From Planctomycetota bacterium (GTDB lineage Bacteria > Planctomycetota > PLA2 > JAEUHO01), in assembly GCA_965222115.1 (NCBI GenBank), contig CBDCTJ010000003.1, positions 192,001 to 256,000 on the forward strand: a DNA stretch of 64,000 nucleotides, written 5' to 3'. Shown here in pieces: positions 1 to 64,000 of the stretch (positions within the stretch are counted from its first letter, which is position 1; each line of letters opens with the position of its first letter). The position numbers were made by a program, and so were the translations under genes. The notes beneath the pieces were generated by a model. The model did no database searches, had not been told where the DNA came from, and was given only the letters and a program-made list of their open reading frames with translations.

Positions 1-1
1 T

Positions 2-637
2 CGCACCGATATCGCCGAAGCCATGGATATGCCACCGGCGCTCAACCTGGGTCCGCCCAGATCGAAGGATCATGAGCCGTCTGCAATCTGCGAGTTGCCT
101 TCCCGTGACGATCTCTATCGCATGGCGATGGCGCGCCAACCCGACGTACTTCGTGCGGAGGCCCACGCTGCCGCCACCGACTTGGTAACCAGCTTTGCCT
201 GCGAGGGGCTACCGAAGCAGGATGAGATTCCCGCCGACGTTTCCGACATCAACGCCTATCGCCTCAAGTTGTCTGCTGCGCGCCAAGTGTGTCGCGTGGC
301 ACGTGAGACCTCGCGCAGCGCCCAACGCCGCTGGCACTCCGTGCGCAACCGTACCGTGATCGCCATCTCCGATGCCGTTCATCGCTTTGGCGACGCCTGC
401 GAACGCATCGAACAATATTCACTGGCCCTCCCCAAGGCCGAACTCGCGGTCGCCGATGCTCTCAAGCAATACGACGGCGAGCACATTGACGCGCCGTCGC
501 TCATCGCGGCCATTCTTCAGCGCAGGAATATCGAACAAGAACGACACGCCGCGTTTCGTGACTTGGCTACCGCGCGCGTGAAACTCGACGGGGTTGTCGG
601 CAGAACAGTGATCCCGACGCCTCGACGACCTCAATAA
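2..637 (+). CDS. TolC/CzcC-family outer membrane efflux protein, C-terminal part (5' truncated by window edge)
   Basis: Frame is open back to the window start; helical OEP-like pattern (LPSRDDLYRMAMARQPDV..., ALPKAELAVADALKQYDGE, terminal ATARVKLDGVVG). Confidence 0.6.
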   Translation, partial: RTDIAEAMDMPPALNLGPPRSKDHEPSAICELPSRDDLYRMAMARQPDVLRAEAHAAATDLVTSFACEGLPKQDEIPADVSDINAYRLKLSAARQVCRVARETSRSAQRRWHSVRNRTVIAISDAVHRFGDACERIEQYSLALPKAELAVADALKQYDGEHIDAPSLIAAILQRRNIEQERHAAFRDLATARVKLDGVVGRTVIPTPRRPQ

Positions 638-2169
638 CCGCGATACGCCGTTTGCAATGCCAACAATGTAAGCGCCATCTGCTCAATGCCGGACCCGTTG
701 GTGCGCACGCCGCCCGAGTCGGCAGTAGCAATCGTGCTAATCCACGCGGGTGCATGGGCGGAGAGCCACGAGCGCACCTTGTCGTGTGACAACCGCTTTT
801 CAGACCGCGACGACATGGCACGCATCATGACGGCGCCACGAAGCCATGCACGCAGTTCATCGCTGAGCGCCCCGTCGGCATCGACATCACTTGCTGAAGC
901 CAACCACGTCTCTTGACTGGACGCATCGGGGGCCTGAAAACCGGCTCGCACGAACGCGCTCTTGCCCATGTTCAACCAGACGCTCGTGAGCGCGTCGCCC
1001 TCTAAATCGGGCGCAGCCTTAGCAAGCGCTTCGCCAAGAACATGCAACTCGCGACTGCGCTGCCGTACCTCGCGCACGCTGAGCGATCCGTAGCTCAACA
1101 TAAAATCTTCCGCCAGGGCGGTGGTCGCGCAACCCAACTCCACCGACGAAAGGCCACGTACGAGGGAGGGTTCTTCGGTCCCCCGAATTTCGCCGCTCCC
1201 CTGAATGACGCGCTTGCGAATCCAGTCCACGCCACGCTTCACCACGCGCTGCGCGTCGACGCCCGCCTCCTCAAGCGCGCTCCCCTTGCCTTCGCCGAGG
1301 AATGGCAAAAGTGCGAGTGCGGTGGAGTGAATCGTCGATCCCTGCTTGGGTGGCGGGAACGAACCATCTTCGGACTGACGGTGGCGCAAGTAAGTAAGTC
1401 CACGTCGCATGGCGCGCATGGTTTCGCGCCCATCCAGACCCATGAGCTTGAGTTTACGCCGCTTCAGTTCATCGGAACGGCGAACGAACATCGCGGGGGC
1501 AACATGCAGAGGGTGATCAAAGGCCAATGCCCCGGACGCTGCGGGACCAATCGGCGCAGAACGCTCCCTATCACTTCCCGACAACACGGAATCAAAGTCG
1601 GTATCGCGCTCGACCTCATCGGGAAATTGCAATAGCGCTTCATCGGGCACATCGACCGCTAAGCCGTCGGCATGGCTTTGAAACAGCTCTGCTTGACGAA
1701 ACGAATAGAGATCCACGCTCTCAGGTGCGGGTTCGAAGCGCGCCTCAAAGCGTTGATCGTTGGTCGGGGTCTTGGCTTGATCGCGAGTGAACCACCAGAG
1801 CGTGCCCAACGCCAACACATGGGCAGCTACCGACCACGCAAACACATTCGCTAAGCGGCGTCGGCGACGGGCTCGACGCGTCAAACGTGTTTTTGGAGCG
1901 CGCGCGCGCGCATCTTCATCGGCGCGCACATTCTTTCGCACGAGATAGGCCACGCGCTTGGCCTCTTGCTCGCCGCCCAACAGCTCAACGGTGCGCGCTG
2001 CGCTCATGGCTTCGAGATCGAGCAGTGCGCGCCAGCGTTCTGTTAGATCAGATGCTGTCGAATCTGATTCCCCGTTTGGCGTCACACGCGCTTCGCCCGT
2101 CGCGCGCGGCTCGATGGCATCGACGACCTCGGACAGGTCGTGATCTGGATTGGTGGGATCACACGTCAT
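631..2169 (-). CDS. Single-pass membrane protein with prenyltransferase/squalene-cyclase-like repeat domain; putative anti-sigma partner of the adjacent ECF sigma factor
   Basis: Basic stretch then TM helix (FAWSVAAHVLALGTLWWF); RGLTYLRHRQSEDGSF, TALALLPFLGEG and VKRGVDWI motifs; directly downstream of the ECF gene. Confidence 0.65.
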   Translation of the reverse strand: MTCDPTNPDHDLSEVVDAIEPRATGEARVTPNGESDSTASDLTERWRALLDLEAMSAARTVELLGGEQEAKRVAYLVRKNVRADEDARARAPKTRLTRRARRRRRLANVFAWSVAAHVLALGTLWWFTRDQAKTPTNDQRFEARFEPAPESVDLYSFRQAELFQSHADGLAVDVPDEALLQFPDEVERDTDFDSVLSGSDRERSAPIGPAASGALAFDHPLHVAPAMFVRRSDELKRRKLKLMGLDGRETMRAMRRGLTYLRHRQSEDGSFPPPKQGSTIHSTALALLPFLGEGKGSALEEAGVDAQRVVKRGVDWIRKRVIQGSGEIRGTEEPSLVRGLSSVELGCATTALAEDFMLSYGSLSVREVRQRSRELHVLGEALAKAAPDLEGDALTSVWLNMGKSAFVRAGFQAPDASSQETWLASASDVDADGALSDELRAWLRGAVMMRAMSSRSEKRLSHDKVRSWLSAHAPAWISTIATADSGGVRTNGSGIEQMALTLLALQTAYRGY

Positions 2170-2238
2170 GATTGCTGGGAAATCGCCTTCTAGGGAATCG
2201 AGGGATAGAACGGTTCCAGGGGGTTGAACGGGGTCGCG

Positions 2239-2823
2239 CTAAGGCGGTTCAACGCCGGCTGCGAGAAGTTCCTTTCGGAGGTGGCGCATGGCGGCGTGCA
2301 TACGGCTCTTCACGGTCCCCACGGGGATCTCAAGAATCTCGCCAATCTCCTGATAGCGCAGAAGTTCCACGCGTGCGAGCACAAAGACCTCCCTTTGGGC
2401 CTGGCCCATGGTGGCCACGGCGCGCTCCAAAATGCGGGCGAGATGGAGTCGCTGCTGGGCGGCGGGCTCCTCCGGGCGCTCATCGGGAAGCGTCGAGACC
2501 CACGAGCGCTCGCCGTCGCCTCCACCGGCATCGAGAGACGCGGGCGGGGGGCTGGATTGGCGCTTTCGATAGCGGTCAATCCAATGGTTGCGGGCCACTC
2601 GGAACGCGTATGTCACAAACTTCGAGCGCGGTTGATACCCACGACGCGAGCGGTAGATCTTGGTAAAGACCTCTTGCGCACAATCTTCTGCGGTCGCCGC
2701 ATCGGCCCCTTGACGACGAAAATACCCAATCAGCCGTGGCCAAAGCGACGTGACGAGTGGCTCAAACGCCGAGTCGTCTCCCGCCGCCACGCGAATCATG
2801 AGTTCCGTTAACGGATCCGCCAC
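2239..2823 (-). CDS. ECF (sigma-70 group 4) RNA polymerase sigma factor
   Basis: Region 2 AEDCAQEVF...FVTYAFRVARNHWID; region 4 YQEIGEILEIPVGTVKSRMHAA. Confidence 0.95.
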   Translation of the reverse strand: MADPLTELMIRVAAGDDSAFEPLVTSLWPRLIGYFRRQGADAATAEDCAQEVFTKIYRSRRGYQPRSKFVTYAFRVARNHWIDRYRKRQSSPPPASLDAGGGDGERSWVSTLPDERPEEPAAQQRLHLARILERAVATMGQAQREVFVLARVELLRYQEIGEILEIPVGTVKSRMHAAMRHLRKELLAAGVEPP

Positions 2824-3259
2824 AGACGCCTCAACTCTCGATGAATGAACGGGCCCCCTACCGGGAGATGCGGGCGGACCGGGCAGTAGACACTGTAGCG
2901 GAACTTAGGGCAATCGGCGCAAAGTAGGCGTCCTACAGGAACGAGGGCCTTGGACATGGGCTCCGGCAGCGAATTCGTGTTTTGACAGCGCCCGCAAGTT
3001 TCTTCGGCTCAGAATCTCGGTATCCGCCTAAATGGACAATTTCTTGAAGGCTACACGCAAACCCCAATTGGCGAACTTGGTGGGAAAAGACTCGACATGG
3101 TGTCTGCAGGCCTCCAACAGGATGCTCATCGAAGACAGGCAAACTCGCATCGCGGGATCTTAGGCAAATTCCTTCACGAAGAAACCCCGGCTGACATCAA
3201 AGTCTGCCGGGGTTATCGAGAAGCGCATACGTCATCGTACCGCAGTAGATGTAAGCGAG

Positions 3260-3874
3260 CTATTCAGTGGCGATCTGGGACGTAGCCCATATGGCGACAG
3301 GCACGAGCTCCATGTTTTCGTTGAGTTCAGTTACAACGGAAACGTGCATTCCTGCGCGCAGGTCTTCCCACGTCGCCAATGCCTCATCAACGTAGATGGT
3401 CGATTCGTAGGGGAACTCGAACCACCACGTTAGAAGTTCACCCTCGAATTCGATCAACACCGCAATACTGTCGTCGCCTGCTGCAGGATCGATCAGCTCC
3501 AGATAACCATCGTTGTACTGCGGTATCGTCATGTCGCAGATCATCCGAGTGACCATAGGCTCACCAGAATCCGATGTCTCAATAAATAGGCGACAGCTCA
3601 TGCCGGCCTGGATTGAGCGCGGCTCGATCTCCCAACCGTCCCATGTGATGCCGTCCATGTTGTCATACGCAAATGTCTGCGTGCCGAGCTTGCCGACATA
3701 CTCAACCGTCACGGTCATCGCATCGCGATCCGTATCGATGACGGTGCCCACGCGCATGCTCTTCTGCGGAGACGCCTTGGAAGCGTCTGCGAGTGCCACG
3801 TCGTTTGGTGCCGTCAATCCAAGTACAAGCCAAACTATTGGCGCCAGTACCGCTACGTGAATCAATCGATTCAT
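3260..3874 (-). CDS. Secreted hypothetical protein with two tandem OB-fold-like (DUF5666-like) repeats
   Basis: GGAGG RBS before ATG; signal peptide; two similar units ending IQAGMSCRLF and LRAGMHVSVV. Confidence 0.65.
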   Translation of the reverse strand: MNRLIHVAVLAPIVWLVLGLTAPNDVALADASKASPQKSMRVGTVIDTDRDAMTVTVEYVGKLGTQTFAYDNMDGITWDGWEIEPRSIQAGMSCRLFIETSDSGEPMVTRMICDMTIPQYNDGYLELIDPAAGDDSIAVLIEFEGELLTWWFEFPYESTIYVDEALATWEDLRAGMHVSVVTELNENMELVPVAIWATSQIATE

Positions 3875-4368
3875 GTGTCAACCTCCATAAGTGCCGCGGG
3901 ATCGTAGTAAGCAGGGACAGTCGGCACAATCTCACTCATGAGCCATGATTCGCGTGAGAGCGAACTCTTCGACCGATTCAACCGAATTTGGCATTCTTGT
4001 GTCGTCTATGCTCATACTTCGCAACATTCGCAGGTCGATGTTTAGAGATTTGAGCGTACGAATTGCTTACGAGGAAAGTCGCTCGACTTAGATCGTAGTC
4101 GCGCGTTGGCGCTCGAATGTGCATTGACGACGTGTTCGCACCCAAGCGATAGGATTCTGTGCCGCGTTTTTGTCACCCAATTGGTGACTCTTGACCCGCA
4201 CGCATTCGAGCGCGTTATGGATACCGAGATGGAATGAAAGGGTCAGTACTGCTTATCCGGCGTGTACGGGCGAAAGAACGGTTCTGTACCGAATTCTGAA
4301 CCATCCACCCGACGCACCAAAGCACAAATCCGCCACCCGGCCAACGCCGCGTGCTGTGGGGCACGCTC

Positions 4369-4641
4369 CTAGCCTCCTGAAATGGCCTGGACAATAAGGA
4401 TTTCGTCCCCGTCGCTGAGCGTGTGTTCGCCGAACGTGGCGCGAGGCAGGACTCGTCCATTGAGTGCACACAGCACGTGAGGACGAAGCGCGCCCTTGCC
4501 TTCCAAGATGTGGGCTCGAAGTCGTGGCAGCATCGCACACGCTGCCTCGAGTCCTTCTCCGACCGTTTTGCCTTCTACGCGCACGCGATCGGCCCCGACG
4601 GCAACTTTAAGCACTGAAGGGAGCCGAAGGGTCGCGCTCAA
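4369..4641 (-). CDS. MoaD/ThiS-family ubiquitin-like (beta-grasp) sulfur-carrier protein
   Basis: LRLPSVL...GKTVGEGLE...LRPHVLCALNG...LSDGDEILIVQAISGG with C-terminal diglycine; TTG start overlaps the upstream TGA (TTGA at 4641-4638). Confidence 0.9.
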   Translation of the reverse strand: MSATLRLPSVLKVAVGADRVRVEGKTVGEGLEAACAMLPRLRAHILEGKGALRPHVLCALNGRVLPRATFGEHTLSDGDEILIVQAISGG

Positions 4642-5759
4642 GACACGACTGCCACAGTTACAGAGAGAATGCCGGGCAGGTGCTGCGCGATGATGCTCCA
4701 ACTCACGCCGCCGTCGTTGCTGGCAAAGAGCGAACCACCTTGCGTACCGAAGTAGACACCGCAGGGATCGAGTGTGTCATTCGTTAGGGCTTGGCGAAGC
4801 ACGCTCACATGCGCATGCCGCCGGGGTAATCCGCGGTTGCGCTTGCGCCACTTCTTTCTTCGACCGTACTCGTAGATCGCCAACTCGCCGTCCGTGGCGC
4901 GAAAGCTATAGTCCACATGGGCAAGGGGGATCACGAAGCAGGAATGCGGGTCTTGCGCATGCAACGCGAGCCCGAATCCAAAGTCCGATGGGAGACCGCC
5001 GTCGATGCGCTCCCAGCCCTCCCCCGCATCGATCGACTTGTAAACGCCTACGTGATTTTGCTGGTAGAGAAGACCCGGAACCTCCGGGTGCGCGAGCAGC
5101 TTATGCACTCAAGTGAATACTTCGCTCTGCTCCGGCGCGCCGACGTAGCTGGCGACGCAGCTATTGATGGGCTTCCACGTGGTACCACCGTCGTCTGAGC
5201 GAAACGCTCCCGCAGCAGAAATAGCCGCGTACATGCGAGCCGAATCGCCAGCGTCAAACTGGATGCTGTGCAGGCACTGTCCGCCCGCCCCAGGCGTCCA
5301 GTCCTTACGCGTCTTGTGCTTGTTAAGACCGTCCACCGGCTCCCACGTCTTCCCGCGATCCTCGCTGCGGAAAAGTCCAGCGGGTGCGGTGCCCATGTAG
5401 AGCACGCTCCTTTGCTTGGCCGGGCCTGGCGTGATGTTCCATATCTTCGGCGACGCATCGAGCCCGAATTGCTTAGCAAACTTTGACGCCTTCGGATTGA
5501 GCTTCGGAAACGTGGGCAGACGCTCGGCTGCCTTGAATTTCAAAGTGCGTAGCGGCGCGGACTGCACTGTTACACCGAACGCGTAGTGCGACGCACCCGC
5601 ATGAAGTTTTGGTGCACCGCGTGTATCGATCACCGCGTAGGGAACCTGCCAACCCCGTAGCAGTGGCTCGGAAACGCTCCACCGCTTACGTCCGACGCCT
5701 CCCTCGACAAGAAACAGTCCGCGCTTTGTGCCGACCGATAGGATTACACGTCGTGCCAT
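4638..5759 (-). CDS. BNR/Asp-box beta-propeller (sialidase-like annotated family) protein, 373 aa, with in-frame TGA at 5111-5109 (codon 217); candidate selenoprotein
   Basis: ORFs 5109..5846 and 4638..5108 are contiguous in one frame (SEVFT-TGA-VHKLLAHP); Asp-boxes SEDRGKTW, SDDGGTTW, SIDAGEGW, SNDGGVSW lie on both sides of the TGA; GGAGG RBS before ATG 5759; N-terminal VGTKRGLF motif. Confidence 0.85.
5060..5108 (-). promoter_or_regulatory. Putative bacterial SECIS element
   Basis: mRNA after the UGA: GUGCAUAAGCUGCUCGCGC-ACCCGGA-GGU-UCCGGGU-CUUCUCUACCAGC; perfect 7-bp stem (5073-5089), GGU loop 26 nt after the UGA, possible lower GCUG/CAGC pairing. Confidence 0.65.
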
Positions 5760-5975
5760 GGATGACCTCCGGGTGTAGGCGATTCCCGCCCACCGATGTC
5801 TACGCGGTAACTTTACCACGTGGCCCAATTCGGTTGGAAGCCGCACAATTGTGCCCGCTTCCTATTCACGCAGAGTTAACCAACACAACCACATCAACGT
5901 TCACGTCCGCGCGCACGGCCTCGCTTGGCGATCTTGGCGCCCTTGGTGAGCCCCTTCTTCTTCCAAGATGTACCG

Positions 5976-8900
5976 CTACCTAATGTCGACCCGAAGCGTG
6001 CAGCGTGCGACACGGCCTTCGGCAATCACCAGAGGTTGCTCGACGACATGCGCCGGTGACCCATCGACGCGCACTCGAACGGTGTAGGGACCGGGTCGCA
6101 GATCGGGAATAACAAGCGAACCATCTTCGGTGAGCCGCCTCGTTCGCTTGCCTACCGAGGCATCGGAGACTTCAGGTAAGTGAACGAGCGGTAGCGATTC
6201 GCCCCGTTGAAAGAGCGATACTTCGGCACCGCGCAGCACATGCCCGGCGCTGTCCTCAATGCGCACGTGCGCCGATCCCGATGGCACGAGCGTAAGTTTG
6301 ACCGTAGAAAGTCGGCCGGATCGCACGGGAATTAGCGACGACATCGCCCGGCCATAACCCTGCGCATGGACGCGCACGCACGCGCTTCCAATGGCCACGC
6401 CTTCGAGCAAGAGTTTGCCGTCCATGCCGGTGGTGAGCGTGGAGCGGTGCAAAGGATGTCCATCGGCATCGTGAATCACAACCGTCGCATCCGGCACGCT
6501 CTGTTTCGATTTGTCGATGGCCCACACCTCAATGCGTCCACCGTGGCTGAAGCGAAGATCCATGGAAATCGTATGACCGGCTTTGTCGCTCTGCATATTG
6601 TCGGCGAGTAGCGGTGGCCATCCCTCGGCTCGAACTTCCACGTTGTAGCGTCCGTAGGGAACGCCCGCAATTCGAAAGCGACCCAACGCATCACTGCGCC
6701 CGCGGGCTTCAAAGACAGGGCCGTCATAGCTCTTGGACGCTTTGTTGCCCATCCATGTCGCAATGACGTCGGCCTCCAACACGGGATCGCCAAAGGCGTC
6801 AACCACCGTGCCTTCAAGCAACGCGTCATACACTTCGAGCTCCACCTCGACGTCTTGTCCCTCGTTAAGTTGAACGACGTGCTCTACTTGCATCGCGGCG
6901 TCGGTCTGGCGCAGGCGATAACGACCGGGTGGAATGCCACGAACCGAAAAGCGTCCGTACTCGTCACTTCGCAGTGCGTGACGGCGGAAATAGGCCGACG
7001 CACCTACGTCGGTAAGTAGCAACTCAAGCGATACGCCCGCCGCACCCTCGCCCCCGTCGCGACGAATGATGCCCGACAGGTGCGTATCACTGGAATCGCG
7101 AAAGGTAACTTCGCTGCGCTTCTCATTGGCCACATCCACGAGCACCGTCTGATCGGCGGGCACCTCGATGCCACGTACACGGCGAAACAGTCGGTAGGAA
7201 CCGGGTTGCAATCCGTCGAGCTCTGCGATGCCCTGCTCCGACGTCACCATGCGCCATGTGGGACCCACATCGTCCGATCGAGTAACCGCAATCATCGCGC
7301 CATCGACCGGCTCCCCATTGCTTGCTTCGGCGCGAACCACAATCGTACCGCCGTTGGTCATGTTGATCGGGGGCAACACGAGCACTTCGTTGGGAGGGAG
7401 CCGCACAATTTGTGTATGCACGCCACCATCGGGCGTGACCACCGTAAGCCGCCAAAGACCGGAAGCGATCTCGTCGTAGGCAAACGCGCCGTTGTCGCGC
7501 GTGGTCGTGACGCGTTTGCACCCCGGCCCATAACGCGCCATGCCGGGACCCTGTAGGCGCTCGGCTTGAATGCGCGCGCCAAACACGGGCTTTCCGTCGG
7601 CGTCAAATACGGAACCCGCAAGGCGCGAGATGGGCATGAGCGTGAGCGAGACGCCGTCCACATTGTCGGTTTTCACCAACACGCTTTGAACATCGCTGTC
7701 GCGCAGGCCCTGCACGGCACGCAACTCGTACCGACCCGGGGGAACGTCTTCGATCGTAAAGCTAATGCTCGACCCTTCGTCTTCCGTGGGATAGGTCCCG
7801 ACCTCGCGAAACGAATAGACATCCTCTTTGGCGTTGTACACGCTGGCGTAAAGCGAGACATGAATGCGTTCGTCGCGGTCGCTATCTTCGACGCGGCCCG
7901 AAATGGACACAACAGGCGGGATCACCAAATCAATGGCGGATTCAATGCCGGGCATAACCTGATCGCGCTGCGCCAACACGTGACTCGACTGCTCACCTCG
8001 TCCCAAGACTTCAAACACCAACGGGTCGGATGGGAGTCCGTCCATTTGAAATGTGCCGTCTTGACGGGATTGAATGACCTTGGTGAAGTCACTGCGATGC
8101 GCACGCGCTCGTACCGAGTAGGCGTTACGTACGGGCCCGGTAAGACGACGCACCGCGCCAGAGATCTCGTGAAGTCGAGTTAGCGTGGCCTCCACATCCC
8201 GCACTGTTCCCGACGAAGGAAAGAACTCTTTGCCACGCGCGAGTTGGTAGCCGGGCGCGGAAATGGTCCAAACCACATCGTCTTCCGGCATGTGCGCAAT
8301 GACCGCAAGCCCCTCGGCGTCAGTCGTCGCAGTCAACCTCGGCATGAATTCGGTGTCCCAGATCGAGAAGGCCTCCTTGGCCATGGGATGGGCTGTCACT
8401 TTGGCGTCGGGAACCGGTTTTCCATGAATGTCGCGCGTCTTCACGCGCAGTGACCACGCCGGCTTGACGGCGATATCCCCCACGTCGTTGGCGCCGCCCG
8501 GTGTGACATCCAGAAGCTTGTCGAGCACCGGCATGATCGCGTCGCTCACCAGCAAAATGCGATAGTCGGATGCCGGAGTAACGCCATTGATTTCGAACTG
8601 CCCGTTCTCATCGCTCATTACAGGTTGTGGCACCGCAATTCGGCTTCGCGCGTTGGACGAGTTTGGCGGACGCACCAGCGAAACCGTGACGCCTGCCACC
8701 GGTTTCTCATCGGACCAAATCACACGACCGCGCACCGTCGTTCGTCGTCGCGCAAACCAAAGCTCGCGTTCGTTGACGCGAATGTCATCCACCTGCACAA
8801 GTGTATGGGGATCGGCCAATGTCCACAGGGGATCGGCCATCTCGACGCGATACACACCCGGTTGCAATCCCGTAAAGAGAAAGCGCCCCTTGTCGTCAAC

Positions 8901-9725
8901 AACAGTTTCAAGCGGCGCTTCGTCTTCAAGCGCCGACTCGTCTTCTGTGGGTGTGCGAGTGAGCCGCTTTGCAACCGCACCGCCCTCACCCCGGGGTAGC
9001 GGCGTCAATCGAACGCGCGCACCTACGGCGTAGACTTCGCCGTGCGCATCCGCATCCATCACGCGACCGCGCAGTTCGATGCCCTGTCGCAGCGTAATTC
9101 CCTTGGCCTCACCGCCCGATTCCGCGCGTCCCAGATACTGCAACCGCCCTGTAGGCGTCCTCAGGAGCAATGAGTAAATCCCTGGGGCGAGATGATCAAA
9201 TGCGTAGCTGCCATCGTCGCTACTCGTCGCGACGGAAGCCAAGTCGCCCTTGTCGGAGGGCAATGCATAGACGACAGGCCGCGCCTTCTTCGTGGCACCC
9301 AACAGCTTGACCGTGCCGTGCAAGCGCTTGCCTTCAAGCAATCGCAATGTGACCGTCGTCATCGTCGTATCGCTTGGCACACGAACGGATGCATGGCCGG
9401 GTGCCCACACGACATAGTCGCCAGGGATTTGTCCTGACGGCTTCTTGGCTGCGAGGTAGTCCTCGATCATGCCGTCTTTATTGCTATGGGCACGAACGTC
9501 GCGACGCGGATCAAAGAGTGGTAGGTGATGCACGTGCTCTGTGACCCAACTCACGCGGGCACCCTGGAATGGACGTCCGGTCTTACCCAAGACCTGAATG
9601 CGCGCGGGCCAACTCGCTTTGGGCGTCGCGTCTTCTTTGGCAACGGATTGCGATTCAGTAACAAGCACCGCGCTACAAACAAGCAGCGTTGACATCAACA
9701 ACGTGGCGCCAAACCTCATCGTCAT
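5976..9725 (-). CDS. Large secreted protein with many carboxypeptidase-regulatory-like (transthyretin-like/Ig) repeats
   Basis: Signal peptide; recurring GRV-D-xG-PV-GA-V...TDxxGxF...L-PG-Y motifs; ATGA overlap with the tsaE stop. Confidence 0.8.
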   Translation of the reverse strand: MTMRFGATLLMSTLLVCSAVLVTESQSVAKEDATPKASWPARIQVLGKTGRPFQGARVSWVTEHVHHLPLFDPRRDVRAHSNKDGMIEDYLAAKKPSGQIPGDYVVWAPGHASVRVPSDTTMTTVTLRLLEGKRLHGTVKLLGATKKARPVVYALPSDKGDLASVATSSDDGSYAFDHLAPGIYSLLLRTPTGRLQYLGRAESGGEAKGITLRQGIELRGRVMDADAHGEVYAVGARVRLTPLPRGEGGAVAKRLTRTPTEDESALEDEAPLETVVDDKGRFLFTGLQPGVYRVEMADPLWTLADPHTLVQVDDIRVNERELWFARRRTTVRGRVIWSDEKPVAGVTVSLVRPPNSSNARSRIAVPQPVMSDENGQFEINGVTPASDYRILLVSDAIMPVLDKLLDVTPGGANDVGDIAVKPAWSLRVKTRDIHGKPVPDAKVTAHPMAKEAFSIWDTEFMPRLTATTDAEGLAVIAHMPEDDVVWTISAPGYQLARGKEFFPSSGTVRDVEATLTRLHEISGAVRRLTGPVRNAYSVRARAHRSDFTKVIQSRQDGTFQMDGLPSDPLVFEVLGRGEQSSHVLAQRDQVMPGIESAIDLVIPPVVSISGRVEDSDRDERIHVSLYASVYNAKEDVYSFREVGTYPTEDEGSSISFTIEDVPPGRYELRAVQGLRDSDVQSVLVKTDNVDGVSLTLMPISRLAGSVFDADGKPVFGARIQAERLQGPGMARYGPGCKRVTTTRDNGAFAYDEIASGLWRLTVVTPDGGVHTQIVRLPPNEVLVLPPINMTNGGTIVVRAEASNGEPVDGAMIAVTRSDDVGPTWRMVTSEQGIAELDGLQPGSYRLFRRVRGIEVPADQTVLVDVANEKRSEVTFRDSSDTHLSGIIRRDGGEGAAGVSLELLLTDVGASAYFRRHALRSDEYGRFSVRGIPPGRYRLRQTDAAMQVEHVVQLNEGQDVEVELEVYDALLEGTVVDAFGDPVLEADVIATWMGNKASKSYDGPVFEARGRSDALGRFRIAGVPYGRYNVEVRAEGWPPLLADNMQSDKAGHTISMDLRFSHGGRIEVWAIDKSKQSVPDATVVIHDADGHPLHRSTLTTGMDGKLLLEGVAIGSACVRVHAQGYGRAMSSLIPVRSGRLSTVKLTLVPSGSAHVRIEDSAGHVLRGAEVSLFQRGESLPLVHLPEVSDASVGKRTRRLTEDGSLVIPDLRPGPYTVRVRVDGSPAHVVEQPLVIAEGRVARCTLRVDIR

Positions 9726-10315
9726 GGGTTCGCCTTCTCCTGCATCTGTGCAATGCGCGCTCGCAGCGCCTCGAGAAGTGCGCGTGCGTGCGGCCCCGTG
9801 CCACGCACCAATACCCGTCGGGGGTGAACAGGTGGTTCCTCCGGCAAGGAATCCTGTGCGCGAACCGCGTCGTGTTCCCCGACCACCGTCTCAAGCTCAA
9901 TCATGAGCCGATCGTCCGGCAGGGCTTCCTCAACGCGGTCACCCCATTCGACGGCAGTCAGACGTCCCGACCCACAAAGTTCTTCAAATCCAATGCCCTC
10001 AAAGTCCTCCGGACCGCCGGTTCGATAGGCATCCAGGTGGTGAAGTGTCCTCACAATGTCACCGCCGGGTAGTTCGTAGACGCGATGCAGGGTGTAGGTG
10101 GGACTCAGAACGGGCTGCGACGACGGTACGCCGAGCGCGCGGGCAAGGGCGCGCACAAAGACCGTCTTACCGCTTCCGAGATGGCCGCGCAGGTCCAGAA
10201 CCAAGCCCTGTTCGAGCGCATCTCGGTTGGTGGGATCCACGATCGAGGCCGCCAATTGCTGTGCAAAATGGCCAAGTGCGTCGGGCGTAGGTATGACGAG
10301 TGCAAGAATGTTCAT
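9722..10315 (-). CDS. tsaE: tRNA threonylcarbamoyladenosine biosynthesis ATPase TsaE
   Basis: LRGHLGSGKTVFVRALA, SPTYTL, HLDAYR, AVEWG. Confidence 0.95.
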   Translation of the reverse strand: MNILALVIPTPDALGHFAQQLAASIVDPTNRDALEQGLVLDLRGHLGSGKTVFVRALARALGVPSSQPVLSPTYTLHRVYELPGGDIVRTLHHLDAYRTGGPEDFEGIGFEELCGSGRLTAVEWGDRVEEALPDDRLMIELETVVGEHDAVRAQDSLPEEPPVHPRRVLVRGTGPHARALLEALRARIAQMQEKANP

Positions 10316-10402
10316 CGACGCGTTCAGTCTTTCGCGCGCGGGGGACAGGCCCGCACCTCAGGCGTATCGTAGACGCGAATCATCCAATCGGAGGAGGTCG
10401 TG

Positions 10403-11410
10403 ATGGCCAAGATGAGTCGTTTGTGGGCAATTGCCCTCGTCGCCATGTTTGTTTCCGCTCCTGCATACGCCGAAGACGAGACGCCCGACGTGCGCGAACA
10501 GTTGGAGCGCGCGAAGGAACAGACGCGGAAGGCCCATGAGAAACTCAAGAAGGCGCTAGACGCGCGCCGGCAGGCCGAAGAGAGTGCGCGTGCGCTCTAC
10601 GAAGTCAGTCGCGCGAGCCGCCAAAACGAACGACGGCGCGACATTCGCCGCGCCATTGCCGGCGGGCTTGAGGGCCTGCGTGCTTTGGGTGGTCACGAGC
10701 AGCTCGCCGATCGCCTTCAAGCGGTACTCGGTGAACTCTCGAAGAAGATAGAGTCCGAGGGCCGTCATTTCCGCGAGAAACACCGAAACAGCCCCGCCGT
10801 TCGCAATTTCCCCGGCGGCAAAAAGCGAGCGAAGGCGAATGCGCAGGCTGAAGCTGTCCGAGTTTTGGCATGGCGAATCGGCACGCTACGCGTCGCCATG
10901 AAAGCTTTGCTCGAAGCAAAGAAACAAGATGCCGCCGAACTCATGGAACGCGCCATTCATACAGGCGAACTCATGCTGGAAGGTCGTACCGACAACGAAG
11001 CACAAAAGGTCTTCCGTCAGACGCCCAACCTTGGACAACTGTCTGAGTTGCTCGGTGTATCAAGCAAGCTGTGGTCGAAGTGGGGCAATGCCAAGAACGC
11101 CGAAGCCACCGCCAAACTCGCCGAGTACTACCAAGATCGCTGGCAAGCCCAGAAAGCCGAGCGACGTGCAGCACGCGATGAGCGCGAAGTCGAGGATGTC
11201 GTCGAAGCAGAAGATGAAGAAGAGCGCCGACGCGTTGTGGAAGCCGAAGAGGACGAGCGGCGCCAGCGCGATCACGCGGACCGACGCGCGGCGGAAAACC
11301 GCCAGTTGCGCGCCCACGTCCACCAGCTCGCCACGCAGATCGCAGCGATGCAAGAGCGCATCAATGGCCTCACCCACAAACTGCAAAAGATCGTTAACGA
11401 GCTGAAGTAG
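10403..11410 (+). CDS. Secreted coiled-coil hypothetical protein
   Basis: GGAGGAGG RBS; signal peptide ending AYA; charged helical body. Confidence 0.7.
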   Translation: MAKMSRLWAIALVAMFVSAPAYAEDETPDVREQLERAKEQTRKAHEKLKKALDARRQAEESARALYEVSRASRQNERRRDIRRAIAGGLEGLRALGGHEQLADRLQAVLGELSKKIESEGRHFREKHRNSPAVRNFPGGKKRAKANAQAEAVRVLAWRIGTLRVAMKALLEAKKQDAAELMERAIHTGELMLEGRTDNEAQKVFRQTPNLGQLSELLGVSSKLWSKWGNAKNAEATAKLAEYYQDRWQAQKAERRAARDEREVEDVVEAEDEEERRRVVEAEEDERRQRDHADRRAAENRQLRAHVHQLATQIAAMQERINGLTHKLQKIVNELK

Positions 11411-13949
11411 CGGCCTTGCCCGCAGCCTCGCGAATGTGAGGCATTGGGTCCGATTGTGCGATGCGGGCAAGTAGCTCTCGCGTGGCATCGCCGAGTTGTG
11501 CATTTTGGGCGAGCCCGCGAACGGTCATGAGGCGCACACTGGGCACCGCATCGGCGAGCGATTTCTCTATCTGACTCGCTGCGCGCGGATCATCGGAGGA
11601 CTTGGCAAGCAGGATCGCGGCAAGTGCGCGACGATCGGACTCCTTATGCCCTGCAAGCTCAATGAGAGCGGGAATTGCCTGACGGGCCGATTCTCCACTC
11701 TCTTGCAGTACGCGCATGGCCATGGCGTACTCCCTCCACGACGGTCGAAGCGCCATGTGCGCGGCGTGCGAGATGCTCTTAGGACCAAGATGCGCCAAAG
11801 CGACGGCACATGCGTCGCCCACCGTGCCACCAAAGTGCGTCGTCGCGGCCTTCCAAAGGGATGGCACGTGATCGCTTGCAGCCGAGCCCATGCGCTTCAA
11901 TACGTTCGCAGCCATTTGAACAATCTGAGGATGCTTCGACGACAACTGGCCTGCCACGTCCTTACGAAGACCCGTCGCGTGACCTGAGCACTCGTTCAGG
12001 ATCGTGAGAGCGGTGAGCGCCTGCTGGTCACCGGCTGCCAAGTCTTCCTTGAGTCGCGGCGCCACGATTGTGACATCTTTGCCGAGCGCTTTCGCTACCG
12101 ACGGTGCAAGGGGACTGACACGAACAGCATGCCAATGCTGCGCCATCACTTTTGCGACGGATTGACTCTGTCTCGACACGACGCGTGTCAAGAGCTCAAA
12201 CGCTGGCATGCTTCGTCGACCCTTCTCCAGGAAAAGAGCCTCGACGAGTGGTGCCGAAACATCGGGTGCATGATCCGAAAGCAAAAGCACCGCCATCGCA
12301 TGGCTCGCAGGATTTGAATCCACGAACGACGCACCCGATAGCACCTCGCGCAGCGGATGCGACTCCCCGATTCGAGCAAGCCAGAATCGAGCTGCGAGCG
12401 CCGTATCGGAATCGCGGGATGTGGCCATCTTCTGCAGCCACGGACGATGCTTTTTGATTTGTTGGAGGATGGGCGCAAGCAGACGCGCGCGCTGACGCTG
12501 AAGTTCGGGCAAAGATGAGGAATCCAACGCAGGTGAACAGAGGATCAATACGTGGTTAAGGGCACGCATGCACGCGCTTCGCTTTGAGGTTTCTGCCTCG
12601 CGAGCGATCCTCAACAGGGTTTCAAATTCGCTTAGCGAAGGCAGTACACCCTTCTGAAACGGCGACACCGCCGCTTCGCGCACGAGATCCGAATCGTTCG
12701 ACAGATGGGGCAAGGTCAAGCGAAAGACAGCGTGCGCCTGTTTCTTCCTGATCGCAACGATGGCGCCCAATATCTCTAGTAAGTATGCCTTGTGAACGGG
12801 ATCGTTCGTTGCCCGAAGCTCAAGTCCTACAAGGGTGATGCCAGGCATCCCAAAGCCCGCCACAGCAGCAGCAACGCTCTCCAACACATGATCTCGTGAG
12901 CGCAGAAATGGCACTCCACGCAAGACATCCACCGCCATCTTGTCGGTTACGCGTGACAGCGTGAACCATGCCAACAATGCCTCGGATTGCTTCGCGTGGA
13001 CACGCTTGCGTAGCGCCTTACGAAGGGCATCGCTGGGTGCCGCGATGCGCGCCAACGCTTGGCAGACATTGAGCCGTACGCCTTCGTCGGCTGCATCGAG
13101 ATGGGGAAGGAGTGCCTTCGTGGCGTCGGCGTCCTCGTGGTACAGACTCGCTGCCTCGCCCTTGGGCTTGGCCAATGCATGAAGCAGTATGGCCATGTTT
13201 CGAATTTCAACGACCGACGTCGATGCCTCGAGTGTCGAACAAAGCATCTTGTTGGTTGCCGGTTCCAACGCGCGCAACGCCTCAATGCCCAAGCGTTGAA
13301 CCTCCAAGTTGTCGGTCTTCATGATGTGCTGGACAATGGAATGAACCGCACCCGATGCTCGATCCTTCATTGCGCCGAGTTGTTCGATTGCGTGACGAAC
13401 GAATCGTTCGGGCGTTCCATTGGATTCGAGCACTGCGCTGTACACGATCGCCGGTTCTTTGCTAGTCTTGTCGTGGGCAAGAACGACATCGGCGGCAGCA
13501 AGGCGCGTGAGCAGGTCGTTGCTCTCTCCGAGCAATCGCGCAACCCGTCCAGCCTGCGGCGGCTCAAGATAGGGCGCCTTTGCAAGGGCCATCAGGGATA
13601 TCGCGCGCTCGCTTCCCTTCTTTGACTCAATGAACGCAAGCAGTTCGTCAACGCCCTTGCCTCCAATGGCGGATAGCGCTAGATACACGTTGACGTGAAG
13701 ATCGCTTCGCGTTGATTTGAGCAACGTAGTCAGCGAATGCACTGCCACGGGTGCGTCGGGGCCCAACTGCTTTATAGCGTCGAGCGCCTTCCCGACCGTG
13801 GCGTCGTCCTTGGAATGCAACTCCGCAATCCATGTTGAAGCACGCTTGCCCATCATCCATGCTTCCGGCGCGTCTTTGCATGACGTCAGCATGCAAGCTA
13901 GTGCCACGACAAAGCACAGCCACTTTGCAAAGCGATTGGGGAAACACAT
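11394..13949 (-). CDS. HEAT/PBS-repeat lipoprotein
   Basis: Probable start MCFPNRF with lipobox LTSC; many HEAT-like repeats (VRLNVCQALARI, VREAAV, AIPALIEL). Confidence 0.75.
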   Translation of the reverse strand: MCFPNRFAKWLCFVVALACMLTSCKDAPEAWMMGKRASTWIAELHSKDDATVGKALDAIKQLGPDAPVAVHSLTTLLKSTRSDLHVNVYLALSAIGGKGVDELLAFIESKKGSERAISLMALAKAPYLEPPQAGRVARLLGESNDLLTRLAAADVVLAHDKTSKEPAIVYSAVLESNGTPERFVRHAIEQLGAMKDRASGAVHSIVQHIMKTDNLEVQRLGIEALRALEPATNKMLCSTLEASTSVVEIRNMAILLHALAKPKGEAASLYHEDADATKALLPHLDAADEGVRLNVCQALARIAAPSDALRKALRKRVHAKQSEALLAWFTLSRVTDKMAVDVLRGVPFLRSRDHVLESVAAAVAGFGMPGITLVGLELRATNDPVHKAYLLEILGAIVAIRKKQAHAVFRLTLPHLSNDSDLVREAAVSPFQKGVLPSLSEFETLLRIAREAETSKRSACMRALNHVLILCSPALDSSSLPELQRQRARLLAPILQQIKKHRPWLQKMATSRDSDTALAARFWLARIGESHPLREVLSGASFVDSNPASHAMAVLLLSDHAPDVSAPLVEALFLEKGRRSMPAFELLTRVVSRQSQSVAKVMAQHWHAVRVSPLAPSVAKALGKDVTIVAPRLKEDLAAGDQQALTALTILNECSGHATGLRKDVAGQLSSKHPQIVQMAANVLKRMGSAASDHVPSLWKAATTHFGGTVGDACAVALAHLGPKSISHAAHMALRPSWREYAMAMRVLQESGESARQAIPALIELAGHKESDRRALAAILLAKSSDDPRAASQIEKSLADAVPSVRLMTVRGLAQNAQLGDATRELLARIAQSDPMPHIREAAGKAATSAR

Positions 13950-14468
13950 CCGCACTCTTGTACCAGCCGCCACCTTGCGTGTGCTAGGAAGTTGCACAAT
14001 TTGCTCCCGGTGCAAATTGTGGACCCTTGCAGTCGATCTCACGCAGAGGCGCCACGATGCAGAGGCGCGGGGGCGCAAGCGTTGAGGATCGTAGCTGGTA
14101 AATGTGCTGGCGTGCCGTACGCGGGACGGGCCTTGAAGATGAAAATTCTCACCAAGGAAAGGCGAAGGTCACCAAGCGCGACCGAAGATTGAAACGATTG
14201 CCGGCTTTGGGTCGTTTGCATCTCAATCACAAGAATGAGTCTCTTCAATACGCGGCGGGGCCGGGCGAATCCTAGTCATCGGCTAACGACACGGATGCTC
14301 GCTGCGCCTCTCCCACTCGGCGTCTCTGCGTAAGGTCACCCACGTGCGACGAACAAGAATTCGCTTCGAGTCCGAACGGCGTCCACTTCGATGGGCTACG
14401 CGCTCAACATTTGCTCCCGGCACAAATTGTGAAGTTGCGCAAACGCTCCCGGTGCGAAACCTAGGGGG

Positions 14469-17400
14469 TCACCGCAGATCGATCACGCGCTCCACATCGT
14501 TCACGCCGTCGAATTCAATCACTTCGTCGATTCGTGCATTGGAGCTACCGTACGACATGCCGTTTACGCGGAAACTCCCCTTGCAGATTCCTCGAATCGT
14601 GAGCGTACCGGCGCCATCAGCACGCCGGCTATACGTTGGACCCCGCTGGGCAGTTGCAAAGATGTGCATGCGTGGGGGTGACTGACCATCTTTTACTTTC
14701 ACGATGAGCCGAAAGGTCGATCCTGGATTCGTGGCGACCGTTCCCAAATCAATCGATTCGTTGGTAAGCGTCACCTTTGGCATAACCAGGGGCGCCTTAT
14801 TTGGCACATCGACCCAGAGCGTGTACGTACCTGGTTTATAGCCACCAAGCGTCAATGTGTCATGGGCCCCATTGAGCATGACATGGATCGGAGCCTTTTC
14901 TTCGGCACGCATGGCGTCACGATAGAGGTACGCCGTCAGCCGGCGTGCGCTTCCGGGATTCATGGAAATCTGCGGCGGTGGATCCAGTGTGACGGTTGCC
15001 GTTGGCCCTTGAATGGCATACAGTTCTATGCCTTCGATCGGTCCGTCAACTGTTGCAAAGCCCTTGGTTGGATGGGGTAAGCACGTCGGGTGGTAAAGCC
15101 GAATTCTCTTGGGCTGACCCGCGACGGTTCGAAACCAAAATGTTCCATCCGTTCGATCGACGGGCTTGCCAACGGTACCCGGCCCCATTCCATACATGGC
15201 AAAGCCGCTGGGGCGTTCGCCCTCCGCCCCCACAGAAAACCCTACATACGAAACGCCGTCGGGGGGGACAACCTTCCCCTTAGCCCAGCCGGCACCCGAG
15301 AGATCGAGGGCAACACTTGCCGTGGGACTCGACGGCCCCACGTCGAAGGAGACAGTTGCCAAGCCGGACGTGGCGTCAACCGCTCGATAGCGCCCTGGGG
15401 CCAATCCTCCAAACGTCACAACGCCATTTGCGTCGGCGCGATCAGCCCCCGTACTCATATGAGCCAATGGACTTGGCTGCCACGACTTTTTGTCTGCGTC
15501 CCACGCTTGGTAGTAGACGCGGTGCCGGCCGTCTTTGGGCAACGTTACGTTGACCAGAACCTTGTAGGTGCGGCGCAGCGCAACCGGCACAGGAATGGGA
15601 TCCGGCAGGCTGAGGTCAGCAGAAACGGGTTTCTCTACTCGATAGCCTCCCATGCGAATCGGCAACGACGCAATGCCGGTTTCGGTGAGTGGAGCAAATA
15701 CGACGTCGCACACGCCCTGAGCATCGGGCTTGAGTGAGACGTTCGTTTCTCCCCAGACGACGTCTTGGTTAAATCCCTTGGGAGGCGGTGCACCATCTAC
15801 TGTAATCGTCACTCGCAACGTGCGCTCGCGCGGAAACGTATGCTCGAACCTCCCGTCACCGTTGCTTAGATCCACAGCGCCCAAGGCGGCCCTAGCAAAG
15901 GGTGTGTTTGTCCGCGAGACGAAACAGTTGACACGCCATCCAGGAGTAGAGTAGAGATCGCGAAGGACGGCGTACCCATCATCGTTGGTCTCTGCTGGAC
16001 TTTGTATCAGGTTGTTCCCGGGCCCCCGCGCCGACAGCCAAACGCCGATTGCCGGGGATCCGTCGGGCTCCTTCGCGAACAGTTCGATCTTTCGCAAGGG
16101 GTAAAACGCGGCAGGTGAACCCACGTCACTATCGCGTTTTGCATGGAGTCGCGCCGCGCCAACGCCATCTGCGTAGGCAATCGCCGATGCGTATCCGGGC
16201 CCCCACCCTTCCACCACGATGTGACCATCTTCTACGCGCCCTGTGGAGGGAATGTTATTCAGCCCGCTATTTGCGAACGGCTTGAGCACGATGGTCGCAC
16301 CTTCCGTCGGCACACCATGCCCCTTGTCCTCCATGGGCCAACGAATCGTACGTGGGAGCGGAAGCTCGACGACGCATGTCGTCTCTCCCGGCTTGGCTTG
16401 GGAGACGCCCGGCCCGACGCTGGCACGGCTGCTCCTTCCGAATCGAACCGGATAGCCGTCCGCTTCAGCGCGCACGTTGAGGTGATCGTCTGGAGCCAAC
16501 CCCGATACCAGGCATTGCCCGCGTTCATCGGTCACAAGCTGACTCGGTGACGTGAAGAGAGGCGTTTCGCGCCGTATTCCTCGATCGCGACTCGTTATGC
16601 CTACGTAGACGTTTGCCCCGGGGACAGGCTTTTCGGTCGTCGCTTCCCGCACAAGCACTGTTACGGATCGTTCTCTAGGAACCACAATGTTTATTGGCGC
16701 CCGCGCTTTGCGAGGAACGGCAATGTCCACCCTTCCCTGACCGCATCCGGGAGCACTTGCAACGATGAGCCAATGCCCTTGCGGAACGCGTTCCAGACGC
16801 AAAGACCCGTCCTTATCTGTCTTTCGCGTCCGGCGGACGGTGTACTGCCCAAAAAGACTGTGCACCAGATGGACCGTGGCGGGAATGCCACCGTCACAGT
16901 CACTTGTCACCTCCAGTTGAAGGCTCTGCGGGTGTACAACTACTATCGGCTGCACCTTCAGGTCGCCTGTCCGAACTCGCGTATCCGTGCGGGAAACTTG
17001 AGGAAGGAACAGCGTCGTCAGACCCATCCGCCCATCCGCCGTCGTAGCGAGGACCTGCGTTGGGATTCGCCGCTCCCACATCGCAGGAAGTGCAAAGCTG
17101 ATTTCATAGGAACCTTCGGTCCCTGTGGTTGCGGTCCCCAACGTGTTTCCGTCGTATTGAATCTCGACGGACGCGCCTTCGACTACGTTTCTCTCAGAGT
17201 CTTCGACTCGCCCCACGACCCGAATCGAGGCTTGGTCATCTGTCTTCGGACTCTGACGAACCGATGGATCACCGCGTAGAGCTACTGCAGTGTCATCGTC
17301 AGCTTCTTGCGCCAACATCGGTGCGTTCGTCTCGGACTCTTTGGTGTCGACGGTATTCGACTCAACGGGCATGTACTGAGTCGAAGTAAAGAGCATCTGG

Positions 17401-17480
17401 TTCGAGAGAACGTATGCACCAACACCCACCGCCACAAAGACCAGTGCCAACACCCACCCCCGCAACGACATGCGAATCAC
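14469..17480 (-). CDS. Membrane-anchored carboxypeptidase-regulatory-like repeat protein; paralog of the C-terminal extension of the ECF at 58569-61638
   Basis: N-terminal TM; VGRVEDSERNVVEGASV, TDERGQCLVSGL, GLAPGRYRAVD. Confidence 0.75.
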   Translation of the reverse strand: MIRMSLRGWVLALVFVAVGVGAYVLSNQMLFTSTQYMPVESNTVDTKESETNAPMLAQEADDDTAVALRGDPSVRQSPKTDDQASIRVVGRVEDSERNVVEGASVEIQYDGNTLGTATTGTEGSYEISFALPAMWERRIPTQVLATTADGRMGLTTLFLPQVSRTDTRVRTGDLKVQPIVVVHPQSLQLEVTSDCDGGIPATVHLVHSLFGQYTVRRTRKTDKDGSLRLERVPQGHWLIVASAPGCGQGRVDIAVPRKARAPINIVVPRERSVTVLVREATTEKPVPGANVYVGITSRDRGIRRETPLFTSPSQLVTDERGQCLVSGLAPDDHLNVRAEADGYPVRFGRSSRASVGPGVSQAKPGETTCVVELPLPRTIRWPMEDKGHGVPTEGATIVLKPFANSGLNNIPSTGRVEDGHIVVEGWGPGYASAIAYADGVGAARLHAKRDSDVGSPAAFYPLRKIELFAKEPDGSPAIGVWLSARGPGNNLIQSPAETNDDGYAVLRDLYSTPGWRVNCFVSRTNTPFARAALGAVDLSNGDGRFEHTFPRERTLRVTITVDGAPPPKGFNQDVVWGETNVSLKPDAQGVCDVVFAPLTETGIASLPIRMGGYRVEKPVSADLSLPDPIPVPVALRRTYKVLVNVTLPKDGRHRVYYQAWDADKKSWQPSPLAHMSTGADRADANGVVTFGGLAPGRYRAVDATSGLATVSFDVGPSSPTASVALDLSGAGWAKGKVVPPDGVSYVGFSVGAEGERPSGFAMYGMGPGTVGKPVDRTDGTFWFRTVAGQPKRIRLYHPTCLPHPTKGFATVDGPIEGIELYAIQGPTATVTLDPPPQISMNPGSARRLTAYLYRDAMRAEEKAPIHVMLNGAHDTLTLGGYKPGTYTLWVDVPNKAPLVMPKVTLTNESIDLGTVATNPGSTFRLIVKVKDGQSPPRMHIFATAQRGPTYSRRADGAGTLTIRGICKGSFRVNGMSYGSSNARIDEVIEFDGVNDVERVIDLR

Positions 17481-17618
17481 TCCTCTCGAACCGTGTACAC
17501 CTCGCGCGACGCGGCGACAATGAAAGACGCACGCGCGAAGAAGTCCATCGTATCACGTTCGACGCCACGAATCCTGCGCATACTGTGATGTTGCGAATAC
17601 GCTCCCGGTGCAAATCGT

Positions 17619-20183
17619 CTACTTGCGACCCTCTTTGGCGCGAATCAACTGACGAAGTCTTGCGCGACTGCGCATAAGCCTTTCGGAGCCAGGATCGCCC
17701 GGTGGGAGCGCATCCAACTGAGACTCAACGGTCGATAGCGACCGACGGACATGCGCAAGGTCGACTTGCTTGAGGATCTCTTCATTAGCAGGTGCGCCTT
17801 CCCACAAGCGGCCGGCGGCAGCACTGCCGCTGGCTACGGCATCCATGGTGCGACCGGCGACCCACTTGGTAAACGACGAGAGGGTGTACCCCTCCATGCC
17901 TTTCTGGCCAAATCCAACACTGGCAGTCGTGAAGAGAATCTGTGATCCGGCCTCCGCTGCAAGCGTCACGGGAAACCCTGCGATTGCAAAGTCGATGGCA
18001 AGATTCACGGCACTACGACCTACTGCTTCGCTTGTCGCCATGCCATTCGCCTTGTTCTGAATGACTTCGGACGTCGATGCCGCAAGCGAAAGGAGCAGTA
18101 GACGACGGTCCCACTTGCTCATGTTCTGAAAACCTGCCTTTGCCTTGCTGGCCTTGGATCGAAACTGCGCACTCCACGTCTTTCCAAATTCCTTCACGGC
18201 GGCCGCGGTCATTGCACGATGCGTGGATGCGAGTGCAGCTGGCACGCTCTTTACGCGACCTAAAATCGACTTCAGACTAGGCAACGCAATGGAACGGCCT
18301 AGCGCAGCCAAGGTACGCAACGCCTCAATGCGTCGGCGGATGGCTTGAGCTTCGCGCGAGCCCGCGCCCATCTCATCAAGCGTTTCGATGAGCGTACCCA
18401 GATTCTTGTCTTCTAAGATGCCCGACCGAAAGACATCTTCCATCTTCTTGAAGAGGGAGGTGCGCAGCAGCCGCATGTTCTTGTAAAAGTCGTCTGCTTT
18501 CGCATCGAGCCGTTCAAACGCGTCGAGGAACCGTCGGATCGTCTCCGACGCCTCCATCAATTTGCGAACCTCCGCTGCTCGCGCACCTTTGAATGCCTCA
18601 ATCGTTTCTTTGGCGTCAGGCAAACCCTGCGCCCAATCAGCCATATCCTTCAACCACGTTGTGAAATCCGCCGCTCGCAAGGCGAGTCCGGGATCTTTCA
18701 TTTCCGTATCCCGAAGTGCATGTTTCCAGGCATCGCGGGGGTCACCATGTACGCCGCTACTCTTGGAAACGTAAATCTTGTCTCCATACTCATCGAGACG
18801 ACGCTGAGTCTCTTCCTTGGATTCGCCGGAGTGCCCCAACTTTCGAATATGCCGCACAACGATGTCCCGCGGCAATTCACCACTCGTCGTTTTCCCTCCA
18901 CATGGAGTTTCGGCCAACGCGCGCTTGAGTCGGGTGTTGATGTCACGACGCCGATTCTTGATGTCGGCCTTGAAGACGCGCTCGTGTTCTTTGAGTACGT
19001 CTTGGAGGTGCTCAACTTCGCCGCGACGCGCGAAAACCCACTGCCGTACTGCCTTCTGCCAATGACCGTACATTGCAGCCCAATGGGCCTTTGCCTTTGC
19101 ATCTTTGGCCTTGGACTGTGCGTCCTTGCACGCCTGACCCGTCAGGCTCCCCGGTCGCTCCTTAACAAATACCCGTGCGTGGTCGCCCTGCGATTGAAAG
19201 TCCGTAATCTTCTTTTCAATCGCCGCAATGGCATCCTTGATCCAGCCATTTGTGACGGAGGCGCGTCGCTCTGGATTGAATGCACGGTATGACGCTTTTC
19301 TCCATGCGGCGATGCGTTCCTCGATCGCTCGATTCGCGTCGGCGATCATTTTCAGGACGCCGTTTCGATCGGTGGTAGTCCGAATCGTTGGGACAAAGAG
19401 CCTATACGTGCCGGCACTGATGCGGGTACGAGCATCGGCCAGGGCATCTTTCCGCTTGCGGAGCATTTGATCAATACCGTCACCAGTGAGAGAAACTCTC
19501 ACGGGCTTCAGAAAATACGCGTTCTTACGAGCGTCCGCGTCCGCCAACTTTTGCTCTTCCTTCGCAATCGCTTCGAGAGCGCTCTTCCAGGAAATCGATC
19601 TCCGGATGTTCCTATTGAACACAAGCACTGTTCCCGCAGCATGTGCCGCCATACGATCTGATTTGGCCGCCTCAGTCTTGCGGATGTAGGTTCGCCAAGC
19701 ATTGATGCTATGGGACTGACGGAGTTCCTTCTTGTAGCCCGACGCATCTCCAGATGCGAGCGACCGCTCAAGTGTCTTCGCGCTCCTCTCAACTTGCTTT
19801 GCCTGATTGGCGAGGTTCTTTGAACGAAGCTCGGCCGCGCGCTTTTTGCGCTCCGCGATCTGTTTCTTGCTGCGCGACGTGATCTCCTGGATTGCTTCAT
19901 GGGCCCACTTGAGTCTATTCTGATAGTTCTCAAGCTCTCGCTTCTTCAGCGCTTCGAGCAACGCCTTTGTGCTCGCGATGCGTTTGATGTAGTCACGAAT
20001 GTCCTCCTTTCTCTTCTTGTTTTGTTGCTTATAGGCCTCGAGCGCTTCTTCCGCTCGCTTGACCGAATCTAGGTACGGCGTGAGTACCCGCGCTGCGGTT
20101 TCAGAACAGGTGGTGGGCTTGAAGTCCTTCGCCAGTGCGGGAACGCAGAGCACAAGTATCAAGCAGGACGCAATTGTTTTCAT
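17619..20183 (-). CDS. Secreted long helical hypothetical protein with ~35-40 aa internal repeats
   Basis: Start MKTIASCLILVLCVPALA (signal peptide); K/R/A/E-rich coiled coil; hydrophobic C-terminal segment. Confidence 0.7.
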   Translation of the reverse strand: MKTIASCLILVLCVPALAKDFKPTTCSETAARVLTPYLDSVKRAEEALEAYKQQNKKRKEDIRDYIKRIASTKALLEALKKRELENYQNRLKWAHEAIQEITSRSKKQIAERKKRAAELRSKNLANQAKQVERSAKTLERSLASGDASGYKKELRQSHSINAWRTYIRKTEAAKSDRMAAHAAGTVLVFNRNIRRSISWKSALEAIAKEEQKLADADARKNAYFLKPVRVSLTGDGIDQMLRKRKDALADARTRISAGTYRLFVPTIRTTTDRNGVLKMIADANRAIEERIAAWRKASYRAFNPERRASVTNGWIKDAIAAIEKKITDFQSQGDHARVFVKERPGSLTGQACKDAQSKAKDAKAKAHWAAMYGHWQKAVRQWVFARRGEVEHLQDVLKEHERVFKADIKNRRRDINTRLKRALAETPCGGKTTSGELPRDIVVRHIRKLGHSGESKEETQRRLDEYGDKIYVSKSSGVHGDPRDAWKHALRDTEMKDPGLALRAADFTTWLKDMADWAQGLPDAKETIEAFKGARAAEVRKLMEASETIRRFLDAFERLDAKADDFYKNMRLLRTSLFKKMEDVFRSGILEDKNLGTLIETLDEMGAGSREAQAIRRRIEALRTLAALGRSIALPSLKSILGRVKSVPAALASTHRAMTAAAVKEFGKTWSAQFRSKASKAKAGFQNMSKWDRRLLLLSLAASTSEVIQNKANGMATSEAVGRSAVNLAIDFAIAGFPVTLAAEAGSQILFTTASVGFGQKGMEGYTLSSFTKWVAGRTMDAVASGSAAAGRLWEGAPANEEILKQVDLAHVRRSLSTVESQLDALPPGDPGSERLMRSRARLRQLIRAKEGRK

Positions 20184-20232
20184 GGAACGACCCTTCACAG
20201 CCTGGACGTAACGATTGGATATGTAAACTTGA

Positions 20233-20460
20233 CTACGCACTCATGATCAACGTGTGACCGCCTGCGAATCGCGACGCGGGAACGAGCAAACGCTGCATGG
20301 AATCGGGAAGCGGTGCGCGATCGAGAACACTGAGTGCTTCATCGCCAACAATCTTGATCTGTGCTGCTGGAGCATCGCTGGACGTGCTGGCTGGGGAAGC
20401 GACGGAGGTAGTAGCAAAGTTCGAAAGGGCGATCAGGGTGCAGATGACGATGCGCTTCAT
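20233..20460 (-). CDS. Small putative secreted protein or gene remnant (75 aa)
   Basis: GGGAG before ATG; MKRIVICTLIALSNFATTSVA resembles a signal peptide. Confidence 0.35.
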   Translation of the reverse strand: MKRIVICTLIALSNFATTSVASPASTSSDAPAAQIKIVGDEALSVLDRAPLPDSMQRLLVPASRFAGGHTLIMSA

Positions 20461-20630
20461 GGTGTGACTCCCGCGGACTGCGATAGGCGTCCGATTCACG
20501 GGCATGTACGGATCGCTGGCCCTGCATCGCAGCGAATCACGATTTTTCGGTGATTTGGCTCGTGCCATGCGCCGTCAACGCTGAACCCTCCTAGATCAAG
20601 CACGTTGAAACCCCCATTGGAGGCGGTTTC

Positions 20631-22088
20631 ATGTCCAAGCACGTGCTGAGAATCGCGGTCGCGGGTCTGGTGCTCGCGACTGGATTTGTTCCCGAACGCG
20701 CCCATTCCTCGCCCGAAGAAACCTACGGCACGGCCCATCCCACCCTCGCTCACGAGGTGGACCCCGCCGGGCAATGGATGGTCCTTTGTCAAGTGCGAAA
20801 GGACACCGATGGCGACGGGAAAGTCGAAGCCTTCTTTGATCGTCTTCATGGCAATGTATTGGGTGATGACGTCGAACCCTATCTCGTGCTCGCTCCAGGC
20901 GTGGGCATGCGCATCGAGGACTTTGTTTCGTCCGATCGATCCGGTCGCTGGGTTGCCATCATTCGAGGTGACCGGCTGATACTCATCAATACCCGCACCA
21001 AGAAGGAATGGGACCTCAGTAAGACCGGTGCCTTGACGGACGATGTCGATCCCGTGTTCGGTCCGCACTCGGCCGCGAGTTTCGACGCAGGCGGTAAGCG
21101 CTGCTTGTATCTCCGAAAGAACAAGAAGCGTGTCACCGTCGTGGTCCGAGATCTGGTCACCCACAAAGATGTATTGATTGACCCGGGGCCCGATCTGTTT
21201 CACCGCGCCCATATCGATCCATCCGGCTTGTGGGCACTTGTGTTTGTTGTGGACAAAGACACCGACAAGAACGGAACACTTGAACGTCCAACGTATCCAT
21301 CGTCACTCGTCGAACGCCGTTGCCGAGGATCGGTCGGTGCATATAGCACGTTCGGCCAGCGCGGTGATGACGCCACACTGCGCATCGCACCCACGACCGG
21401 CGGAACGGCTGTGTCGATTCCCGGCTTGATTGCGCCCATTCATGAGGACTTGCTGATTCGCCAATCAAGTGGCGCGTTGGCACTTCGAAAGCGGAACGGT
21501 GATGAGTTTCCCATCGTTGCCGCCCCCGATGCGGCGGTTCTCTACGCCCGTTCCGCCACTACAGCATCATTCGTCCTCGCGTATGGGACGAGCAAAGAGG
21601 ATCGCCCGCTATGGCTTCATCGAGGGAACCGCCGCATTCAACTACCGACAAAAGGGCTCATTAGGCGAGACGACAAACGCAAGATCATCTATGGACAATA
21701 CTGGCCCCATTGGTCTAGGGCGACTACGCCGGGTGTGGCCGATCTCGTGGCGTTTCGCCTGATTCCAACGACTCGCCACGTAGGCGCGATTCACGGAAAC
21801 CGTGCGCTAATTCGAGGCACGAGCGATGGTGATCAACTGCACATCCTGGATCTCGAAACCAAAGAAACGTGGCAGCTACCGGGCACGATGAAGTGCTCGT
21901 GGCGTATGCTCCAAACGGGACCCGCCCTCTTCGAAACAGGACGCATGATTCATCTTCAAGATCCAGATCGCAGTGGCACCTACGAAGGCGACCCGCTAGC
22001 CGTAGACAGCTACGGTCGATTGCTGATTGGCGGCGAGGAGAAACATGGCTTGGTGCTGGGGCCGCTGCGGTGGGTGGAGGTGCGCTGA
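20631..22088 (+). CDS. Secreted beta-rich (propeller-like) hypothetical protein with two DxDxDG-type calcium loops
   Basis: GGAGG RBS; signal peptide; DTDGDGKVE and DTDKNGTLE; repeated DPxGxW motifs. Confidence 0.7.
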   Translation: MSKHVLRIAVAGLVLATGFVPERAHSSPEETYGTAHPTLAHEVDPAGQWMVLCQVRKDTDGDGKVEAFFDRLHGNVLGDDVEPYLVLAPGVGMRIEDFVSSDRSGRWVAIIRGDRLILINTRTKKEWDLSKTGALTDDVDPVFGPHSAASFDAGGKRCLYLRKNKKRVTVVVRDLVTHKDVLIDPGPDLFHRAHIDPSGLWALVFVVDKDTDKNGTLERPTYPSSLVERRCRGSVGAYSTFGQRGDDATLRIAPTTGGTAVSIPGLIAPIHEDLLIRQSSGALALRKRNGDEFPIVAAPDAAVLYARSATTASFVLAYGTSKEDRPLWLHRGNRRIQLPTKGLIRRDDKRKIIYGQYWPHWSRATTPGVADLVAFRLIPTTRHVGAIHGNRALIRGTSDGDQLHILDLETKETWQLPGTMKCSWRMLQTGPALFETGRMIHLQDPDRSGTYEGDPLAVDSYGRLLIGGEEKHGLVLGPLRWVEVR

Positions 22089-22495
22089 TTCGGTCCTTCG
22101 ATGCACGGCACGCGAATCAACGAATCGTGTTCTTCCGTGCCTACCCGTTCGCGCGATCTGGGGAATCGTAGATGCTGGTTGCATCCAGGGTTTCTCCTCG
22201 CTGCGCTCGTCGTACACCCTTCGTTATCACAGGGTTCGCTTCGCTCACCCTTAGCTATCAGCTTTGGCTCCTTCGGAGCCTCATTCTCCTGAACCACTCC
22301 CATATACCACCGCAACAGAACAACGGGCTGAGCTTGGTGGTCTTGGTGAGAGCCTCTTCTTCAAAGAGCTTCCCGCCACCGAATGCGCTCGCACCCACCA
22401 AACGCTCTCCCCCACGCCTGCGCTTCGTTTCTTGGTTCCCTTCGTGTCCTTCGTGAGAACCGTTTCCTCAAGCAGCGGTCGACAAGATACAGCGC

Positions 22496-23437
22496 TCAAC
22501 GACCCAAGTGATCCCACCCACCTCCACGCAACGGATGAATTGCACCATTCGCGGCTTTGATGCACACACCACGCGCTTCTTCCACGACACGCCCAACTTC
22601 GATCAATGGTGTACCGAGTTCTTCGAGTGCTTTCGTAGCCGCGGTACTCAAGGATCCATGCGTAACAAGTAGTTCGAAGTCCTCCCCATCGTCAAGCGCG
22701 TGCTGCAGCGACGTCATGTCACCCTCGGCATACATCGATACGTCTTCGTGAACCGGAATCTTCGACGCCTCAAGTAACGCACCTACGTGTGACGACGAGC
22801 AAATGCGCGGCAGATCACGAGACAGTCCATCACTTATGTCCATGACCGCATGTACGGCGTCGTCATCCACAAGAACGCGCGCGATGTCCATCCGCGGCGT
22901 TGGCCTCAAGTGGCGACCAAAGATTGAGCCGCCAAGCGGTCCGGTCACACTGATCGTGTCCCCCACCACTGCACTGGATCGAAGCAAGGGACGCTTCCCC
23001 ATTAGTTTTCCAAGGATCGAGACCGAGAGCACCAGCGGTCCATCGGCCACGTTCGTATCGCCACCCAGCAGCGGACAATCAAAGTGCTGGGACGCTTCTT
23101 GCAACCCGCGGTTGAGATCGTCGAGGAGCGCTTGATCCGCGTCGGCAGGTGCTACGAGTCCCACGACCATGCCCAGGGGTGAGCCGCCACACGCGGCGAG
23201 ATCCGAAACGTTTACCGCGACGGATTTGAATGCTGCTTGCGACGGCGTGCACTCGGCCAGTAGGAAGTGAACGCCATCAACAAGTGTGTCGTTAGCGAAG
23301 AGCATGGGGCCGTCGTGCGTGAGCAGTGCCACGTCATCACCGATACCTAGCCAACCGGTTGGCAAATTAGTGTGTGTTTTGGCGAGGCGAGCCGTCCATG
23401 CGTCTTCGCCCGACGGGTGCGTCGATTCGCGTGACAC
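22496..23437 (-). CDS. thiL: Thiamine-monophosphate kinase
   Basis: GIGDDVA, DTLVDGVHF, VNVSDLAACG, GGDT, MDISDGL, GEDFELL. Confidence 0.95.
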   Translation of the reverse strand: MSRESTHPSGEDAWTARLAKTHTNLPTGWLGIGDDVALLTHDGPMLFANDTLVDGVHFLLAECTPSQAAFKSVAVNVSDLAACGGSPLGMVVGLVAPADADQALLDDLNRGLQEASQHFDCPLLGGDTNVADGPLVLSVSILGKLMGKRPLLRSSAVVGDTISVTGPLGGSIFGRHLRPTPRMDIARVLVDDDAVHAVMDISDGLSRDLPRICSSSHVGALLEASKIPVHEDVSMYAEGDMTSLQHALDDGEDFELLVTHGSLSTAATKALEELGTPLIEVGRVVEEARGVCIKAANGAIHPLRGGGWDHLGR

Positions 23438-26400
23438 CTAGTTGCCCTTGCTGGTTGCGTCGGCATTGACTGCGTCGGCGCGCGCTTCACGAACCCAACG
23501 GCCCACACGCGAGACCATTTTGTTGGTATCGGCACGTTTGCTGCCGGGATGGAAACCAACATCTACACCCGTAACACGCTGAAAGAGTGCAAAGAGGCGA
23601 TACAGGTAGGCGCTCTTCATGCGCTTACGACCCAGTTCCTGAACAAGTGCGCGGTGTACCGCCCATGCAACCGGAACCGGTTTCATACGGGCAAGTCGCT
23701 GGGCAACCATGTCTTGCACCGGCGTGGCCGGTCCACGTTGCAAACGCAATAATGCAACCATGGCCGCGCGTGAGCGCGGCGCAAGCGTAAGCAGTCCGAG
23801 TGCGGCTGCTTTGCGTACCTCGGGCGATGGATCGCGATCCAATCGAGAAACGAGTGTGGGCACCGCCTTGGTGTCAACGGCATCGACGGCTGCTCCGCAT
23901 GCGGCTTGGCGAACAACCCATGCCTTGTCCTTGATGGCGCGCGCCACCAAGTCGCCGTGGCCCAATGAGCCTGCGGAGAGCGCCCCATCGCGACGCATCA
24001 GTGCGGCCGGATCCAGCAATACACGATCGAGCAGCGCGCGTGTAACCACAGGTGGCGTTGCGCGGGCAGCCGCAGAAAATGCACGATGGCGCACCAGATA
24101 GGCAGGATCGCGAATCTGTCTCAGGAACGATCGATTCTCTTCCAGCCACCCTCCAGGCATCCCCAAGCTCACTTCGCGCCAATGCTCGGCGGGAGGCCTG
24201 CCGGTCAATGTGAGTAGATCATCGTCGAGCGCAGCGTCGCGAAGTGCCGTCATGGGCACCACGCCCGCGGCGATATCAAGATCGCGCGTCACCATTTGTG
24301 GTTGGCTCTTCCAAACAATGGCGAGCACATCCAAACCACGATGCGGTCCCGCTGCGCGCAACAGAATTGCGACAATGGCGTCGCGTTCATCAGGATCACC
24401 ATCGGGATACCGCAAGAGCAGATCTTTGAGTTCTTGTGCCGCCGCGCATCCGCAATCCACGACATCCCGTGACTGCACCTCGCGCGGGCGATCCAGCCAA
24501 CGATCGATACGTTCCCTCGCCTGGGCGCGCGCCGCGGGCGACGGTTCCTCTTGCGCATCGGTAATCGCGATGCCGAGTTCATGAAGTTCCGGTGCTAACG
24601 CGCGCTTACCAACCATCATCACAAACGACTCGGCGGCGCCCGCGCGGTGGTCGGCCAACAACATACGCGCGTACTGCGCACAACCCTTGAGATCCAAGAA
24701 CGCGGGGCCCTCACGTTCCACGCGTTCTCGTGTAGCGTCGAGCCACTGCAGCGGATCTTCCTCCAGTCCCAACATGGGATCGGCGTCGAGTAGCTTGCGT
24801 CGTGCCTCGCTCTTTGGGAAATCTCGATCCAAATTGGACATCAATGTACGCGCCGCACGCTTGTCCCCATCGGTGGCTGACTCGGCGCGAATCAAAAGGG
24901 ACAAGGCGTGCGCCGGATCCCGAAGGCGCATCGCCGCATCCTCTGGAAGCCCGCGTAAGAGCTCACGCGCGGCCCGGCTATCACCTTCCATAAGCGCCGC
25001 TTCCGCGAGTAGCACATGAACTTCATCTCGAATTTCACGGGGTATCTGCGTGGGTAATTCCGATTCCATGGCGGCGCGGCCACCGTCAGCGAGTCCCTTC
25101 TGCGCTCGCTCAAGTGTCTTCCACGAACTGTCATCCATGGTCCGAATACGTAGATGCAACAACGTCATGGCGGGCTCAACCCATGCACCATCAGGCTGTT
25201 TCGTAAACCGTCCCATCAAGCGGTGTGGATCATCACCATCGGCCGCGAAGGCAAGCACCTGACGAACAATGCGAGGGTTGCCTTCTTCCGTAAGCAACAA
25301 CATGGCGGCAAGCGCTGTGGCCTCGGCCGTGTCGTCATCGGCCGGATCGACACGAAGTACATTGCGCTCGCCGAGCGCAAACCGACGATGCAAGGCATCG
25401 AGGCGGGACGACAGATCACCCGCCGCGGCAAGTCCGGCAAAACGGGCGAGCCATACGGGCGTGGCGCGTTGATTGCCCACCAAGGTCTCCAACACGCTCG
25501 CGCCCAAACTGTGGAGCAGCGTTCGATCCGGATCGGCTGTCTTGGCAACAAGCGGCTCGGCATTGACAAGCAGCCGCAGATGGTTGTGCCCCTCAACCAC
25601 TTCGCCGCGCAACTCGTACACCTTTCGTTCATCGCCGAGCGGCGTGAGCACCACACGCGGTGGCTGCCCTTCCGGGAGTCGCAACCCGGTGGTTGTGTGC
25701 AGGCGAGCCACAGCACGGTCAACGCGACGTGACCAGGTGCGAGCGAGTTCCTTGAATCGCGGATCGTTTCGATATTTGCCGCTCACAGCCCACGCCTGCG
25801 TACCGTCTACGCGACCTAACCCTGGGGCTTCCGATGTTTGAGGAATGCCCGATTCGCGCCGGCGCCTTGTTCGCTCGGCCTTTGTTTTCTCTTCGCGCTT
25901 GCGCCGTTCTCGTGAGCGATCGACATACGGCGTGCGAAACGCGCCGGCACCGCGGTAGCGAATGTTCCCCGTGTCCTCGTCATCCTCCTTTGATTTCTCG
26001 CCGCGGTCGGGCAAGACATCATCCAAGGGATCGTCCATGTCGTAGGGATCGTCTCGCGGCGCCTCCCGCATACGCGCATCCTGGGCGTCATCGAACGGTT
26101 CATCGGCAAAAGCAGGGCGCAGCACGTCCAGTTCGTCGTCGGGTACATCGGTCGCAAAGAACTCGTCACGCTCTACTGGCCCAACATCAAATCCGTCCCT
26201 CGACTCGCGACGGCGACGACGAGGCGCGACGTCACCGTCATCTTCAACATCAACGTCACCTGCACTCGAATCATCAACATCGTCATTAGGTTCGAACCCG
26301 TTTGGGTCTTCCTCGCGCCGATCCATGTCGTCTCGTTCGCCGCCATCGGGATCACCGAATGTGCCCCCACGCGTCGAGCGATCCCGTTCACCCCCATCCG

Positions 26401-26578
26401 GATCGCCACGTACCCGGCCTCCGTCCGATGGTTCACTTCGTTCCGTAGAGGACTGGCACGCGTTCAAACCGAGCGAGGCGACGAGCGCCACACCAAACAA
26501 CGACACTCGGATTACGCGACGGCAAAGAACCGCGTAGAGGAATGGCGAGCTGGGGTGGAGAGGCCGAACGGGAGCCAT
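23438..26578 (-). CDS. Large lipoprotein with acidic disordered N-terminus and C-terminal HEAT repeats
   Basis: Lipobox LNAC; D/E/R-rich region with GDPDGGERD twice; VVRQAACGA, DPSPEVRKAAALGL. Confidence 0.7.
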   Translation of the reverse strand: MAPVRPLHPSSPFLYAVLCRRVIRVSLFGVALVASLGLNACQSSTERSEPSDGGRVRGDPDGGERDRSTRGGTFGDPDGGERDDMDRREEDPNGFEPNDDVDDSSAGDVDVEDDGDVAPRRRRRESRDGFDVGPVERDEFFATDVPDDELDVLRPAFADEPFDDAQDARMREAPRDDPYDMDDPLDDVLPDRGEKSKEDDEDTGNIRYRGAGAFRTPYVDRSRERRKREEKTKAERTRRRRESGIPQTSEAPGLGRVDGTQAWAVSGKYRNDPRFKELARTWSRRVDRAVARLHTTTGLRLPEGQPPRVVLTPLGDERKVYELRGEVVEGHNHLRLLVNAEPLVAKTADPDRTLLHSLGASVLETLVGNQRATPVWLARFAGLAAAGDLSSRLDALHRRFALGERNVLRVDPADDDTAEATALAAMLLLTEEGNPRIVRQVLAFAADGDDPHRLMGRFTKQPDGAWVEPAMTLLHLRIRTMDDSSWKTLERAQKGLADGGRAAMESELPTQIPREIRDEVHVLLAEAALMEGDSRAARELLRGLPEDAAMRLRDPAHALSLLIRAESATDGDKRAARTLMSNLDRDFPKSEARRKLLDADPMLGLEEDPLQWLDATRERVEREGPAFLDLKGCAQYARMLLADHRAGAAESFVMMVGKRALAPELHELGIAITDAQEEPSPAARAQARERIDRWLDRPREVQSRDVVDCGCAAAQELKDLLLRYPDGDPDERDAIVAILLRAAGPHRGLDVLAIVWKSQPQMVTRDLDIAAGVVPMTALRDAALDDDLLTLTGRPPAEHWREVSLGMPGGWLEENRSFLRQIRDPAYLVRHRAFSAAARATPPVVTRALLDRVLLDPAALMRRDGALSAGSLGHGDLVARAIKDKAWVVRQAACGAAVDAVDTKAVPTLVSRLDRDPSPEVRKAAALGLLTLAPRSRAAMVALLRLQRGPATPVQDMVAQRLARMKPVPVAWAVHRALVQELGRKRMKSAYLYRLFALFQRVTGVDVGFHPGSKRADTNKMVSRVGRWVREARADAVNADATSKGN

Positions 26579-26661
26579 GAAGCACTCAGCAAGTCGTTAA
26601 GGTTGGGGGTTGACGAGGGGATAGTGCGCAGGGCACGCGCGGGCACCTTCCCACGTACCCT

Positions 26662-27294
26662 TCATGCGTCGGTCATTTCTCGGAGACAGCGCGCGATGTT
26701 TGCAGGTTTTTCGGTATCGCGTAGCGCCCGGCGGACGGCAAGGCCCACTGCATGATGGGATAGCGGACGTGCATTCGTGGGCTCGATGCCTCCAAGCGCC
26801 ACAACCGGCAGCGACGTGCTCTCACGAGCCGCAATGAAGCCTTCGGCGCCCAAGGAACGACCCTTCTTCGGCACCTCAAACACCGGCGACAGTGTGGCGT
26901 AGTCTGCACCCGCGGCTTCTGCATGGGCCAATTCGTCAGTCGTATGACAACTCGCCCCCAGCCAACCGTTCCAAGACGATCGCACGATATGGATCGGCAA
27001 CGAGCGACGACCGACGTGTACACCATCGGCGCCGGACGCACGGGCAACACTGACATGATCGGAAACTACGAGCGCGACGCCCCGTCGATGGCACCACGGC
27101 ACCAGTTCTACTGCCGAGTCAAATAGTTCGCGGGGCGTGGCACGTGGATCGCGCAGCCAGAGTGCCGTTACGCCCCCGGACACACACATTGCGAGACGAG
27201 CACTGGGTACAGCGGTGTCAAGACTGACGAGATACATCAATCGAATGGCGCTGGGGAGGTCTAGCGACATGTGACTCTCGAAACGAAACGTCAA
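26662..27294 (-). CDS. thiE: Thiamine phosphate synthase
   Basis: GADGVHVG, GASCH, GADYATLSPVF, PVVALGGI; start may be ATG 27270. Confidence 0.85.
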   Translation of the reverse strand: MTFRFESHMSLDLPSAIRLMYLVSLDTAVPSARLAMCVSGGVTALWLRDPRATPRELFDSAVELVPWCHRRGVALVVSDHVSVARASGADGVHVGRRSLPIHIVRSSWNGWLGASCHTTDELAHAEAAGADYATLSPVFEVPKKGRSLGAEGFIAARESTSLPVVALGGIEPTNARPLSHHAVGLAVRRALRDTEKPANIARCLREMTDA

Positions 27295-27297
27295 ACG

Positions 27298-28497
27298 CTA
27301 CGAGCGTGCATCAAATAGTAGGTGTTCCAAACCATGGACCAACCCAACATGCTCAGGGATGCAGCGAATGCCAAGTAACACGCCGGCGAGATAACAACGC
27401 CGATCCACAGCTTCGTGACGCAACTTAAGTCCTTCAAACGCGTCACCAAAGATCACGTCTTGGCTCGCGTGAATGCCCGGGAGTCGCACGCTGTGAATTT
27501 GCACGGCGTCGGCCGACAAGCCGCGCGCAAGGGCCTGCGATTGACCGGCATCGCGCGGCGCCTCGCTTCCGCGGCTCGACATTTGCGCTGCGGTGTGAAG
27601 GGCTGTGCCGCTCGGCGCATCCGCTTTGCCCTCGTGATGCCGTTCAACGATCTCAGCGCGAGGAAAATAGTACGCCGCTTCACGCGCGAATCGCTGCATC
27701 AGAATCATGCCGAGCGAGAAATTCGGCGCGACCAACACACCGAGTTCCTTTGCTTGTGCCTGTGCGTCCACTTGCGCGAGAAACTCGTCGCTCATCCCCG
27801 ACGTGCCCACAACAACATGGCAACCGTGACGCAGTGCTGTGGCTACATTTTCTTCAACGGCGTTCGGCGCCGTAAAATCGACGACGACGTGAGGCGACGT
27901 GTCGCTGAGGCATTGGTCGAGATCATCATCCCTATCCACGTGCGCAACCAACCTCACGCCCGGGTCGGCCTCTATACCGGGAAGCAGGGCCTTTCCCATA
28001 CGACCCTCGGCGCCCACGAAGACGACGCGCCGCGTTTCGTCCTTCTGCGTGTCGGCAGTGGCCTTCCACGCAGCAGCGAAATCGTGAATGGCGCCGGCTT
28101 GACCGGCCGTCTCTATACTGCCGGGTCGAAGCGTTCGAACGCGGGCAATGGCTTCGTCCGGCGATGCGCCCGTGACCACCAACCACGCGGCGAGTACGGT
28201 TCCGGTGCGACCTTGACCCGCCATGCAATGCACGGCGACGGGATTGCCCGCATTCACCTGTTCCGCAATCCAAGTGACGCACGACGCCAACGTTTCAACA
28301 CTGGGCGTTCCAAAATCGCGAATGGGCACGTGCTGGCGTTCTAGCCCCTTCGTCTCGCGCGAATCGGGGAGGTCCCGTTCGGTCAGTGTGAGGATGGCCT
28401 TCACGCCCGCGTTGCGTATCGCCTTCCAGGAACGGGGCGATGGATGGGCCATGCCCGCCACGTTGCCGTCGTCGATCCAACTGAAGTTGTCGATCAT
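27298..28497 (-). CDS. dapB: Fusion: dual-specificity protein phosphatase domain + 4-hydroxy-tetrahydrodipicolinate reductase
   Basis: N-terminal NFSW...DFGTP...VAVHCMAGQGRTGT...RPGSIET; C-terminal GAEGRMG, DFT, VVGTSG, APNFSLG, ERHHEGKADAPSGTA. Confidence 0.9.
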   Translation of the reverse strand: MIDNFSWIDDGNVAGMAHPSPRSWKAIRNAGVKAILTLTERDLPDSRETKGLERQHVPIRDFGTPSVETLASCVTWIAEQVNAGNPVAVHCMAGQGRTGTVLAAWLVVTGASPDEAIARVRTLRPGSIETAGQAGAIHDFAAAWKATADTQKDETRRVVFVGAEGRMGKALLPGIEADPGVRLVAHVDRDDDLDQCLSDTSPHVVVDFTAPNAVEENVATALRHGCHVVVGTSGMSDEFLAQVDAQAQAKELGVLVAPNFSLGMILMQRFAREAAYYFPRAEIVERHHEGKADAPSGTALHTAAQMSSRGSEAPRDAGQSQALARGLSADAVQIHSVRLPGIHASQDVIFGDAFEGLKLRHEAVDRRCYLAGVLLGIRCIPEHVGLVHGLEHLLFDARS

Positions 28498-28611
28498 GAT
28501 GTCGAAGGGATACCGCAAAGGTGGCGCCCACCGCGAAGAAATGCTCCGCCCTTCGCCCCGGACTCCGCAAACCACGGCGGAAATCGAGGGTCTGCGACAA
28601 TAATCCCCTTC

Positions 28612-30387
28612 ATGAGTCCACAAGCCATCACGATTCTCGCCATGGCTTGGGTCCTGTTGGGCGCGGTCGTCCCCAAAATCTCGCTCGACGTGGCTGCGAT
28701 CGCCGCATTCGCGACACTCATTTTAGGCGGCGTGCTGGCGCCGACGGAAGCCGTGGCGGGGTTCGGCAATACCACCCTGCTCACCGTCGCGTGCATGTTC
28801 ATCTTGGCGGAGGCCCTGCAGCGCACGGGCGCGGTTCGGGGCGTAGGCCGCTGGGTGGAAGTGGCCGCCCGCAAGAACATGCGCTTTCTATTGATCGGGC
28901 TGCTGCCACTGGTCATGTTGCTATCGGGCGTCATGAGCAATACCGCGGTGGTCGTGTTGCTGCTGCCCGTACTTGTTGCCGCCACGCAACGTTCGCAGAT
29001 GAGTCCCAGCCGAGTGTTGTTGCCCCTTTCCTACGCGAGCATTATTGGCGGTACGTTGACGTTGGTCGGCACAACGACCACGCTGCTCGTGGACGGGATG
29101 TTGCTACAGGCAGGCCGTGACGGAATCGGTCTCTTTGGCATCACACCCATGGGCGCCGTGTTCTGCGTCGTGGGATTGATCTATCTCGTGTTGGCGGGAC
29201 CCAAGCTCTTGCCGAATCGTACGGGACTCGTGACGCCCATCACGGCGGAGGCCACGCGACAGTATCTAACCGAAATCGCCATTCCCGCAGGGTCACCCTT
29301 TGTTGGAAAGCAATTGGGAGATTTCCCGGCGCTTCTCAAGAAGGTGCGCTTCCTACAAATTGTTCGCGGCGAAGAGATTCTTTGGCCCCCGCTTCAACAT
29401 GTTGAGTTGCAAGAAAATGACGTTTTGTTGGTGAAGGCACAGCAGGATGAACTCGTACGACTGCTCGATCAACGGGGGCTACGAAGTCGCAACGAGACGT
29501 CGCAAGACGAAGAGTCGATCCACAGTCACAATGTTGCGTTGGCCGAAGTCATGGTCGCACCGGGAAGTTCGCTCGCCAATCAGACGGTGCAGGGCGCCAA
29601 GCTCCGCTATCGATTCGGCGTAAGCGTGCTGGCCGTTCTGCGCAAGGGTGCGCACCTTCGGCAACACATTGGAGGACTTGCCCTTCGCGTGGGTGATATC
29701 TTGCTCGTGCAGGGTGAACCCAGCGACATCTCGCGGCTCACGCAGACGGAAGATGACCTCATGGTGCTCGGCGGAACGCGACGCATTGAGGCGCGTCGGC
29801 ACAAGCTCCCGATTGCTATAGCCATCGTGGCGGCAGCACTGCTCTCGGCCGCATTTGGCTGGATGCCACTGGTTGTTGCTGTGCTGCTGGGTGCGGCGGG
29901 TCTTGTGGTGACCGGCTGTGTCTCGCGGGGCCAGGCCTACCGAGCCGTGGACCTCCGCATCCTTGTGATCTTGGGTAGCATGCTGGCCCTCGGTGCGGCG
30001 GCTAGCAAAACGGGACTCGCCGCCGACATCGCAGGCGGGATGGTGTCCTTCGGCGAACGCTTTGGTCCCCACGGCATCTTGGCCATGGTGTATCTCGCGA
30101 CAGCCATTCTGACTGAGCTCGTCACCAACGCGGGAACGGCGAGCATCATGATCCCGATTGCACTGTCCATTTCGGATCGTATGCAGCACAACCATGAGCC
30201 GTACGTGTACGCCGTGGCGCTCGCTGCGTCGTGCAGCTTCCTAACGCCGGTGGGCTATCAAACCAATCTATTGGTCCACGGACCGGGTGGGTATCGCTTG
30301 ATGGACTACCTACGACTGGGCGCACCACTGGCGATCTTGTTGTGGGCCCTGGCTACATGGCTACTGCCCATCGTGTATGGGTTCTAA
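28612..30387 (+). CDS. SLC13/CitMHS-family anion permease with two TrkA-C domains
   Basis: SGVMSNTAVV, GGTLTLVGTTT, two RCK_C repeats, FLTPVGYQTNLLVHGPGGY. Confidence 0.92.
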   Translation: MSPQAITILAMAWVLLGAVVPKISLDVAAIAAFATLILGGVLAPTEAVAGFGNTTLLTVACMFILAEALQRTGAVRGVGRWVEVAARKNMRFLLIGLLPLVMLLSGVMSNTAVVVLLLPVLVAATQRSQMSPSRVLLPLSYASIIGGTLTLVGTTTTLLVDGMLLQAGRDGIGLFGITPMGAVFCVVGLIYLVLAGPKLLPNRTGLVTPITAEATRQYLTEIAIPAGSPFVGKQLGDFPALLKKVRFLQIVRGEEILWPPLQHVELQENDVLLVKAQQDELVRLLDQRGLRSRNETSQDEESIHSHNVALAEVMVAPGSSLANQTVQGAKLRYRFGVSVLAVLRKGAHLRQHIGGLALRVGDILLVQGEPSDISRLTQTEDDLMVLGGTRRIEARRHKLPIAIAIVAAALLSAAFGWMPLVVAVLLGAAGLVVTGCVSRGQAYRAVDLRILVILGSMLALGAAASKTGLAADIAGGMVSFGERFGPHGILAMVYLATAILTELVTNAGTASIMIPIALSISDRMQHNHEPYVYAVALAASCSFLTPVGYQTNLLVHGPGGYRLMDYLRLGAPLAILLWALATWLLPIVYGF

Positions 30388-30523
30388 TCCTCGACCTGTT
30401 AGTCCGACTGTAGCGCAACATGAACCTACTTCTGCGCACGGTGTTGCATCCGATAGGGAAACGATGTTTGGTAGTTGGTACTTGGTCCACACGATTTTGC
30501 GCAACAAACTCAAGCGCACGCGA

Positions 30524-30553
30524 TTGACAACCGACCTACTATGACCCTAAAAC
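30524..30553 (+). promoter_or_regulatory. Possible sigma70-type promoter for the Cys-rich gene
   Basis: TTGACA at 30524, TAAAAC 18 nt downstream; weak -10 match. Confidence 0.25.
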
Positions 30554-30716
30554 TGGGGGTGATCGAAACACGGTGTGGCGAAGCCGCCTCTCTCGGGTGG
30601 TGCGGGTCAGGAGGCCCGCTAGGGCATTACGGCATATTCAAACATTGAAGGATGGAAATATGCCGGCCCGAAGGGATGAGAGAGAAAGGGACGCCGCTAT
30701 TTGGAGAGAGAGAACT

Positions 30717-31940
30717 ATGAAGTCATTCTTGCTGGCGATGTGTTGTTGCATCGCCGTATGCGGGCTGGCTACTGACGCAACCGCGTATGACGGTTGTGGT
30801 TGGTCGGCTCCCGTTGTTAGCCCCTGTGCGTATCCTGTAGCAGACCCCTGCTGCACGACCCCGTGCTGGGATCCTTGCTCGTACACCACGCCTGTTCACA
30901 CGACGACGTGTTGGGACCCGTGCGCCTACACAACCCCATGTGTAGATCCGTGCTGGAATCACTGTGGTTGGCACAACTGTGGTTGGGATAACTGCGGTTG
31001 GCACAACTGTGCTTATGACCCCTGCTGTGTAACACCCTGTGCTGTACCGTGTGTCGATCCCTGCCAGCCTGCAGTAACCTCCACGCCCGTGGCCGTAACC
31101 ATGCCGGCGGTTACCAAGGTTAAGTGCAAAGTAGCTGTCTACGAGACGGTCGAAGAACCCATCATGCGGACCGAATGCACCGCAAAGTGGAAGGACGTTG
31201 AAGTAGACGTCTACAAGACCGAGTACCAGCCCATCATGGTTGACTGCAAGGTTGCCAAGTACGAGACGGTCCAAGAGCCTGTCTACATGAACAAGTGCAC
31301 GCCGGTGTACAAGGAAGTCGCCGTTGCTCAGTATGCCACGCGACAGGTTGCGGTCTATCGCACGCAGCGCACGCCGCGCTATTCATGCGTATCCGTACCC
31401 ATCACGTCGAGCTACACCGATCAGTGCTGCAACACGCAGTACGTGACGTGTGGCTACCGCACCGAGCGCCAGTTCGCCGGCTACGACTGCGAGCAGGTCG
31501 TGTGTGGCTATCGCACTGAGACCTACCAGTGTGGCACCACCACGCAGCGTGTGTTCTGCGGCTACAAGACCGAGCAGGTTCAATGTGGCACCCGCAATGT
31601 GCAAAAGCTCGTTGGCTACGACACCAAGCAAGTCCAGTGCGGCTACAAGTGTGTCCAGGTCAAGTCGGGTACCAAGACCGTGAAGCAGTTCGACGGTTGG
31701 GACCGCAAGCAGGTTCAGGTTGGTACACGCAAGTACCAGAAGATCACTGGCTGGGAAGAGAAGGAAGTTGAAGTCACGCCATGCGTCAATCCATGCCCCA
31801 TGCCGTGTCACAACCCCTGCCCCACACCCTGCAGCTATCCCGCTGCCGACCCCTGCACGACTACCGTGTCCTACCCGGCCGCGACGCCCTGCAGCTACCC
31901 TGTGACCTACACCCCCACCTACTACGGTTGCTGGTGGTAA
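30717..31940 (+). CDS. Secreted Cys/Pro/Tyr/Thr/Val-rich repeat protein (YTV-like composition), probable structural envelope protein
   Basis: Purine-rich RBS; signal peptide MKSFLLAM...ATA; PCxDPC repeats at both ends; periodic central region; strong terminator. Confidence 0.85.
   Translation: MKSFLLAMCCCIAVCGLATDATAYDGCGWSAPVVSPCAYPVADPCCTTPCWDPCSYTTPVHTTTCWDPCAYTTPCVDPCWNHCGWHNCGWDNCGWHNCAYDPCCVTPCAVPCVDPCQPAVTSTPVAVTMPAVTKVKCKVAVYETVEEPIMRTECTAKWKDVEVDVYKTEYQPIMVDCKVAKYETVQEPVYMNKCTPVYKEVAVAQYATRQVAVYRTQRTPRYSCVSVPITSSYTDQCCNTQYVTCGYRTERQFAGYDCEQVVCGYRTETYQCGTTTQRVFCGYKTEQVQCGTRNVQKLVGYDTKQVQCGYKCVQVKSGTKTVKQFDGWDRKQVQVGTRKYQKITGWEEKEVEVTPCVNPCPMPCHNPCPTPCSYPAADPCTTTVSYPAATPCSYPVTYTPTYYGCWW
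30961..31010 (+). repeat. 15-bp coding tandem repeat (about 3.3 copies, CGWxN)
   Basis: ACTGTGGTTGGCACA ACTGTGGTTGGGATA ACTGCGGTTGGCACA ACTGT. Confidence 0.85.
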
Positions 31941-32009
31941 AGGACATCCATGATTCGCGCCTCTAACGAGGCGAACCACATCCCATGATCGGCACGCGCC
32001 GATCGTCGC

Positions 32010-32042
32010 AAGCCGGCTCGGGTTTCCCGGGCCGGCTTTTTT
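32010..32042 (+). terminator. Rho-independent terminator
   Basis: AAGCCGGCTCGGG-TTT-CCCGGGCCGGCTT followed by a T tract; two further hairpins upstream in the 3' UTR. Confidence 0.9.
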
Positions 32043-32162
32043 CGTTTAGTGATGAGTGATTCACTCGAATGAGATTGCGCACGTCGATGTCTGCGCACGG
32101 ACACGTCGCACAACCCGGTGGCAACTGTGCCGGCTTCGATGTATCGGGGGCGCCTTGGGGCG

Positions 32163-32921
32163 TTACTGCTGCCGATTCTTTGACTTGTAGGAACCCAGAA
32201 ATCCCGGCACGCCATTGCCACCGATTTCGACAAACCGTACGGGAATCGATGATCGGCGGCCGCGTGCGTCACGGCGGTCGATTTGTATGTGAAGGTGTGG
32301 CATGGCGCTTTGTCCGGTATGGCCCGAATCGGCAATGTGTTGGCCGCGGGCAACGCGCTGACCCACCGACACGCGAGCACCGTTTACTTTGAGGTGGAGA
32401 TACAGTGCTTCCGTGCCATCCACGTGGCGAATGCGCACGTAGTTGCCGTGTTTTCCGTACTTGGGCGACGTACCGCGAATGGTTGAGTCCTCTTTGACGG
32501 CGATGACGACACCCGCACGTGAAGCGAGGATGGGTGTGCCCACGGGCATGGAAAAGTCAACGGCGTACTTCTGCGTGCCCGAATGACTGAACGGTCCCGG
32601 CCCGGCCTGCACCACGCGATAGGACTTGCCGGCACGATAGGGAAGGTAGTAGAGTCCGTCGTCTTTCGGTAACGCGCTATGTGGTGACACTTGGGACACC
32701 GAAGGTCGTGTGCCCGGCCCCACACGCACTTGAGGCGGCATCGTGGGCGGCGTCTTTGGCGACACCGATGGTGGAACGTAAGGCGCAAGTCGATCGTCAG
32801 CCGTGAACCCGGGCGACGCACGCAAGACGCTTCCTGCGCACCCATACAGCGTGCCCGTAACCAACACACACAACACCAAACACGTATAGGTACGCGTTCG
32901 ACTCGTGGCCCATTGACTCAT
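32163..32921 (-). CDS. M23-family metallopeptidase (lipoprotein)
   Basis: Lipobox LYGC; AVDFSMPVGTPILASRAG, GNYVRIRH, YLHL, SGHTG, PHLH. Confidence 0.92.
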   Translation of the reverse strand: MSQWATSRTRTYTCLVLCVLVTGTLYGCAGSVLRASPGFTADDRLAPYVPPSVSPKTPPTMPPQVRVGPGTRPSVSQVSPHSALPKDDGLYYLPYRAGKSYRVVQAGPGPFSHSGTQKYAVDFSMPVGTPILASRAGVVIAVKEDSTIRGTSPKYGKHGNYVRIRHVDGTEALYLHLKVNGARVSVGQRVARGQHIADSGHTGQSAMPHLHIQIDRRDARGRRSSIPVRFVEIGGNGVPGFLGSYKSKNRQQ

Positions 32922-32950
32922 GCTGCGTCCTTGGCTGAGAAATGTGCTAC

Positions 32951-33985
32951 TCAGCGGCGTGGCCATGCCGCAGGCGTTACACGGGCGCCGTGACCCCACG
33001 GCACGCTGCGGGTTCGCCACCAACCGCTTCCAAAGAATAGGGCAAGCACCAGGGCAGACGTCGCGAGACAAACACCAAGTCCCATCCGGGGAGCGATCCA
33101 GGCGATTTCAAACACGGCGAAGACAGCAAGCCCGGCATAGGAAAGCGCAACCGATGCGTGGGCGTGACCAATCTTGGTCAAGTGTTGATAGAGATGATCG
33201 CTGTGGGCCTTTGCCAAGGGAATCGACCGGCGCCATTTTCCTATCAGCGCCATACCGACATCGATCACGATTGGTAATAGCGCGCCCGCGGGCACGACCC
33301 ATGGCGTCAGCGAAGCATCGCTCGATCCGTGGATTCGATTCGACATCAAGGGAACGGTTGCCACAAGGAACCCAACCACCTGACTTCCGGAGTCGCCAAG
33401 AAACATGCGGGCCGGATGAACATTCCAAGCCGTGAAACCAATCAGCGCTCCACCAAACGCGGCGTATACCAAACCCAATACGGTGCCCGGCGCTGATGCG
33501 GATCCCACGACCACCAACACGCCCCCCGTCATAGAACAGAGGTGATCAATGCCATCAACAAAGTTCATCAAAATCACGCACGCCACAATCCAAAGCACCG
33601 TCATGGGTTGTGTCGCAGCCCCCAACGACAAATCGGGCCAAGGCGCCAGTGCAACGCCATGCCATCGCCAGCCAAGTCCGTAAACAGCCCCGGCTGCAAT
33701 ACCGATGAGGATGATCCCCTTTGTACGCGCGCGCAGTCGAGTGATGTCATCCACCAAGCCACACGCGAAAAGGAGCAACGCGGGCAACCCCACCGCCAGA
33801 GCACAGGATTGCCACGATCCGCGGGCGGGGAGAACGTAAGCGCTCACGACCAACGCAAAAATGGACGCGAGGATCACCAGCGTGCCACCAATGCGGGGCG
33901 TCGGTTTGACGTGGACCGAACGCGCTTCGGGGATGTCAAGTACACGACCCAATGCGGCGCGCTTGAGGAGCACCACGCCAACCAC
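32951..33985 (-). CDS. MraY/WecA-like (glycosyltransferase family 4) polyprenyl-phosphate HexNAc-1-phosphate transferase; true N-terminus probably in another frame
   Basis: DIPEARSVHVKPTPRIGG, GLVDD, NFVDGID, PARMFLGDSGS, HLYQ. Confidence 0.88.
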   Translation of the reverse strand: MVGVVLLKRAALGRVLDIPEARSVHVKPTPRIGGTLVILASIFALVVSAYVLPARGSWQSCALAVGLPALLLFACGLVDDITRLRARTKGIILIGIAAGAVYGLGWRWHGVALAPWPDLSLGAATQPMTVLWIVACVILMNFVDGIDHLCSMTGGVLVVVGSASAPGTVLGLVYAAFGGALIGFTAWNVHPARMFLGDSGSQVVGFLVATVPLMSNRIHGSSDASLTPWVVPAGALLPIVIDVGMALIGKWRRSIPLAKAHSDHLYQHLTKIGHAHASVALSYAGLAVFAVFEIAWIAPRMGLGVCLATSALVLALFFGSGWWRTRSVPWGHGARVTPAAWPRR

Positions 33986-34267
33986 AATCGAAAGCCCCGC
34001 ATGCGATGAGGGCGGTCAACAGTTGAGCAACGATTGGCTGAATCGGATCGCTCCTTGGTTCGGCCAACGAACACGCACGATGGACCGGGTTGGCCACTCT
34101 GCCTCACTCAGTGGACGACCCCGCGCCAATGATGGCTTCGATCCGCAGCGAATGGGCCGTGGACGCGAGGTCGGACACGCGAAACCCGCGCCTTGTTCCG
34201 AGGGTATAACGTAGGGTGGTTGCCTCGCGTATCTTCCCGGCAACTCCATTTCGAAGGGACAACCGTC

Positions 34268-35638
34268 ATGGGAGACGCCAACCCACCCGCCGTGAAGGCA
34301 AAGGATAAGCAGGCGGACGGGGCCGCAAACGGCAAGGATTCGTCAAAGGGTAAGTTGCAGGAGACTGGGAAAGAGGCGGCCAAGGGATCGCCACGAAGTG
34401 CCGAGGATTTGAAGCCTCAAAACCCCGCCCAAGCCTTGACAGAGGAAACGCTCCTGGAAAGTCCGGCGGCAATCGCACATCTACTTCGCCGTGCGGGCTT
34501 TGGCGCCGACCCTGAACAATGGGAAGCGCTCTCTCAGGGTAGCTACGACGACGCCGTAACGGCCGTCATGAATGAACTCAAGCGGCCGCCGTCCGCAGAA
34601 CCGTCCACGTTTGACCCCTATCAACCGGGAAGCATTCAGCAACTGTGGCTGGAACGCATGGTGCGCACGCGCGGCGGCGTCGCCGAGAAACTCACGCTCT
34701 TTTGGCACGGTCACTTCGCCACCTCGGAAGCCAAGATCAAAGATCCCGAGCTCATGTGGAAGCAATACACATTGCTGCGGAGTCAAGGGAGTGGACCGTT
34801 CCGTGACCTGCTCATGGGCATCAGCAAAGACCCCGCCATGATTCGCTGGCTCGACGGCAACGCCAATCGCAAGGGTACCGCCAACGAAAACTACGCGCGC
34901 GAACTCCAAGAGCTATTCACCCTCGGCATTGGCAACTACACCGAGACCGATGTTCGCGAAATCGCTCGCGCCTTTACGGGCTGGGGCAGCCGCCACCACG
35001 ATTTCGTGTTTCGCAAGCACTTTCACGACACGGGCGAAAAGACCGTGCATGGTAAGAAGGGCAACTGGACTGGCGAAGACGTCATTCGCATCGTTACCAA
35101 CCTGCCTGCATGCGCGCGCTACATCGCCAGGGAACTTCTCAAGTTCTATTCCCATCCTTCGCCGAACGAGGCCGAAGTTGCCGCCCTGGCGGGCGTGCTC
35201 ACCAAGAACGACATGCGCATCGACGCGGCGCTCGAGCATCTCTTTCGCGATCCGGCATTTCGTTCCACGCGTCGCGTTCGTTGCCTCGTGCGCGGTCCCG
35301 TCGATTTCATGGTGTCGGCGCTTCGGTGCAGTGATTTGCGCAGCGTCCCGCCCTGGGTCCACGGTGCTCTCGATCGCATGGGCCAAATTTTATTCCGTCC
35401 GCCCTCGGTCAAGGGGTGGACTTCGGGAACTGGCTGGCTGAGCGCCGGCGCCGTGGTGGAGCGTCTTCGTAGTGCCGAGCGCATTGCACAGGCCGCTCCC
35501 CTAACCGCCGTGGACGCGATTCCCGTAATTGCGTTCGACGGCAAGCTACCCGAGGCCCTTGCGGCCGCCACCCAACGTGCCGATGGCAAGGCGCGTGTTG
35601 CCACCATGCTTGGCAGTCCCGACTATCAATTGAAGTAG
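34268..35638 (+). CDS. DUF1800 family protein
   Basis: HLLRRAGFG, EKLTLFWHGHFATS, NENYARELQELFTLG, PPSVKGW. Confidence 0.93.
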   Translation: MGDANPPAVKAKDKQADGAANGKDSSKGKLQETGKEAAKGSPRSAEDLKPQNPAQALTEETLLESPAAIAHLLRRAGFGADPEQWEALSQGSYDDAVTAVMNELKRPPSAEPSTFDPYQPGSIQQLWLERMVRTRGGVAEKLTLFWHGHFATSEAKIKDPELMWKQYTLLRSQGSGPFRDLLMGISKDPAMIRWLDGNANRKGTANENYARELQELFTLGIGNYTETDVREIARAFTGWGSRHHDFVFRKHFHDTGEKTVHGKKGNWTGEDVIRIVTNLPACARYIARELLKFYSHPSPNEAEVAALAGVLTKNDMRIDAALEHLFRDPAFRSTRRVRCLVRGPVDFMVSALRCSDLRSVPPWVHGALDRMGQILFRPPSVKGWTSGTGWLSAGAVVERLRSAERIAQAAPLTAVDAIPVIAFDGKLPEALAAATQRADGKARVATMLGSPDYQLK

Positions 35639-35695
35639 GCTAGTCACGCATTCGTGTTCATCAGATACGTTCGTCGTTCCCAGGAGTCCATCCCC

Positions 35696-36910
35696 ATGAG
35701 TTCTCAGGAGCAGAAGTCGCCCGTGCACATGAATCGACGACGATTCCTTGAGCTTGGGCTGAGTACGGGCGTGGCGCTGGGATCGGTTGTTGCAGTACCA
35801 CGACTTGCGTTCGGTGATGCGGAAAAAGCCGCCAAGCGCGACACGCCGCGGCGAACGCTCGTGTTCCTTCATCTCAACGGTGGCAATGACGGACTCAACA
35901 CCGTCATTCCGTGGAAGGACGACAACTACCGTCGCATGCGTCCCAGCCTTGCCATCGATGCCAACCGCGTCCTGAAAATCGGTGACGGACTGGGATTCCA
36001 CCCGGCGCTTGGCGGACTGCAAACGCTCTGGAAAAAGAAGCGGCTAGCCGTGGTCAATGGTGTGGGTTACCCAAACCCCAACTACAGCCACTTCCGCAGT
36101 ACCGAGATTTGGTTTAGCGCCGAACCGGACAAGACCCCCACCTACGGCTGGCTCGGACGCGCGCTTGATCAGAATCCAAGCAAGAAGCCACTGCGCGCCG
36201 TTGCGCTACAGAAAGAACAACCGCTTAGTCTTGCGGCGTCCAAACCGGGCATTGTCACCATGACCGACTTTGGCCGATTCCGCGTGCCGCAGGCCATGGC
36301 CACAGCAGCCTCGCTTTACAAGACGTACGCAAATAGAAGCGATGGCGCGCGCGCCGAGGTTGGCGCCGCCGGAGAACAGGCGATCAGCGTAGCCAAGCGC
36401 ATTTCCAAACTGCAACCCTCGGGCAGTGGCATGTACGGCCCTCTCGGCGAAAGTCTTAAGAAAGTCGTCGCCTTGTTGTCGGCAGGCCTCGGTCTTGAGT
36501 GCATTCAGATCAGTTACGGCGGATTCGATACGCACAGCAATCAACTGCCCTCGCATCAACGCTTGCTTACGCAGGTGGGCAACAACTTGCGTGGCTTCCA
36601 AGATCACATTGAGAAGCTCGGCCTTGGTGAGTCCGTGGTGACGGTTGTTATGAGCGAGTTCGGACGCCGCGTCCCCGAAAACTTGTCGGGTGGTACCGAC
36701 CACGGCTCGGCTGGACCGGTCTTTGTCATTGGCAAGGGCATTCAGCACGGAACGTTTGGAGCCCAGCCGTCCCTGGAAGACCTCGACCGCGACAATTTGA
36801 AGTACACCACCGACTTCCGTCGCGTCTATGCGGCGGTCCTCAAGCACGCACTGGGCATGAACCCCGAACCGGTACTTGGCGCCTACAAGCCTTTGGAGCT
36901 ATTCGCATGA
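35696..36910 (+). CDS. DUF1501 family protein with Tat signal
   Basis: MNRRRFL; LNGGNDGLNTVIP, SHFRS, GGFDTH, SEFGRR, GTDHG. Confidence 0.93.
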   Translation: MSSQEQKSPVHMNRRRFLELGLSTGVALGSVVAVPRLAFGDAEKAAKRDTPRRTLVFLHLNGGNDGLNTVIPWKDDNYRRMRPSLAIDANRVLKIGDGLGFHPALGGLQTLWKKKRLAVVNGVGYPNPNYSHFRSTEIWFSAEPDKTPTYGWLGRALDQNPSKKPLRAVALQKEQPLSLAASKPGIVTMTDFGRFRVPQAMATAASLYKTYANRSDGARAEVGAAGEQAISVAKRISKLQPSGSGMYGPLGESLKKVVALLSAGLGLECIQISYGGFDTHSNQLPSHQRLLTQVGNNLRGFQDHIEKLGLGESVVTVVMSEFGRRVPENLSGGTDHGSAGPVFVIGKGIQHGTFGAQPSLEDLDRDNLKYTTDFRRVYAAVLKHALGMNPEPVLGAYKPLELFA

Positions 36911-38334
36911 CCCGTTCACAGAGTTTCTTTTCACAATGTTTCTTTTCACAGTGTTCCTTTTCACAATGTTCCTTCGCGTTGATCGCCTTCACAGTTTCGT
37001 TCGCCCTGCTCGGTGCGCCGCGCGCCGTAGCCAACGATGCATCGAAGGCCGCCAGTTCCAAGAAGGCGGATCCCAAAACGAAAGCGGCCTCCGTTGACAT
37101 TGATCCGGTCAACTTTGATTTGCTCCCGATGCATCCCGTGGAGCGCGGCGCGATCTTTCTGGACAACGAAGACGTCCTCAATCGCGCGTCGATTCTTCAC
37201 CGCCGCGCAAAGAAAACGCGCGAGAATCTCGCCAAGCGCAAGAATCAGAACGACGATGGATCCAAGAAGCTCCGCGCGCAGTTGAAGAAACTCCGTAAGG
37301 AAGCAGCCCCCGTACTCGGGAAGGTCGTAGACATTTGCAGCGCCTTCGAGTTCGACAAGACGTGCCTGAAGCTCCTGCAAGACGTGCCTCGAGGTCCCCA
37401 TCGCGTCATGCGCTACGCACACCGCACGGTGTTGAGCGTCGAGAGCCTTTCCCCCAAGCAGCGTGAACTGCTTGCACAGGTCATTGAGCAAATCGACGGC
37501 GCCACACTGGCCCTCCACGAACAAAAGAAACGCCAACGATTGAAGCTCAAGCAGTTGAAGACCGACCGCAGTGTCACCAACGAAATACTGCGCACGTTTG
37601 ATCGCCAGGTCTACGACATGGACAAGCGCTTCTGGCGCTTGGTGGACTACGTACTCACCGATGAACAGCGTTCCGTGGTATACGGTCGTCTCCCCGGCGC
37701 CTACCGCCAGCGATCACAGCTAATCGAACATCTCTATCGCACGCCCAACTTGACGCCGAAGCAGAGCGCGCGCCTCACAGCATTGCTCACAGAGATGGAA
37801 GCCGAGGCCTCACCGGACCGCGCGGCGCAAAAGCGCCTCGGTGCCGAACTAAAGAACAAGAAGCTCTCCAAGGCCGATCGCCAAGCAATTCAACGCGAGC
37901 TGCGAGATACCAATCGACGCCTCACGGAACTTGTTCGATTCGGCTACCTGGAAACGAAGAAAGTGTTTACCGACGAGCAGTGGATGTACTACCGCTCGAT
38001 TCCCCCCAAGATCAATGTGGGCGAACGTGCCCAGCGCATGGATCGCGTGCTCACGGGCTACAACCCGTCTGCCAAGGTGCGCAAACAGTTGCGCGCGCTA
38101 AAGAAGAGCGTTCAGGCGCGTCGCAAAGCGGCCTACAACCGCGTCAATGAAATTCGCAAGATGGGTGCCGACTATGGTCCCGACAGCCCCCAGATGATGT
38201 CGATGATGACCATGATGGCTGGTGCCACGGGCGATGCCGATGCCGCTTCGCGCGAAGCGATTGGCCGTGCGTTCCTCGAGGTGATACCCGAGGAAGATAC
38301 GACCCGCTGGGTTCTGAGCGTCTTTGGACGGTAG
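36907..38334 (+). CDS. Secreted helical protein with several LTxxQ (Spy/CpxP-like) motifs
   Basis: ATGA-coupled to DUF1501; signal peptide; LSPKQ, LTDEQ, LTPKQ, FTDEQ. Confidence 0.65.
   Translation: MTRSQSFFSQCFFSQCSFSQCSFALIAFTVSFALLGAPRAVANDASKAASSKKADPKTKAASVDIDPVNFDLLPMHPVERGAIFLDNEDVLNRASILHRRAKKTRENLAKRKNQNDDGSKKLRAQLKKLRKEAAPVLGKVVDICSAFEFDKTCLKLLQDVPRGPHRVMRYAHRTVLSVESLSPKQRELLAQVIEQIDGATLALHEQKKRQRLKLKQLKTDRSVTNEILRTFDRQVYDMDKRFWRLVDYVLTDEQRSVVYGRLPGAYRQRSQLIEHLYRTPNLTPKQSARLTALLTEMEAEASPDRAAQKRLGAELKNKKLSKADRQAIQRELRDTNRRLTELVRFGYLETKKVFTDEQWMYYRSIPPKINVGERAQRMDRVLTGYNPSAKVRKQLRALKKSVQARRKAAYNRVNEIRKMGADYGPDSPQMMSMMTMMAGATGDADAASREAIGRAFLEVIPEEDTTRWVLSVFGR
36916..36975 (+). repeat. 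15-bp tandem repeat x4 in the signal-peptide N-region
   Basis: TCACAGAGTTTCTTT TCACAATGTTTCTTT TCACAGTGTTCCTTT TCACAATGTTCCTTC. Confidence 0.9.
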
Positions 38335-39298
38335 TCTCGCCCATCGGCACGCGGCTGTACTCATTGTCGGTTCCGGTTTCGCCGGTGCATCGACGGCGTT
38401 TCATCTGAAGCGTGTAGGTGTATCGGATGTCGTCGTTGTCGAACGTGAATCGGATGGCGTTGCGCACTCGAGCGGTCGCAATGCAGCCATGATTCGCCGC
38501 CACACGGGGGATGCCGAAGTCGATCGATTCACTACGCGCGGTGCCGATGCGTTGCGTACTTTGCAACTCGTTCCCTTTCGTACATGCGGTGGATTCTTGT
38601 TGGGTCCCGATCAAGGCGACGATGATCTCAGCGAGCTCGTTCCGACGCTCCGAGGGTGGGGCACGTATGAACCGCGCGACGGCACCGTCGATCCGGGGGC
38701 ATTGCTCGCGGCGTACCTGAGGGGTGCAAACGTCGAATATGGCTGCGATGTGCTGGAGATCGAGCCGCAACCGGACGGCGCTCTTGTTCACACCTCGCGT
38801 GGTACGTGGCAGGCCGACATCGTGGTCAATGCCGCGGGGGCATGGGCAGGTCGCGTTGGCGGCCTCGAGGTATCGCCAACCAATCGCCATGTCTATCGCA
38901 CACGGTTGCCCGCAGGAATTCCCACGAACGCGCCCTATGTGTGGGACGAGCAACGCGGCTACTACTTGCGCCCCGAAAACACAACGTTGCTCACAAGTCC
39001 TTGCGACGAAACACCCGCGCGGCCGGGCGCCTACATTGAAAATCCGAATGCTCTGCGGGAACTAAGCGAGACGCTCGCGAAGGCACAGCCTGATTTGGGT
39101 GCGCTCGAAATCAGGTCCACATGGGTTGGACAACGAACCTTTGCGCGGGATCGCCGGCCCATCCTTGGCTTTGACGCCGAGCGCCCGCGCCTGTATCACG
39201 TGGCGGCCCTCGGTGGACACGGCGTAACACTCTCCTACGCGGTGGGTGAACACGCCGCGGGTGAAATTGCGGCCGCGCTCGCGCCCACTACTTCTTGA
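38324..39298 (+). CDS. FAD-dependent oxidoreductase (D-amino acid oxidase/sarcosine oxidase family)
   Basis: IVGSGFAG, SSGRNAAM, VVNAAGAWA, RTFARDRRPILG, GGHGVT. Confidence 0.9.
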   Translation: MDGSLAHRHAAVLIVGSGFAGASTAFHLKRVGVSDVVVVERESDGVAHSSGRNAAMIRRHTGDAEVDRFTTRGADALRTLQLVPFRTCGGFLLGPDQGDDDLSELVPTLRGWGTYEPRDGTVDPGALLAAYLRGANVEYGCDVLEIEPQPDGALVHTSRGTWQADIVVNAAGAWAGRVGGLEVSPTNRHVYRTRLPAGIPTNAPYVWDEQRGYYLRPENTTLLTSPCDETPARPGAYIENPNALRELSETLAKAQPDLGALEIRSTWVGQRTFARDRRPILGFDAERPRLYHVAALGGHGVTLSYAVGEHAAGEIAAALAPTTS

Positions 39299-41300
39299 GT
39301 TCTTCCCGCAATTGTTTGATGCGTTTGCGGACATTCGTTGCGAATCGATCCAAAAGCGCCACGCGTTCATAGGCTTCAAGCGCGCCCTGCTTGTTGCCCG
39401 CGAGATCTTCGGCCCCCGCAAGGAGCCACCAACGAATCCAGTCCTCCATCACTTCATTGGCGTCGGCTCGCAGAATCGAAATGGCCGCGGCGCGGAGTTC
39501 CTTGTTCTTTTGGATTCGCTTCCAACCCTTGACCGACGCACGCGCAGCGGCGATACGCACGCTCAGCGACGTATCCTTCATTGCCGTTAGCAACAGCCCG
39601 TCCACAACGGGGCCGTCGAGTTCGGCCAGCGCCGATACGGCCCGACGACGCACCAACGAATCGGGATCACGTGTGCGCGCGATGATCGCCAAGGGAAGTT
39701 CTTTGGCATGACGACCCAGGAGTTCCATGGCCGATCCACGCACCACGCGGGGAAGCTCCTTGTCACGTAGCACATTCACAAGCTTTGTTGTGGCCCCCTC
39801 TTCTTCGAGCCGGGCCGAAGCTAGCGCCTCCATCCACGACGCGGGCTTACCACCACCCGGCCACCACTTATCATACGCAACCTTGAGTTGGTCGTGAGTC
39901 TGCTTGGGCGCATCGTCGGGCGCGTACAGTCCGGCCGTGTGGCACCACGTGCAAGCGTCCTGCGCCACGCGATCTCCCTTGAGGTCAAGGCGGGGGATAC
40001 TAATCGCGTGATCCGCCACCACACCGTGTCCGCGTTCAATGCGCAGGAACGGCATATGACACGACACGCAACTCGAACCCGACCCCTTTGGATCGTGGTG
40101 GGTGTGCGCTTCAAGGTTGTTGGCAATTTCCTGATGGCAGGATGCACAGAGATCGGCATTGGAAGCAGACTTGCGCAACTGGGAGCGGGATGAGCTGCCG
40201 TGGGGATCGTGACACGTGGCGCAGGTGAGGCCCCCTTCCTGGACGCAGCGACTGGAATGAAAGGGCACACCGTCGTAGACAAGCTCCAGTTGACGCCCGT
40301 AGGGATCCAAGCGTTCTGGATCCACGATAAGCGTGGGATCCAAGTGTTCGAAGATGTCGTTGCCGATCTCATACTTGGTATCGACGAGATCGCCTTCCAT
40401 ATGACACTGCATACAGATCGACGTGTGACGACGCGGCGCGAGGCCCGCCAACGCGAGAATTGGATCTTCGCCCTTGACAGGCTTCCCCGACTCTCGCCGA
40501 TTGTGGAACTCAACATGCGATGCCGATGGGCCGTGGCAACTTTCACAGTCAATGCCGATGCGACGCGCCGTGTGATGGGGCTTGACTTCGCCGGGCTTGG
40601 CCGGTGGCACGGCTTCAAAGCCGCTTGTGTGACAGCGTGCGCAGCGGTTGTCCCATGAACGTACGGAGCCACTCCAGAATGAGAGATCGCCCGGCTTCAC
40701 AACCGGCGCCTTGTCCCAATCCGTACCGCCTGCGCCAAATATCAACTTGGTGTAGTCAAACCACTTCTCGGTTTGGGCTTCCATCATGCCCGGCAAGACC
40801 TGCATGCGTCCATCGGGCATGGTGGTCATGTACATACGCACCCGCATACGTCCCACAACGTGGGTGAGTGGATACTCGTGTACCTCGCCGTCTTCGCCGA
40901 CGGTGCTCACAAAGAACTTGTCGCCCGCCTGACGAAATGTGCTTTTGCCCGGTGGGTGCGTGGCGGTCTCTTCCGCAAGCACGGCACCCGGTACATTGTC
41001 TTCGCGTATTGACTCGACCGTGTGGTAGTGACTCGACGTCTTCCACAGGTCGTACTCGCGTTGATGGCAGCGCTGGCACGCCTCGGCACCCGCGTAACCG
41101 TCGTCGCGTTTGGTCGTGGATGCCTCACCTTCGCCCGCTTCGGCGCGCTGCCCCACGTCGCCTGGCCCCGGATGCACGGCCGTTCCAACGAGTGCAAACA
41201 GCAGCCCACACACGCCCGCCATGGCGAGCAGTGGCATGCGGTGACGTGGCGCTGAACGTGTGTGTCTCAACTGCACGAAGTTTCCTAGAGTGCGGGGCAT
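39288..41300 (-). CDS. Octaheme cytochrome c with C-terminal HEAT and TPR-like repeats
   Basis: Eight CxxCH motifs (CQRCH, CARCH, CESCH, CMQCH, CATCH, CASCH, CVSCH, CTWCH); signal/TM segment; DPDSLVRRRAV. Confidence 0.9.
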   Translation of the reverse strand: MPRTLGNFVQLRHTRSAPRHRMPLLAMAGVCGLLFALVGTAVHPGPGDVGQRAEAGEGEASTTKRDDGYAGAEACQRCHQREYDLWKTSSHYHTVESIREDNVPGAVLAEETATHPPGKSTFRQAGDKFFVSTVGEDGEVHEYPLTHVVGRMRVRMYMTTMPDGRMQVLPGMMEAQTEKWFDYTKLIFGAGGTDWDKAPVVKPGDLSFWSGSVRSWDNRCARCHTSGFEAVPPAKPGEVKPHHTARRIGIDCESCHGPSASHVEFHNRRESGKPVKGEDPILALAGLAPRRHTSICMQCHMEGDLVDTKYEIGNDIFEHLDPTLIVDPERLDPYGRQLELVYDGVPFHSSRCVQEGGLTCATCHDPHGSSSRSQLRKSASNADLCASCHQEIANNLEAHTHHDPKGSGSSCVSCHMPFLRIERGHGVVADHAISIPRLDLKGDRVAQDACTWCHTAGLYAPDDAPKQTHDQLKVAYDKWWPGGGKPASWMEALASARLEEEGATTKLVNVLRDKELPRVVRGSAMELLGRHAKELPLAIIARTRDPDSLVRRRAVSALAELDGPVVDGLLLTAMKDTSLSVRIAAARASVKGWKRIQKNKELRAAAISILRADANEVMEDWIRWWLLAGAEDLAGNKQGALEAYERVALLDRFATNVRKRIKQLREELKK

Positions 41301-41381
41301 TCGGGAAGCTGCGCATCAGTATACGCCCGGTCTGCACGTGGCGCGCACACCGCGACCAACGTATCGAATTCGCGACTTAAC

Positions 41382-41405
41382 CCGGACTACTCATGAATAG
41401 TCCGG
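41382..41405. terminator. Hairpin just past the stop of the membrane-protein gene
   Basis: CCGGACTA-N8-TAGTCCGG perfect 8-bp inverted repeat; no clear U tract. Confidence 0.35.
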
Positions 41406-42806
41406 CTAATCCGACTTGTGTCCTAACAAGATGACATACGGGCCAATCTGATCGACGACTTCGTGACGCAAAATGGTGCCATCGCTAAGTACACGGGTCT
41501 CGCCGAGCGTGCCTGCGCGTGCAAGAACTACAATTGGATTGCCGGGCTTGTACGCGGCTGCGGGAAAACGCCTCAAGGTACGAATGTGTGCCGTCGGATC
41601 ACTGGGCCGCTTGTCGTGTGGGGACCAGAAGTATTGATCGCCAAACACGTCGGCCAGTGAACATTCGGCAGCGGCGAAATCGGGTTCAATGTCACAGAGG
41701 ATCCACCCCTTGGGCCCCGCTTGACTGGCCGCCAATCGCGCGGCCGTTCGAAGTTTGGCTAGCGAGGCGCCGGGATGGGGTTTGGCGCCCAACATCCACC
41801 CCATCTGATTGGTAAACACGAGCGCAGCGACGGTAAGCAACCCAACAAGAAGGGACACCGCGCGTATGGAAAGCGCGACGCGACCGTCAAACGGCACCAC
41901 GCCACGCATCCCCAGAAGAACAATGAGCGGTACGAGCAAACACCCCGTACCCAACAGATCCCACGACCACGCAAACGCTTCGGGTGCACCGCGAACCACG
42001 ATCAGTCCCAGATGAACCGCAGCCGCCACCATCCACGCGCGCAAGATCCAACCAACCCATGCGCCTTCCCGCAGCGCCGACACAATGCCGAGTGGTAAGC
42101 CAAGCACGAGCAGACCCAGCGCTGCCACTGCAATCCAAACCGTGGTTGGCGCGAAACTACTTGCGCCTCCGCTTGTGGTCACGAGGTTGAGCACGCTGCA
42201 AGGCCCGAAGAAGAAGAGCGCGAGCCCAAGGCCAATGGCCACGTTGCGCCACGCCGACACCGATTCGCGCGTCGCAAAGCCAAGGAGGGCCGTGGCCATA
42301 TAGAGCGCGCCGGCGGGATGCGCGATCCCGAGTGCGACGCCTCCGGCCGCGCCGAATCGACGGCGGCTTGCGAGGGGTGAGAGCAGAAGCAAGAACGTGA
42401 CGAGTAACAACAGCAACGCCAGCGCATTGCCGTCGGGCCGCGCCCCCCCCGCATGCACAATCATCATCGGATGAACCAAGAGGGCCAAACCGCTGTAGCG
42501 GGAAACTCGCGCACCAAAACCCATACGCAGTGCAAGGAGCATGAGCAGCGGTGCGAGGAGCGCACCGGCGAACCCTTCCATAACCCGCAAGGCGCGCGTG
42601 GCATCGGCGCCCGACGCCACGACGATCGCCACCAAGAAGGGCTGCAGCGGCGGACTGTCTTCAACCGCCCAAACACGGCTGTGACCGAGCCCGTCGGCCA
42701 CACTCGCAAGGACCGCCGCACGCCCCTCGAGGGGAAGCGTGAGCGTTGGCAGCCGGATCAACACACCGGCAAAGAAGAGAATAAGCAGGAAGTAGCGCTG
42801 CTTCAA
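41406..42806 (-). CDS. Multi-pass membrane protein, GT-C (ArnT/PMT-like) type
   Basis: About 11 hydrophobic segments; LIRL after TM1, SPPLQPFL; downstream of nucleotide-sugar genes. Confidence 0.55.
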   Translation of the reverse strand: MKQRYFLLILFFAGVLIRLPTLTLPLEGRAAVLASVADGLGHSRVWAVEDSPPLQPFLVAIVVASGADATRALRVMEGFAGALLAPLLMLLALRMGFGARVSRYSGLALLVHPMMIVHAGGARPDGNALALLLLLVTFLLLLSPLASRRRFGAAGGVALGIAHPAGALYMATALLGFATRESVSAWRNVAIGLGLALFFFGPCSVLNLVTTSGGASSFAPTTVWIAVAALGLLVLGLPLGIVSALREGAWVGWILRAWMVAAAVHLGLIVVRGAPEAFAWSWDLLGTGCLLVPLIVLLGMRGVVPFDGRVALSIRAVSLLVGLLTVAALVFTNQMGWMLGAKPHPGASLAKLRTAARLAASQAGPKGWILCDIEPDFAAAECSLADVFGDQYFWSPHDKRPSDPTAHIRTLRRFPAAAYKPGNPIVVLARAGTLGETRVLSDGTILRHEVVDQIGPYVILLGHKSD

Positions 42807-42812
42807 CGGTGG

Positions 42813-43781
42813 CTACAAACGCTTGGTGATGCGCAGTCCCTTGCCAAGATTCTTCTTGTACCAAATCAACGTCTTGGTGAGGCCCTCGGCGAAACTCACA
42901 CGCGGACGGAAACCGAGCACTTCCTGCGCTTTCAAGATTTCGCCCAACGCGTGTCGTACGTCGGCCTGGCGGCCATCAATGTAGTTGGTGTTTAGCTCTT
43001 CATCGAGCAGGTTGGCAAAAAGTGTCAACATGCCGCCAATGCTCACGCGACTACCGGAGGCAATGTTGAAGACTTCGCCTTCGGCCTTAGGCGCTGTACA
43101 CGCCAAGCGAAACGCCTCGACCACATCGTCGATATGAACAAAGTCGCGCGACTGCTTGCCATCACCAAAGACGGTCGTCTTCTCTTCGCGAAGTACATTG
43201 GCACAGAAGCGCCCGACGACGCCCGCGTGGGAACCTGTGACGGCCTGACGCGGCCCATAAACATTGAAAAGGCGCAGACAAACCGTTTCGAGTCGGTACG
43301 ACATATAAAATACGCGCGCGAGTTCTTCGCCCATGAGCGCACCCGCACCATAGGGCGTATTGGGTGAGGCCAGCATCGACTCTTCTTTGGGCAGCACCGG
43401 GCTCTCGCCATACACCGCGCTGGAGCTGGCATAGATGAAGCGCTTGACCTTCATGTCGCGCGCAGCAATGAGCGCGGCCAAGGTACCATTCACCGCCACG
43501 TCAATGGAGGCCTGAGGATCTTCCACCGAGTCCGGAATGCTTGGGTGTGAGGCGAGATGCAGAAGGTAGTCACATCCCTTGGCGGCCTTCTTAAGTAACG
43601 CCACATCGCGAATGTCGCCTTCGATCACTTTGCATTCGGATGGCTTCAAGTCTTGAAGGTTGCGGCGCGCGCCCGTGGAGAAGTCATCCACGACCACAAC
43701 TTTGTCGCCCGCGCGTACGAAGGCCTCGACGAGATTGGATCCGATGAATCCTGCGCCGCCGGTGATTAGAAGTTTGGCCAT
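42813..43781 (-). CDS. NAD-dependent epimerase/dehydratase (WbpP/GalE-like extended SDR)
   Basis: ITGGAGFIGSNL, ASSSAVYG, FNVYGPRQ, GDGKQSRDFVHIDD. Confidence 0.92.
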   Translation of the reverse strand: MAKLLITGGAGFIGSNLVEAFVRAGDKVVVVDDFSTGARRNLQDLKPSECKVIEGDIRDVALLKKAAKGCDYLLHLASHPSIPDSVEDPQASIDVAVNGTLAALIAARDMKVKRFIYASSSAVYGESPVLPKEESMLASPNTPYGAGALMGEELARVFYMSYRLETVCLRLFNVYGPRQAVTGSHAGVVGRFCANVLREEKTTVFGDGKQSRDFVHIDDVVEAFRLACTAPKAEGEVFNIASGSRVSIGGMLTLFANLLDEELNTNYIDGRQADVRHALGEILKAQEVLGFRPRVSFAEGLTKTLIWYKKNLGKGLRITKRL

Positions 43782-43991
43782 CGATGCTCCTCGAGGGCCC
43801 GACGCATTCGACGGGCCTGCCCTGGGGTGTGGGGAACCCGATCATCGGGGACCGGCAGGGCACTGCGCCGCGGTTGCGGCGGGAGAAGGTAGTCGATTTG
43901 CGCAATTTTCGTCAACGTATGGCGCTACGGATGAAGCCCGAACAAACGCCGGATTGTGCGTTGAGCCTATAGAGCCCTAACTCTCGGGCGC

Positions 43992-44930
43992 TCAGCCCTT
44001 TGCAGGCGCACCGCGAAACCACGATACGGTGGTCGAGAGCCCTTCCTCAAAGCTGACTTCGGGGCGCCAGCCCAATCCGCGCAGGCGCGTGAGATCCGGC
44101 TGGCGGCGACGCGGGTCGTCGGCCCATGCCTCCGTATGGACGATCGTCGATGTGCTCTCACAGGCCTTGAGCACACGGTGCGCGAAATCGAGAATGCTGA
44201 TCTCACCCTCGCCCCCCACGTTTACGGGACGTGTCTCGTCACTAGCAAGCACGGTCAAGATGCCGCGCACGGTGTCGCTGACGTAACCAAAGCTGCGCGT
44301 CTGCAAACCGTCGCCGTGAACGCGAAGCTCACGCCCGTCCAGGGCTCGGCAGATAAACTCGGGCAGTGCACGACCGTCGTTACGCCGCATGCGTGGGCCG
44401 TAGGTATTGAAGATGCGAACGATGCGCGTGTCGACATCGCGAAAGCGGTGGTAGGCCATAGTGGCGGCTTCGGCATAGCGCTTCGCCTCGTCATACACAC
44501 TGCGCGGACCGATGGAGTTGACATTGCCAAAGTAGTCCTCGGGCTGAGGCGTGACGGCCGGGTCGCCATAGACTTCGCTCGTGCTGGCCAACAAGAAGCG
44601 CGCACCCTTGTCCTTAGCCACATCGAGTGCATGTTCCGTTCCGCGTGACCCCACATGCATGATTTCAAAGGGCAGCATGGCGAAATCGGTGGGACTGGCA
44701 GGGCTGGCGAGATGCAGCACGAAATCCACATCGCCTTCGACCGTCCACGGCTGACTGACGTCACATTCGACGAGCGTGAAGCGTTCACTATCTTGATGAT
44801 GAACAAGATTCTCTCGCTGGCCGGTCAAGAAGTTATCCAACACCGTGACCTGATGGCCGTTCGCGAGCAGTGCATCCACAAGATGGGAGCCAATGGTCCC
44901 CGCGCCGCCAGTAACAACATGATGGGCCAT
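43992..44930 (-). CDS. UDP-glucuronate decarboxylase (UDP-xylose synthase) family
   Basis: GGAGG RBS; HLASPASP, ASTSEVYGDP, GPRSVYDEAKR, RIFNTYGPRM, DDPRRRQPD. Confidence 0.93.
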   Translation of the reverse strand: MAHHVVTGGAGTIGSHLVDALLANGHQVTVLDNFLTGQRENLVHHQDSERFTLVECDVSQPWTVEGDVDFVLHLASPASPTDFAMLPFEIMHVGSRGTEHALDVAKDKGARFLLASTSEVYGDPAVTPQPEDYFGNVNSIGPRSVYDEAKRYAEAATMAYHRFRDVDTRIVRIFNTYGPRMRRNDGRALPEFICRALDGRELRVHGDGLQTRSFGYVSDTVRGILTVLASDETRPVNVGGEGEISILDFAHRVLKACESTSTIVHTEAWADDPRRRQPDLTRLRGLGWRPEVSFEEGLSTTVSWFRGAPAKG

Positions 44931-45009
44931 CGACGGAACCTCCTGCTTGAATCGTGAAGCGCGTTGGCGCAGACTGATTCCAGTCGCATTGTTCCTCAAC
45001 CCAAAGCGA

Positions 45010-45825
45010 ATGGGATCACTTTTGCTCCTCCGAACCGCCATCGTGATCGCTTCCACGCTGCTCATGCCATCCTGCGCAACGGTTGATTCACGCCACCCGT
45101 GCAGTCCTGCCAATCCGGCATCGATTCATGGCCCATGGAACTCGCCCTGTGATGTTCAACGCGGACTCGACGCCATTGAGTGTGCCTACCGAACGGTGCG
45201 GGACCGCCGGGGCATGTTCGTAACCTTCTACGCAGAGGCAACGCATGCGATTCGACAAGACATGGCACGCGGTGCTTACCTCGACAACGCATTCGTATCC
45301 GAATTGCTGGTGAGATTTGCCAACTACTATCGACGACCGCTAGTGCTTGAACGAAGCGGCCGGCGTTCGTGTGCGCCCGCCGTGTGGCGCAATGCATATC
45401 GCGCCAGCCGCGATCCACTTGTGGGCGCGCCCCGTACGTTGATACTTGGAATTCTTGCCCATGTTCGAGATCTTGGCTTCGCGCTCGCTGACATCGAGGG
45501 ACCGCTCGGCCCCAGACGCAAGCAAGACTATGGCACCATCGGCAACGCCGTTGCCTCATGCATCGATCGCGCAACACAACGCGTCGCACAGGACTATGCG
45601 CCCGGGATCGCCACCCTCGACGCACTTCTCCTGCGCTTCGACGAACGTGCTCTAATTCACTGGCTTGAGGTCATCCGCGCTGACGCCTGGAACTTCGCAT
45701 GCGATTACAAGCGCGCTCACACTCGATCCCAACGCCGCTCCCTCACCGCTGCTTACGAACAACGATTCCTCGCCCGCAGCTACTTCATCTGGGGCCCCAC
45801 GGCTCTCTTCCCCTCGCAACGATAG
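45010..45825 (+). CDS. DUF5995-like lipoprotein
   Basis: Lipobox-like MPSC; DRRGMFVTFY, FANYY, LGILAHVRDL. Confidence 0.7.
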   Translation: MGSLLLLRTAIVIASTLLMPSCATVDSRHPCSPANPASIHGPWNSPCDVQRGLDAIECAYRTVRDRRGMFVTFYAEATHAIRQDMARGAYLDNAFVSELLVRFANYYRRPLVLERSGRRSCAPAVWRNAYRASRDPLVGAPRTLILGILAHVRDLGFALADIEGPLGPRRKQDYGTIGNAVASCIDRATQRVAQDYAPGIATLDALLLRFDERALIHWLEVIRADAWNFACDYKRAHTRSQRRSLTAAYEQRFLARSYFIWGPTALFPSQR

Positions 45826-45827
45826 CG

Positions 45828-45952
45828 TGCGCCAAAAATACCTGGTTTCTGTGGCGCATCCGCGACCGTCCCACGCATCGCCATGCGCCAGAAATACCTG
45901 GTACTCTTGGCTCACAAGCGGCGCGCCAAATTTACCTGGTATTTTTGGCGCG
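45828..45952. repeat. Three degenerate 31-bp palindromes (REP-like) between convergent genes
   Basis: 45828-45858, 45884-45914, 45922-45952; consensus GCGCCAAAAATACC-T-GGTATTTTTGGCGC. Confidence 0.8.
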
Positions 45953-47293
45953 CTAGTCGCTGAGGAGTTCGTCAAGGAAGCGGGTGGTGTAGTCGCCTTG
46001 CTCGAAGTAGGCGTTGCGCATAATGCGGCGGTGCAGTGAGAGATTGGTCTTGATGCCCTCGATGCGGAACTCGTCGAGGGCGCGGCTCATACGCTGGATG
46101 GCGTGCTCGCGCGTGTCGGCGTGTACGAGCACCTTGGCTATCATGCTGTCGTAGTTGGGCGGAATGCGATAGCCCGCCGTGACGTGCGTATCCATGCGCA
46201 CGCCGGGGCCGCCGGGCACATCGAAGCGCGTCACGGTGCCGGGGCTGGGCGCGAAACCGCGTTCGGGATCTTCGGCGTTGATTCGCACTTCAATGGCGTG
46301 TCCACGTGGTTTCACCGACTGCTGCTTGCGACCAAGCGTTTCACCTGCCGCCAACCGAATCTGTTCTTTGATGAGATCCACACCCGAGATGAGTTCTGTG
46401 ACCGGATGCTCCACCTGAATGCGCGCATTGACTTCGATGAAGTAGAACTTTTTGCCTTCCACCAAGAACTCAACGGTGCCGGCGCCGTGATAGCCCACCT
46501 GCTTGGCGAGTTTGACGGCGGAACGGCCCATCTTGGTGCGCAAGTCTGAGGGAATGCCCGGGCTTGGCCCTTCCTCAACGACCTTCTGATGCCGCCGTTG
46601 AATGGAACAGTCGCGTTCATAGAGGTGAATCGCGTCGCCCTTCTTGTCGCCGAGAATCTGTATCTCAATGTGGCGCGGATTCTCAAGATACTTTTCGATG
46701 TAGATCGACGGATCGCCAAACGCAATGTCGGCCTCGGCACGCGCGGTGGCCATGCTCTGGATCAACGACATATCGTTATGCGCTACGCGCATGCCACGAC
46801 CTCCGCCCCCACTCACCGCTTTGATGAGCACGGGATAGCCCACGCGCTTGGCGACTTCCAATGCCGTCTCGTCGTCTTCAACGGGACCGTCACTGCCCTC
46901 AACAATAGGAATACCCGCAGACTTTGCCGCGGCTTTCGCTTGAGCTTTGTCACCCAATCGACGAATCGTGTCTACGTCGGGGCCAATGAACTCAATATTG
47001 TTGGCGCGACACACCTCGGCAAAGTGCGCATTCTCCGCAAGAAAGCCATAGCCAGGATGAACGGCGTCCACATCGGCAATCTCGGCAGCCGAGATAATGC
47101 TGGGAATGGACAAGTAGCTCTTGGCACTGGGCGCCGGACCAATGCAAATCGCTTCGTCGGCCAAGTCGAGATAGGCGGCGCCCGCATCGGCCTTGCTGTA
47201 AACGGCCACACTTTCGATCTCGAGTTCATGGCACGCGCGAATAATACGCAGCGCAATCTCGCCCCGGTTGGCAATGAGCAGACGCTTGATCAT
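45953..47293 (-). CDS. accC: Acetyl-CoA carboxylase biotin carboxylase subunit
   Basis: LIANRGEIA, HPGYGFLAEN, GGGGRGM, ERDCSIQRRHQK, RIQVEHPVTE, YDSMIAK. Confidence 0.98.
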   Translation of the reverse strand: MIKRLLIANRGEIALRIIRACHELEIESVAVYSKADAGAAYLDLADEAICIGPAPSAKSYLSIPSIISAAEIADVDAVHPGYGFLAENAHFAEVCRANNIEFIGPDVDTIRRLGDKAQAKAAAKSAGIPIVEGSDGPVEDDETALEVAKRVGYPVLIKAVSGGGGRGMRVAHNDMSLIQSMATARAEADIAFGDPSIYIEKYLENPRHIEIQILGDKKGDAIHLYERDCSIQRRHQKVVEEGPSPGIPSDLRTKMGRSAVKLAKQVGYHGAGTVEFLVEGKKFYFIEVNARIQVEHPVTELISGVDLIKEQIRLAAGETLGRKQQSVKPRGHAIEVRINAEDPERGFAPSPGTVTRFDVPGGPGVRMDTHVTAGYRIPPNYDSMIAKVLVHADTREHAIQRMSRALDEFRIEGIKTNLSLHRRIMRNAYFEQGDYTTRFLDELLSD

Positions 47294-47299
47294 CGGGGG

Positions 47300-47779
47300 C
47301 TACGAACTCCGCACACGGAAGAGCGGTTGATCAAACTCCACCGGCTCGCCGTCCTCGACCAAGACTTCGACAATCTCGCCGGTCATCTCGGCCTTGAGTT
47401 CGTTATTCACCTTCATCGCTTCAACAATGCACACCACCGTGTCGGAATCGATTCGGTCCCCCACACTCACGTAGGGGTCCGAGTCTGGATTCGGCTTGCG
47501 ATAAAACGTCCCGACCATGGGCGAGAGGATTTCCTTCACACCTGAAGGCAGCGTCCCGGGCGTGGCATCGCTTGCGGCAGGCGACGCAGCAGCCGGTTGA
47601 GCCGTTTGAGGCGCAGCAGCAGGAGCCGCACCGGGTGCTGCCTGCCAGTTGACCGTCGCGGGGGCCATCGCACCCGCCTTGCGGAGGTGAACCCGCTCGC
47701 CATCTCGCTCAATTTCCAGCTCGACAAGCCCGTTGTCGTTCATCAACTGGACGAGCTTTTCGAGCTCGCGTTGGTCCAT
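47300..47779 (-). CDS. accB: Biotin carboxyl carrier protein
   Basis: Ala/Pro linker, SPMVGTFY, EAMKV biotin-lysine motif. Confidence 0.97.
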   Translation of the reverse strand: MDQRELEKLVQLMNDNGLVELEIERDGERVHLRKAGAMAPATVNWQAAPGAAPAAAPQTAQPAAASPAASDATPGTLPSGVKEILSPMVGTFYRKPNPDSDPYVSVGDRIDSDTVVCIVEAMKVNNELKAEMTGEIVEVLVEDGEPVEFDQPLFRVRSS

Positions 47780-47970
47780 GGCCGCCCCCCGGCTGACTGG
47801 TGGTGGAGAAGAACGCGAAGTGTAGTCGAATCCCACTCCCGGCTCGCGCTTGATCCGGGCGCCCACAGGCGAGTCGCGGATCTTCTCAAACCCGGTTCGG
47901 TTGGTGTTTGCTATCACCCGTAGGTGCTGGAATGCCTATTCCGTGCTACCGCCCGGCTACACTCAACCTC

Positions 47971-48276
47971 ATGCGACCTATTCCACGTCACGCGACGCAG
48001 TCCCCGGACACTTCTCCGTGGGCAGATGCAGTCATGATGCGCGCCTATCGTGCAATGTCGCCGATCGAGCGTATCCGCAGAATCGGCGAACTGGGGCGCA
48101 TGGTTGAAGCCGTCGCACTTGCTGGACTTCGTCAGGATTTTCCAATGGCCTCGAATCGCGAGCTGAAACTCCGGCTCGCGGCTCGCCGACATCCTGCGAG
48201 AGTCATGCGCGCCTTTGGATGGGACCCTGACACAGAGACATTCATTGAGCCCACGTCATTGACTGAGCGAGCATAA
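47971..48276 (+). CDS. Small helical protein, putative partner (antitoxin-like) of the downstream nucleotidyltransferase
   Basis: SPDTSP...RAMSPIERI...AGLRQDFP.AS.REL..RLA pattern; 16 nt before the NTase gene. Confidence 0.6.
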   Translation: MRPIPRHATQSPDTSPWADAVMMRAYRAMSPIERIRRIGELGRMVEAVALAGLRQDFPMASNRELKLRLAARRHPARVMRAFGWDPDTETFIEPTSLTERA

Positions 48277-48292
48277 CGTTAGGACCTGATTC

Positions 48293-48871
48293 GTGGTCAC
48301 CTCGCCAGAAGACGCGCTTCGTGCTCTAGCGAAAGCCCTGCTGGCGGCGAATGTTCCTTACGTCGTAGGTGGTTCGGTCGCCAGCAGCCGATACGGCGAG
48401 GTTCGCACAACCAACGATGTCGATGTGGTACTCGATATCGCACCGGCGAACTCAGCGTCGTTTCTTCGAGCTGTTGAGCAGGATTTTCTAGTTAACGAAG
48501 TCGCCGTTCGAGATGCCATTCGACGACAGTCCTCGTTTCAAGCATTCCATGGCGCAAGCATGGTCAAGTTTGACTTCTTTATCGCAGGAACGGACGCCAG
48601 ATCCATTCGGCAGATTCAGAACGCTCGTCCATTGAATTTAGAGAACATAGATGTATTCATATCGTCCCCCGAAGACATCGTTCTCAGCAAACTGGTCTGG
48701 TACGAAATGTCAAATGGCGTGTTGGAGCGACAGCTTCGTGATGTCGTCGGGGTACTAAAAGTTAGTGGCGCATCAATGAACATCGCTGAACTCCGCGAAT
48801 GGGCAGAGCGACTTGGCGTTGCCAAACTTCTACGAGTCGTACTAGAAGACGCAGGCATACCAGTCGATTAG
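48293..48871 (+). CDS. Pol-beta-superfamily nucleotidyltransferase (DUF6036/AbiEii-like)
   Basis: VVGGSVAS..YG..RTTNDVDVV, KFDFF, SPEDIVLSKL. Confidence 0.75.
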   Translation: MVTSPEDALRALAKALLAANVPYVVGGSVASSRYGEVRTTNDVDVVLDIAPANSASFLRAVEQDFLVNEVAVRDAIRRQSSFQAFHGASMVKFDFFIAGTDARSIRQIQNARPLNLENIDVFISSPEDIVLSKLVWYEMSNGVLERQLRDVVGVLKVSGASMNIAELREWAERLGVAKLLRVVLEDAGIPVD

Positions 48872-49935
48872 GTGCGCGACGTCTGCCCCACGCCACACAC
48901 GTACTCGGCAATCTCAATCGCGTTGAGCGCGGCGCCCTTACGTATCTGATCGCCACACAGCCATAGGTCGATGGCGTTCTCGTTTCCGGGGTCCCGGCGA
49001 ATGCGACCAACCAAGACATCATCTTTCCCGTTGGCGTCGCGTGGTGTGGGAAAGGCCATCTCGTCGGGCTCATCCACAAGCGTGACGCCCGGCGCTGTAG
49101 CCAGGGCATGTCGCAGCGCCGGCGTACTGGGACGCACGCCAAACTCGATGTTCACCGACTCACTGTGCGCGCGCCACACCGGAACACGTACGCACGTGGC
49201 CGAAACCGCGAGGTCGGGAGACTCAAGAATGCGTCGGCTCTCGTGGATGAGTTTCCACTCTTCGGTGGTGAGATCACCATCCGCAAACGCCTGCACAAAG
49301 GGTATCGCATTGGCATAGATGGGAACCGGATAGATTTCACACGTGAGCGGCTCGCCTCGGATGGCGGCGGCCTGCTGCGCCTCCAGCTCGCGAATGCCGC
49401 CAACGCCCGAACCCGATACCGCTTGATACGTGCTCACAACAATACGCTTCACGGGAGACAGGCGATGGGTCGGACCCAATACCATCATCAACAAAATGGT
49501 GCTGCAGTTGGGATTGGCCACAATGCCGGGCTTGAGATTCCCAAGCGGTTGATCGGGACGTAGCGTGTCCAATGTGTGCCCATTGATCTGCGGCACAACC
49601 AACGGAATGTTGGCATCCCGGCGAAACGCACTGCTGTTGTCAATGACGAGCGCGCCCTCGTTGGCAGCACGTCGCGCTTCGTCTTTCAGCGCAGAGCCCG
49701 CAGAAAAGAATGCGATGTCGGTTTCACGAAAATCAAAGGACGAAAGCGCGGCCACAGTGTGGTCGGAACCACGAAAAGGGAGCTTCGTTCCGGCAGATCG
49801 AGGAGACGCCAACAACGAGAGCGATGCGATTGGAAAACCACGTTCGTCGAGCAGGGCCATCAACTCACGACCCACGACGCCCGTAGCACCTGCAATCGCT
49901 ATGCGGTATCCGTCTCGTTGCGTCGAGTCCGTCAC
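48868..49935 (-). CDS. asd: Aspartate-semialdehyde dehydrogenase
   Basis: GATGVVG, IDNSSAFR, ANPNCST, STYQAVSG, CVRVPV..AHS, DQIRKGAA. Confidence 0.97.
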   Translation of the reverse strand: MTDSTQRDGYRIAIAGATGVVGRELMALLDERGFPIASLSLLASPRSAGTKLPFRGSDHTVAALSSFDFRETDIAFFSAGSALKDEARRAANEGALVIDNSSAFRRDANIPLVVPQINGHTLDTLRPDQPLGNLKPGIVANPNCSTILLMMVLGPTHRLSPVKRIVVSTYQAVSGSGVGGIRELEAQQAAAIRGEPLTCEIYPVPIYANAIPFVQAFADGDLTTEEWKLIHESRRILESPDLAVSATCVRVPVWRAHSESVNIEFGVRPSTPALRHALATAPGVTLVDEPDEMAFPTPRDANGKDDVLVGRIRRDPGNENAIDLWLCGDQIRKGAALNAIEIAEYVCGVGQTSRT

Positions 49936-50420
49936 GACGAGCTTCCTTCACGTTTCCATGTGCCGGACCGCCCGCCCTCTTTGACGAGCAATCGCACCGA
50001 TGACAGTTCCGCCGAACGATCCACACCCTTCACCATGTCATAGAGCGCCATGCCCGCAGCACACACAGCGACCATTGCCTCCATTTCAACGCCCGTGCGA
50101 TCGATGGCTTGCACTTCGGCGGTGATTCGCACCTGTTCCTGTTGCACATCGAGGTCAATGACAACGTGCCTAATGCTGAGCGGGTGGCACAGGGGAATCC
50201 AATTGCTCGTCTGTTTGGCACCTTGAATGCCCGCGATGCGGGCCACGGCGAGGGCGTCGCCCTTTTCAATCTCGCCGCCTTTTAGCTTTGCTGCCGTCTC
50301 GGGGGCGACCTTTAGCCAGCCCTCCGCCACCGCACGACGCTGCGTCTTGGGCTTGGTCGTGACGTCCACCATGTGCGCGGCGCCACGTTCGTCGAGATGG
50401 GTGAAGGCATCGGAGTTCAT
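49932..50420 (-). CDS. moaC: Cyclic pyranopterin monophosphate synthase
   Basis: MVDV, KGDALAVARIAGI, IPLCHP, TGVEMEA, YDMVK, KEGG. Confidence 0.97.
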   Translation of the reverse strand: MNSDAFTHLDERGAAHMVDVTTKPKTQRRAVAEGWLKVAPETAAKLKGGEIEKGDALAVARIAGIQGAKQTSNWIPLCHPLSIRHVVIDLDVQQEQVRITAEVQAIDRTGVEMEAMVAVCAAGMALYDMVKGVDRSAELSSVRLLVKEGGRSGTWKREGSSS

Positions 50421-50456
50421 CGCCCAAGTGTAGTGCTGATCGAGGAGAAGGGGCAA

Positions 50457-51986
50457 TCAACGCAGGCTCAACGCTTCCATCATGTGTTCGCTCCGAACTT
50501 CGGGCGTTCCATCGAGATCGGCGATCGTCCTGGCAACGCGCAAACAGCGGTGAATCCCGCGACCGCTCAGACCAAGCGAATCGGCGGCACGCAGGACCGA
50601 CTTCTCAGCTTCCTTCGAAAGCTGGATTGCATCGGGCAGCGCGTGCGCCGGCAACCGAGCATTGAACGGACGTACGTCATCAAACGCCGCCAAGCGCTGC
50701 ATCTGCATTTCACGCGCGCGCTTCGCACCTTCCATCTCAGGAAGTGGTTCCTCGTTCCCACCATTGAGTAATGCGGACGCCTCCACCGGCGTGAGCGTCA
50801 CCTGCAAATCGAATCGATCTCGCAGCGGGCCCGAGATACGGCGTTGATAGCGATCGACCGACTCCTGGCGACACTTGCAACGCGACGCCACGCCGCGCCA
50901 TCCACACGGACACGGGTTACACGCTGCCACCATCACAATGTCGGCAGGTAGCTCGGCTTGGCCCGCCGCGCGACTGATCACAAGGCGTCCATCTTCGATT
51001 GGCTGACGCAGTGCCTCCAATGTAGCTCTCGGAAACTCGGGCAACTCATCAAGAAACAACACGCCATTGTGAGCAAGGCTCACTTCGCCGGGTTTGGGAA
51101 TGCGCCCCCCGCCCACAAGTCCCGCCGTACTTGTCGAATGGTGCGGCGCGCGGAACGGACGGTGCTTGAGCAGTCCTCCTTCAAGCAACCCCGCAACACT
51201 GTGAATCCGACTCGCGGCTAATGCTTCTTCAAAGGTCATGGGAGGAAGAATCTGCGATACCAAACGCGCTAGTAGCGTTTTGCCGGTTCCCGGTGGACCG
51301 CTAAGCAAGAGATTGTGTCCACCCGTTGCGGCAATCCACGCCGCGCGAACGGCAGCCGGTTGACCTCGCACGGCTCGCAACACACCGGGATCGGGTGGCG
51401 CCGGGGTCCACTGCTTGGGAACCACGGGAGCAAGCGGATCGTACCCCGTTAAATGTCCCACGGCATCGGCAAGCGTGGCTACGCCAACCACCGTGATGCC
51501 CGGCACGGCCGCGGCTTCGTGTTCATTCTCGCGCGGCACCATCACCCTGCGGATGCCGGCCCGGCGCGCGCTCTCCGCACATGCGATCGCACCACGCACA
51601 GGCCGGACATCACCATCAAGTGTGAGTTCACCCAAACACAGCCATGAAGCGAGATTGCTGTCGGGACCCAAGATCCCCTCCGCTTGCATAATGGCAAGCG
51701 CAATGGGCACATCGAGCGCCGCCCCTTGCTTCGGCGCAGTCGCGGGCGCCAAGTTGACCGTCACATGTCGATGCGGCCACGGCCACCCGCCGTGCGTAAC
51801 GGCATTGCGTATGCGCTCCCGCCCTTCTCTGAGCGCACTATCGGGCAATCCTACAATCCGAAAAATGGGCGTATTCCCCTCCGCATCCCCTGAAAGCGAG
51901 GTCTGCACATCCACACCCTCGGCGCGAGCACCGAAGAGCGCAGATCCAGATGTTCGAGCAAAAGTACGCACACCCCTATGACGCAC
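50457..51986 (-). CDS. comM: YifB/ComM Mg-chelatase-like AAA+ ATPase
   Basis: IVGLPD, VNLAPA, GPPGTGKT, PFRAPHH, PGEVSLAHNGVLFLDE, NPCPCG. Confidence 0.95.
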   Translation of the reverse strand: MRHRGVRTFARTSGSALFGARAEGVDVQTSLSGDAEGNTPIFRIVGLPDSALREGRERIRNAVTHGGWPWPHRHVTVNLAPATAPKQGAALDVPIALAIMQAEGILGPDSNLASWLCLGELTLDGDVRPVRGAIACAESARRAGIRRVMVPRENEHEAAAVPGITVVGVATLADAVGHLTGYDPLAPVVPKQWTPAPPDPGVLRAVRGQPAAVRAAWIAATGGHNLLLSGPPGTGKTLLARLVSQILPPMTFEEALAASRIHSVAGLLEGGLLKHRPFRAPHHSTSTAGLVGGGRIPKPGEVSLAHNGVLFLDELPEFPRATLEALRQPIEDGRLVISRAAGQAELPADIVMVAACNPCPCGWRGVASRCKCRQESVDRYQRRISGPLRDRFDLQVTLTPVEASALLNGGNEEPLPEMEGAKRAREMQMQRLAAFDDVRPFNARLPAHALPDAIQLSKEAEKSVLRAADSLGLSGRGIHRCLRVARTIADLDGTPEVRSEHMMEALSLR

Positions 51987-52074
51987 GAGGCGTGGGGAGG
52001 TAACAGGGGGGCGTCAAATTGCAGTGGTAGCTCTTGCGGATGCGGCAATCAATGCTGCGTTCGAATCAAGGTAT

Positions 52075-55000
52075 CTACTTGGGTTTACTCTTTGAGGCGG
52101 TTTCCGCGGCGGCCTTTATCTTCTGAAACTCGCTTAATAGCCAATCGTGTTCACCAGACATTCGTCCGGTGAGATTTACGACTGACGCATGAACGGAGAT
52201 CGCCTCGGACATATGCGTGTGTGCCTGAACATGAGCTCCCGAGCTTGACAAGGCAACCGCGCAGTAATACAAGGAAATGGAGAGGTCGCGCAGCCACTGG
52301 CTGTTGCCTTCGTCTTGTTTTACTAGCGTGCGCGAAATCGCGAGACTCTCCTTAAGGCATTCCAGCGACTCAGCATCTTTACCCATTTCTCGCAGCAAAG
52401 CGCCGATTCTGATTAGGCTCGTCGAGAAATTCCGTTTCCGCCTACTATTGCTTCCATCTTGCTTCACTAACGTCCGTCTGATTGCGAGGCTCTCCTCAAA
52501 GGAGGATAACGCCTCGTCGCGCTTGCTCGCGTCCCACTGCAAGTCGCCGACAATGCTAAGACATGTCGCAAGTGCCTCCTGATACATGGTGTTGTCTTCG
52601 TCATACTTCGCGAGCTGACGCCTGATCGTGAGGCACTCCTCGAGGCTCGCCAATGCCTCAGCGAACTTACCATCGGTTCGCTGCAGTTTGCCTACCCTAG
52701 ATATGCTCCCTGCGAGACCGCTCTGCCACACTCTATTGCTGCTGTCATGCTTCACTAACGCACGCATGACGGCGACACTTTCCTCATGGCTCCTTAGCGC
52801 ATCGATTCTATTGCCGTTGGCTCGCTGCAGATCGCCAATGCTATGTAAGCACGCCGCGAGATTTTGTTGCCATTCTTTATTGCTATCGTCTTGCTTTACC
52901 AGCGCACGCATAATCGCGAGGCTCTCTTCATGCCTCGCTAACGCTTCGCTACCGTTGCCCGTGACCCACTGCAAATCGCCAACCTTGCTGATACTCGATA
53001 CGAGATCTACATGCCACTGCTTATTGCTCTTATCTTGCTTCACCAACCCACGCATAATTGCAAGGCTCTCCCGAAAGCTTGCTAGCGCCTCGACACTATT
53101 CCCGGCGTCTCGCTGGAAGTCGCCGACAGCATGCAGGCGCGATGCGAGCCCATGTTGCCACTCCCAGTTGCTTTCGTCTCGATTCACCAGCGCGCGCATG
53201 ATTGAGAGGCTCTCCTCAATGCTTGCCAGCGCCTTGGTGCCGTTGCCGGCCAAATGCTGCAACTCCCCGACTTTGTCTAGACTCACCGCGAGATCGCGTT
53301 GCCACAGTGCATTGCGAGTGTCAACCTTTACAAGCGCGCGTGCGATCTTTAGGCTCTCAAGCGCTGCCATACGTGCCGCGACAAGACTTCCCTCCAGTTG
53401 TAAGACATTGGCCACATTGATGAGAGCGGCACTTCTGCGCCGAAGGCGCGCGTGATCCGCAATTGATGGCTTGTTTTCGTCGTAGTATGCAAGTGCCTTC
53501 TTGGCCGGCCCACCCAACAACTCAAGTTTCCCAAGTGGCTTCAATCCATCCCGAAGTTCAAACAACATGTAATCGATAAGTTCTTCTGCACTCCCCCTCG
53601 CCTTTTTCTCCTGGTTCGCGAAGTTTCGGGCACGCTCACTCTCGCCCTCCGCGCGTATCCACATGTAGACCATACCCGCCGCGAGTAGCGCAAGCGCGAC
53701 AATCGCCCCGCGCTTCAGATTCTTGCTCCAACTCGCACTCTTCTTTGACGCTGTAAGTAGCTCTTCTTCTTCGGGATCCAATGCAAAGCCGGACGCAACG
53801 AGTTGGTTCACTTCATCGATGGATTTGCCGGGAGGTAGTACGAGGTCGGGGGATTTGTCGCTTTCCAGCCAACGCTTCGTCGATTCACGAAGGCGGCGCT
53901 GATAGGTCAGGTGGTCGCGGTTCGAGTCCACCCACTCGCTGAGCTTGGGCCAGTTGCGAAAGAGGGCTTCGTGCGCGGCACCGACTACAGGTTCGCCATC
54001 GGGACCGGCATCGGTTGTGAACAAGTGCGCATCGACGAATGTTTCAATGAACCCGTCACCCGCAACCGCGGCAAGCGTGCGATGAGGAACGCGACGCCGC
54101 TTGGGACGATCGTCGGTGCCTACTTCAACGAGCTTCTGCATGGCAGGTGCGAATGCCGCCCGTTCAGAGTTTGACAACCCAGCAAAGACAGCGTCGGCAC
54201 GCTTGGCAATTGCACCTCGAACGCCGCCCATGTCCTCATATGCCTTCCACGTCAGCTTGGTTCCATCGCGTCGTAAGTAGAGTTCATGGAGCGTGTACTC
54301 GAGAAGTGGTAATGAGTCGGCTTCGTGCTTGGCGTCGTCTTGAATCACGTCAATGAGACGCCGTCCATCGGATTTTCGTATCTCCAATGAGAGGCCCGCA
54401 GCGTCCGCGGGTCCCTTGATGATTTCGGCGATCTCAAGGTCAGTCGGGCGACCCAAGTCGATTCGACCATGCTCGCCAAGTAGGCCGACCATGGTCTCGG
54501 CCTCCTGAAACTGCGCATAGTGATCATTGCGTAGCGTTGCCAGTACCCATACGAATCCGGACGTCGCCAAAGCGGAAAGCGCGCCGAAAAAGCGCTGGCG
54601 CTCCTGTGGCGTGACGGAACTTGCAAACAACTCCTCAAACTGATCGACGAACACCACGAGACGATCTTCAATGGGAACTTCATGCTCGCGAGCCGGAGGC
54701 TGAAGGATGGTCTTCGTGCGTCCGAGAAGCGTGTCCAACTTCAAGTCTTGGTCGTCGCGGAGGTGCTGCTCCAACTCGGGTACTGCCGCCGGTACGACTA
54801 GTGATGTCAGCAACGATTCGTATGGTGATTTGTCGTCTCCTGGACGAAACACGGCTCTACGCACTCGGCCACCACGAAGCCTGCCGTCAATAACACCCGG
54901 TCGATTGAGACGCGGTGATACACCAGCACGCATGAGCGACGACTTTCCGCTACCACTGGACCCCAACACCAACACGAAGCCCTTATTCGCGGCAACCTGC

Positions 55001-55722
55001 TCTTCCAGGGCATTCAGTACCTGCTGCGTTGCGACGTTGCGGCCAAAAAAGATAGGCGCGTGTTCCTCTTCGAATACGCGCAGACCTCGGAAGGGGCTGT
55101 CCTCCCACTGATCAACCTCTGCTATGATTCCCGCCGATGTCAATCGATCTACAACCCAGTGTGTGATCTGTCGCTCAAGTTTCGCCTCGTAGGCTTCGGT
55201 ATCTGGAAACGAATGGTATGCACTTGAGAACGCGCCGTCGCTATCGTGGAACTGCTCCGTGAAGAACGCCTCGACCGCGTCGACCTGATTCTGTTGCTTG
55301 CTGACCGCGCCGCGCTTGCCGCTGTACATGAGCGGAACCGGCGCCGTCTTTCGATACACCATCATGTGGGGCTTCTTGGACTTATCGTGTTCGGCAAGTG
55401 CGTCGAAATACTCCCATTCAGTACCGGTAAGTACCCGGCCATTTTCGTTTCGATACTTCTCAACGTCCGGAAGCGGTGAGCCCATGCGCGACCAAAGTAT
55501 GAAGATCGCCAAGTCCGATTCGCTTGGTGGTTCTATGCCCTCCTGAAACGACCCGGTGGACGCTATGGGCAAGTGTTCCCAGTACACCGCATCAAACTTA
55601 ATCTGTCCGCGATAGCGAAGTTCCACCTGCGCAAGCACCCGCAACGTCCTCGCCCGCTCGGCACTCACATCACTCGGCGAAGACACGAAAACCTTGATTC
55701 GCATGGGCTCGTGGATGGCCAT
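52075..55722 (-). CDS. STAND NTPase (nSTAND1-like): DUF4062/TIR-like N-terminus + NTPase + TM helix + TPR repeats
   Basis: VFVSSPSDV..ER, TGTEWEY; SPFRGL, FFGR, GSSGSGKSS, VVFVDQFEE, LPLL, HEAL; TM AIVALALLAAGMVYMW; about nine 48-aa TPR-like repeats. Confidence 0.9.
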   Translation of the reverse strand: MAIHEPMRIKVFVSSPSDVSAERARTLRVLAQVELRYRGQIKFDAVYWEHLPIASTGSFQEGIEPPSESDLAIFILWSRMGSPLPDVEKYRNENGRVLTGTEWEYFDALAEHDKSKKPHMMVYRKTAPVPLMYSGKRGAVSKQQNQVDAVEAFFTEQFHDSDGAFSSAYHSFPDTEAYEAKLERQITHWVVDRLTSAGIIAEVDQWEDSPFRGLRVFEEEHAPIFFGRNVATQQVLNALEEQVAANKGFVLVLGSSGSGKSSLMRAGVSPRLNRPGVIDGRLRGGRVRRAVFRPGDDKSPYESLLTSLVVPAAVPELEQHLRDDQDLKLDTLLGRTKTILQPPAREHEVPIEDRLVVFVDQFEELFASSVTPQERQRFFGALSALATSGFVWVLATLRNDHYAQFQEAETMVGLLGEHGRIDLGRPTDLEIAEIIKGPADAAGLSLEIRKSDGRRLIDVIQDDAKHEADSLPLLEYTLHELYLRRDGTKLTWKAYEDMGGVRGAIAKRADAVFAGLSNSERAAFAPAMQKLVEVGTDDRPKRRRVPHRTLAAVAGDGFIETFVDAHLFTTDAGPDGEPVVGAAHEALFRNWPKLSEWVDSNRDHLTYQRRLRESTKRWLESDKSPDLVLPPGKSIDEVNQLVASGFALDPEEEELLTASKKSASWSKNLKRGAIVALALLAAGMVYMWIRAEGESERARNFANQEKKARGSAEELIDYMLFELRDGLKPLGKLELLGGPAKKALAYYDENKPSIADHARLRRRSAALINVANVLQLEGSLVAARMAALESLKIARALVKVDTRNALWQRDLAVSLDKVGELQHLAGNGTKALASIEESLSIMRALVNRDESNWEWQHGLASRLHAVGDFQRDAGNSVEALASFRESLAIMRGLVKQDKSNKQWHVDLVSSISKVGDLQWVTGNGSEALARHEESLAIMRALVKQDDSNKEWQQNLAACLHSIGDLQRANGNRIDALRSHEESVAVMRALVKHDSSNRVWQSGLAGSISRVGKLQRTDGKFAEALASLEECLTIRRQLAKYDEDNTMYQEALATCLSIVGDLQWDASKRDEALSSFEESLAIRRTLVKQDGSNSRRKRNFSTSLIRIGALLREMGKDAESLECLKESLAISRTLVKQDEGNSQWLRDLSISLYYCAVALSSSGAHVQAHTHMSEAISVHASVVNLTGRMSGEHDWLLSEFQKIKAAAETASKSKPK

Positions 55723-55917
55723 AGGTCCCCCAGCTCAATCCCGCGAATTCGCACCCGGCACGAATTCGCGAGTTTGACTCGTCACGAAGCCCACAAATAT
55801 ACATCCGACACGTTTTTGCAATCAACATCCAAGGCAGGTATTTCAGCCTCAAACGGGCCTGACGCTCCCATGTGGAGATTTCCTCGGAACCCGCTTCGGC
55901 TGCACGTTTGAATCGAT

Positions 55918-56721
55918 GTGAGAACCTTCGCAAAGAGTCTGATGGTGACCCTGATCGTGGTCGCGGCTAGCGCGCAGGCCGCACCGAACGAGCCCCCACC
56001 GAACAACCCCGCACCAAACAAAACAGCACGAAACAAATCGACCCTGGGCGAAGGCGCGTCGCCGGGTAACGCCCATGGCAAAGGCGGCTTTGTGCCCCGA
56101 GGGAGCCTGCGCAACTTCTATGCGGCATCCGGCGGACGGCTTTGGTACTACATGAACAACTATTACTGGGTGCCGAAATCGGCACTGCGTAAGGATCTCT
56201 GGATCAAGGCGGAGGTCACAGAGTCCTTTAGCGGCTTGCGTAAGTGGCCCGATGGCAAGACGGTCAAGGGGCCCGTGCCCAAGGTTACGGTCGAGTACTG
56301 GTTGGTCGGAACCAAGGGACGGACGGTACGAATCGACAATCACAAAGACTACCTGTTGCTGGCCGACAACTACACGGCGGGCAAGATCTCGGTCAAGGTC
56401 ACACTCACGCTGGGCGCCCTTCAAGTCAAAGACAAGAAAGGCATTTGGGGCGACTCACCCAAATCCTATGTACTTGAGTCTCGCAACTACTCAGGCGGTG
56501 GAGGCCTCGGCGCAAGTCACACGCGCTTCGTCCCATTACGCACCGAAGCCGTCACGGTTTGGGGATACGAGATACCTTGGGACACACACCCCCAACGCCT
56601 CACACGCAGCAATTGGCGTCGCCTCAAAATGCCCAAGTGGAAACTGATCACGCGCCGTGCGCCCGCCGTCCCTACCACGTCACAGGCACCTACCACTCCA
56701 TCCGCGACGACGTCACGCTGA
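55918..56721 (+). CDS. Secreted basic hypothetical protein
   Basis: Signal peptide ending AQA; Trp/Tyr/Lys-rich beta-like body. Confidence 0.6.
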   Translation: MRTFAKSLMVTLIVVAASAQAAPNEPPPNNPAPNKTARNKSTLGEGASPGNAHGKGGFVPRGSLRNFYAASGGRLWYYMNNYYWVPKSALRKDLWIKAEVTESFSGLRKWPDGKTVKGPVPKVTVEYWLVGTKGRTVRIDNHKDYLLLADNYTAGKISVKVTLTLGALQVKDKKGIWGDSPKSYVLESRNYSGGGGLGASHTRFVPLRTEAVTVWGYEIPWDTHPQRLTRSNWRRLKMPKWKLITRRAPAVPTTSQAPTTPSATTSR

Positions 56722-56795
56722 CAGCATGGGAGCGGTGTTCTTCCATCCACCTCGCAGGTATACACCCGGCACTTTTGTACGGGGTTCGCGGGGCG

Positions 56796-58472
56796 CTAGC
56801 GGCCCTGCTTCGGACCGCGCTTTGCGCCTTTCCGCTTGCCGCGACCGGACGGCTTTCCCTTGCGTTTCTTGCGGCGAGGTGGACCCCCGGGGTGAGCCAA
56901 GCGGGCGGAGACGACGCGCCGGCCAAAGCGTACGTTCTTTAGGGCGGTAAGGATTGCGCTTACGTGTTCGGTGCGGACTTGGATGAAGCTTACGGAGTCG
57001 CGCATGTTGATGCGGCCAACGACGTGGCCGGGGAGATCGGTTTCGCCGGCAATGACGCCCACCAACGTGCCCGGGCGTACGCGGTCGCGACCGCCGACGG
57101 GAATCACAATCTCGGTGTAGTCGTTGGGATCTCTGGAGGGTTGCGCAACGGGGTCGGCGCGGAGCGGGCCATCGCCCCACGCAAGACGCAGTGCGGCCGC
57201 AGCAAGGGTAGTCGCATCGATGTCGGATGCACTTGTGATGTGCTCGGCCCATTCGCGAAAGTCATCGATGCCATCCTCACTGACAGTCGCAAGTGCCTGC
57301 AACATGCGTTCGCGTTGACGCGATAGAAGTTCCTCGATGCCGGGTATCGGCATGGGCTTCATGGGTTGCTTGATGAAGCGCTCAATGCTCTTCAGCATGT
57401 ACTGTTCGCGCGGCTGCCAAATAGAAATGGCACGCCCCTCACGACCTGCGCGGCCGGTGCGACCGACGCGGTGGACGTACACTTCGGGATCGCGCGGCAA
57501 ATCGTAGTTGATGACCAACGTGACGTGATCCACATCGAGGCCACGCGCAGCGACATCGGTGCCGACGACGACCTGAATGCGCTTCTTGCGAAGTCGATTG
57601 ACGACGGCATCACGTTGTTTCTGATCCATGCCGCCGTGAATGCAATCAGCGCCAAAGCCAAGCGATTGCAGATGTTCGGCGACTTCTGCCGCGGCGCGCT
57701 GTGTACCGACGAAGACCAACACCGCTTCGTGATCTTCGACGCCGAGAATGCGCTCAAGTGCGTCGTTCTTGCGATGCCGTGAGACGCGCATGCTGAACTG
57801 CTCGATGCGATCAACCGTCTTGCCCTCACGCGCGGTGCGTATATCGACGGGATTGTTTAAGTGCTTGGTGGCCACCCGACGAATCGGCTTTGGCATGGTG
57901 GCAGAGAAAAGCGCGATCTGCCGTTTCTCGGGCGCGTGATCGAGGATCCACTCGACCTCGTCGAGGAATCCCATGTTCAGCATTTCGTCGGCCTCGTCCA
58001 GGCAGAAGAAGCTCACGCCCGCAAGATCGAGCGTCTTGCGCCGCAAGTGATCGGATACACGACCCGGCGTTCCCACCACAACATGCACGGTGCCGCGAAG
58101 CGCTTTGCGCTGAATGTGAATCGGCTGACCGCCATACACCGGCAGCACCCGCACGCCGTACTTGCCAACATACTTCCCGTGCGCACGAATCGATGCCGCC
58201 ACTTGCATCGCGAGTTCGCGGGTGGGTGCAAGCACAATTGCCTGCACGTCTTTCCGTTCCAGATCCAACCGCTGGAGCAGGGGCAATGCAAACGCCGCCG
58301 TCTTGCCAGTCCCCGTCTGCGCCTGCCCCACCATGTCGCGGCCTTCGAGCAGCGGAGGAATCGCACCCACTTGAATCGGCGTTGGGGTCTCGTAGCCCAG
58401 TTCGCGAATCGCCTTTAGCAGCTCGGGAGCTAGGCCAAGCGCCTCGAACGATGGGGCTTCCTCGACAGACAT
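56796..58472 (-). CDS. deaD: DEAD-box RNA helicase with DbpA RNA-binding domain (DeaD/CsdA-like)
   Basis: Q motif PTPIQ, AQTGTGKT, PTRELA, DEAD, SAT, ARGLD, HRVGRTGRAG; C-terminal GGRDRVRPG. Confidence 0.93.
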   Translation of the reverse strand: MSVEEAPSFEALGLAPELLKAIRELGYETPTPIQVGAIPPLLEGRDMVGQAQTGTGKTAAFALPLLQRLDLERKDVQAIVLAPTRELAMQVAASIRAHGKYVGKYGVRVLPVYGGQPIHIQRKALRGTVHVVVGTPGRVSDHLRRKTLDLAGVSFFCLDEADEMLNMGFLDEVEWILDHAPEKRQIALFSATMPKPIRRVATKHLNNPVDIRTAREGKTVDRIEQFSMRVSRHRKNDALERILGVEDHEAVLVFVGTQRAAAEVAEHLQSLGFGADCIHGGMDQKQRDAVVNRLRKKRIQVVVGTDVAARGLDVDHVTLVINYDLPRDPEVYVHRVGRTGRAGREGRAISIWQPREQYMLKSIERFIKQPMKPMPIPGIEELLSRQRERMLQALATVSEDGIDDFREWAEHITSASDIDATTLAAAALRLAWGDGPLRADPVAQPSRDPNDYTEIVIPVGGRDRVRPGTLVGVIAGETDLPGHVVGRINMRDSVSFIQVRTEHVSAILTALKNVRFGRRVVSARLAHPGGPPRRKKRKGKPSGRGKRKGAKRGPKQGR

Positions 58473-58568
58473 CGCTGGGAGCCTACGCGCAAAGGCGTCA
58501 ATCCCCTTGATTGGTTCGGTGGTTCGCCCACGAGCAATTTCTAGCGTGCGAACAGGTGACAACGGCGA

Positions 58569-59810
58569 TCACTTATGTGGCACGACGATGTCCACGTTGG
58601 TTTCGCCATCGATGTCGTGCTCTTCGTCGTACAAGATGGTCGCGGACCCCATCACACCGCGAACCATGATGCGGTGCCGGCCGGCGCCCAATCCACTAAC
58701 CGAAGCCGCCTGATTCGGTCGCACGATCTGAGATCGGAGATAACGCACTGTGCCTAAGTACTCCGCTCGAATGCGGAATATCTTCGGAGGCTCTCCGCCC
58801 TCAAATTTCACCTGAATCGTCGAGCCTTTGTTCAACGAGACCCGATCGATCACGTCGTCGGCGCGTTCGACATCAACCGCCTTGATGCACACGGGTGCCA
58901 ACGTCCCCGGGACAACCCAAATGTCAAACACACCGTTATTCGGAGGAATCACACGTAGGGTTTCCTCCTCCAACACGCTCTCGCGTCGTTCAAGGCGCTG
59001 CGAGACCGAATCGACGAAGAACACGTCCAACTTTTGACTCGCAAGCGACGCTCCAAGTGACTCATCGATCGAAAGTGGAATGCGAATGGGCGAGGACGGA
59101 ACGAGTTTAAGTACGACGTTACTTCTCGGCGACGTGACTTCGACCTGCTCGACACTTGAGCAATCCGGGTGTACGGCTTCAATCACCGTGGGCGTACCAG
59201 AGACTCGAAAGTAGAAAAATCCGTCGCTGTCCACTGCGTAGGGACCTGTTTTGTGCGTTGGGCCCCTGTGCTCGGGTGTTGACGCGGGCCGCCCCGAGGC
59301 TTGGGCATGTTCTTCGTCATGGCGCATAGCCGCGGGATGCGACTCAAGGCTGCGAGGAATGTCGCCTGAGATCACCCGAATCGACGCTCGGCTTAGTTCG
59401 ATGCCATCTGGGGCGTCTACGCGTCCACGAACGATACCGGCGCGCGACAAGTCCAGTGTAACGCGAGCGCGCAACGCCTTGGCGTTCACTTCGACTGCTG
59501 CACTCGTCTTGCCTGACTTCGCGTCCACGACACGCCATCGGCCAGCCTGCATGGGCTCAAAGGCAAACGATCCGGGACCGCGCACTACGCGTTCGCGGCG
59601 CTTCGGACTTAAGTACCAACGCTTGTACTCAGGAGACCAGCGTTCGAGCATGATATCGAGAACGTCGTCCTTTGGCATGAGGACATCAACATCGATACCC
59701 ATTCGGTCCTCGATGGCAATGTCTGCAAAGCGCTTTCCTCCCTCTTCGCGAACTTCGCCGTGCGCCGGTGGATACCCAGGTGCTTGCAGCGTGATTTGAG
59801 CGCCCGTCCG
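58569..59810 (-). pseudogene. Out-of-frame C-terminal part of the ECF sigma fusion (carboxypeptidase-regulatory-like repeats)
   Basis: Aligns by eye with the C-terminal half of 14469-17480 (AGRWRVVDAKSG...LDLSRAGIVRGRVDAPDG vs PGRYRAVDATSG...LDLSGAGWAKGKVVPPDG); no convincing start of its own. Confidence 0.65.
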
Positions 59811-61638
59811 GGAGTACAGCAACAAACTCAATTTCGGCACTGGCAGTGGGAACCACATGGGGCACGACGAGATGACCATTCACGATGGTCCCCCTACTTG
59901 GAAGCCCATGCATTCCGTAATGCGCAAACTCTCGCACTCGCATGGCAGATCTGAGCATAACGGGTGTCCCGTCGGCTATGGACGCCTGGGTTGGCTGGGC
60001 TAGTGGAAATCGCAGCGACTTAGTCGCGGGAATCTGAATAACGATTGGACCTGTTCCGCTTGGGTCCAGTGAGTTTCGACCGAAGGGGACCATGATCGAA
60101 ACACTGGGGATGCGGTCCGATGTCACCTTCAGCATTGTGGACGCGAATGGATCGGCGCAATCGACTGTGACCAATCCGTCGCTCCCTGTACGCACATCGC
60201 ACAAAACGGAGTTCATGGAAAGCAGAGGGGTGCAATGCTTATAGTGGCGAATCGACATGCGCACGCGTGCGCCGGAGACTGCATCGCCACTAGAGACTTC
60301 TTCGACGCGAACCACACGCCTGTCGGGCTTCGCGACGTCAATGCGCCATACCTCGCCTTGTGATGGACGAACCGATCGACGAACCTCAGTGGGTCGAATT
60401 TCCTTAGCAATGACGAGCGCGCGCAACTCGCCACCCGTGACGAGTGGTGAGGTCACAACCCGCCCGGCTTCGTTGGTACGAAACACGATGTGCCGATCGA
60501 GAACTACAAACGCGCGGGCCACCGGCCCCTCCACATCGTACACATCAATGGTTAGTCGTTCCGCGGGCTTTACGAGAATCGGCGCCACGCGGAATGGACC
60601 TGTTCGCTGTGTTTCCGACGCCTGAATGGCGTGTGTCAGGTAGCCCGCCTTGCCGTCCGGAGCGATGGCACGAACGGTGAGGCGAACTTGCGCGTCGCCT
60701 TCCGCAAACACCACGTCTCGGCGAAGAACGTCGACATGGTACTCGCCCTTCTGATTCGTCGTTGCTTGGCCGAGAACCTTGTCTAGTAGGAGCACGGTCA
60801 CGTCGGTGTTTGGGACGGGATGACGCCCTTCGCCGATCACGCGCCCCACAAGCATGAAGCGTTCGACCACTGAGGATTCATCAATGTCTACGGAGACTTC
60901 CTTAGGGGGAGAACGGAGTTCGACCTTCTTGCGCATGACGCCATTTCCCAATGGCCGGGGCGACTCAATCGTTGTCTCGCGAGAGGGATCAGTCGCTTCG
61001 TCGAAGGTTGTTGCGTCGTAGACGAATTTGCCGCCTATGGAGAGCAATACGATTGCCGTGAGTGCTATGCCGGTCTTTTTCATGATAACTCCTCCCCCTA
61101 TGGACGCCGCTAGTGGGAGCGCCCATCCACGCCGCCCTTCTTCGTGTCTTTCATCTAGCGCCGCGCGCATCCTTGTGAGGCCCCGATGAAGTCGACTCTT
61201 AACGGTGGCAAGGGGTACGCCGGTATGGGCGGCAATACGCTTGGGTGAGAGCTCTTCGAAATAGCGCAGCAACAGCATTGAACGAAAGGGCTCATCAAGT
61301 TCAGCGAGCGCTGCGAGTACGCGACGCTGTGCCTCGGCACGAAGCGCAAGTGATTCCGTCGATGCCACGCGCTCACGTTTCGCACGCGCTTGTTCCCGCC
61401 GACGACGACGCTCGTCCGATCGAAGCTCGCGACGCGCCATATTCTTCGCCACACCACTGAGCCACGGTCCCAGACTGGTCTTTGCAGCACCGGCACCCGT
61501 AAGACCCACCACCAACGCATCCTGCGCAATGTCCTGAGCGGTCTGATCATCACGGACAAGTCGGCGCGCGAGCCGCACGAGCCCCTGCCGGGAGCTGAGC
61601 AGTTCGTCGATCTGGTCGGGGGTCAGTGGCGTAGACAT
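59686..61638 (-). CDS. ECF sigma factor fused to TM helix and extracytoplasmic extension (frameshifted near 59800)
   Basis: AQDIAQDA, PWLSGVAKN, LRYFEELSPKRIA...ATVKSRLHRG, then WALPL..GGGVIMKK and a TM helix. Confidence 0.88.
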   Translation of the reverse strand: MSTPLTPDQIDELLSSRQGLVRLARRLVRDDQTAQDIAQDALVVGLTGAGAAKTSLGPWLSGVAKNMARRELRSDERRRRREQARAKRERVASTESLALRAEAQRRVLAALAELDEPFRSMLLLRYFEELSPKRIAAHTGVPLATVKSRLHRGLTRMRAALDERHEEGRRGWALPLAASIGGGVIMKKTGIALTAIVLLSIGGKFVYDATTFDEATDPSRETTIESPRPLGNGVMRKKVELRSPPKEVSVDIDESSVVERFMLVGRVIGEGRHPVPNTDVTVLLLDKVLGQATTNQKGEYHVDVLRRDVVFAEGDAQVRLTVRAIAPDGKAGYLTHAIQASETQRTGPFRVAPILVKPAERLTIDVYDVEGPVARAFVVLDRHIVFRTNEAGRVVTSPLVTGGELRALVIAKEIRPTEVRRSVRPSQGEVWRIDVAKPDRRVVRVEEVSSGDAVSGARVRMSIRHYKHCTPLLSMNSVLCDVRTGSDGLVTVDCADPFASTMLKVTSDRIPSVSIMVPFGRNSLDPSGTGPIVIQIPATKSLRFPLAQPTQASIADGTPVMLRSAMRVREFAHYGMHGLPSRGTIVNGHLVVPHVVPTASAEIEFVAVLPDGRSNHAASTWVSTGARRSSRRGRKALCRHCHRGPNGYRC

Positions 61639-61751
61639 TGGCTTCTATCTAGTTGTGCCCGCGCTCAGGACATCGATGCCTCCGAAAATCCACATTGCCT
61701 ACTTTTGTGGACTACCGCCCACAAACACACGCTCGTACGCACGGGTGCGTC

Positions 61752-62612
61752 CTACGAATGACCGGCAAGAAACCGCTCTTTCAATCGCTCAAGGCGAAAG
61801 GCGCGCATGTTGGGCTTGTCTTGCATGGCTACGCACAGCCAGACGGCACGGCAGTACTCAAAGTCGGGCAGGAACGCAGACGGCGGAGGGAGCCGGCTGT
61901 CTCGGTAGATGCTGTCGATAATCTTTAGGTAGTTTGTGCGTTGCTCGGGTGTGAATGTGTAGCGCTGCATAAAGTGATGAGAGGGATCGGGCGCGAAGTA
62001 CTCGGTGTGAACGAGTGCTGTAATGAGGTCATAGCCTGCGGGCGCCGGGAAGGCGTCGTCGAGGTCGATCACGCCGGCGGGAAACATGTTGTGTGCGTTG
62101 AAGTCGCCGTGGCTCTCGACGTAGGGAAACGGGAAGAGTGCGGCAATGGCGTCGTCGAAACGGCGATGAATACGGTCATGCCATACGGGTAACTCAAGGG
62201 CGAGTTCGTTCAGCGCAATGCCGCTTGCGAAGGCCGAGGGCTCGTGCGTATCCAATCGCGTTTCAAGTTGCGCGCTCGCGAATCGACTTACGACGTCGAG
62301 AAACTCGCCAAAGCGTTGTTCGCCTATGGCACCGGATTGATCCATGTCGAGACGAAAGAGCTCGCCCAGCTGTTCGTCACCGAGTGAGCGTTCGATGTAG
62401 TAGAAGGCACCGTTGTGATTCCCCTCATAAACGATGTCGGCGAGAGGCGCGCCCCTCTTCAATAGTCTGCGATGCACCTCTCGTTCGCGCTCGACGTCGC
62501 CAAGCTTTAGAAACAACGCGTCAGACCGGTACACGCGCACACGACCACCGCGTCGCGTTCGAATCGCGCGAAACGTGTGGCCATGAAGCTCAAGTGTGTC
62601 AGGAAGATGCAT
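61752..62612 (-). CDS. Aminoglycoside phosphotransferase/choline-kinase-like protein
   Basis: LFLKLG, SHGDFNAHNM, GVIDLD, GYDL. Confidence 0.8.
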   Translation of the reverse strand: MHLPDTLELHGHTFRAIRTRRGGRVRVYRSDALFLKLGDVEREREVHRRLLKRGAPLADIVYEGNHNGAFYYIERSLGDEQLGELFRLDMDQSGAIGEQRFGEFLDVVSRFASAQLETRLDTHEPSAFASGIALNELALELPVWHDRIHRRFDDAIAALFPFPYVESHGDFNAHNMFPAGVIDLDDAFPAPAGYDLITALVHTEYFAPDPSHHFMQRYTFTPEQRTNYLKIIDSIYRDSRLPPPSAFLPDFEYCRAVWLCVAMQDKPNMRAFRLERLKERFLAGHS

Positions 62613-62934
62613 GCAAGGGCTCAATGGTTGGCTGTGTTGCCAATGAAGCGGAGCGGGACGAATGCAGACCATGCCCGGAGCGCCTGAGAACACATAGCGT
62701 CGGTTGACGCGTCGATGCAGATCCAATGGCATGTGGCATTCGCTGGAATGAGGTCATCAAATCGCCCGTCGCCTCCATCCGGTCGGCCACAGCGCCGACC
62801 TAATTGGGGATCGAGGGCACTCTCTTGGCTGGGAACTGCGGGTCTCTGCCGCATCCGTTGCTAGGATTGCGCCTTCCCGTCGCCTTGAGTACTGGCTCAG
62901 GGCGAGTCTGGCGCCCACACTCAAGGAATGCCCC

Positions 62935-64000
62935 ATGCTGCGAATGATCGCTTGGCTCCCGCTTGTAGCCCTTTTGCTCCTTCCAAGTCAGTTGTGGGCC
63001 GATGACATTGACGAACAGGCGGCGGCGCAGACAGTAGAACGACTCCTCGCTAAAGATACAAACAACGACATACCTACGATCTGGCGTCTGTCACAGACGT
63101 TGGCCAAAGGCGAGCGGCCCGCCGTCCCTGCACTTCGCAAGGCGCTCGAAGAGGCCAAGCCTTCGCAGGGGCTTGCCATTGCGCGGGCGTTGGTGCTGCT
63201 CGAAGAACACACGGCCGGCTTGGATGCGCTCAAGCTAATTGCTATGAATGATGACGCGGAAACACCCATTCGCGTCGCAGCCATACAGATACTTGGCGAC
63301 GAGGGTGAGCCCGAAGAGGCCGAGTGGCTCGAAGAACGCATTGACGACATGCTCGAGCCCCACGTCAAGTTGGCGATGGCCAAGGGACTATGGGATCTCA
63401 ATCGTTCGAGCAAGAAAAAGGGCAAGAATGTCATGCTCGCGTTCATGCGCAGCACCGACGCGAATCTGAAAGCGCTGGGCGCGTTGGCGCTTGGAGAAAT
63501 CGGTGCGATCTCGGATGCGCGTACCGTCCTGCGCGCGCTGGCGGAAGAACCCACGGAACGGGGTCGCAGCGCGCGTCTCATTATGCGCCTCAACCGCATG
63601 GAAATGATGGCTGAGCAAGCGATGCGCGGTGATGAGAGCGCCGAGCCCGAGGTGCCGATTGTCACCGGTGCGCCAACAGTGAGTTCGGCGGGCAATTGGC
63701 CGTTGCTCGATGAAATCTTCGCAAAACTGAAGAGCTACTACATTGACGATTCGATGCTCGATCATCGAAAGCTCGAAGACGCCGCTGCCAGAGGACTGAC
63801 GTCTGCGCTCGATTCCCATACCGGCTACCTTTCGCCCGAAGACAACGCCAAAATGCTTGAGTCGCTCGATCCCACCTACGGCGGGGTGGGCGCGTACGTC
63901 TTCAATGACCCGGACAACAACAAGTTCTTCACCATTAGCCGTCCGATCTATGGCGGACCCATCTACAAGGCCGACTTGCGTGCGGGTGACATGGTTACCA
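62935..64000 (+). CDS. S41-family C-terminal processing protease with N-terminal HEAT repeats (3' truncated; missing from the ORF track)
   Basis: AAGGA RBS; MLRMIAWLPLVALLLLPSQLWA signal; HEAT-like repeats; GLTSALDSHTGYLSP...YGGVG...SRPIYGGPIYKADLRAGD (start of PDZ domain). Confidence 0.85.
   Translation, partial: MLRMIAWLPLVALLLLPSQLWADDIDEQAAAQTVERLLAKDTNNDIPTIWRLSQTLAKGERPAVPALRKALEEAKPSQGLAIARALVLLEEHTAGLDALKLIAMNDDAETPIRVAAIQILGDEGEPEEAEWLEERIDDMLEPHVKLAMAKGLWDLNRSSKKKGKNVMLAFMRSTDANLKALGALALGEIGAISDARTVLRALAEEPTERGRSARLIMRLNRMEMMAEQAMRGDESAEPEVPIVTGAPTVSSAGNWPLLDEIFAKLKSYYIDDSMLDHRKLEDAAARGLTSALDSHTGYLSPEDNAKMLESLDPTYGGVGAYVFNDPDNNKFFTISRPIYGGPIYKADLRAGDMVT

Follow-up and report, generated by a model that had tools for sequence, protein, structure and literature searches.

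The minus strand of the window, by which we mean the whole 64,000-nucleotide stretch of Planctomycetota DNA analyzed here, very probably carries between positions 5759 and 4638 a single gene for a 373-residue selenoprotein, in which selenocysteine (Sec) takes the place of a Cys that is conserved in relatives. A first-pass annotation had proposed this product, with the Sec as U217, and comparison with related sequences supports it in three respects, namely, the Cys/TGA column itself, a hairpin linked to the TGA forms, and the occurrence of selA, selB and tRNA-Sec in the genome. The product would be an Asp-box beta-propeller, translationally coupled to a small ThiS/MoaD-like protein. Coordinates are given in Table 1.

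Table 1. Features of the propeller locus, in window coordinates.
Feature	Position	Strand	Details
Propeller gene, candidate selenoprotein	4638..5759	-	373 codons, ATG 5759 to codon 4643-4641; TGA stop 4640-4638
GGAGG ribosome-binding site	5766..5770	-	6 nt 5' of ATG 5759, read from sequence
UGA codon, very probably read as selenocysteine (U217)	5109..5111	-	Cys column in relatives
SECIS-like hairpin	5073..5089	-	5' arm ACCCGGA 5089-5083, loop GGU 5082-5080, 3' arm UCCGGGU 5079-5073
ThiS/MoaD-like gene	4369..4641	-	90 codons, ending ...AISGG; TTG start 4641-4639

An in-frame UGA at a cysteine column

The list of open reading frames for the minus strand contains two frames in the same register, 5109..5846 and 4638..5108, which abut at the TGA at 5111-5109 (GAA GTA TTC ACT TGA GTG CAT AAG). 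When this TGA is translated as U, the reading from ATG 5759 is open throughout its 373 residues, the U falls at position 217 and the frame shows no further lesion, and inspection of the sequence found no Shine-Dalgarno motif of the GGAGG type 5' of the GTG at 5108. The first-pass annotation had described a single in-frame TGA between abutting frames, the absence of further lesions, and a following GTG devoid of a ribosome-binding site, and all of these observations hold.

To place the codon in its family context we turned to the relatives, with the following results. First, a tblastn-based count of the codon at column 217 in 160 related loci gave Cys in 135, TGA in 22, Asn in two and TAA in one (L026). 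The 22 further TGA loci comprise 21 GTDB species genomes and one metagenome contig (L103), the latter being the only extra TGA locus from a metagenome scan that returned chiefly distant Cys forms. Second, C217, V218, H219 and K220 are invariant in the 37 aligned full-length homologues (37/37), whose consensus reads VGTCVHKLL.HP..PGRLYQQNHVGVY. Third, among the 120 best database clusters (90% identity), C-[V/I]-H-K is found in all 50 full-length proteins, and 67 clusters are 212-228 residues long and end in ...T directly before column 217. Cys in homologues is the typical alignment partner of Sec sites. The motif that the first-pass annotation had given for this family, EVGxCVHK...QNHxGVY, agrees with the consensus, and its two questions about the column, namely, whether homologues have Cys and not Trp, and whether other genomes have TGA at the same site, are both answered affirmatively by these counts.

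A true stop at this codon would imply a split or decaying gene, with a 216-residue N-terminal fragment and a downstream part that is either untranslated or translated from GTG 5108. This is how gene callers and the NCBI annotation treat the TGA, and the database accordingly holds 216-residue proteins named 'WD40/YVTN/BNR-like repeat-containing protein' and a 155-residue representative that matches profile positions 218-373; the selD gene of this genome, moreover, looks broken in the assembly (see below). Nevertheless, we regard a true stop as very unlikely. Another 22 loci, from different species, share the TGA, at a site that is otherwise an invariant Cys. The frame 3' of it is open for 154-157 codons in 23 of 23 sequences (the 22 loci plus the window) and is, to judge from a rough dN/dS of 0.30 as against 0.37 upstream, under purifying selection. 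GTG 5108 has no Shine-Dalgarno motif from which the second part could start, half of a seven-bladed propeller would presumably not fold alone, and the hairpin that follows is specific to the TGA forms. If the codon is read as Sec, as we propose, then at least 67 database clusters and the 22 fetched loci are affected by an annotation error, their products being either truncated after residue 216 or annotated as two pieces.

The hairpin and the selenocysteine machinery

The perfect hairpin ACCCGGA-GGU-UCCGGGU pointed out in the first-pass annotation is found at 5089-5073, with its loop beginning 26 nt after the UGA, and it doubles as coding sequence for H-P-E-V-P-G. The energy of an 86-nt fold around it is ordinary (z = -0.92; 39 of 200 shuffles fold as well or better), and a Rfam scan of 4950-5200 gave no SECIS family, with chance-level matches to mir-149 (E 4.7) and p27_CRE (E 5.3) only. 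The significance of the hairpin comes, therefore, from comparison across homologues and not from the fold energy of a single sequence. All six core pairs are formed in 23 of 23 TGA forms but in only 2 of 135 Cys forms; when only sequences that share the encoded HPxxPG peptide are compared, the hairpin is present in 21 of 21 TGA forms against 2 of 24 Cys forms. Both Pro codons are CCG in all 21 of these TGA forms, whereas in the HPxxPG Cys forms they are CCG in 9 and 16 of 24, respectively. The SECIS appears to impose dual coding, fixing both Pro codons as CCG and favoring Ala-Ala in the encoded peptide.

The bacterial SECIS (bSECIS) model calls for a loop of 3-9 nt with a G within its first two positions, a stem of 4-16 bp, a distance of 16-37 nt from the UGA, and an energy of -7.5 kcal/mol or lower (PMC13188914). 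The hairpins of the TGA forms agree with this model throughout: in 23 of 23 the loop has 3 nt with G first, the stem has 6-9 bp and the spacing is 26 nt, and the energy averages -15.0 kcal/mol. Compensatory changes are seen at two pairs, namely, 29-33 (C-G in 22 TGA sequences, A-U in the window) and 24-38 (C-G in 17, U-G in five and U-A in one of the 23 TGA forms). This covariation is thin, as three of the six core pairs are invariant and double changes occur in just four cells; even so, the SECIS and covariation analysis that the first-pass annotation had called for is supportive, mainly through the contrast between Sec and Cys forms. A point that weighs against the hairpin is that its stem overlaps a conserved P-x-x-P-G peptide whose codons favor CCGG pairing.

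The genome encodes selA (480.7 bits) and selB (346.6 bits), both without internal stops, and a tRNA-Sec (71.6 bits) that ARAGORN classifies as tRNA-SeC with anticodon tca. A selD gene of the Sec type (150.6 bits) is also present, with a TGA in the GG-U-AAK motif and a hairpin of its own after it; the gene is interrupted by several frameshifts and lies at most 1.2 kb from the end of contig C1. Because the overlapping ends of contigs C1 and C7 differ by one-base indels (four one-base gaps in 328 columns), we tentatively attribute these frameshifts to the assembly, and the comparison suggests indel errors at the contig end. The set of selA, selB, selC and selD, whose presence the first-pass annotation had wanted checked, is thus found, selD in frameshifted form. 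In the usual bacterial mechanism, SelB would be recruited by the mRNA hairpin at 5089-5073 and would deliver Sec-tRNA(Sec) to UGA217. Presence of selB was also considered as a discriminator between Sec and Cys forms, and it fails as such: among genomes with TGA or TAA at column 217, selB occurs in 21 of 22 (20 of 21 for TGA alone), and among Cys genomes in 19 of 21.

The UGA might also be read through as something other than Sec, either by a near-cognate Trp or Cys tRNA or under a reassigned code, possibly with stimulation by the hairpin; readthrough of stops stimulated by downstream structure does exist in other systems. We give this possibility very little credence. TGA is an ordinary stop codon here, as it ends 13 of the 34 long open frames of the window and also terminates the propeller gene itself, and the intact selA and selB frames argue in the same direction. 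Furthermore, the residue aligned with the UGA is Cys, the hairpin fits the bSECIS model, and tRNA-Sec, selA and selB are at hand in the genome, with selB in nearly all of the TGA genomes. An error for TGC or TGT, to which the frameshifted selD and the homopolymer indel errors at contig ends might seem to lend weight, is nearly refuted already and scarcely worth entertaining, as the errors observed are indels and not substitutions, TGA stands at the same column in 22 independent assemblies, and Logan contigs from three runs, X1, X2 and X3 (covering two samples of one study, assembled contigs and not raw reads, which may include the source data) span the codon with zero differences, so that the check for TGC or TGT proposed in the first-pass annotation returned TGA. 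Sec at position 217 is, accordingly, the reading used in the following sections.

Fold, coupled neighbor and proposed active site

The 373-residue product matches the Pfam families Sortilin-Vps10 (38.9 bits) and BNR (32.7 bits), both above their cut-offs, and its profile matches PDB 3b7f over residues 5-371 with E = 8.3e-93. As a stand-in for the window protein we used the model of a Cys homolog with 72% identity (P0004), which has a pLDDT of 91.6 and a Foldseek TM of 0.89 to 3b7f. On these profile and model data the product is a predicted seven-bladed BNR/Asp-box beta-propeller of the 3b7f family. The reference structure, Reut_B4987 (YP_299179.1) from Ralstonia eutropha JMP134, bears the name 'putative glycosyl hydrolase with BNR repeats', and is tabulated as a seven-bladed Asp-box propeller with function 'Not known' (PMC2716378). 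Family, fold, His219 and the QQNH motif are common to both proteins; however, the Sec/Cys column is occupied by Asp in 3b7f and the Lys220 column by Cys, and we therefore take 3b7f as a paralog without the Sec/Cys residue. A search with the profile returns 2,781 representatives at E <=1e-30, a count that includes large multi-repeat proteins. A protein-atlas comparison yielded generic names only; its structure search also returned propellers fused to Ser/Thr kinases, which we record only as a lead.

The glycosidase names carried by members of this family deserve comment. Asp-box repeats and propeller architecture are shared with GH74 xyloglucanases and GH33 sialidases, but the matches to these are partial and at the level of repeats only (21-56 bits), with TM values of 0.36-0.63 (query-normalized maximum 0.63). 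The NCBIfam model 'F510_1955 family glycosylhydrolase' scores 60.3 bits, below its cut-off of 175. A glycoside hydrolase identity (GH33/GH74) was consequently set aside, as full-length similarity to a characterized catalytic domain was not found, and the neighborhood comparison found no carbohydrate genes conserved near the propeller loci. To our knowledge, glycosidase catalysis relies on residues other than those conserved in this family (Cys/Sec and several His). The Sec/Cys site points to the residue that is likely to be active in a large family that bears unsupported glycosidase names and has one orphan crystal structure.

The gene that follows the propeller overlaps it by four bases, its TTG start (4641-4639) sharing the sequence TTGA with the propeller stop (4640-4638). 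Its product matches Pfam ThiS (PF02597) with 40 bits, over a cut-off of 22.5, and was tried against named equivalogs without reaching any of their cut-offs (SAMP1, 41.9 against 60; ThiS, 37.1 against 37.45; archaeal-type MoaD, 33.2 against 49.5). By means of a dedicated ORF search, separate from the clustering of neighborhood families, a GG-ending ThiS-like ORF was found after the propeller in 110 of 148 loci from several phyla, 72 of them with a 4-base NTGA overlap, and all 36 aligned neighbor sequences carry the C-terminal GG. The clustering itself, besides the propeller and antisense shadow ORFs, gave no family present in more than nine loci; Pfam assigned the rarer families to unrelated proteins such as regulators and transporters. 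The neighborhood comparison found neither an E1 nor a JAMM or desulfurase gene conserved beside the carrier, and the one ThiF-type gene that the genome yielded lies away from it.

The most conserved columns over the 160 loci are H164 (160), H219 (159), C/U217 (157) and H236 (157). At position 162, the Cys of 'CLHS', only 111 of the 160 loci have Cys, and neither C162 nor C274 is conserved family-wide. In the P0004 model, strands start directly after residues 162 and 217. Sec/Cys217 would therein be located where the inner strand of blade 5 is entered and should, along with His164, His219 and His236, all near-invariant, line a central pocket of the top face, where residue 217 may be catalytic or metal-binding. 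The translationally coupled Gly-Gly protein would work with the propeller, probably in the role of sulfur carrier or acyl substrate. We put forward this reading, a His-rich Sec/Cys centre working with a Gly-Gly carrier, as a tentative one. A still broader proposal, possible but doubtful at present, is that the widespread 'sialidase-like' single-propeller family constitutes a new enzyme class and not glycosidases, with a central Cys/Sec-His3 metal or redox centre that acts on or with the C-terminus of a dedicated ThiS/MoaD-like protein, in a new kind of sulfur or selenium transfer or acyl-(seleno)thioester chemistry, and in which a Planctomycetota lineage upgraded the key Cys to Sec. If this were true, the Cys-to-Sec upgrade in that lineage would expose the catalytic residue.

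Comparison with known systems

The first-pass annotation knew of no such family among described selenoproteins, and Table 1 of the 2026 catalogue (PMC13188914), with 119 prokaryotic selenoprotein families and subfamilies, bears this out, as none of its entries is of propeller, BNR or sialidase-like type. The family is absent from NCBIfam as well, and the literature search found no paper linking a selenoprotein to BNR, Asp-box, sialidase or propeller. The terms sialidase, glycosyl hydrolase, propeller and WD40 are absent from the main texts of PMC13188914, PMC12013277, PMC13326102, PMC2398784 and PMC9312934, and a term search of PMC1779556 was without matches. The family could be among the candidates listed by deep-Sep, by BSepDB and by the metagenome surveys. 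With respect to the catalogue table, then, the gene described here would represent a further selenoprotein family, one whose fold, the Asp-box beta-propeller, is unrepresented among the 119.

As regards the neighbor, the arrangement resembles MoaD-MoaE, ThiS-ThiG and CysO-CysM, in which a small beta-grasp Gly-Gly protein adjoins and is coupled to a presumed enzyme partner. Here, however, the partner is an Asp-box propeller, a role for which we found no precedent in the literature searched. Such close coupling of the propeller with a ThiS/MoaD-like protein yields a concrete biochemical hypothesis. Sec variants of sulfur-relay proteins, namely, MoeB, rhodanese-like, DsrE-like and YeeE/YedE, are included in the 2026 catalogue (PMC13188914).

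As regards Sec insertion, the propeller gene resembles FdhA and Sec-type SelD, as described in PMC13188914, in its in-frame UGA at a Cys-aligned, putatively catalytic position, in the hairpin just 3' of the UGA with a G in a small apical loop, and in its expected dependence on selABCD; the selD gene of this same genome has an identical UGA-plus-hairpin layout. It differs from both in its Asp-box propeller fold, which would be new for selenoproteins, and its motif U-V-H-K departs from the usual UxxC and CxxU redox motifs.

A TGA codon at a conserved cysteine column

The first-pass annotation had proposed, from the sequence alone, that a BNR/Asp-box propeller gene of the window encodes a new selenoprotein, with an in-frame TGA followed by a SECIS-like hairpin, and its coordinates and letters for the TGA, the ORFs and the hairpin were all correct when the window was re-read. 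On the minus strand the codon stands in GAA GTA TTC ACT TGA GTG CAT AAG, where two listed ORFs meet in the same frame, and translation with TGA as selenocysteine (U) gives 373 residues, with U217 and no further stop or frameshift. GGAGG lies 6 nt before the ATG; as had been claimed, inspection of the sequence preceding the GTG at 5108 found no Shine-Dalgarno-like motif. TGA is an ordinary stop in the host organism, since it ends 13 of the 34 long open frames of the window and both selA and selB are without internal stops.

Coordinates of the features discussed
Feature	Position	Strand	Remarks
Propeller gene	5759-4638	-	ATG start at 5759
In-frame TGA	5111-5109	-	codon 217
Terminator of propeller gene	4640-4638	-	second TGA
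SECIS-like hairpin	5089-5073	-	ACCCGGA-GGU-UCCGGGU; loop starts 26 nt after UGA; basis: fold
CACCCGGAGGT, first copy	5776-5766	-	11-mer
CACCCGGAGGT, second copy	5090-5080	-	11-mer
ThiS/MoaD-like gene			directly downstream of propeller; 90 codons, ends ...AISGG; TTG start overlaps propeller TGA stop
CarboxypepD_reg protein	5976-9725	-	directly upstream of propeller; 1,249 residues
selD (contig C1 of the window's genome)	654443-655201	-
TAA at Sec column (L026)	886-888		Planctomycetota genome locus
AAC at Cys/Sec column (L107)	2119		distant soil metagenome relative
AAC at Cys/Sec column (L108)	2104		distant soil metagenome relative

A word-indexed search returned 7,978 relatives. Among the best 120 of these, 50 have at least 360 aa, all with C-[V/I]-H-K, 67 have 212-228 aa (61 exactly 216) and end in ...T, the residue before column 217, and the remaining three are other fragments. 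Public records include 216-aa entries named 'WD40/YVTN/BNR-like repeat-containing protein', and in a 50%-identity library one representative of 216 aa corresponds to profile positions 1-216 and another of 155 aa to 218-373; public annotation truncates the TGA-form genes. When the window protein is aligned to 37 full-length homologues, C217, V218, H219 and K220 are invariant.

The codon itself was located by tblastn in 80 loci from GTDB species genomes (TGC 48, TGT 10, TGA 21, TAA 1) and 80 from metagenomes (TGC 71, TGT 6, TGA 1, AAC 2), that is, Cys in 135 of the 160, TGA in 22, TAA in one and Asn in two. The first-pass annotation had expected Cys at this column in homologues and TGA in other genomes, and both are found. 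In all 23 TGA forms (window included; hereafter also Sec forms) the frame past the TGA stays open for 154-157 codons. A rough dN/dS is 0.30 downstream of the TGA vs 0.37 upstream; the upstream segments are not purely coding.

Three loci depart from this pattern. L026 has TAA in place of TGA, with the full hairpin and downstream frame intact. The gene may have been inactivated recently or the assembly may be wrong; as UAA is not a codon that tRNA-Sec is expected to read, the explanation may also be odder. L107 and L108, with Asn at the site, are also altered in the 233-236 motif (R..CY vs Q.NH), and may represent a subfamily in which the site was lost.

A hairpin tied to the TGA

Taken singly and by energy, the window hairpin is not beyond chance (z = -0.92; of 200 shuffled sequences, 39 are as stable or more so). 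From the UGA onward, 60 nt can be aligned across the 23 TGA forms with no gap. Columns 24-29 pair with 33-38 in every one of them, giving six core pairs, and a nine-pair helix is 84.1% paired, vs 31.9-51.2% with the partner columns slid. The hairpin varies little, but in a compensatory way: at pair 29-33 the window has A-U and the other 22 sequences have C-G, and pair 24-38 is C-G in 17, U-G in five and U-A in one. Covariation, a check suggested at first pass, is thin, being seen at these two pairs, and three core pairs are constant.

The contrast between Sec and Cys forms is the stronger test. All six core pairs are present in 23/23 Sec forms vs 2/135 Cys forms, and the 26-nt segment averages -15.0 vs -5.9 kcal/mol. 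Among sequences encoding HPxxPG, the six pairs form in 21/21 Sec vs 2/24 Cys forms, and both Pro codons are CCG in 21/21 Sec forms, whereas Cys forms have CCG in 9/24 and 16/24, respectively; at the same peptide, structure is thus held at synonymous sites only where UGA is present. The hairpin also seems to constrain the encoded peptide, which reads HPAAPG in 16 of the 23 Sec forms.

The hairpin region matches no Rfam family. It agrees with all four constraints of the bSECIS consensus model as set out in the Fig. 2A legend of PMC13188914, the TGA forms having a loop of 3 nt located 26 nt from the UGA, a stem of 6-9 bp, G first in the loop (23/23) and a mean energy well under the bound of -7.5 kcal/mol. 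This agreement, together with the Sec-Cys contrast, upholds the description of the hairpin as SECIS-like.

The 11-mer CACCCGGAGGT, noticed by eye, is present in two copies. The first extends across the ribosome-binding site of the propeller gene and the other is the 5' arm plus loop of the hairpin, so that the loop carries GGAGG in this genome.

Selenocysteine machinery and history of the site

The window's genome (4.55 Mb, seven contigs) encodes selA (480.7 bits), selB (346.6 bits) and tRNA-Sec (71.6 bits; tRNA-SeC with anticodon TCA by ARAGORN), as sought at first pass. Its selD (150.6 bits) is of the Sec type, with TGA in the motif GG-U-AAK and its own hairpin after it, but is interrupted by several frameshifts in the terminal 1.2 kb of contig C1. 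Part of selA lies at the end of C1 and part at the start of contig C7, and these ends overlap with four one-base gaps and zero mismatches in 328 columns, which implies that C1 and C7 join there and that their ends are error-prone. On this basis the selD frameshifts are probably assembly errors. Logan contigs from three runs (two samples, one study), which may include the source data, cover codon 217 and agree on TGA with zero differences. selB exceeds its cut-off in 21 of the 22 TGA- or TAA-carrying genomes and in 19 of 21 tested genomes with a Cys form, a distribution that fits Sec reading and does not discriminate Sec from Cys carriers.

The Cys/TGA column, the TGA-tied hairpin and the sel genes support the selenoprotein interpretation made at first pass: the product is very probably a selenoprotein with Sec at position 217, made through the canonical recoding mechanism of bacteria.

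In a quick maximum-likelihood tree built from 46 sequences, Sec forms are scattered over the entire Planctomycetota/Eisenbacteria clade, within which Cys sub-clades are nested. Eleven changes of the Sec/Cys label are required, and well-supported branches force at least seven of them. As all Sec forms have the same hairpin element, repeated Sec-to-Cys replacement would be the simplest reading of these sequences. All six hairpin pairs persist in just two Cys forms, the genome loci L048 and L046. L048 has TGT at the site and retains the hairpin, and its genome shows no selB match over cut-off; this fits a recent replacement of this kind after trait loss, or an incomplete MAG.

Candidate partner gene and active site, and place among known families

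The gene downstream of the propeller has a Pfam ThiS domain (40 bits vs a cut-off of 22.5) and scores under the cut-offs of the SAMP1, ThiS and MoaD models. Of the 148 loci with at least 330 nt downstream, 110 have a GG-ending ORF after the propeller gene, and 72 of the 110 show the 4-base NTGA overlap of the window; the arrangement occurs in Planctomycetota, Eisenbacteria, Gemmatimonadota, Actinomycetota and Chloroflexota. Neighbourhood comparison across loci found no other conserved neighbour; the upstream protein of the window, with at least eight CarboxypepD_reg (carboxypeptidase-regulatory-like) repeats and an N-terminal hydrophobic stretch, is not conserved beside the propeller elsewhere. 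The window's genome has one ThiF-type E1 away from the locus and four ThiS-type genes.

Over the 160 loci, the top conserved columns of the region examined are H164 (160), H219 (159), C/U217 (157) and H236 (157), followed by H224 (142), C162 (111) and C274 (40). An AlphaFold2 model of P0004, a natural Cys homologue with 72% identity, stood in for the window protein (pLDDT 91.6, pTM 0.91), and in it strands start right after residues 162 and 217. The top face of a propeller is made up of its D-A and B-C loops, with the Asp-boxes located in C-D loops. By this general topology, residue 217, H219, H164 and H236 would be placed around a central top-face pocket. The reading we favour is that this putative Cys/Sec-plus-His centre, as metal ligand set or nucleophile, would work with the Gly-Gly tail of the ThiS/MoaD-like carrier.

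The Asp-box propeller family is new to selenoprotein lists readable in main text and tables. No propeller, BNR or sialidase-like protein is among the 119 families and subfamilies in Table 1 of a 2026 review (PMC13188914), in line with the first-pass annotation of a candidate new selenoprotein, and the NCBIfam models that the review cites for orphan families do not match the window protein. Relevant terms are absent from the main text of the selenoproteome papers searched, and a full-text literature search returned no paper joining selenoproteins with Asp-box or BNR proteins. The Sec site points to the likely functional residue of a misnamed family, and the tightly coupled putative partner adds to its significance.

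With regard to that name, Pfam assigns Sortilin-Vps10 and BNR/Asp-box repeats to the window protein, and no NCBIfam model exceeds its cut-off (top, 'F510_1955 family glycosylhydrolase', 60.3 bits vs 175). The wider propeller family is large, with 2,781 representatives at E <= 1e-30 in a profile search, a count that also takes in big multi-repeat proteins. Among protein atlas structure matches to P0004 are propellers with this predicted fold (TM 0.91) that are joined to Ser/Thr protein kinase domains, in clusters from Acidobacteriota, a hint that some relatives are ligand-sensing modules. Among solved structures, a profile built from 38 members of the family aligns end to end (E = 8.3e-93) with PDB 3b7f, a seven-bladed Asp-box propeller of Ralstonia eutropha whose function is listed as not known in PMC2716378; 3b7f is also the top Foldseek match of the P0004 model (TM 0.89). 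In contrast, GH74 and GH33 glycosidases give only partial profile matches (21-56 bits), and GH74 halves come next in Foldseek at TM ~0.6; therefore, the usual sialidase or glycosyl hydrolase names rest on repeat-level similarity only.

Follow-up and report, generated by a model that had tools for sequence, protein, structure and literature searches.

A probable selenocysteine-containing β-propeller encoded with a ThiS/MoaD-type carrier in a Planctomycetota bacterium

Two overlapping genes and an in-frame TGA

The window, a 64,000-nucleotide stretch of a Planctomycetota bacterium genome, carries at positions 4369-5759 a pair of genes that both lie on the minus strand; the coordinates are those of the original prediction, from which the strand was missing. 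The first gene (4638..5759, minus strand, stop included) is read from 5759 to 4638 as a frame of 373 codons closed by a terminal TGA at 4640..4638, and it encodes a 373-aa seven-bladed Asp-box (BNR) β-propeller, probably a selenoprotein and apparently cytoplasmic. The frame contains one internal TGA, at codon 217 (5109..5111, minus strand). The second gene (4369..4641, minus strand) starts with TTG at 4641..4639 and encodes a 90-aa ThiS/MoaD-family β-grasp protein with a Gly-Gly end, its frame closing in ...QAISGG. As previously described, the propeller stop overlaps this start, in the tetranucleotide TTGA (4638..4641, minus strand), an arrangement that suggests translational coupling. With starts called heuristically, 13 of 71 related loci also have the two genes overlapping by 4 nt (ATGA, GTGA or TTGA), and most of the other gaps are a few nucleotides long. 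By eye, neither protein has a signal peptide, as had been claimed, and residues 4-21 of the propeller form the first two β-strands of a confident model.

Nine neighbouring frames within ~6 kb of the pair were scanned against Pfam. They comprise an OEP fragment, an ECF sigma factor, TsaE, HEAT repeats, a 1249-aa CarboxypepD_reg repeat protein and four frames without a Pfam match. None of the nine matches ThiF, MoaE, ThiG, a PLP enzyme or JAB, which bears out the earlier observation that no E1, MoaE, ThiG or JAB gene adjoins the pair. In Rfam searches of the operon region and 20 related loci, the only matches were a tRNA and one to proV below threshold, riboswitches and other known RNAs being absent, and a scan for promoters and terminators found nothing exceeding shuffled controls. 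Among public runs, no RNA data set is listed as carrying the locus.

The TGA at codon 217 very probably encodes selenocysteine, a reading based on the Cys column of the relatives, the recurrence of TGA, a conserved hairpin and the selenocysteine genes of the genome. Position 217 is always Cys in two sets of full-length relatives, of 19 and 39 sequences (alignments A1 and A2), and across 80 related loci the codon is TGA in 22, TAA in one (locus L021) and a Cys codon in 57, as expected of the genuine Sec/Cys position proposed originally. In a phylum sample of 100 loci, which were not chosen by motif, TGA stands at the aligned codon in 11. Among the 120 matches listed, 67 are 212-228 aa long and span only the first 57-58% of the query, and are thus sequences cut at the TGA. 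Sec forms are deposited as 216-aa fragments. Contigs from three short-read runs (two samples of one study, possibly the source) have no differing letter at the TGA, which is therefore not an assembly slip.

A SECIS-like hairpin with a 7-bp stem and a GGU loop lies 20-36 nt past the UGA (5073..5089, minus strand; RNAfold) and would direct the decoding of UGA217 as selenocysteine. In the bacterial SECIS consensus, the apical loop lies 16-37 nt from the UGA and contains a G. The hairpin is conserved at the nucleotide level across 24 forms with a stop codon at position 217 (the 22 TGA loci, the window and the TAA locus), where RNAfold gives a mean of -15.5 kcal/mol versus -9.3 kcal/mol in the 57 Cys forms (Mann-Whitney p 2e-9, the sequences being related), and it is also found in a second Sec subgroup. 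The genome encodes selB (346.6 bits) and selA (480.7 bits), both above their cut-offs, together with tRNA-Sec; selD likewise exceeds its cut-off, split over at least three frames and lying at most 1.2 kb from a contig end, so that the Sec pathway may not be intact here. This arrangement resembles that of E. coli fdhF-type genes with an in-ORF SECIS, with a UGA at the Cys of homologues, selA, selB and tRNA-Sec in the genome, and a hairpin whose G-rich apical loop lies, in this case, ~26 nt downstream. In the phylum sample, the carrier gene lies downstream in each of the 11 Sec loci. From this and the 4-nt overlap, it can reasonably be inferred that synthesis of the carrier depends on Sec insertion. 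The propeller family is absent from the main text of a 2026 review of 119 prokaryotic selenoprotein families, in which rhodanese-like, DsrE-like and MoeB selenoproteins appear in Table 1 (PMC13188914).

Fold and conserved residues of the two proteins

The propeller matches Sortilin-Vps10/BNR in Pfam, with no match to a sialidase catalytic domain, and AlphaFold2 models it as a single propeller (pLDDT 91.2, pTM 0.91). In both sequence and fold it matches 3B7F-like Asp-box propellers over its full length; against PDB 3b7f itself (YP_299179.1 / Reut_B4987, Ralstonia eutropha JMP134), the phmmer E-value is 1.2e-61 over residues 5-368, the profile E-value 9e-114 and the Foldseek TM score 0.89. This structural-genomics entry is titled 'putative glycosyl hydrolase with BNR repeats', and a passage of PMC2716378 gives its function as 'Not known'. 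The Ralstonia protein shares family and fold with the propeller described here and retains the residues aligned to His164, His219, Gln-Gln-Asn-His233-236, Arg322 and Asp328, but it has Asp in place of Sec217, the motif reading H-D-P-H there and T-U-V-H here. The starts of the inner strands and the B-C loop form the usual active-site face of a propeller. Judging from strand topology, this is where the conserved His164, Sec217, His219, Gln234-Asn235-His236, Arg322 and Asp328 would lie.

Residue 217 is Sec, Cys or Asp depending on the subfamily. In the subfamily of the window it is invariably Cys or Sec and stands alone, not as part of a CxxC motif. Asp occupies the aligned position in 54 of the 100 family members sampled in the phylum, as well as in PDB 3b7f and in this genome's own paralogue. 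Of the 54 Asp-type members, 51 are adjoined by a same-strand GG carrier gene, which in one case overlaps the propeller match.

The 90-aa protein scores 40 bits against Pfam ThiS (PF02597; cut-off 22.5). Its NCBIfam matches all fall below their cut-offs (SAMP1, 41.9 versus 60; thiS, 37.1 versus 37.45; moaD_arch, 33.2 versus 49.5), and SAMP1 is also the best match of the second such carrier in the genome (34.7 bits). Given these scores and the absence of an adjoining MoaE or ThiG, assignment to MoaD proper, ThiS proper or SAMP1 was rejected. The terminal Gly-Gly is invariant in 38 of 38 aligned partner carriers, which are otherwise 42% identical per column on average; GG is the very end of 54 of 71 carriers, and another 13 continue for 1-8 residues beyond it. 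When the carrier profile was searched against 1.84 billion representatives, its nearest relatives included E1-carrier fusions ending in GG and a carrier-rhodanese fusion. Searching the carrier against longer proteins gave no match, and of the best 150 representatives of its profile, 21 are at least 140 aa long, none with a propeller part.

Conservation of the pair and its genomic partners

The pairing is conserved. A survey of gene neighbourhoods, as suggested by the original prediction, finds a GG-carrier gene beside the propeller on the same strand in 71 of 80 related loci from several phyla, and adjoining it in 95 of the 100 loci of the phylum sample. The genome studied here holds a paralogous pair, in which a 31%-identical propeller has its own ...LSGG carrier, and many genomes have several paralogous copies, each with a carrier of its own. 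Neighbour clustering of the 80 loci detected no third neighbour conserved across phyla, only lineage-specific synteny (CoA-transferase III, HMGL-like, DUF255, NUDIX, DoxX and glyoxalase); an ABC-ATPase cluster in 17 loci, of mixed lengths and positions, was treated as chance. E1 and MoaE lie beside the pair in only one of the 80 loci. We found no paper on the propeller-carrier pair in the open-access literature.

Complex prediction of the proposed propeller-carrier interface weakly supports binding and lists no contacts. With the natural Cys-form pair of locus L020, ESMFold2 gives a score of 0.44 against 0.00 for the best of three controls, rated as 'weak support'; of 157 solved complexes, 116 attain the mark for this score, as do 2 of 215 mismatched pairs, and at scores of 0.60 or below only 18 of the 157 solved complexes passed, along with both passing mismatches. 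Between runs, at least 97% of contacts are shared, with a partner pLDDT of at least 88.

The single ThiF-family E1 of this genome is a 490-aa ThiF+TusA fusion on a separate contig (C7). MoaE and ThiG are encoded on other contigs, each beside another ThiS-family gene, and the MoaD-MoaE pair sits among unrelated genes. A search for Prok-JAB in the genome (90% complete) found none. The idea of an uncharacterised module lacking an E1 holds in part: no MoaE or ThiG adjoins the pair, and MoaD-MoaE and ThiS-ThiG exist as separate pairs, but the E1 is not missing, because the ThiF-TusA fusion is encoded elsewhere in the genome.

A MoeB/ThiF-type E1 is present in 81 of 83 propeller-positive genomes, and among the rows listed for the phylum sample at least seven E1 genes contain one in-frame TGA, all of them in propeller-positive genomes. 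MoaE is found in 81 of the 83 propeller-positive versus 113 of 218 propeller-negative genomes, and in 79 of 81 versus 106 of 173 when only E1-positive genomes are counted; these genomes are related, and the co-occurrence may reflect genome size or lifestyle. A specific link to xanthine oxidase or CO dehydrogenase was rejected (72 of 81 versus 92 of 113 within MoaE-positive genomes, p 0.17). The near-restriction of the propeller family to molybdopterin-making genomes points to a Moco-related role, a link that we infer from co-occurrence.

Possible roles of the propeller and its carrier

In the MoaD-MoaE, ThiS-ThiG and CysO-CysM systems, a GG-ending β-grasp carrier is encoded beside, and often translationally coupled to, the enzyme that uses it. 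The pair described here shares with these systems the small GG-ending carrier gene next to a putative enzyme gene, with an E1 that may be elsewhere; the difference lies in the partner, which is related neither to MoaE or ThiG nor to PLP enzymes but is a seven-bladed Asp-box propeller. We favour, with moderate confidence, a dedicated enzyme-carrier pair in which the sulfur carrier is activated by an E1 and has the propeller as a new kind of partner enzyme.

Public annotation calls the relatives sialidase or glycosyl hydrolase, and the ESM Atlas repeats sialidase and BNR labels. These labels, and the fact that the propeller gene's own stop is also TGA, could be taken to mean that codon 217 simply terminates translation or marks a pseudogene, and that a mislabelled glycosidase lies next to a MoaD gene by chance. 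This is highly improbable, and comparative data already contradict it: the frame is open and conserved past the TGA, which recurs at this codon in 22 other loci, with 57 loci encoding Cys there, the hairpin is conserved, and the pair is kept in most loci of both samples. The propeller does resemble GH74 xyloglucanases (2CN2, 2CN3) and sialidases in its Asp-box blades and in a common HP..PG..Y stretch ahead of the active-site loop (profile E ~1e-15). However, its invariant His236 aligns with a GH74 position occupied by D in 2cn2 and by A in 2cn3, which we take to be the catalytic Asp, and GH74 enzymes have two tandem propellers forming a cleft, whereas here there is one, apparently cytoplasmic. 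A plain glycosidase, the outcome that would have spoken against the original prediction, is ruled out by the loss of this residue and the single propeller. An improbable alternative gives the small protein a structural or regulatory part comparable to that of TmoB in toluene monooxygenase: it would be a subunit of the propeller whose C-terminus takes part in no chemistry. The tight coupling of the genes, the lack of a nearby E1 and the weakly supported complex would suit such a subunit, but a Gly-Gly invariant in otherwise divergent carriers, E1-carrier fusions among the nearest relatives and an E1 in nearly all propeller-positive genomes argue against it. Ubiquitin-like tagging of the SAMP, Urm1 or TtuB kind, in which the carrier would be conjugated to lysines with the propeller as target, adaptor or ligase, seems similarly improbable, despite the SAMP1 matches of both carriers, the free GG end and the short tails past GG in 13 of 71 partner carriers, as in Ubl precursors. 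Prok-JAB was not found in the 90%-complete genome, the surroundings of the pair show no conserved E2-like or protease gene, the invariant His, Gln, Asn, Arg and Asp of the propeller resemble an enzyme site, and each paralogous propeller has its own carrier, as expected of enzyme-carrier pairs. The bacterial Ubl system once suggested for this locus thus gains no positive evidence.

The original prediction also envisaged a sulfur or selenium relay, in which a persulfide, a selenosulfide or an acyl-(seleno)thioester formed at Sec/Cys217 lets the propeller load or discharge the carrier. A lone invariant Cys/Sec, outside any CxxC pair, would fit this mechanism, as would the E1 genes with an in-frame TGA and the Sec versions of sulfur-trafficking proteins (rhodanese, DsrE, MoeB) in Table 1 of PMC13188914. 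The relay is nevertheless unlikely. The aligned residue is Asp in more than half of the sampled members, nearly all of which keep the same-strand GG carrier, and in both PDB 3b7f and the genome's own paralogue; since Asp cannot carry a persulfide, a relay through residue 217 shared by the whole family is argued against, and the covalent step is not family-general. Also unlikely is a metallo- or Mo/W-cofactor-linked propeller enzyme, in which residue 217 (Sec, Cys or Asp) would ligate the metal and the carrier would deliver sulfur to the centre or the substrate. Sec, Cys and Asp are known protein ligands of Mo/W in the DMSO-reductase family.

For the dedicated enzyme-carrier pair, the proposed mechanism is as follows. 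The 90-aa protein would act as a ThiS/MoaD-type sulfur carrier, and the ThiF-TusA E1 encoded elsewhere probably adenylates and thiocarboxylates its Gly-Gly end. The propeller, presumably binding it directly, probably uses the carrier as a new type of partner beside MoaE, ThiG and CysM. Residue 217 would more likely serve as a metal ligand, an acid/base or a nucleophile, with the carrier's C-terminal (thio)carboxylate or a substrate as its target. An obligatory persulfide carrier at this position is less likely, because relatives carry Cys or Asp, and a transient Se-S bond with the thiocarboxylate sulfur may form in the Sec subfamily.

To our knowledge, the partner enzymes of sulfur carriers are few and belong to the molybdopterin, thiamin, cysteine, thiosugar and tRNA thiolation pathways. 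A propeller partner conserved across many phyla would mark an undescribed sulfur-transfer reaction, and its restriction almost entirely to MoaE-bearing genomes offers the first testable lead to the pathway. The natural Sec/Cys/Asp series at one residue is a ready-made mutational probe of mechanism, and a solved structure of the family already exists (3B7F). Thousands of 'sialidase' and 'glycosyl hydrolase' database labels are probably wrong. The Sec form would add a selenoprotein family that the 2026 catalogue, with its 119 families, does not name in its main text (PMC13188914). If the metal-linked reading above holds, the family would represent a further class of sulfur-carrier-dependent enzymes, built on a β-propeller, with a selenium-dependent version in Planctomycetota.

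The propeller gene and its in-frame TGA

The original prediction of a Sec/Cys propeller gene overlapping a TTG-started gene for a Gly-Gly-terminated carrier is borne out by translation and Pfam, with both genes on the minus strand. The propeller frame (5759..4638) specifies 373 residues; besides its terminal TGA, it has a lone internal one at codon 217 (5111..5109, minus strand). The TTG start of the carrier (4641..4639, minus strand) shares TTGA with the propeller stop and opens a 90-residue frame ending in ...QAISGG. Pfam assigns the propeller to the Sortilin-Vps10/BNR Asp-box repeats and the carrier to ThiS (PF02597, 40 bits against a cut-off of 22.5); the closest NCBIfam models to the carrier are SAMP1, thiS and archaeal MoaD, none of which reaches its cut-off. 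Nine frames around the pair include an outer-membrane efflux fragment, an ECF sigma factor, a 1249-residue CarboxypepD_reg repeat protein, TsaE and a HEAT-repeat protein, the remaining four being without a Pfam match. The 1249-residue protein (5976-9725, minus strand) has at least seven CarboxypepD_reg repeats and lies 216 nt directly upstream of the pair on the same strand; it is without a counterpart in the related loci.

The TGA at codon 217 very probably encodes selenocysteine. Alignments of 20 and of 40 sequences show an invariant cysteine in column 217. Among the best 120 database matches, 67 are 212-228 residues long and span just the first 57-58% of the query; these are evidently gene calls cut at codon 217, which full-length matches of 370-380 residues read through. 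Motifs of the window propeller's subfamily found 80 loci in a species-level genome collection; their codon 217 is TGA in 22, TGC or TGT in 57 and TAA in one (L021). Members of a second subgroup (L127, L142), about 37% identical and carrying the motif G-Q-U-V-H-K, have TGA at the same codon, followed by a hairpin. Contigs covering the TGA from three short-read runs (two samples of one study, possibly the source data of the assembly itself) show no differing letter at this codon.

In the window, a hairpin with a 7-bp stem and a GGU loop lies 20-36 nt downstream of the UGA; most relatives have a C-C-C-G-G-C/G-C-C-G-G-G stem and a GGC loop. Its nucleotides are conserved, third codon positions included. 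Mean folding energy is -15.5 kcal/mol in 24 stop-at-217 forms (the 22 TGA loci, the window and the TAA locus) versus -9.3 in 57 Cys forms (Mann-Whitney p 2e-9, which overstates the case as the sequences are related). The genome contains selB and selA, both above curated cut-offs, as well as tRNA-Sec. A selD gene, which itself has a Sec codon, is recognisable as well; in this assembly it is broken into at least three frames, no more than 1.2 kb from a contig end, perhaps by assembly error or by decay. Judged from sequence, the propellers very probably form a new and genuine family of selenoproteins. This family is unnamed in the accessible main text and table of a 2026 review tabulating 119 prokaryotic selenoprotein families (PMC13188914), and likewise in the accessible part of the BSepDB paper.

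The TAA of L021 (L021:886-888) lies about 12 nt upstream of an intact SECIS-like hairpin; it differs from TGA by a single G-to-A change, so this locus is either a recently formed pseudogene or a variant introduced in sequencing or assembly. Another relative (L175, G208:C12) has a TGA at the codon aligned to the family's invariant Trp249, probably the product of a lesion (TGG to TGA) or an error rather than Sec. In the window's own genome (G000:C1:654443-655637 and G000:C7:4-1329), the in-frame TGA of selD falls in a G-G-U-A-A-K motif, and contigs C1 and C7 probably join, because one part of selA lies at the end of C1 and the other at the start of C7.

Conservation of the pair and the presumed E1 of the carrier

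A ThiS-like frame is present on the propeller's strand in 71 of the 80 loci, usually a few nucleotides downstream and in five upstream. These loci span Planctomycetota, Eisenbacteria, Gemmatimonadota, Chloroflexota, Dormibacteraeota, Actinomycetota and Acidobacteriota, along with two archaeal MAGs. Since they had been found by subfamily motifs, a second sample was drawn from 301 genomes of the window's phylum, 83 of which have the propeller family, in 101 places; 100 of these were fetched with 900-nt flanks, and 95 have a carrier gene beside the propeller on the same strand. The pairing in the original prediction is conserved, and the carrier appears from its gene context to be a dedicated, widely conserved partner of the propeller. 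Several other genomes have two or three pairs. In the window's genome, a second pair (G000:C7:1119363-1120685, minus strand; loci L002 and L102) has its carrier (...LSGG) first, immediately upstream of a paralogous propeller that is 31% identical and has Asp at the Sec217 position. Among neighbours of the 80 loci, no third gene is conserved across phyla, and an E1 and MoaE adjoin the pair in just one (L061). Gaiellales and Chloroflexota loci repeatedly have CoA-transferase III and HMGL-like genes close to the pair. In L070 (3291-4739) and L075 (3252-4736), a second ThiS-like segment stands directly before a CoA-transferase family III domain within one stop-to-stop frame, some 1 kb upstream of the pair. 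We found no paper on the propeller-carrier module in the open-access literature.

All 38 partner carriers in the alignment share the Gly-Gly; otherwise their columns average only 42% identity. The end is exactly GG in 54 of 71 carriers, a further 13 have one to eight residues after GG, and four have unresolvable ends. A carrier-profile search of 1.84 billion representatives matched 12,124 proteins at E <= 0.001. The best 150 of these are mostly 88-100 residues long; among the longer ones are E1-carrier fusions with GG at the end (P0221, P0240), tandem carriers and a fusion of a carrier to rhodanese (P0218), and the propeller is not part of any of them. Two tandem proteins (P0124, P0125) have two carrier domains, both of which finish in GG with or without a short tail; these proteins resemble polyubiquitin-like precursors.

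The window's genome has four ThiS-family genes: ThiS next to ThiG, MoaD next to MoaE, and the two propeller-linked carriers. Its only ThiF-family E1 (G000:C7:1885205-1886677; L098:1474-2946), of 490 residues, is fused to a TusA sulfurtransferase domain, has 170 further residues without a Pfam match and presumably serves all four carriers. No Prok-JAB domain was found in this genome (90% complete). Among the matches listed in the phylum sample, seven MoeB/ThiF-type E1 genes have one in-frame TGA (G265:C171, G275:C9, G024:C273, G229:C258, G197:C67, G290:C63, G144:C71) and may encode Sec-containing E1s. All seven genomes, three from one genus, have the propeller family, four in its Sec form. Selenocysteine forms of rhodanese, DsrE and MoeB are documented in the accessible part of the review (PMC13188914).

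Co-occurrence with MoaE in the same 301 genomes is a lead, not a result. MoaE is present in 81 of 83 propeller-positive versus 113 of 218 propeller-negative genomes; when only the 254 genomes encoding a MoeB/ThiF-type E1 are counted, the figures are 79 of 81 and 106 of 173. Among 30 families itemised, MoaE occurs in 13 of 14 with the propeller versus 6 of 16 without. Related genomes are non-independent, and MoaE may track larger, more versatile genomes. Within MoaE-positive genomes, the xanthine-oxidase-family Mo domain has no specific association with the propeller (72/81 versus 92/113, p 0.17).

Propeller fold and residue 217

The AlphaFold2 model of the protein (pLDDT 91.2, pTM 0.91) contains one propeller. 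Its sole close solved relative is 3B7F (E 1.2e-61, TM 0.89), a structural-genomics protein without assigned function; distant relatives are GH74 xyloglucanases, DAIP and Ycf48. Invariant in 40 sequences are His164, Cys/Sec217, His219, Gln234, Asn235, His236, Arg322 and Asp328, plus structural Gly and Trp; 3B7F retains all of these His, Gln, Asn, Arg and Asp residues but differs at residue 217. Read from the strand pattern of the model rather than coordinates, the invariant residues lie where inner strands begin and in a B-C loop, which would correspond to the active-site face of other propeller enzymes. In a profile alignment, His236 falls where the two deposited C. thermocellum GH74 sequences differ, with Asp in 2cn2 and Ala in 2cn3, a position we take to be that of the catalytic Asp of the GH74 enzyme. 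The protein is not a plain glycosidase: His236 replaces the GH74 Asp, and the label fails because there is one propeller rather than the two of GH74 and a secretion signal is not visible by eye.

The original prediction proposed that the propeller may load, discharge or conjugate the carrier through a covalent intermediate at residue 217. For binding itself, ESMFold2, run with alignments built in this analysis, weakly supports a complex of the natural Cys-form pair of L020 (0.44 versus 0.00 for the best of three controls; contact agreement between runs at least 97%, partner pLDDT at least 88). In benchmarking, 116 of 157 solved complexes and 2 of 215 mismatched pairs passed the ESMFold2 mark; 18 of the 157 complexes and both of these mismatches did so with scores of 0.60 or below. 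The covalent relay is excluded as a family-wide mechanism by Asp at 217 in 54 of the 100 sampled loci, because Asp is unable to hold a persulfide or selenosulfide. Sec is found in 11 loci, all with the carrier downstream; Cys in 32 (14 downstream, 16 upstream, 2 without a carrier); the Asp loci divide into 31 downstream, 19 upstream, 1 overlapping and 3 without; and in 3 an insertion shifts the alignment (1 downstream, 2 upstream), with a D-x-H motif still seen. All three types, Sec, Cys and Asp, keep the GG carrier. This series is better suited to a residue 217 that acts as a metal ligand, as an acid/base or as a nucleophile, and the proposed covalent chemistry there probably does not extend to the family as a whole; in the subfamilies with Sec or Cys, the residue may form a transient S-Se or S-S link to the thiocarboxylate.
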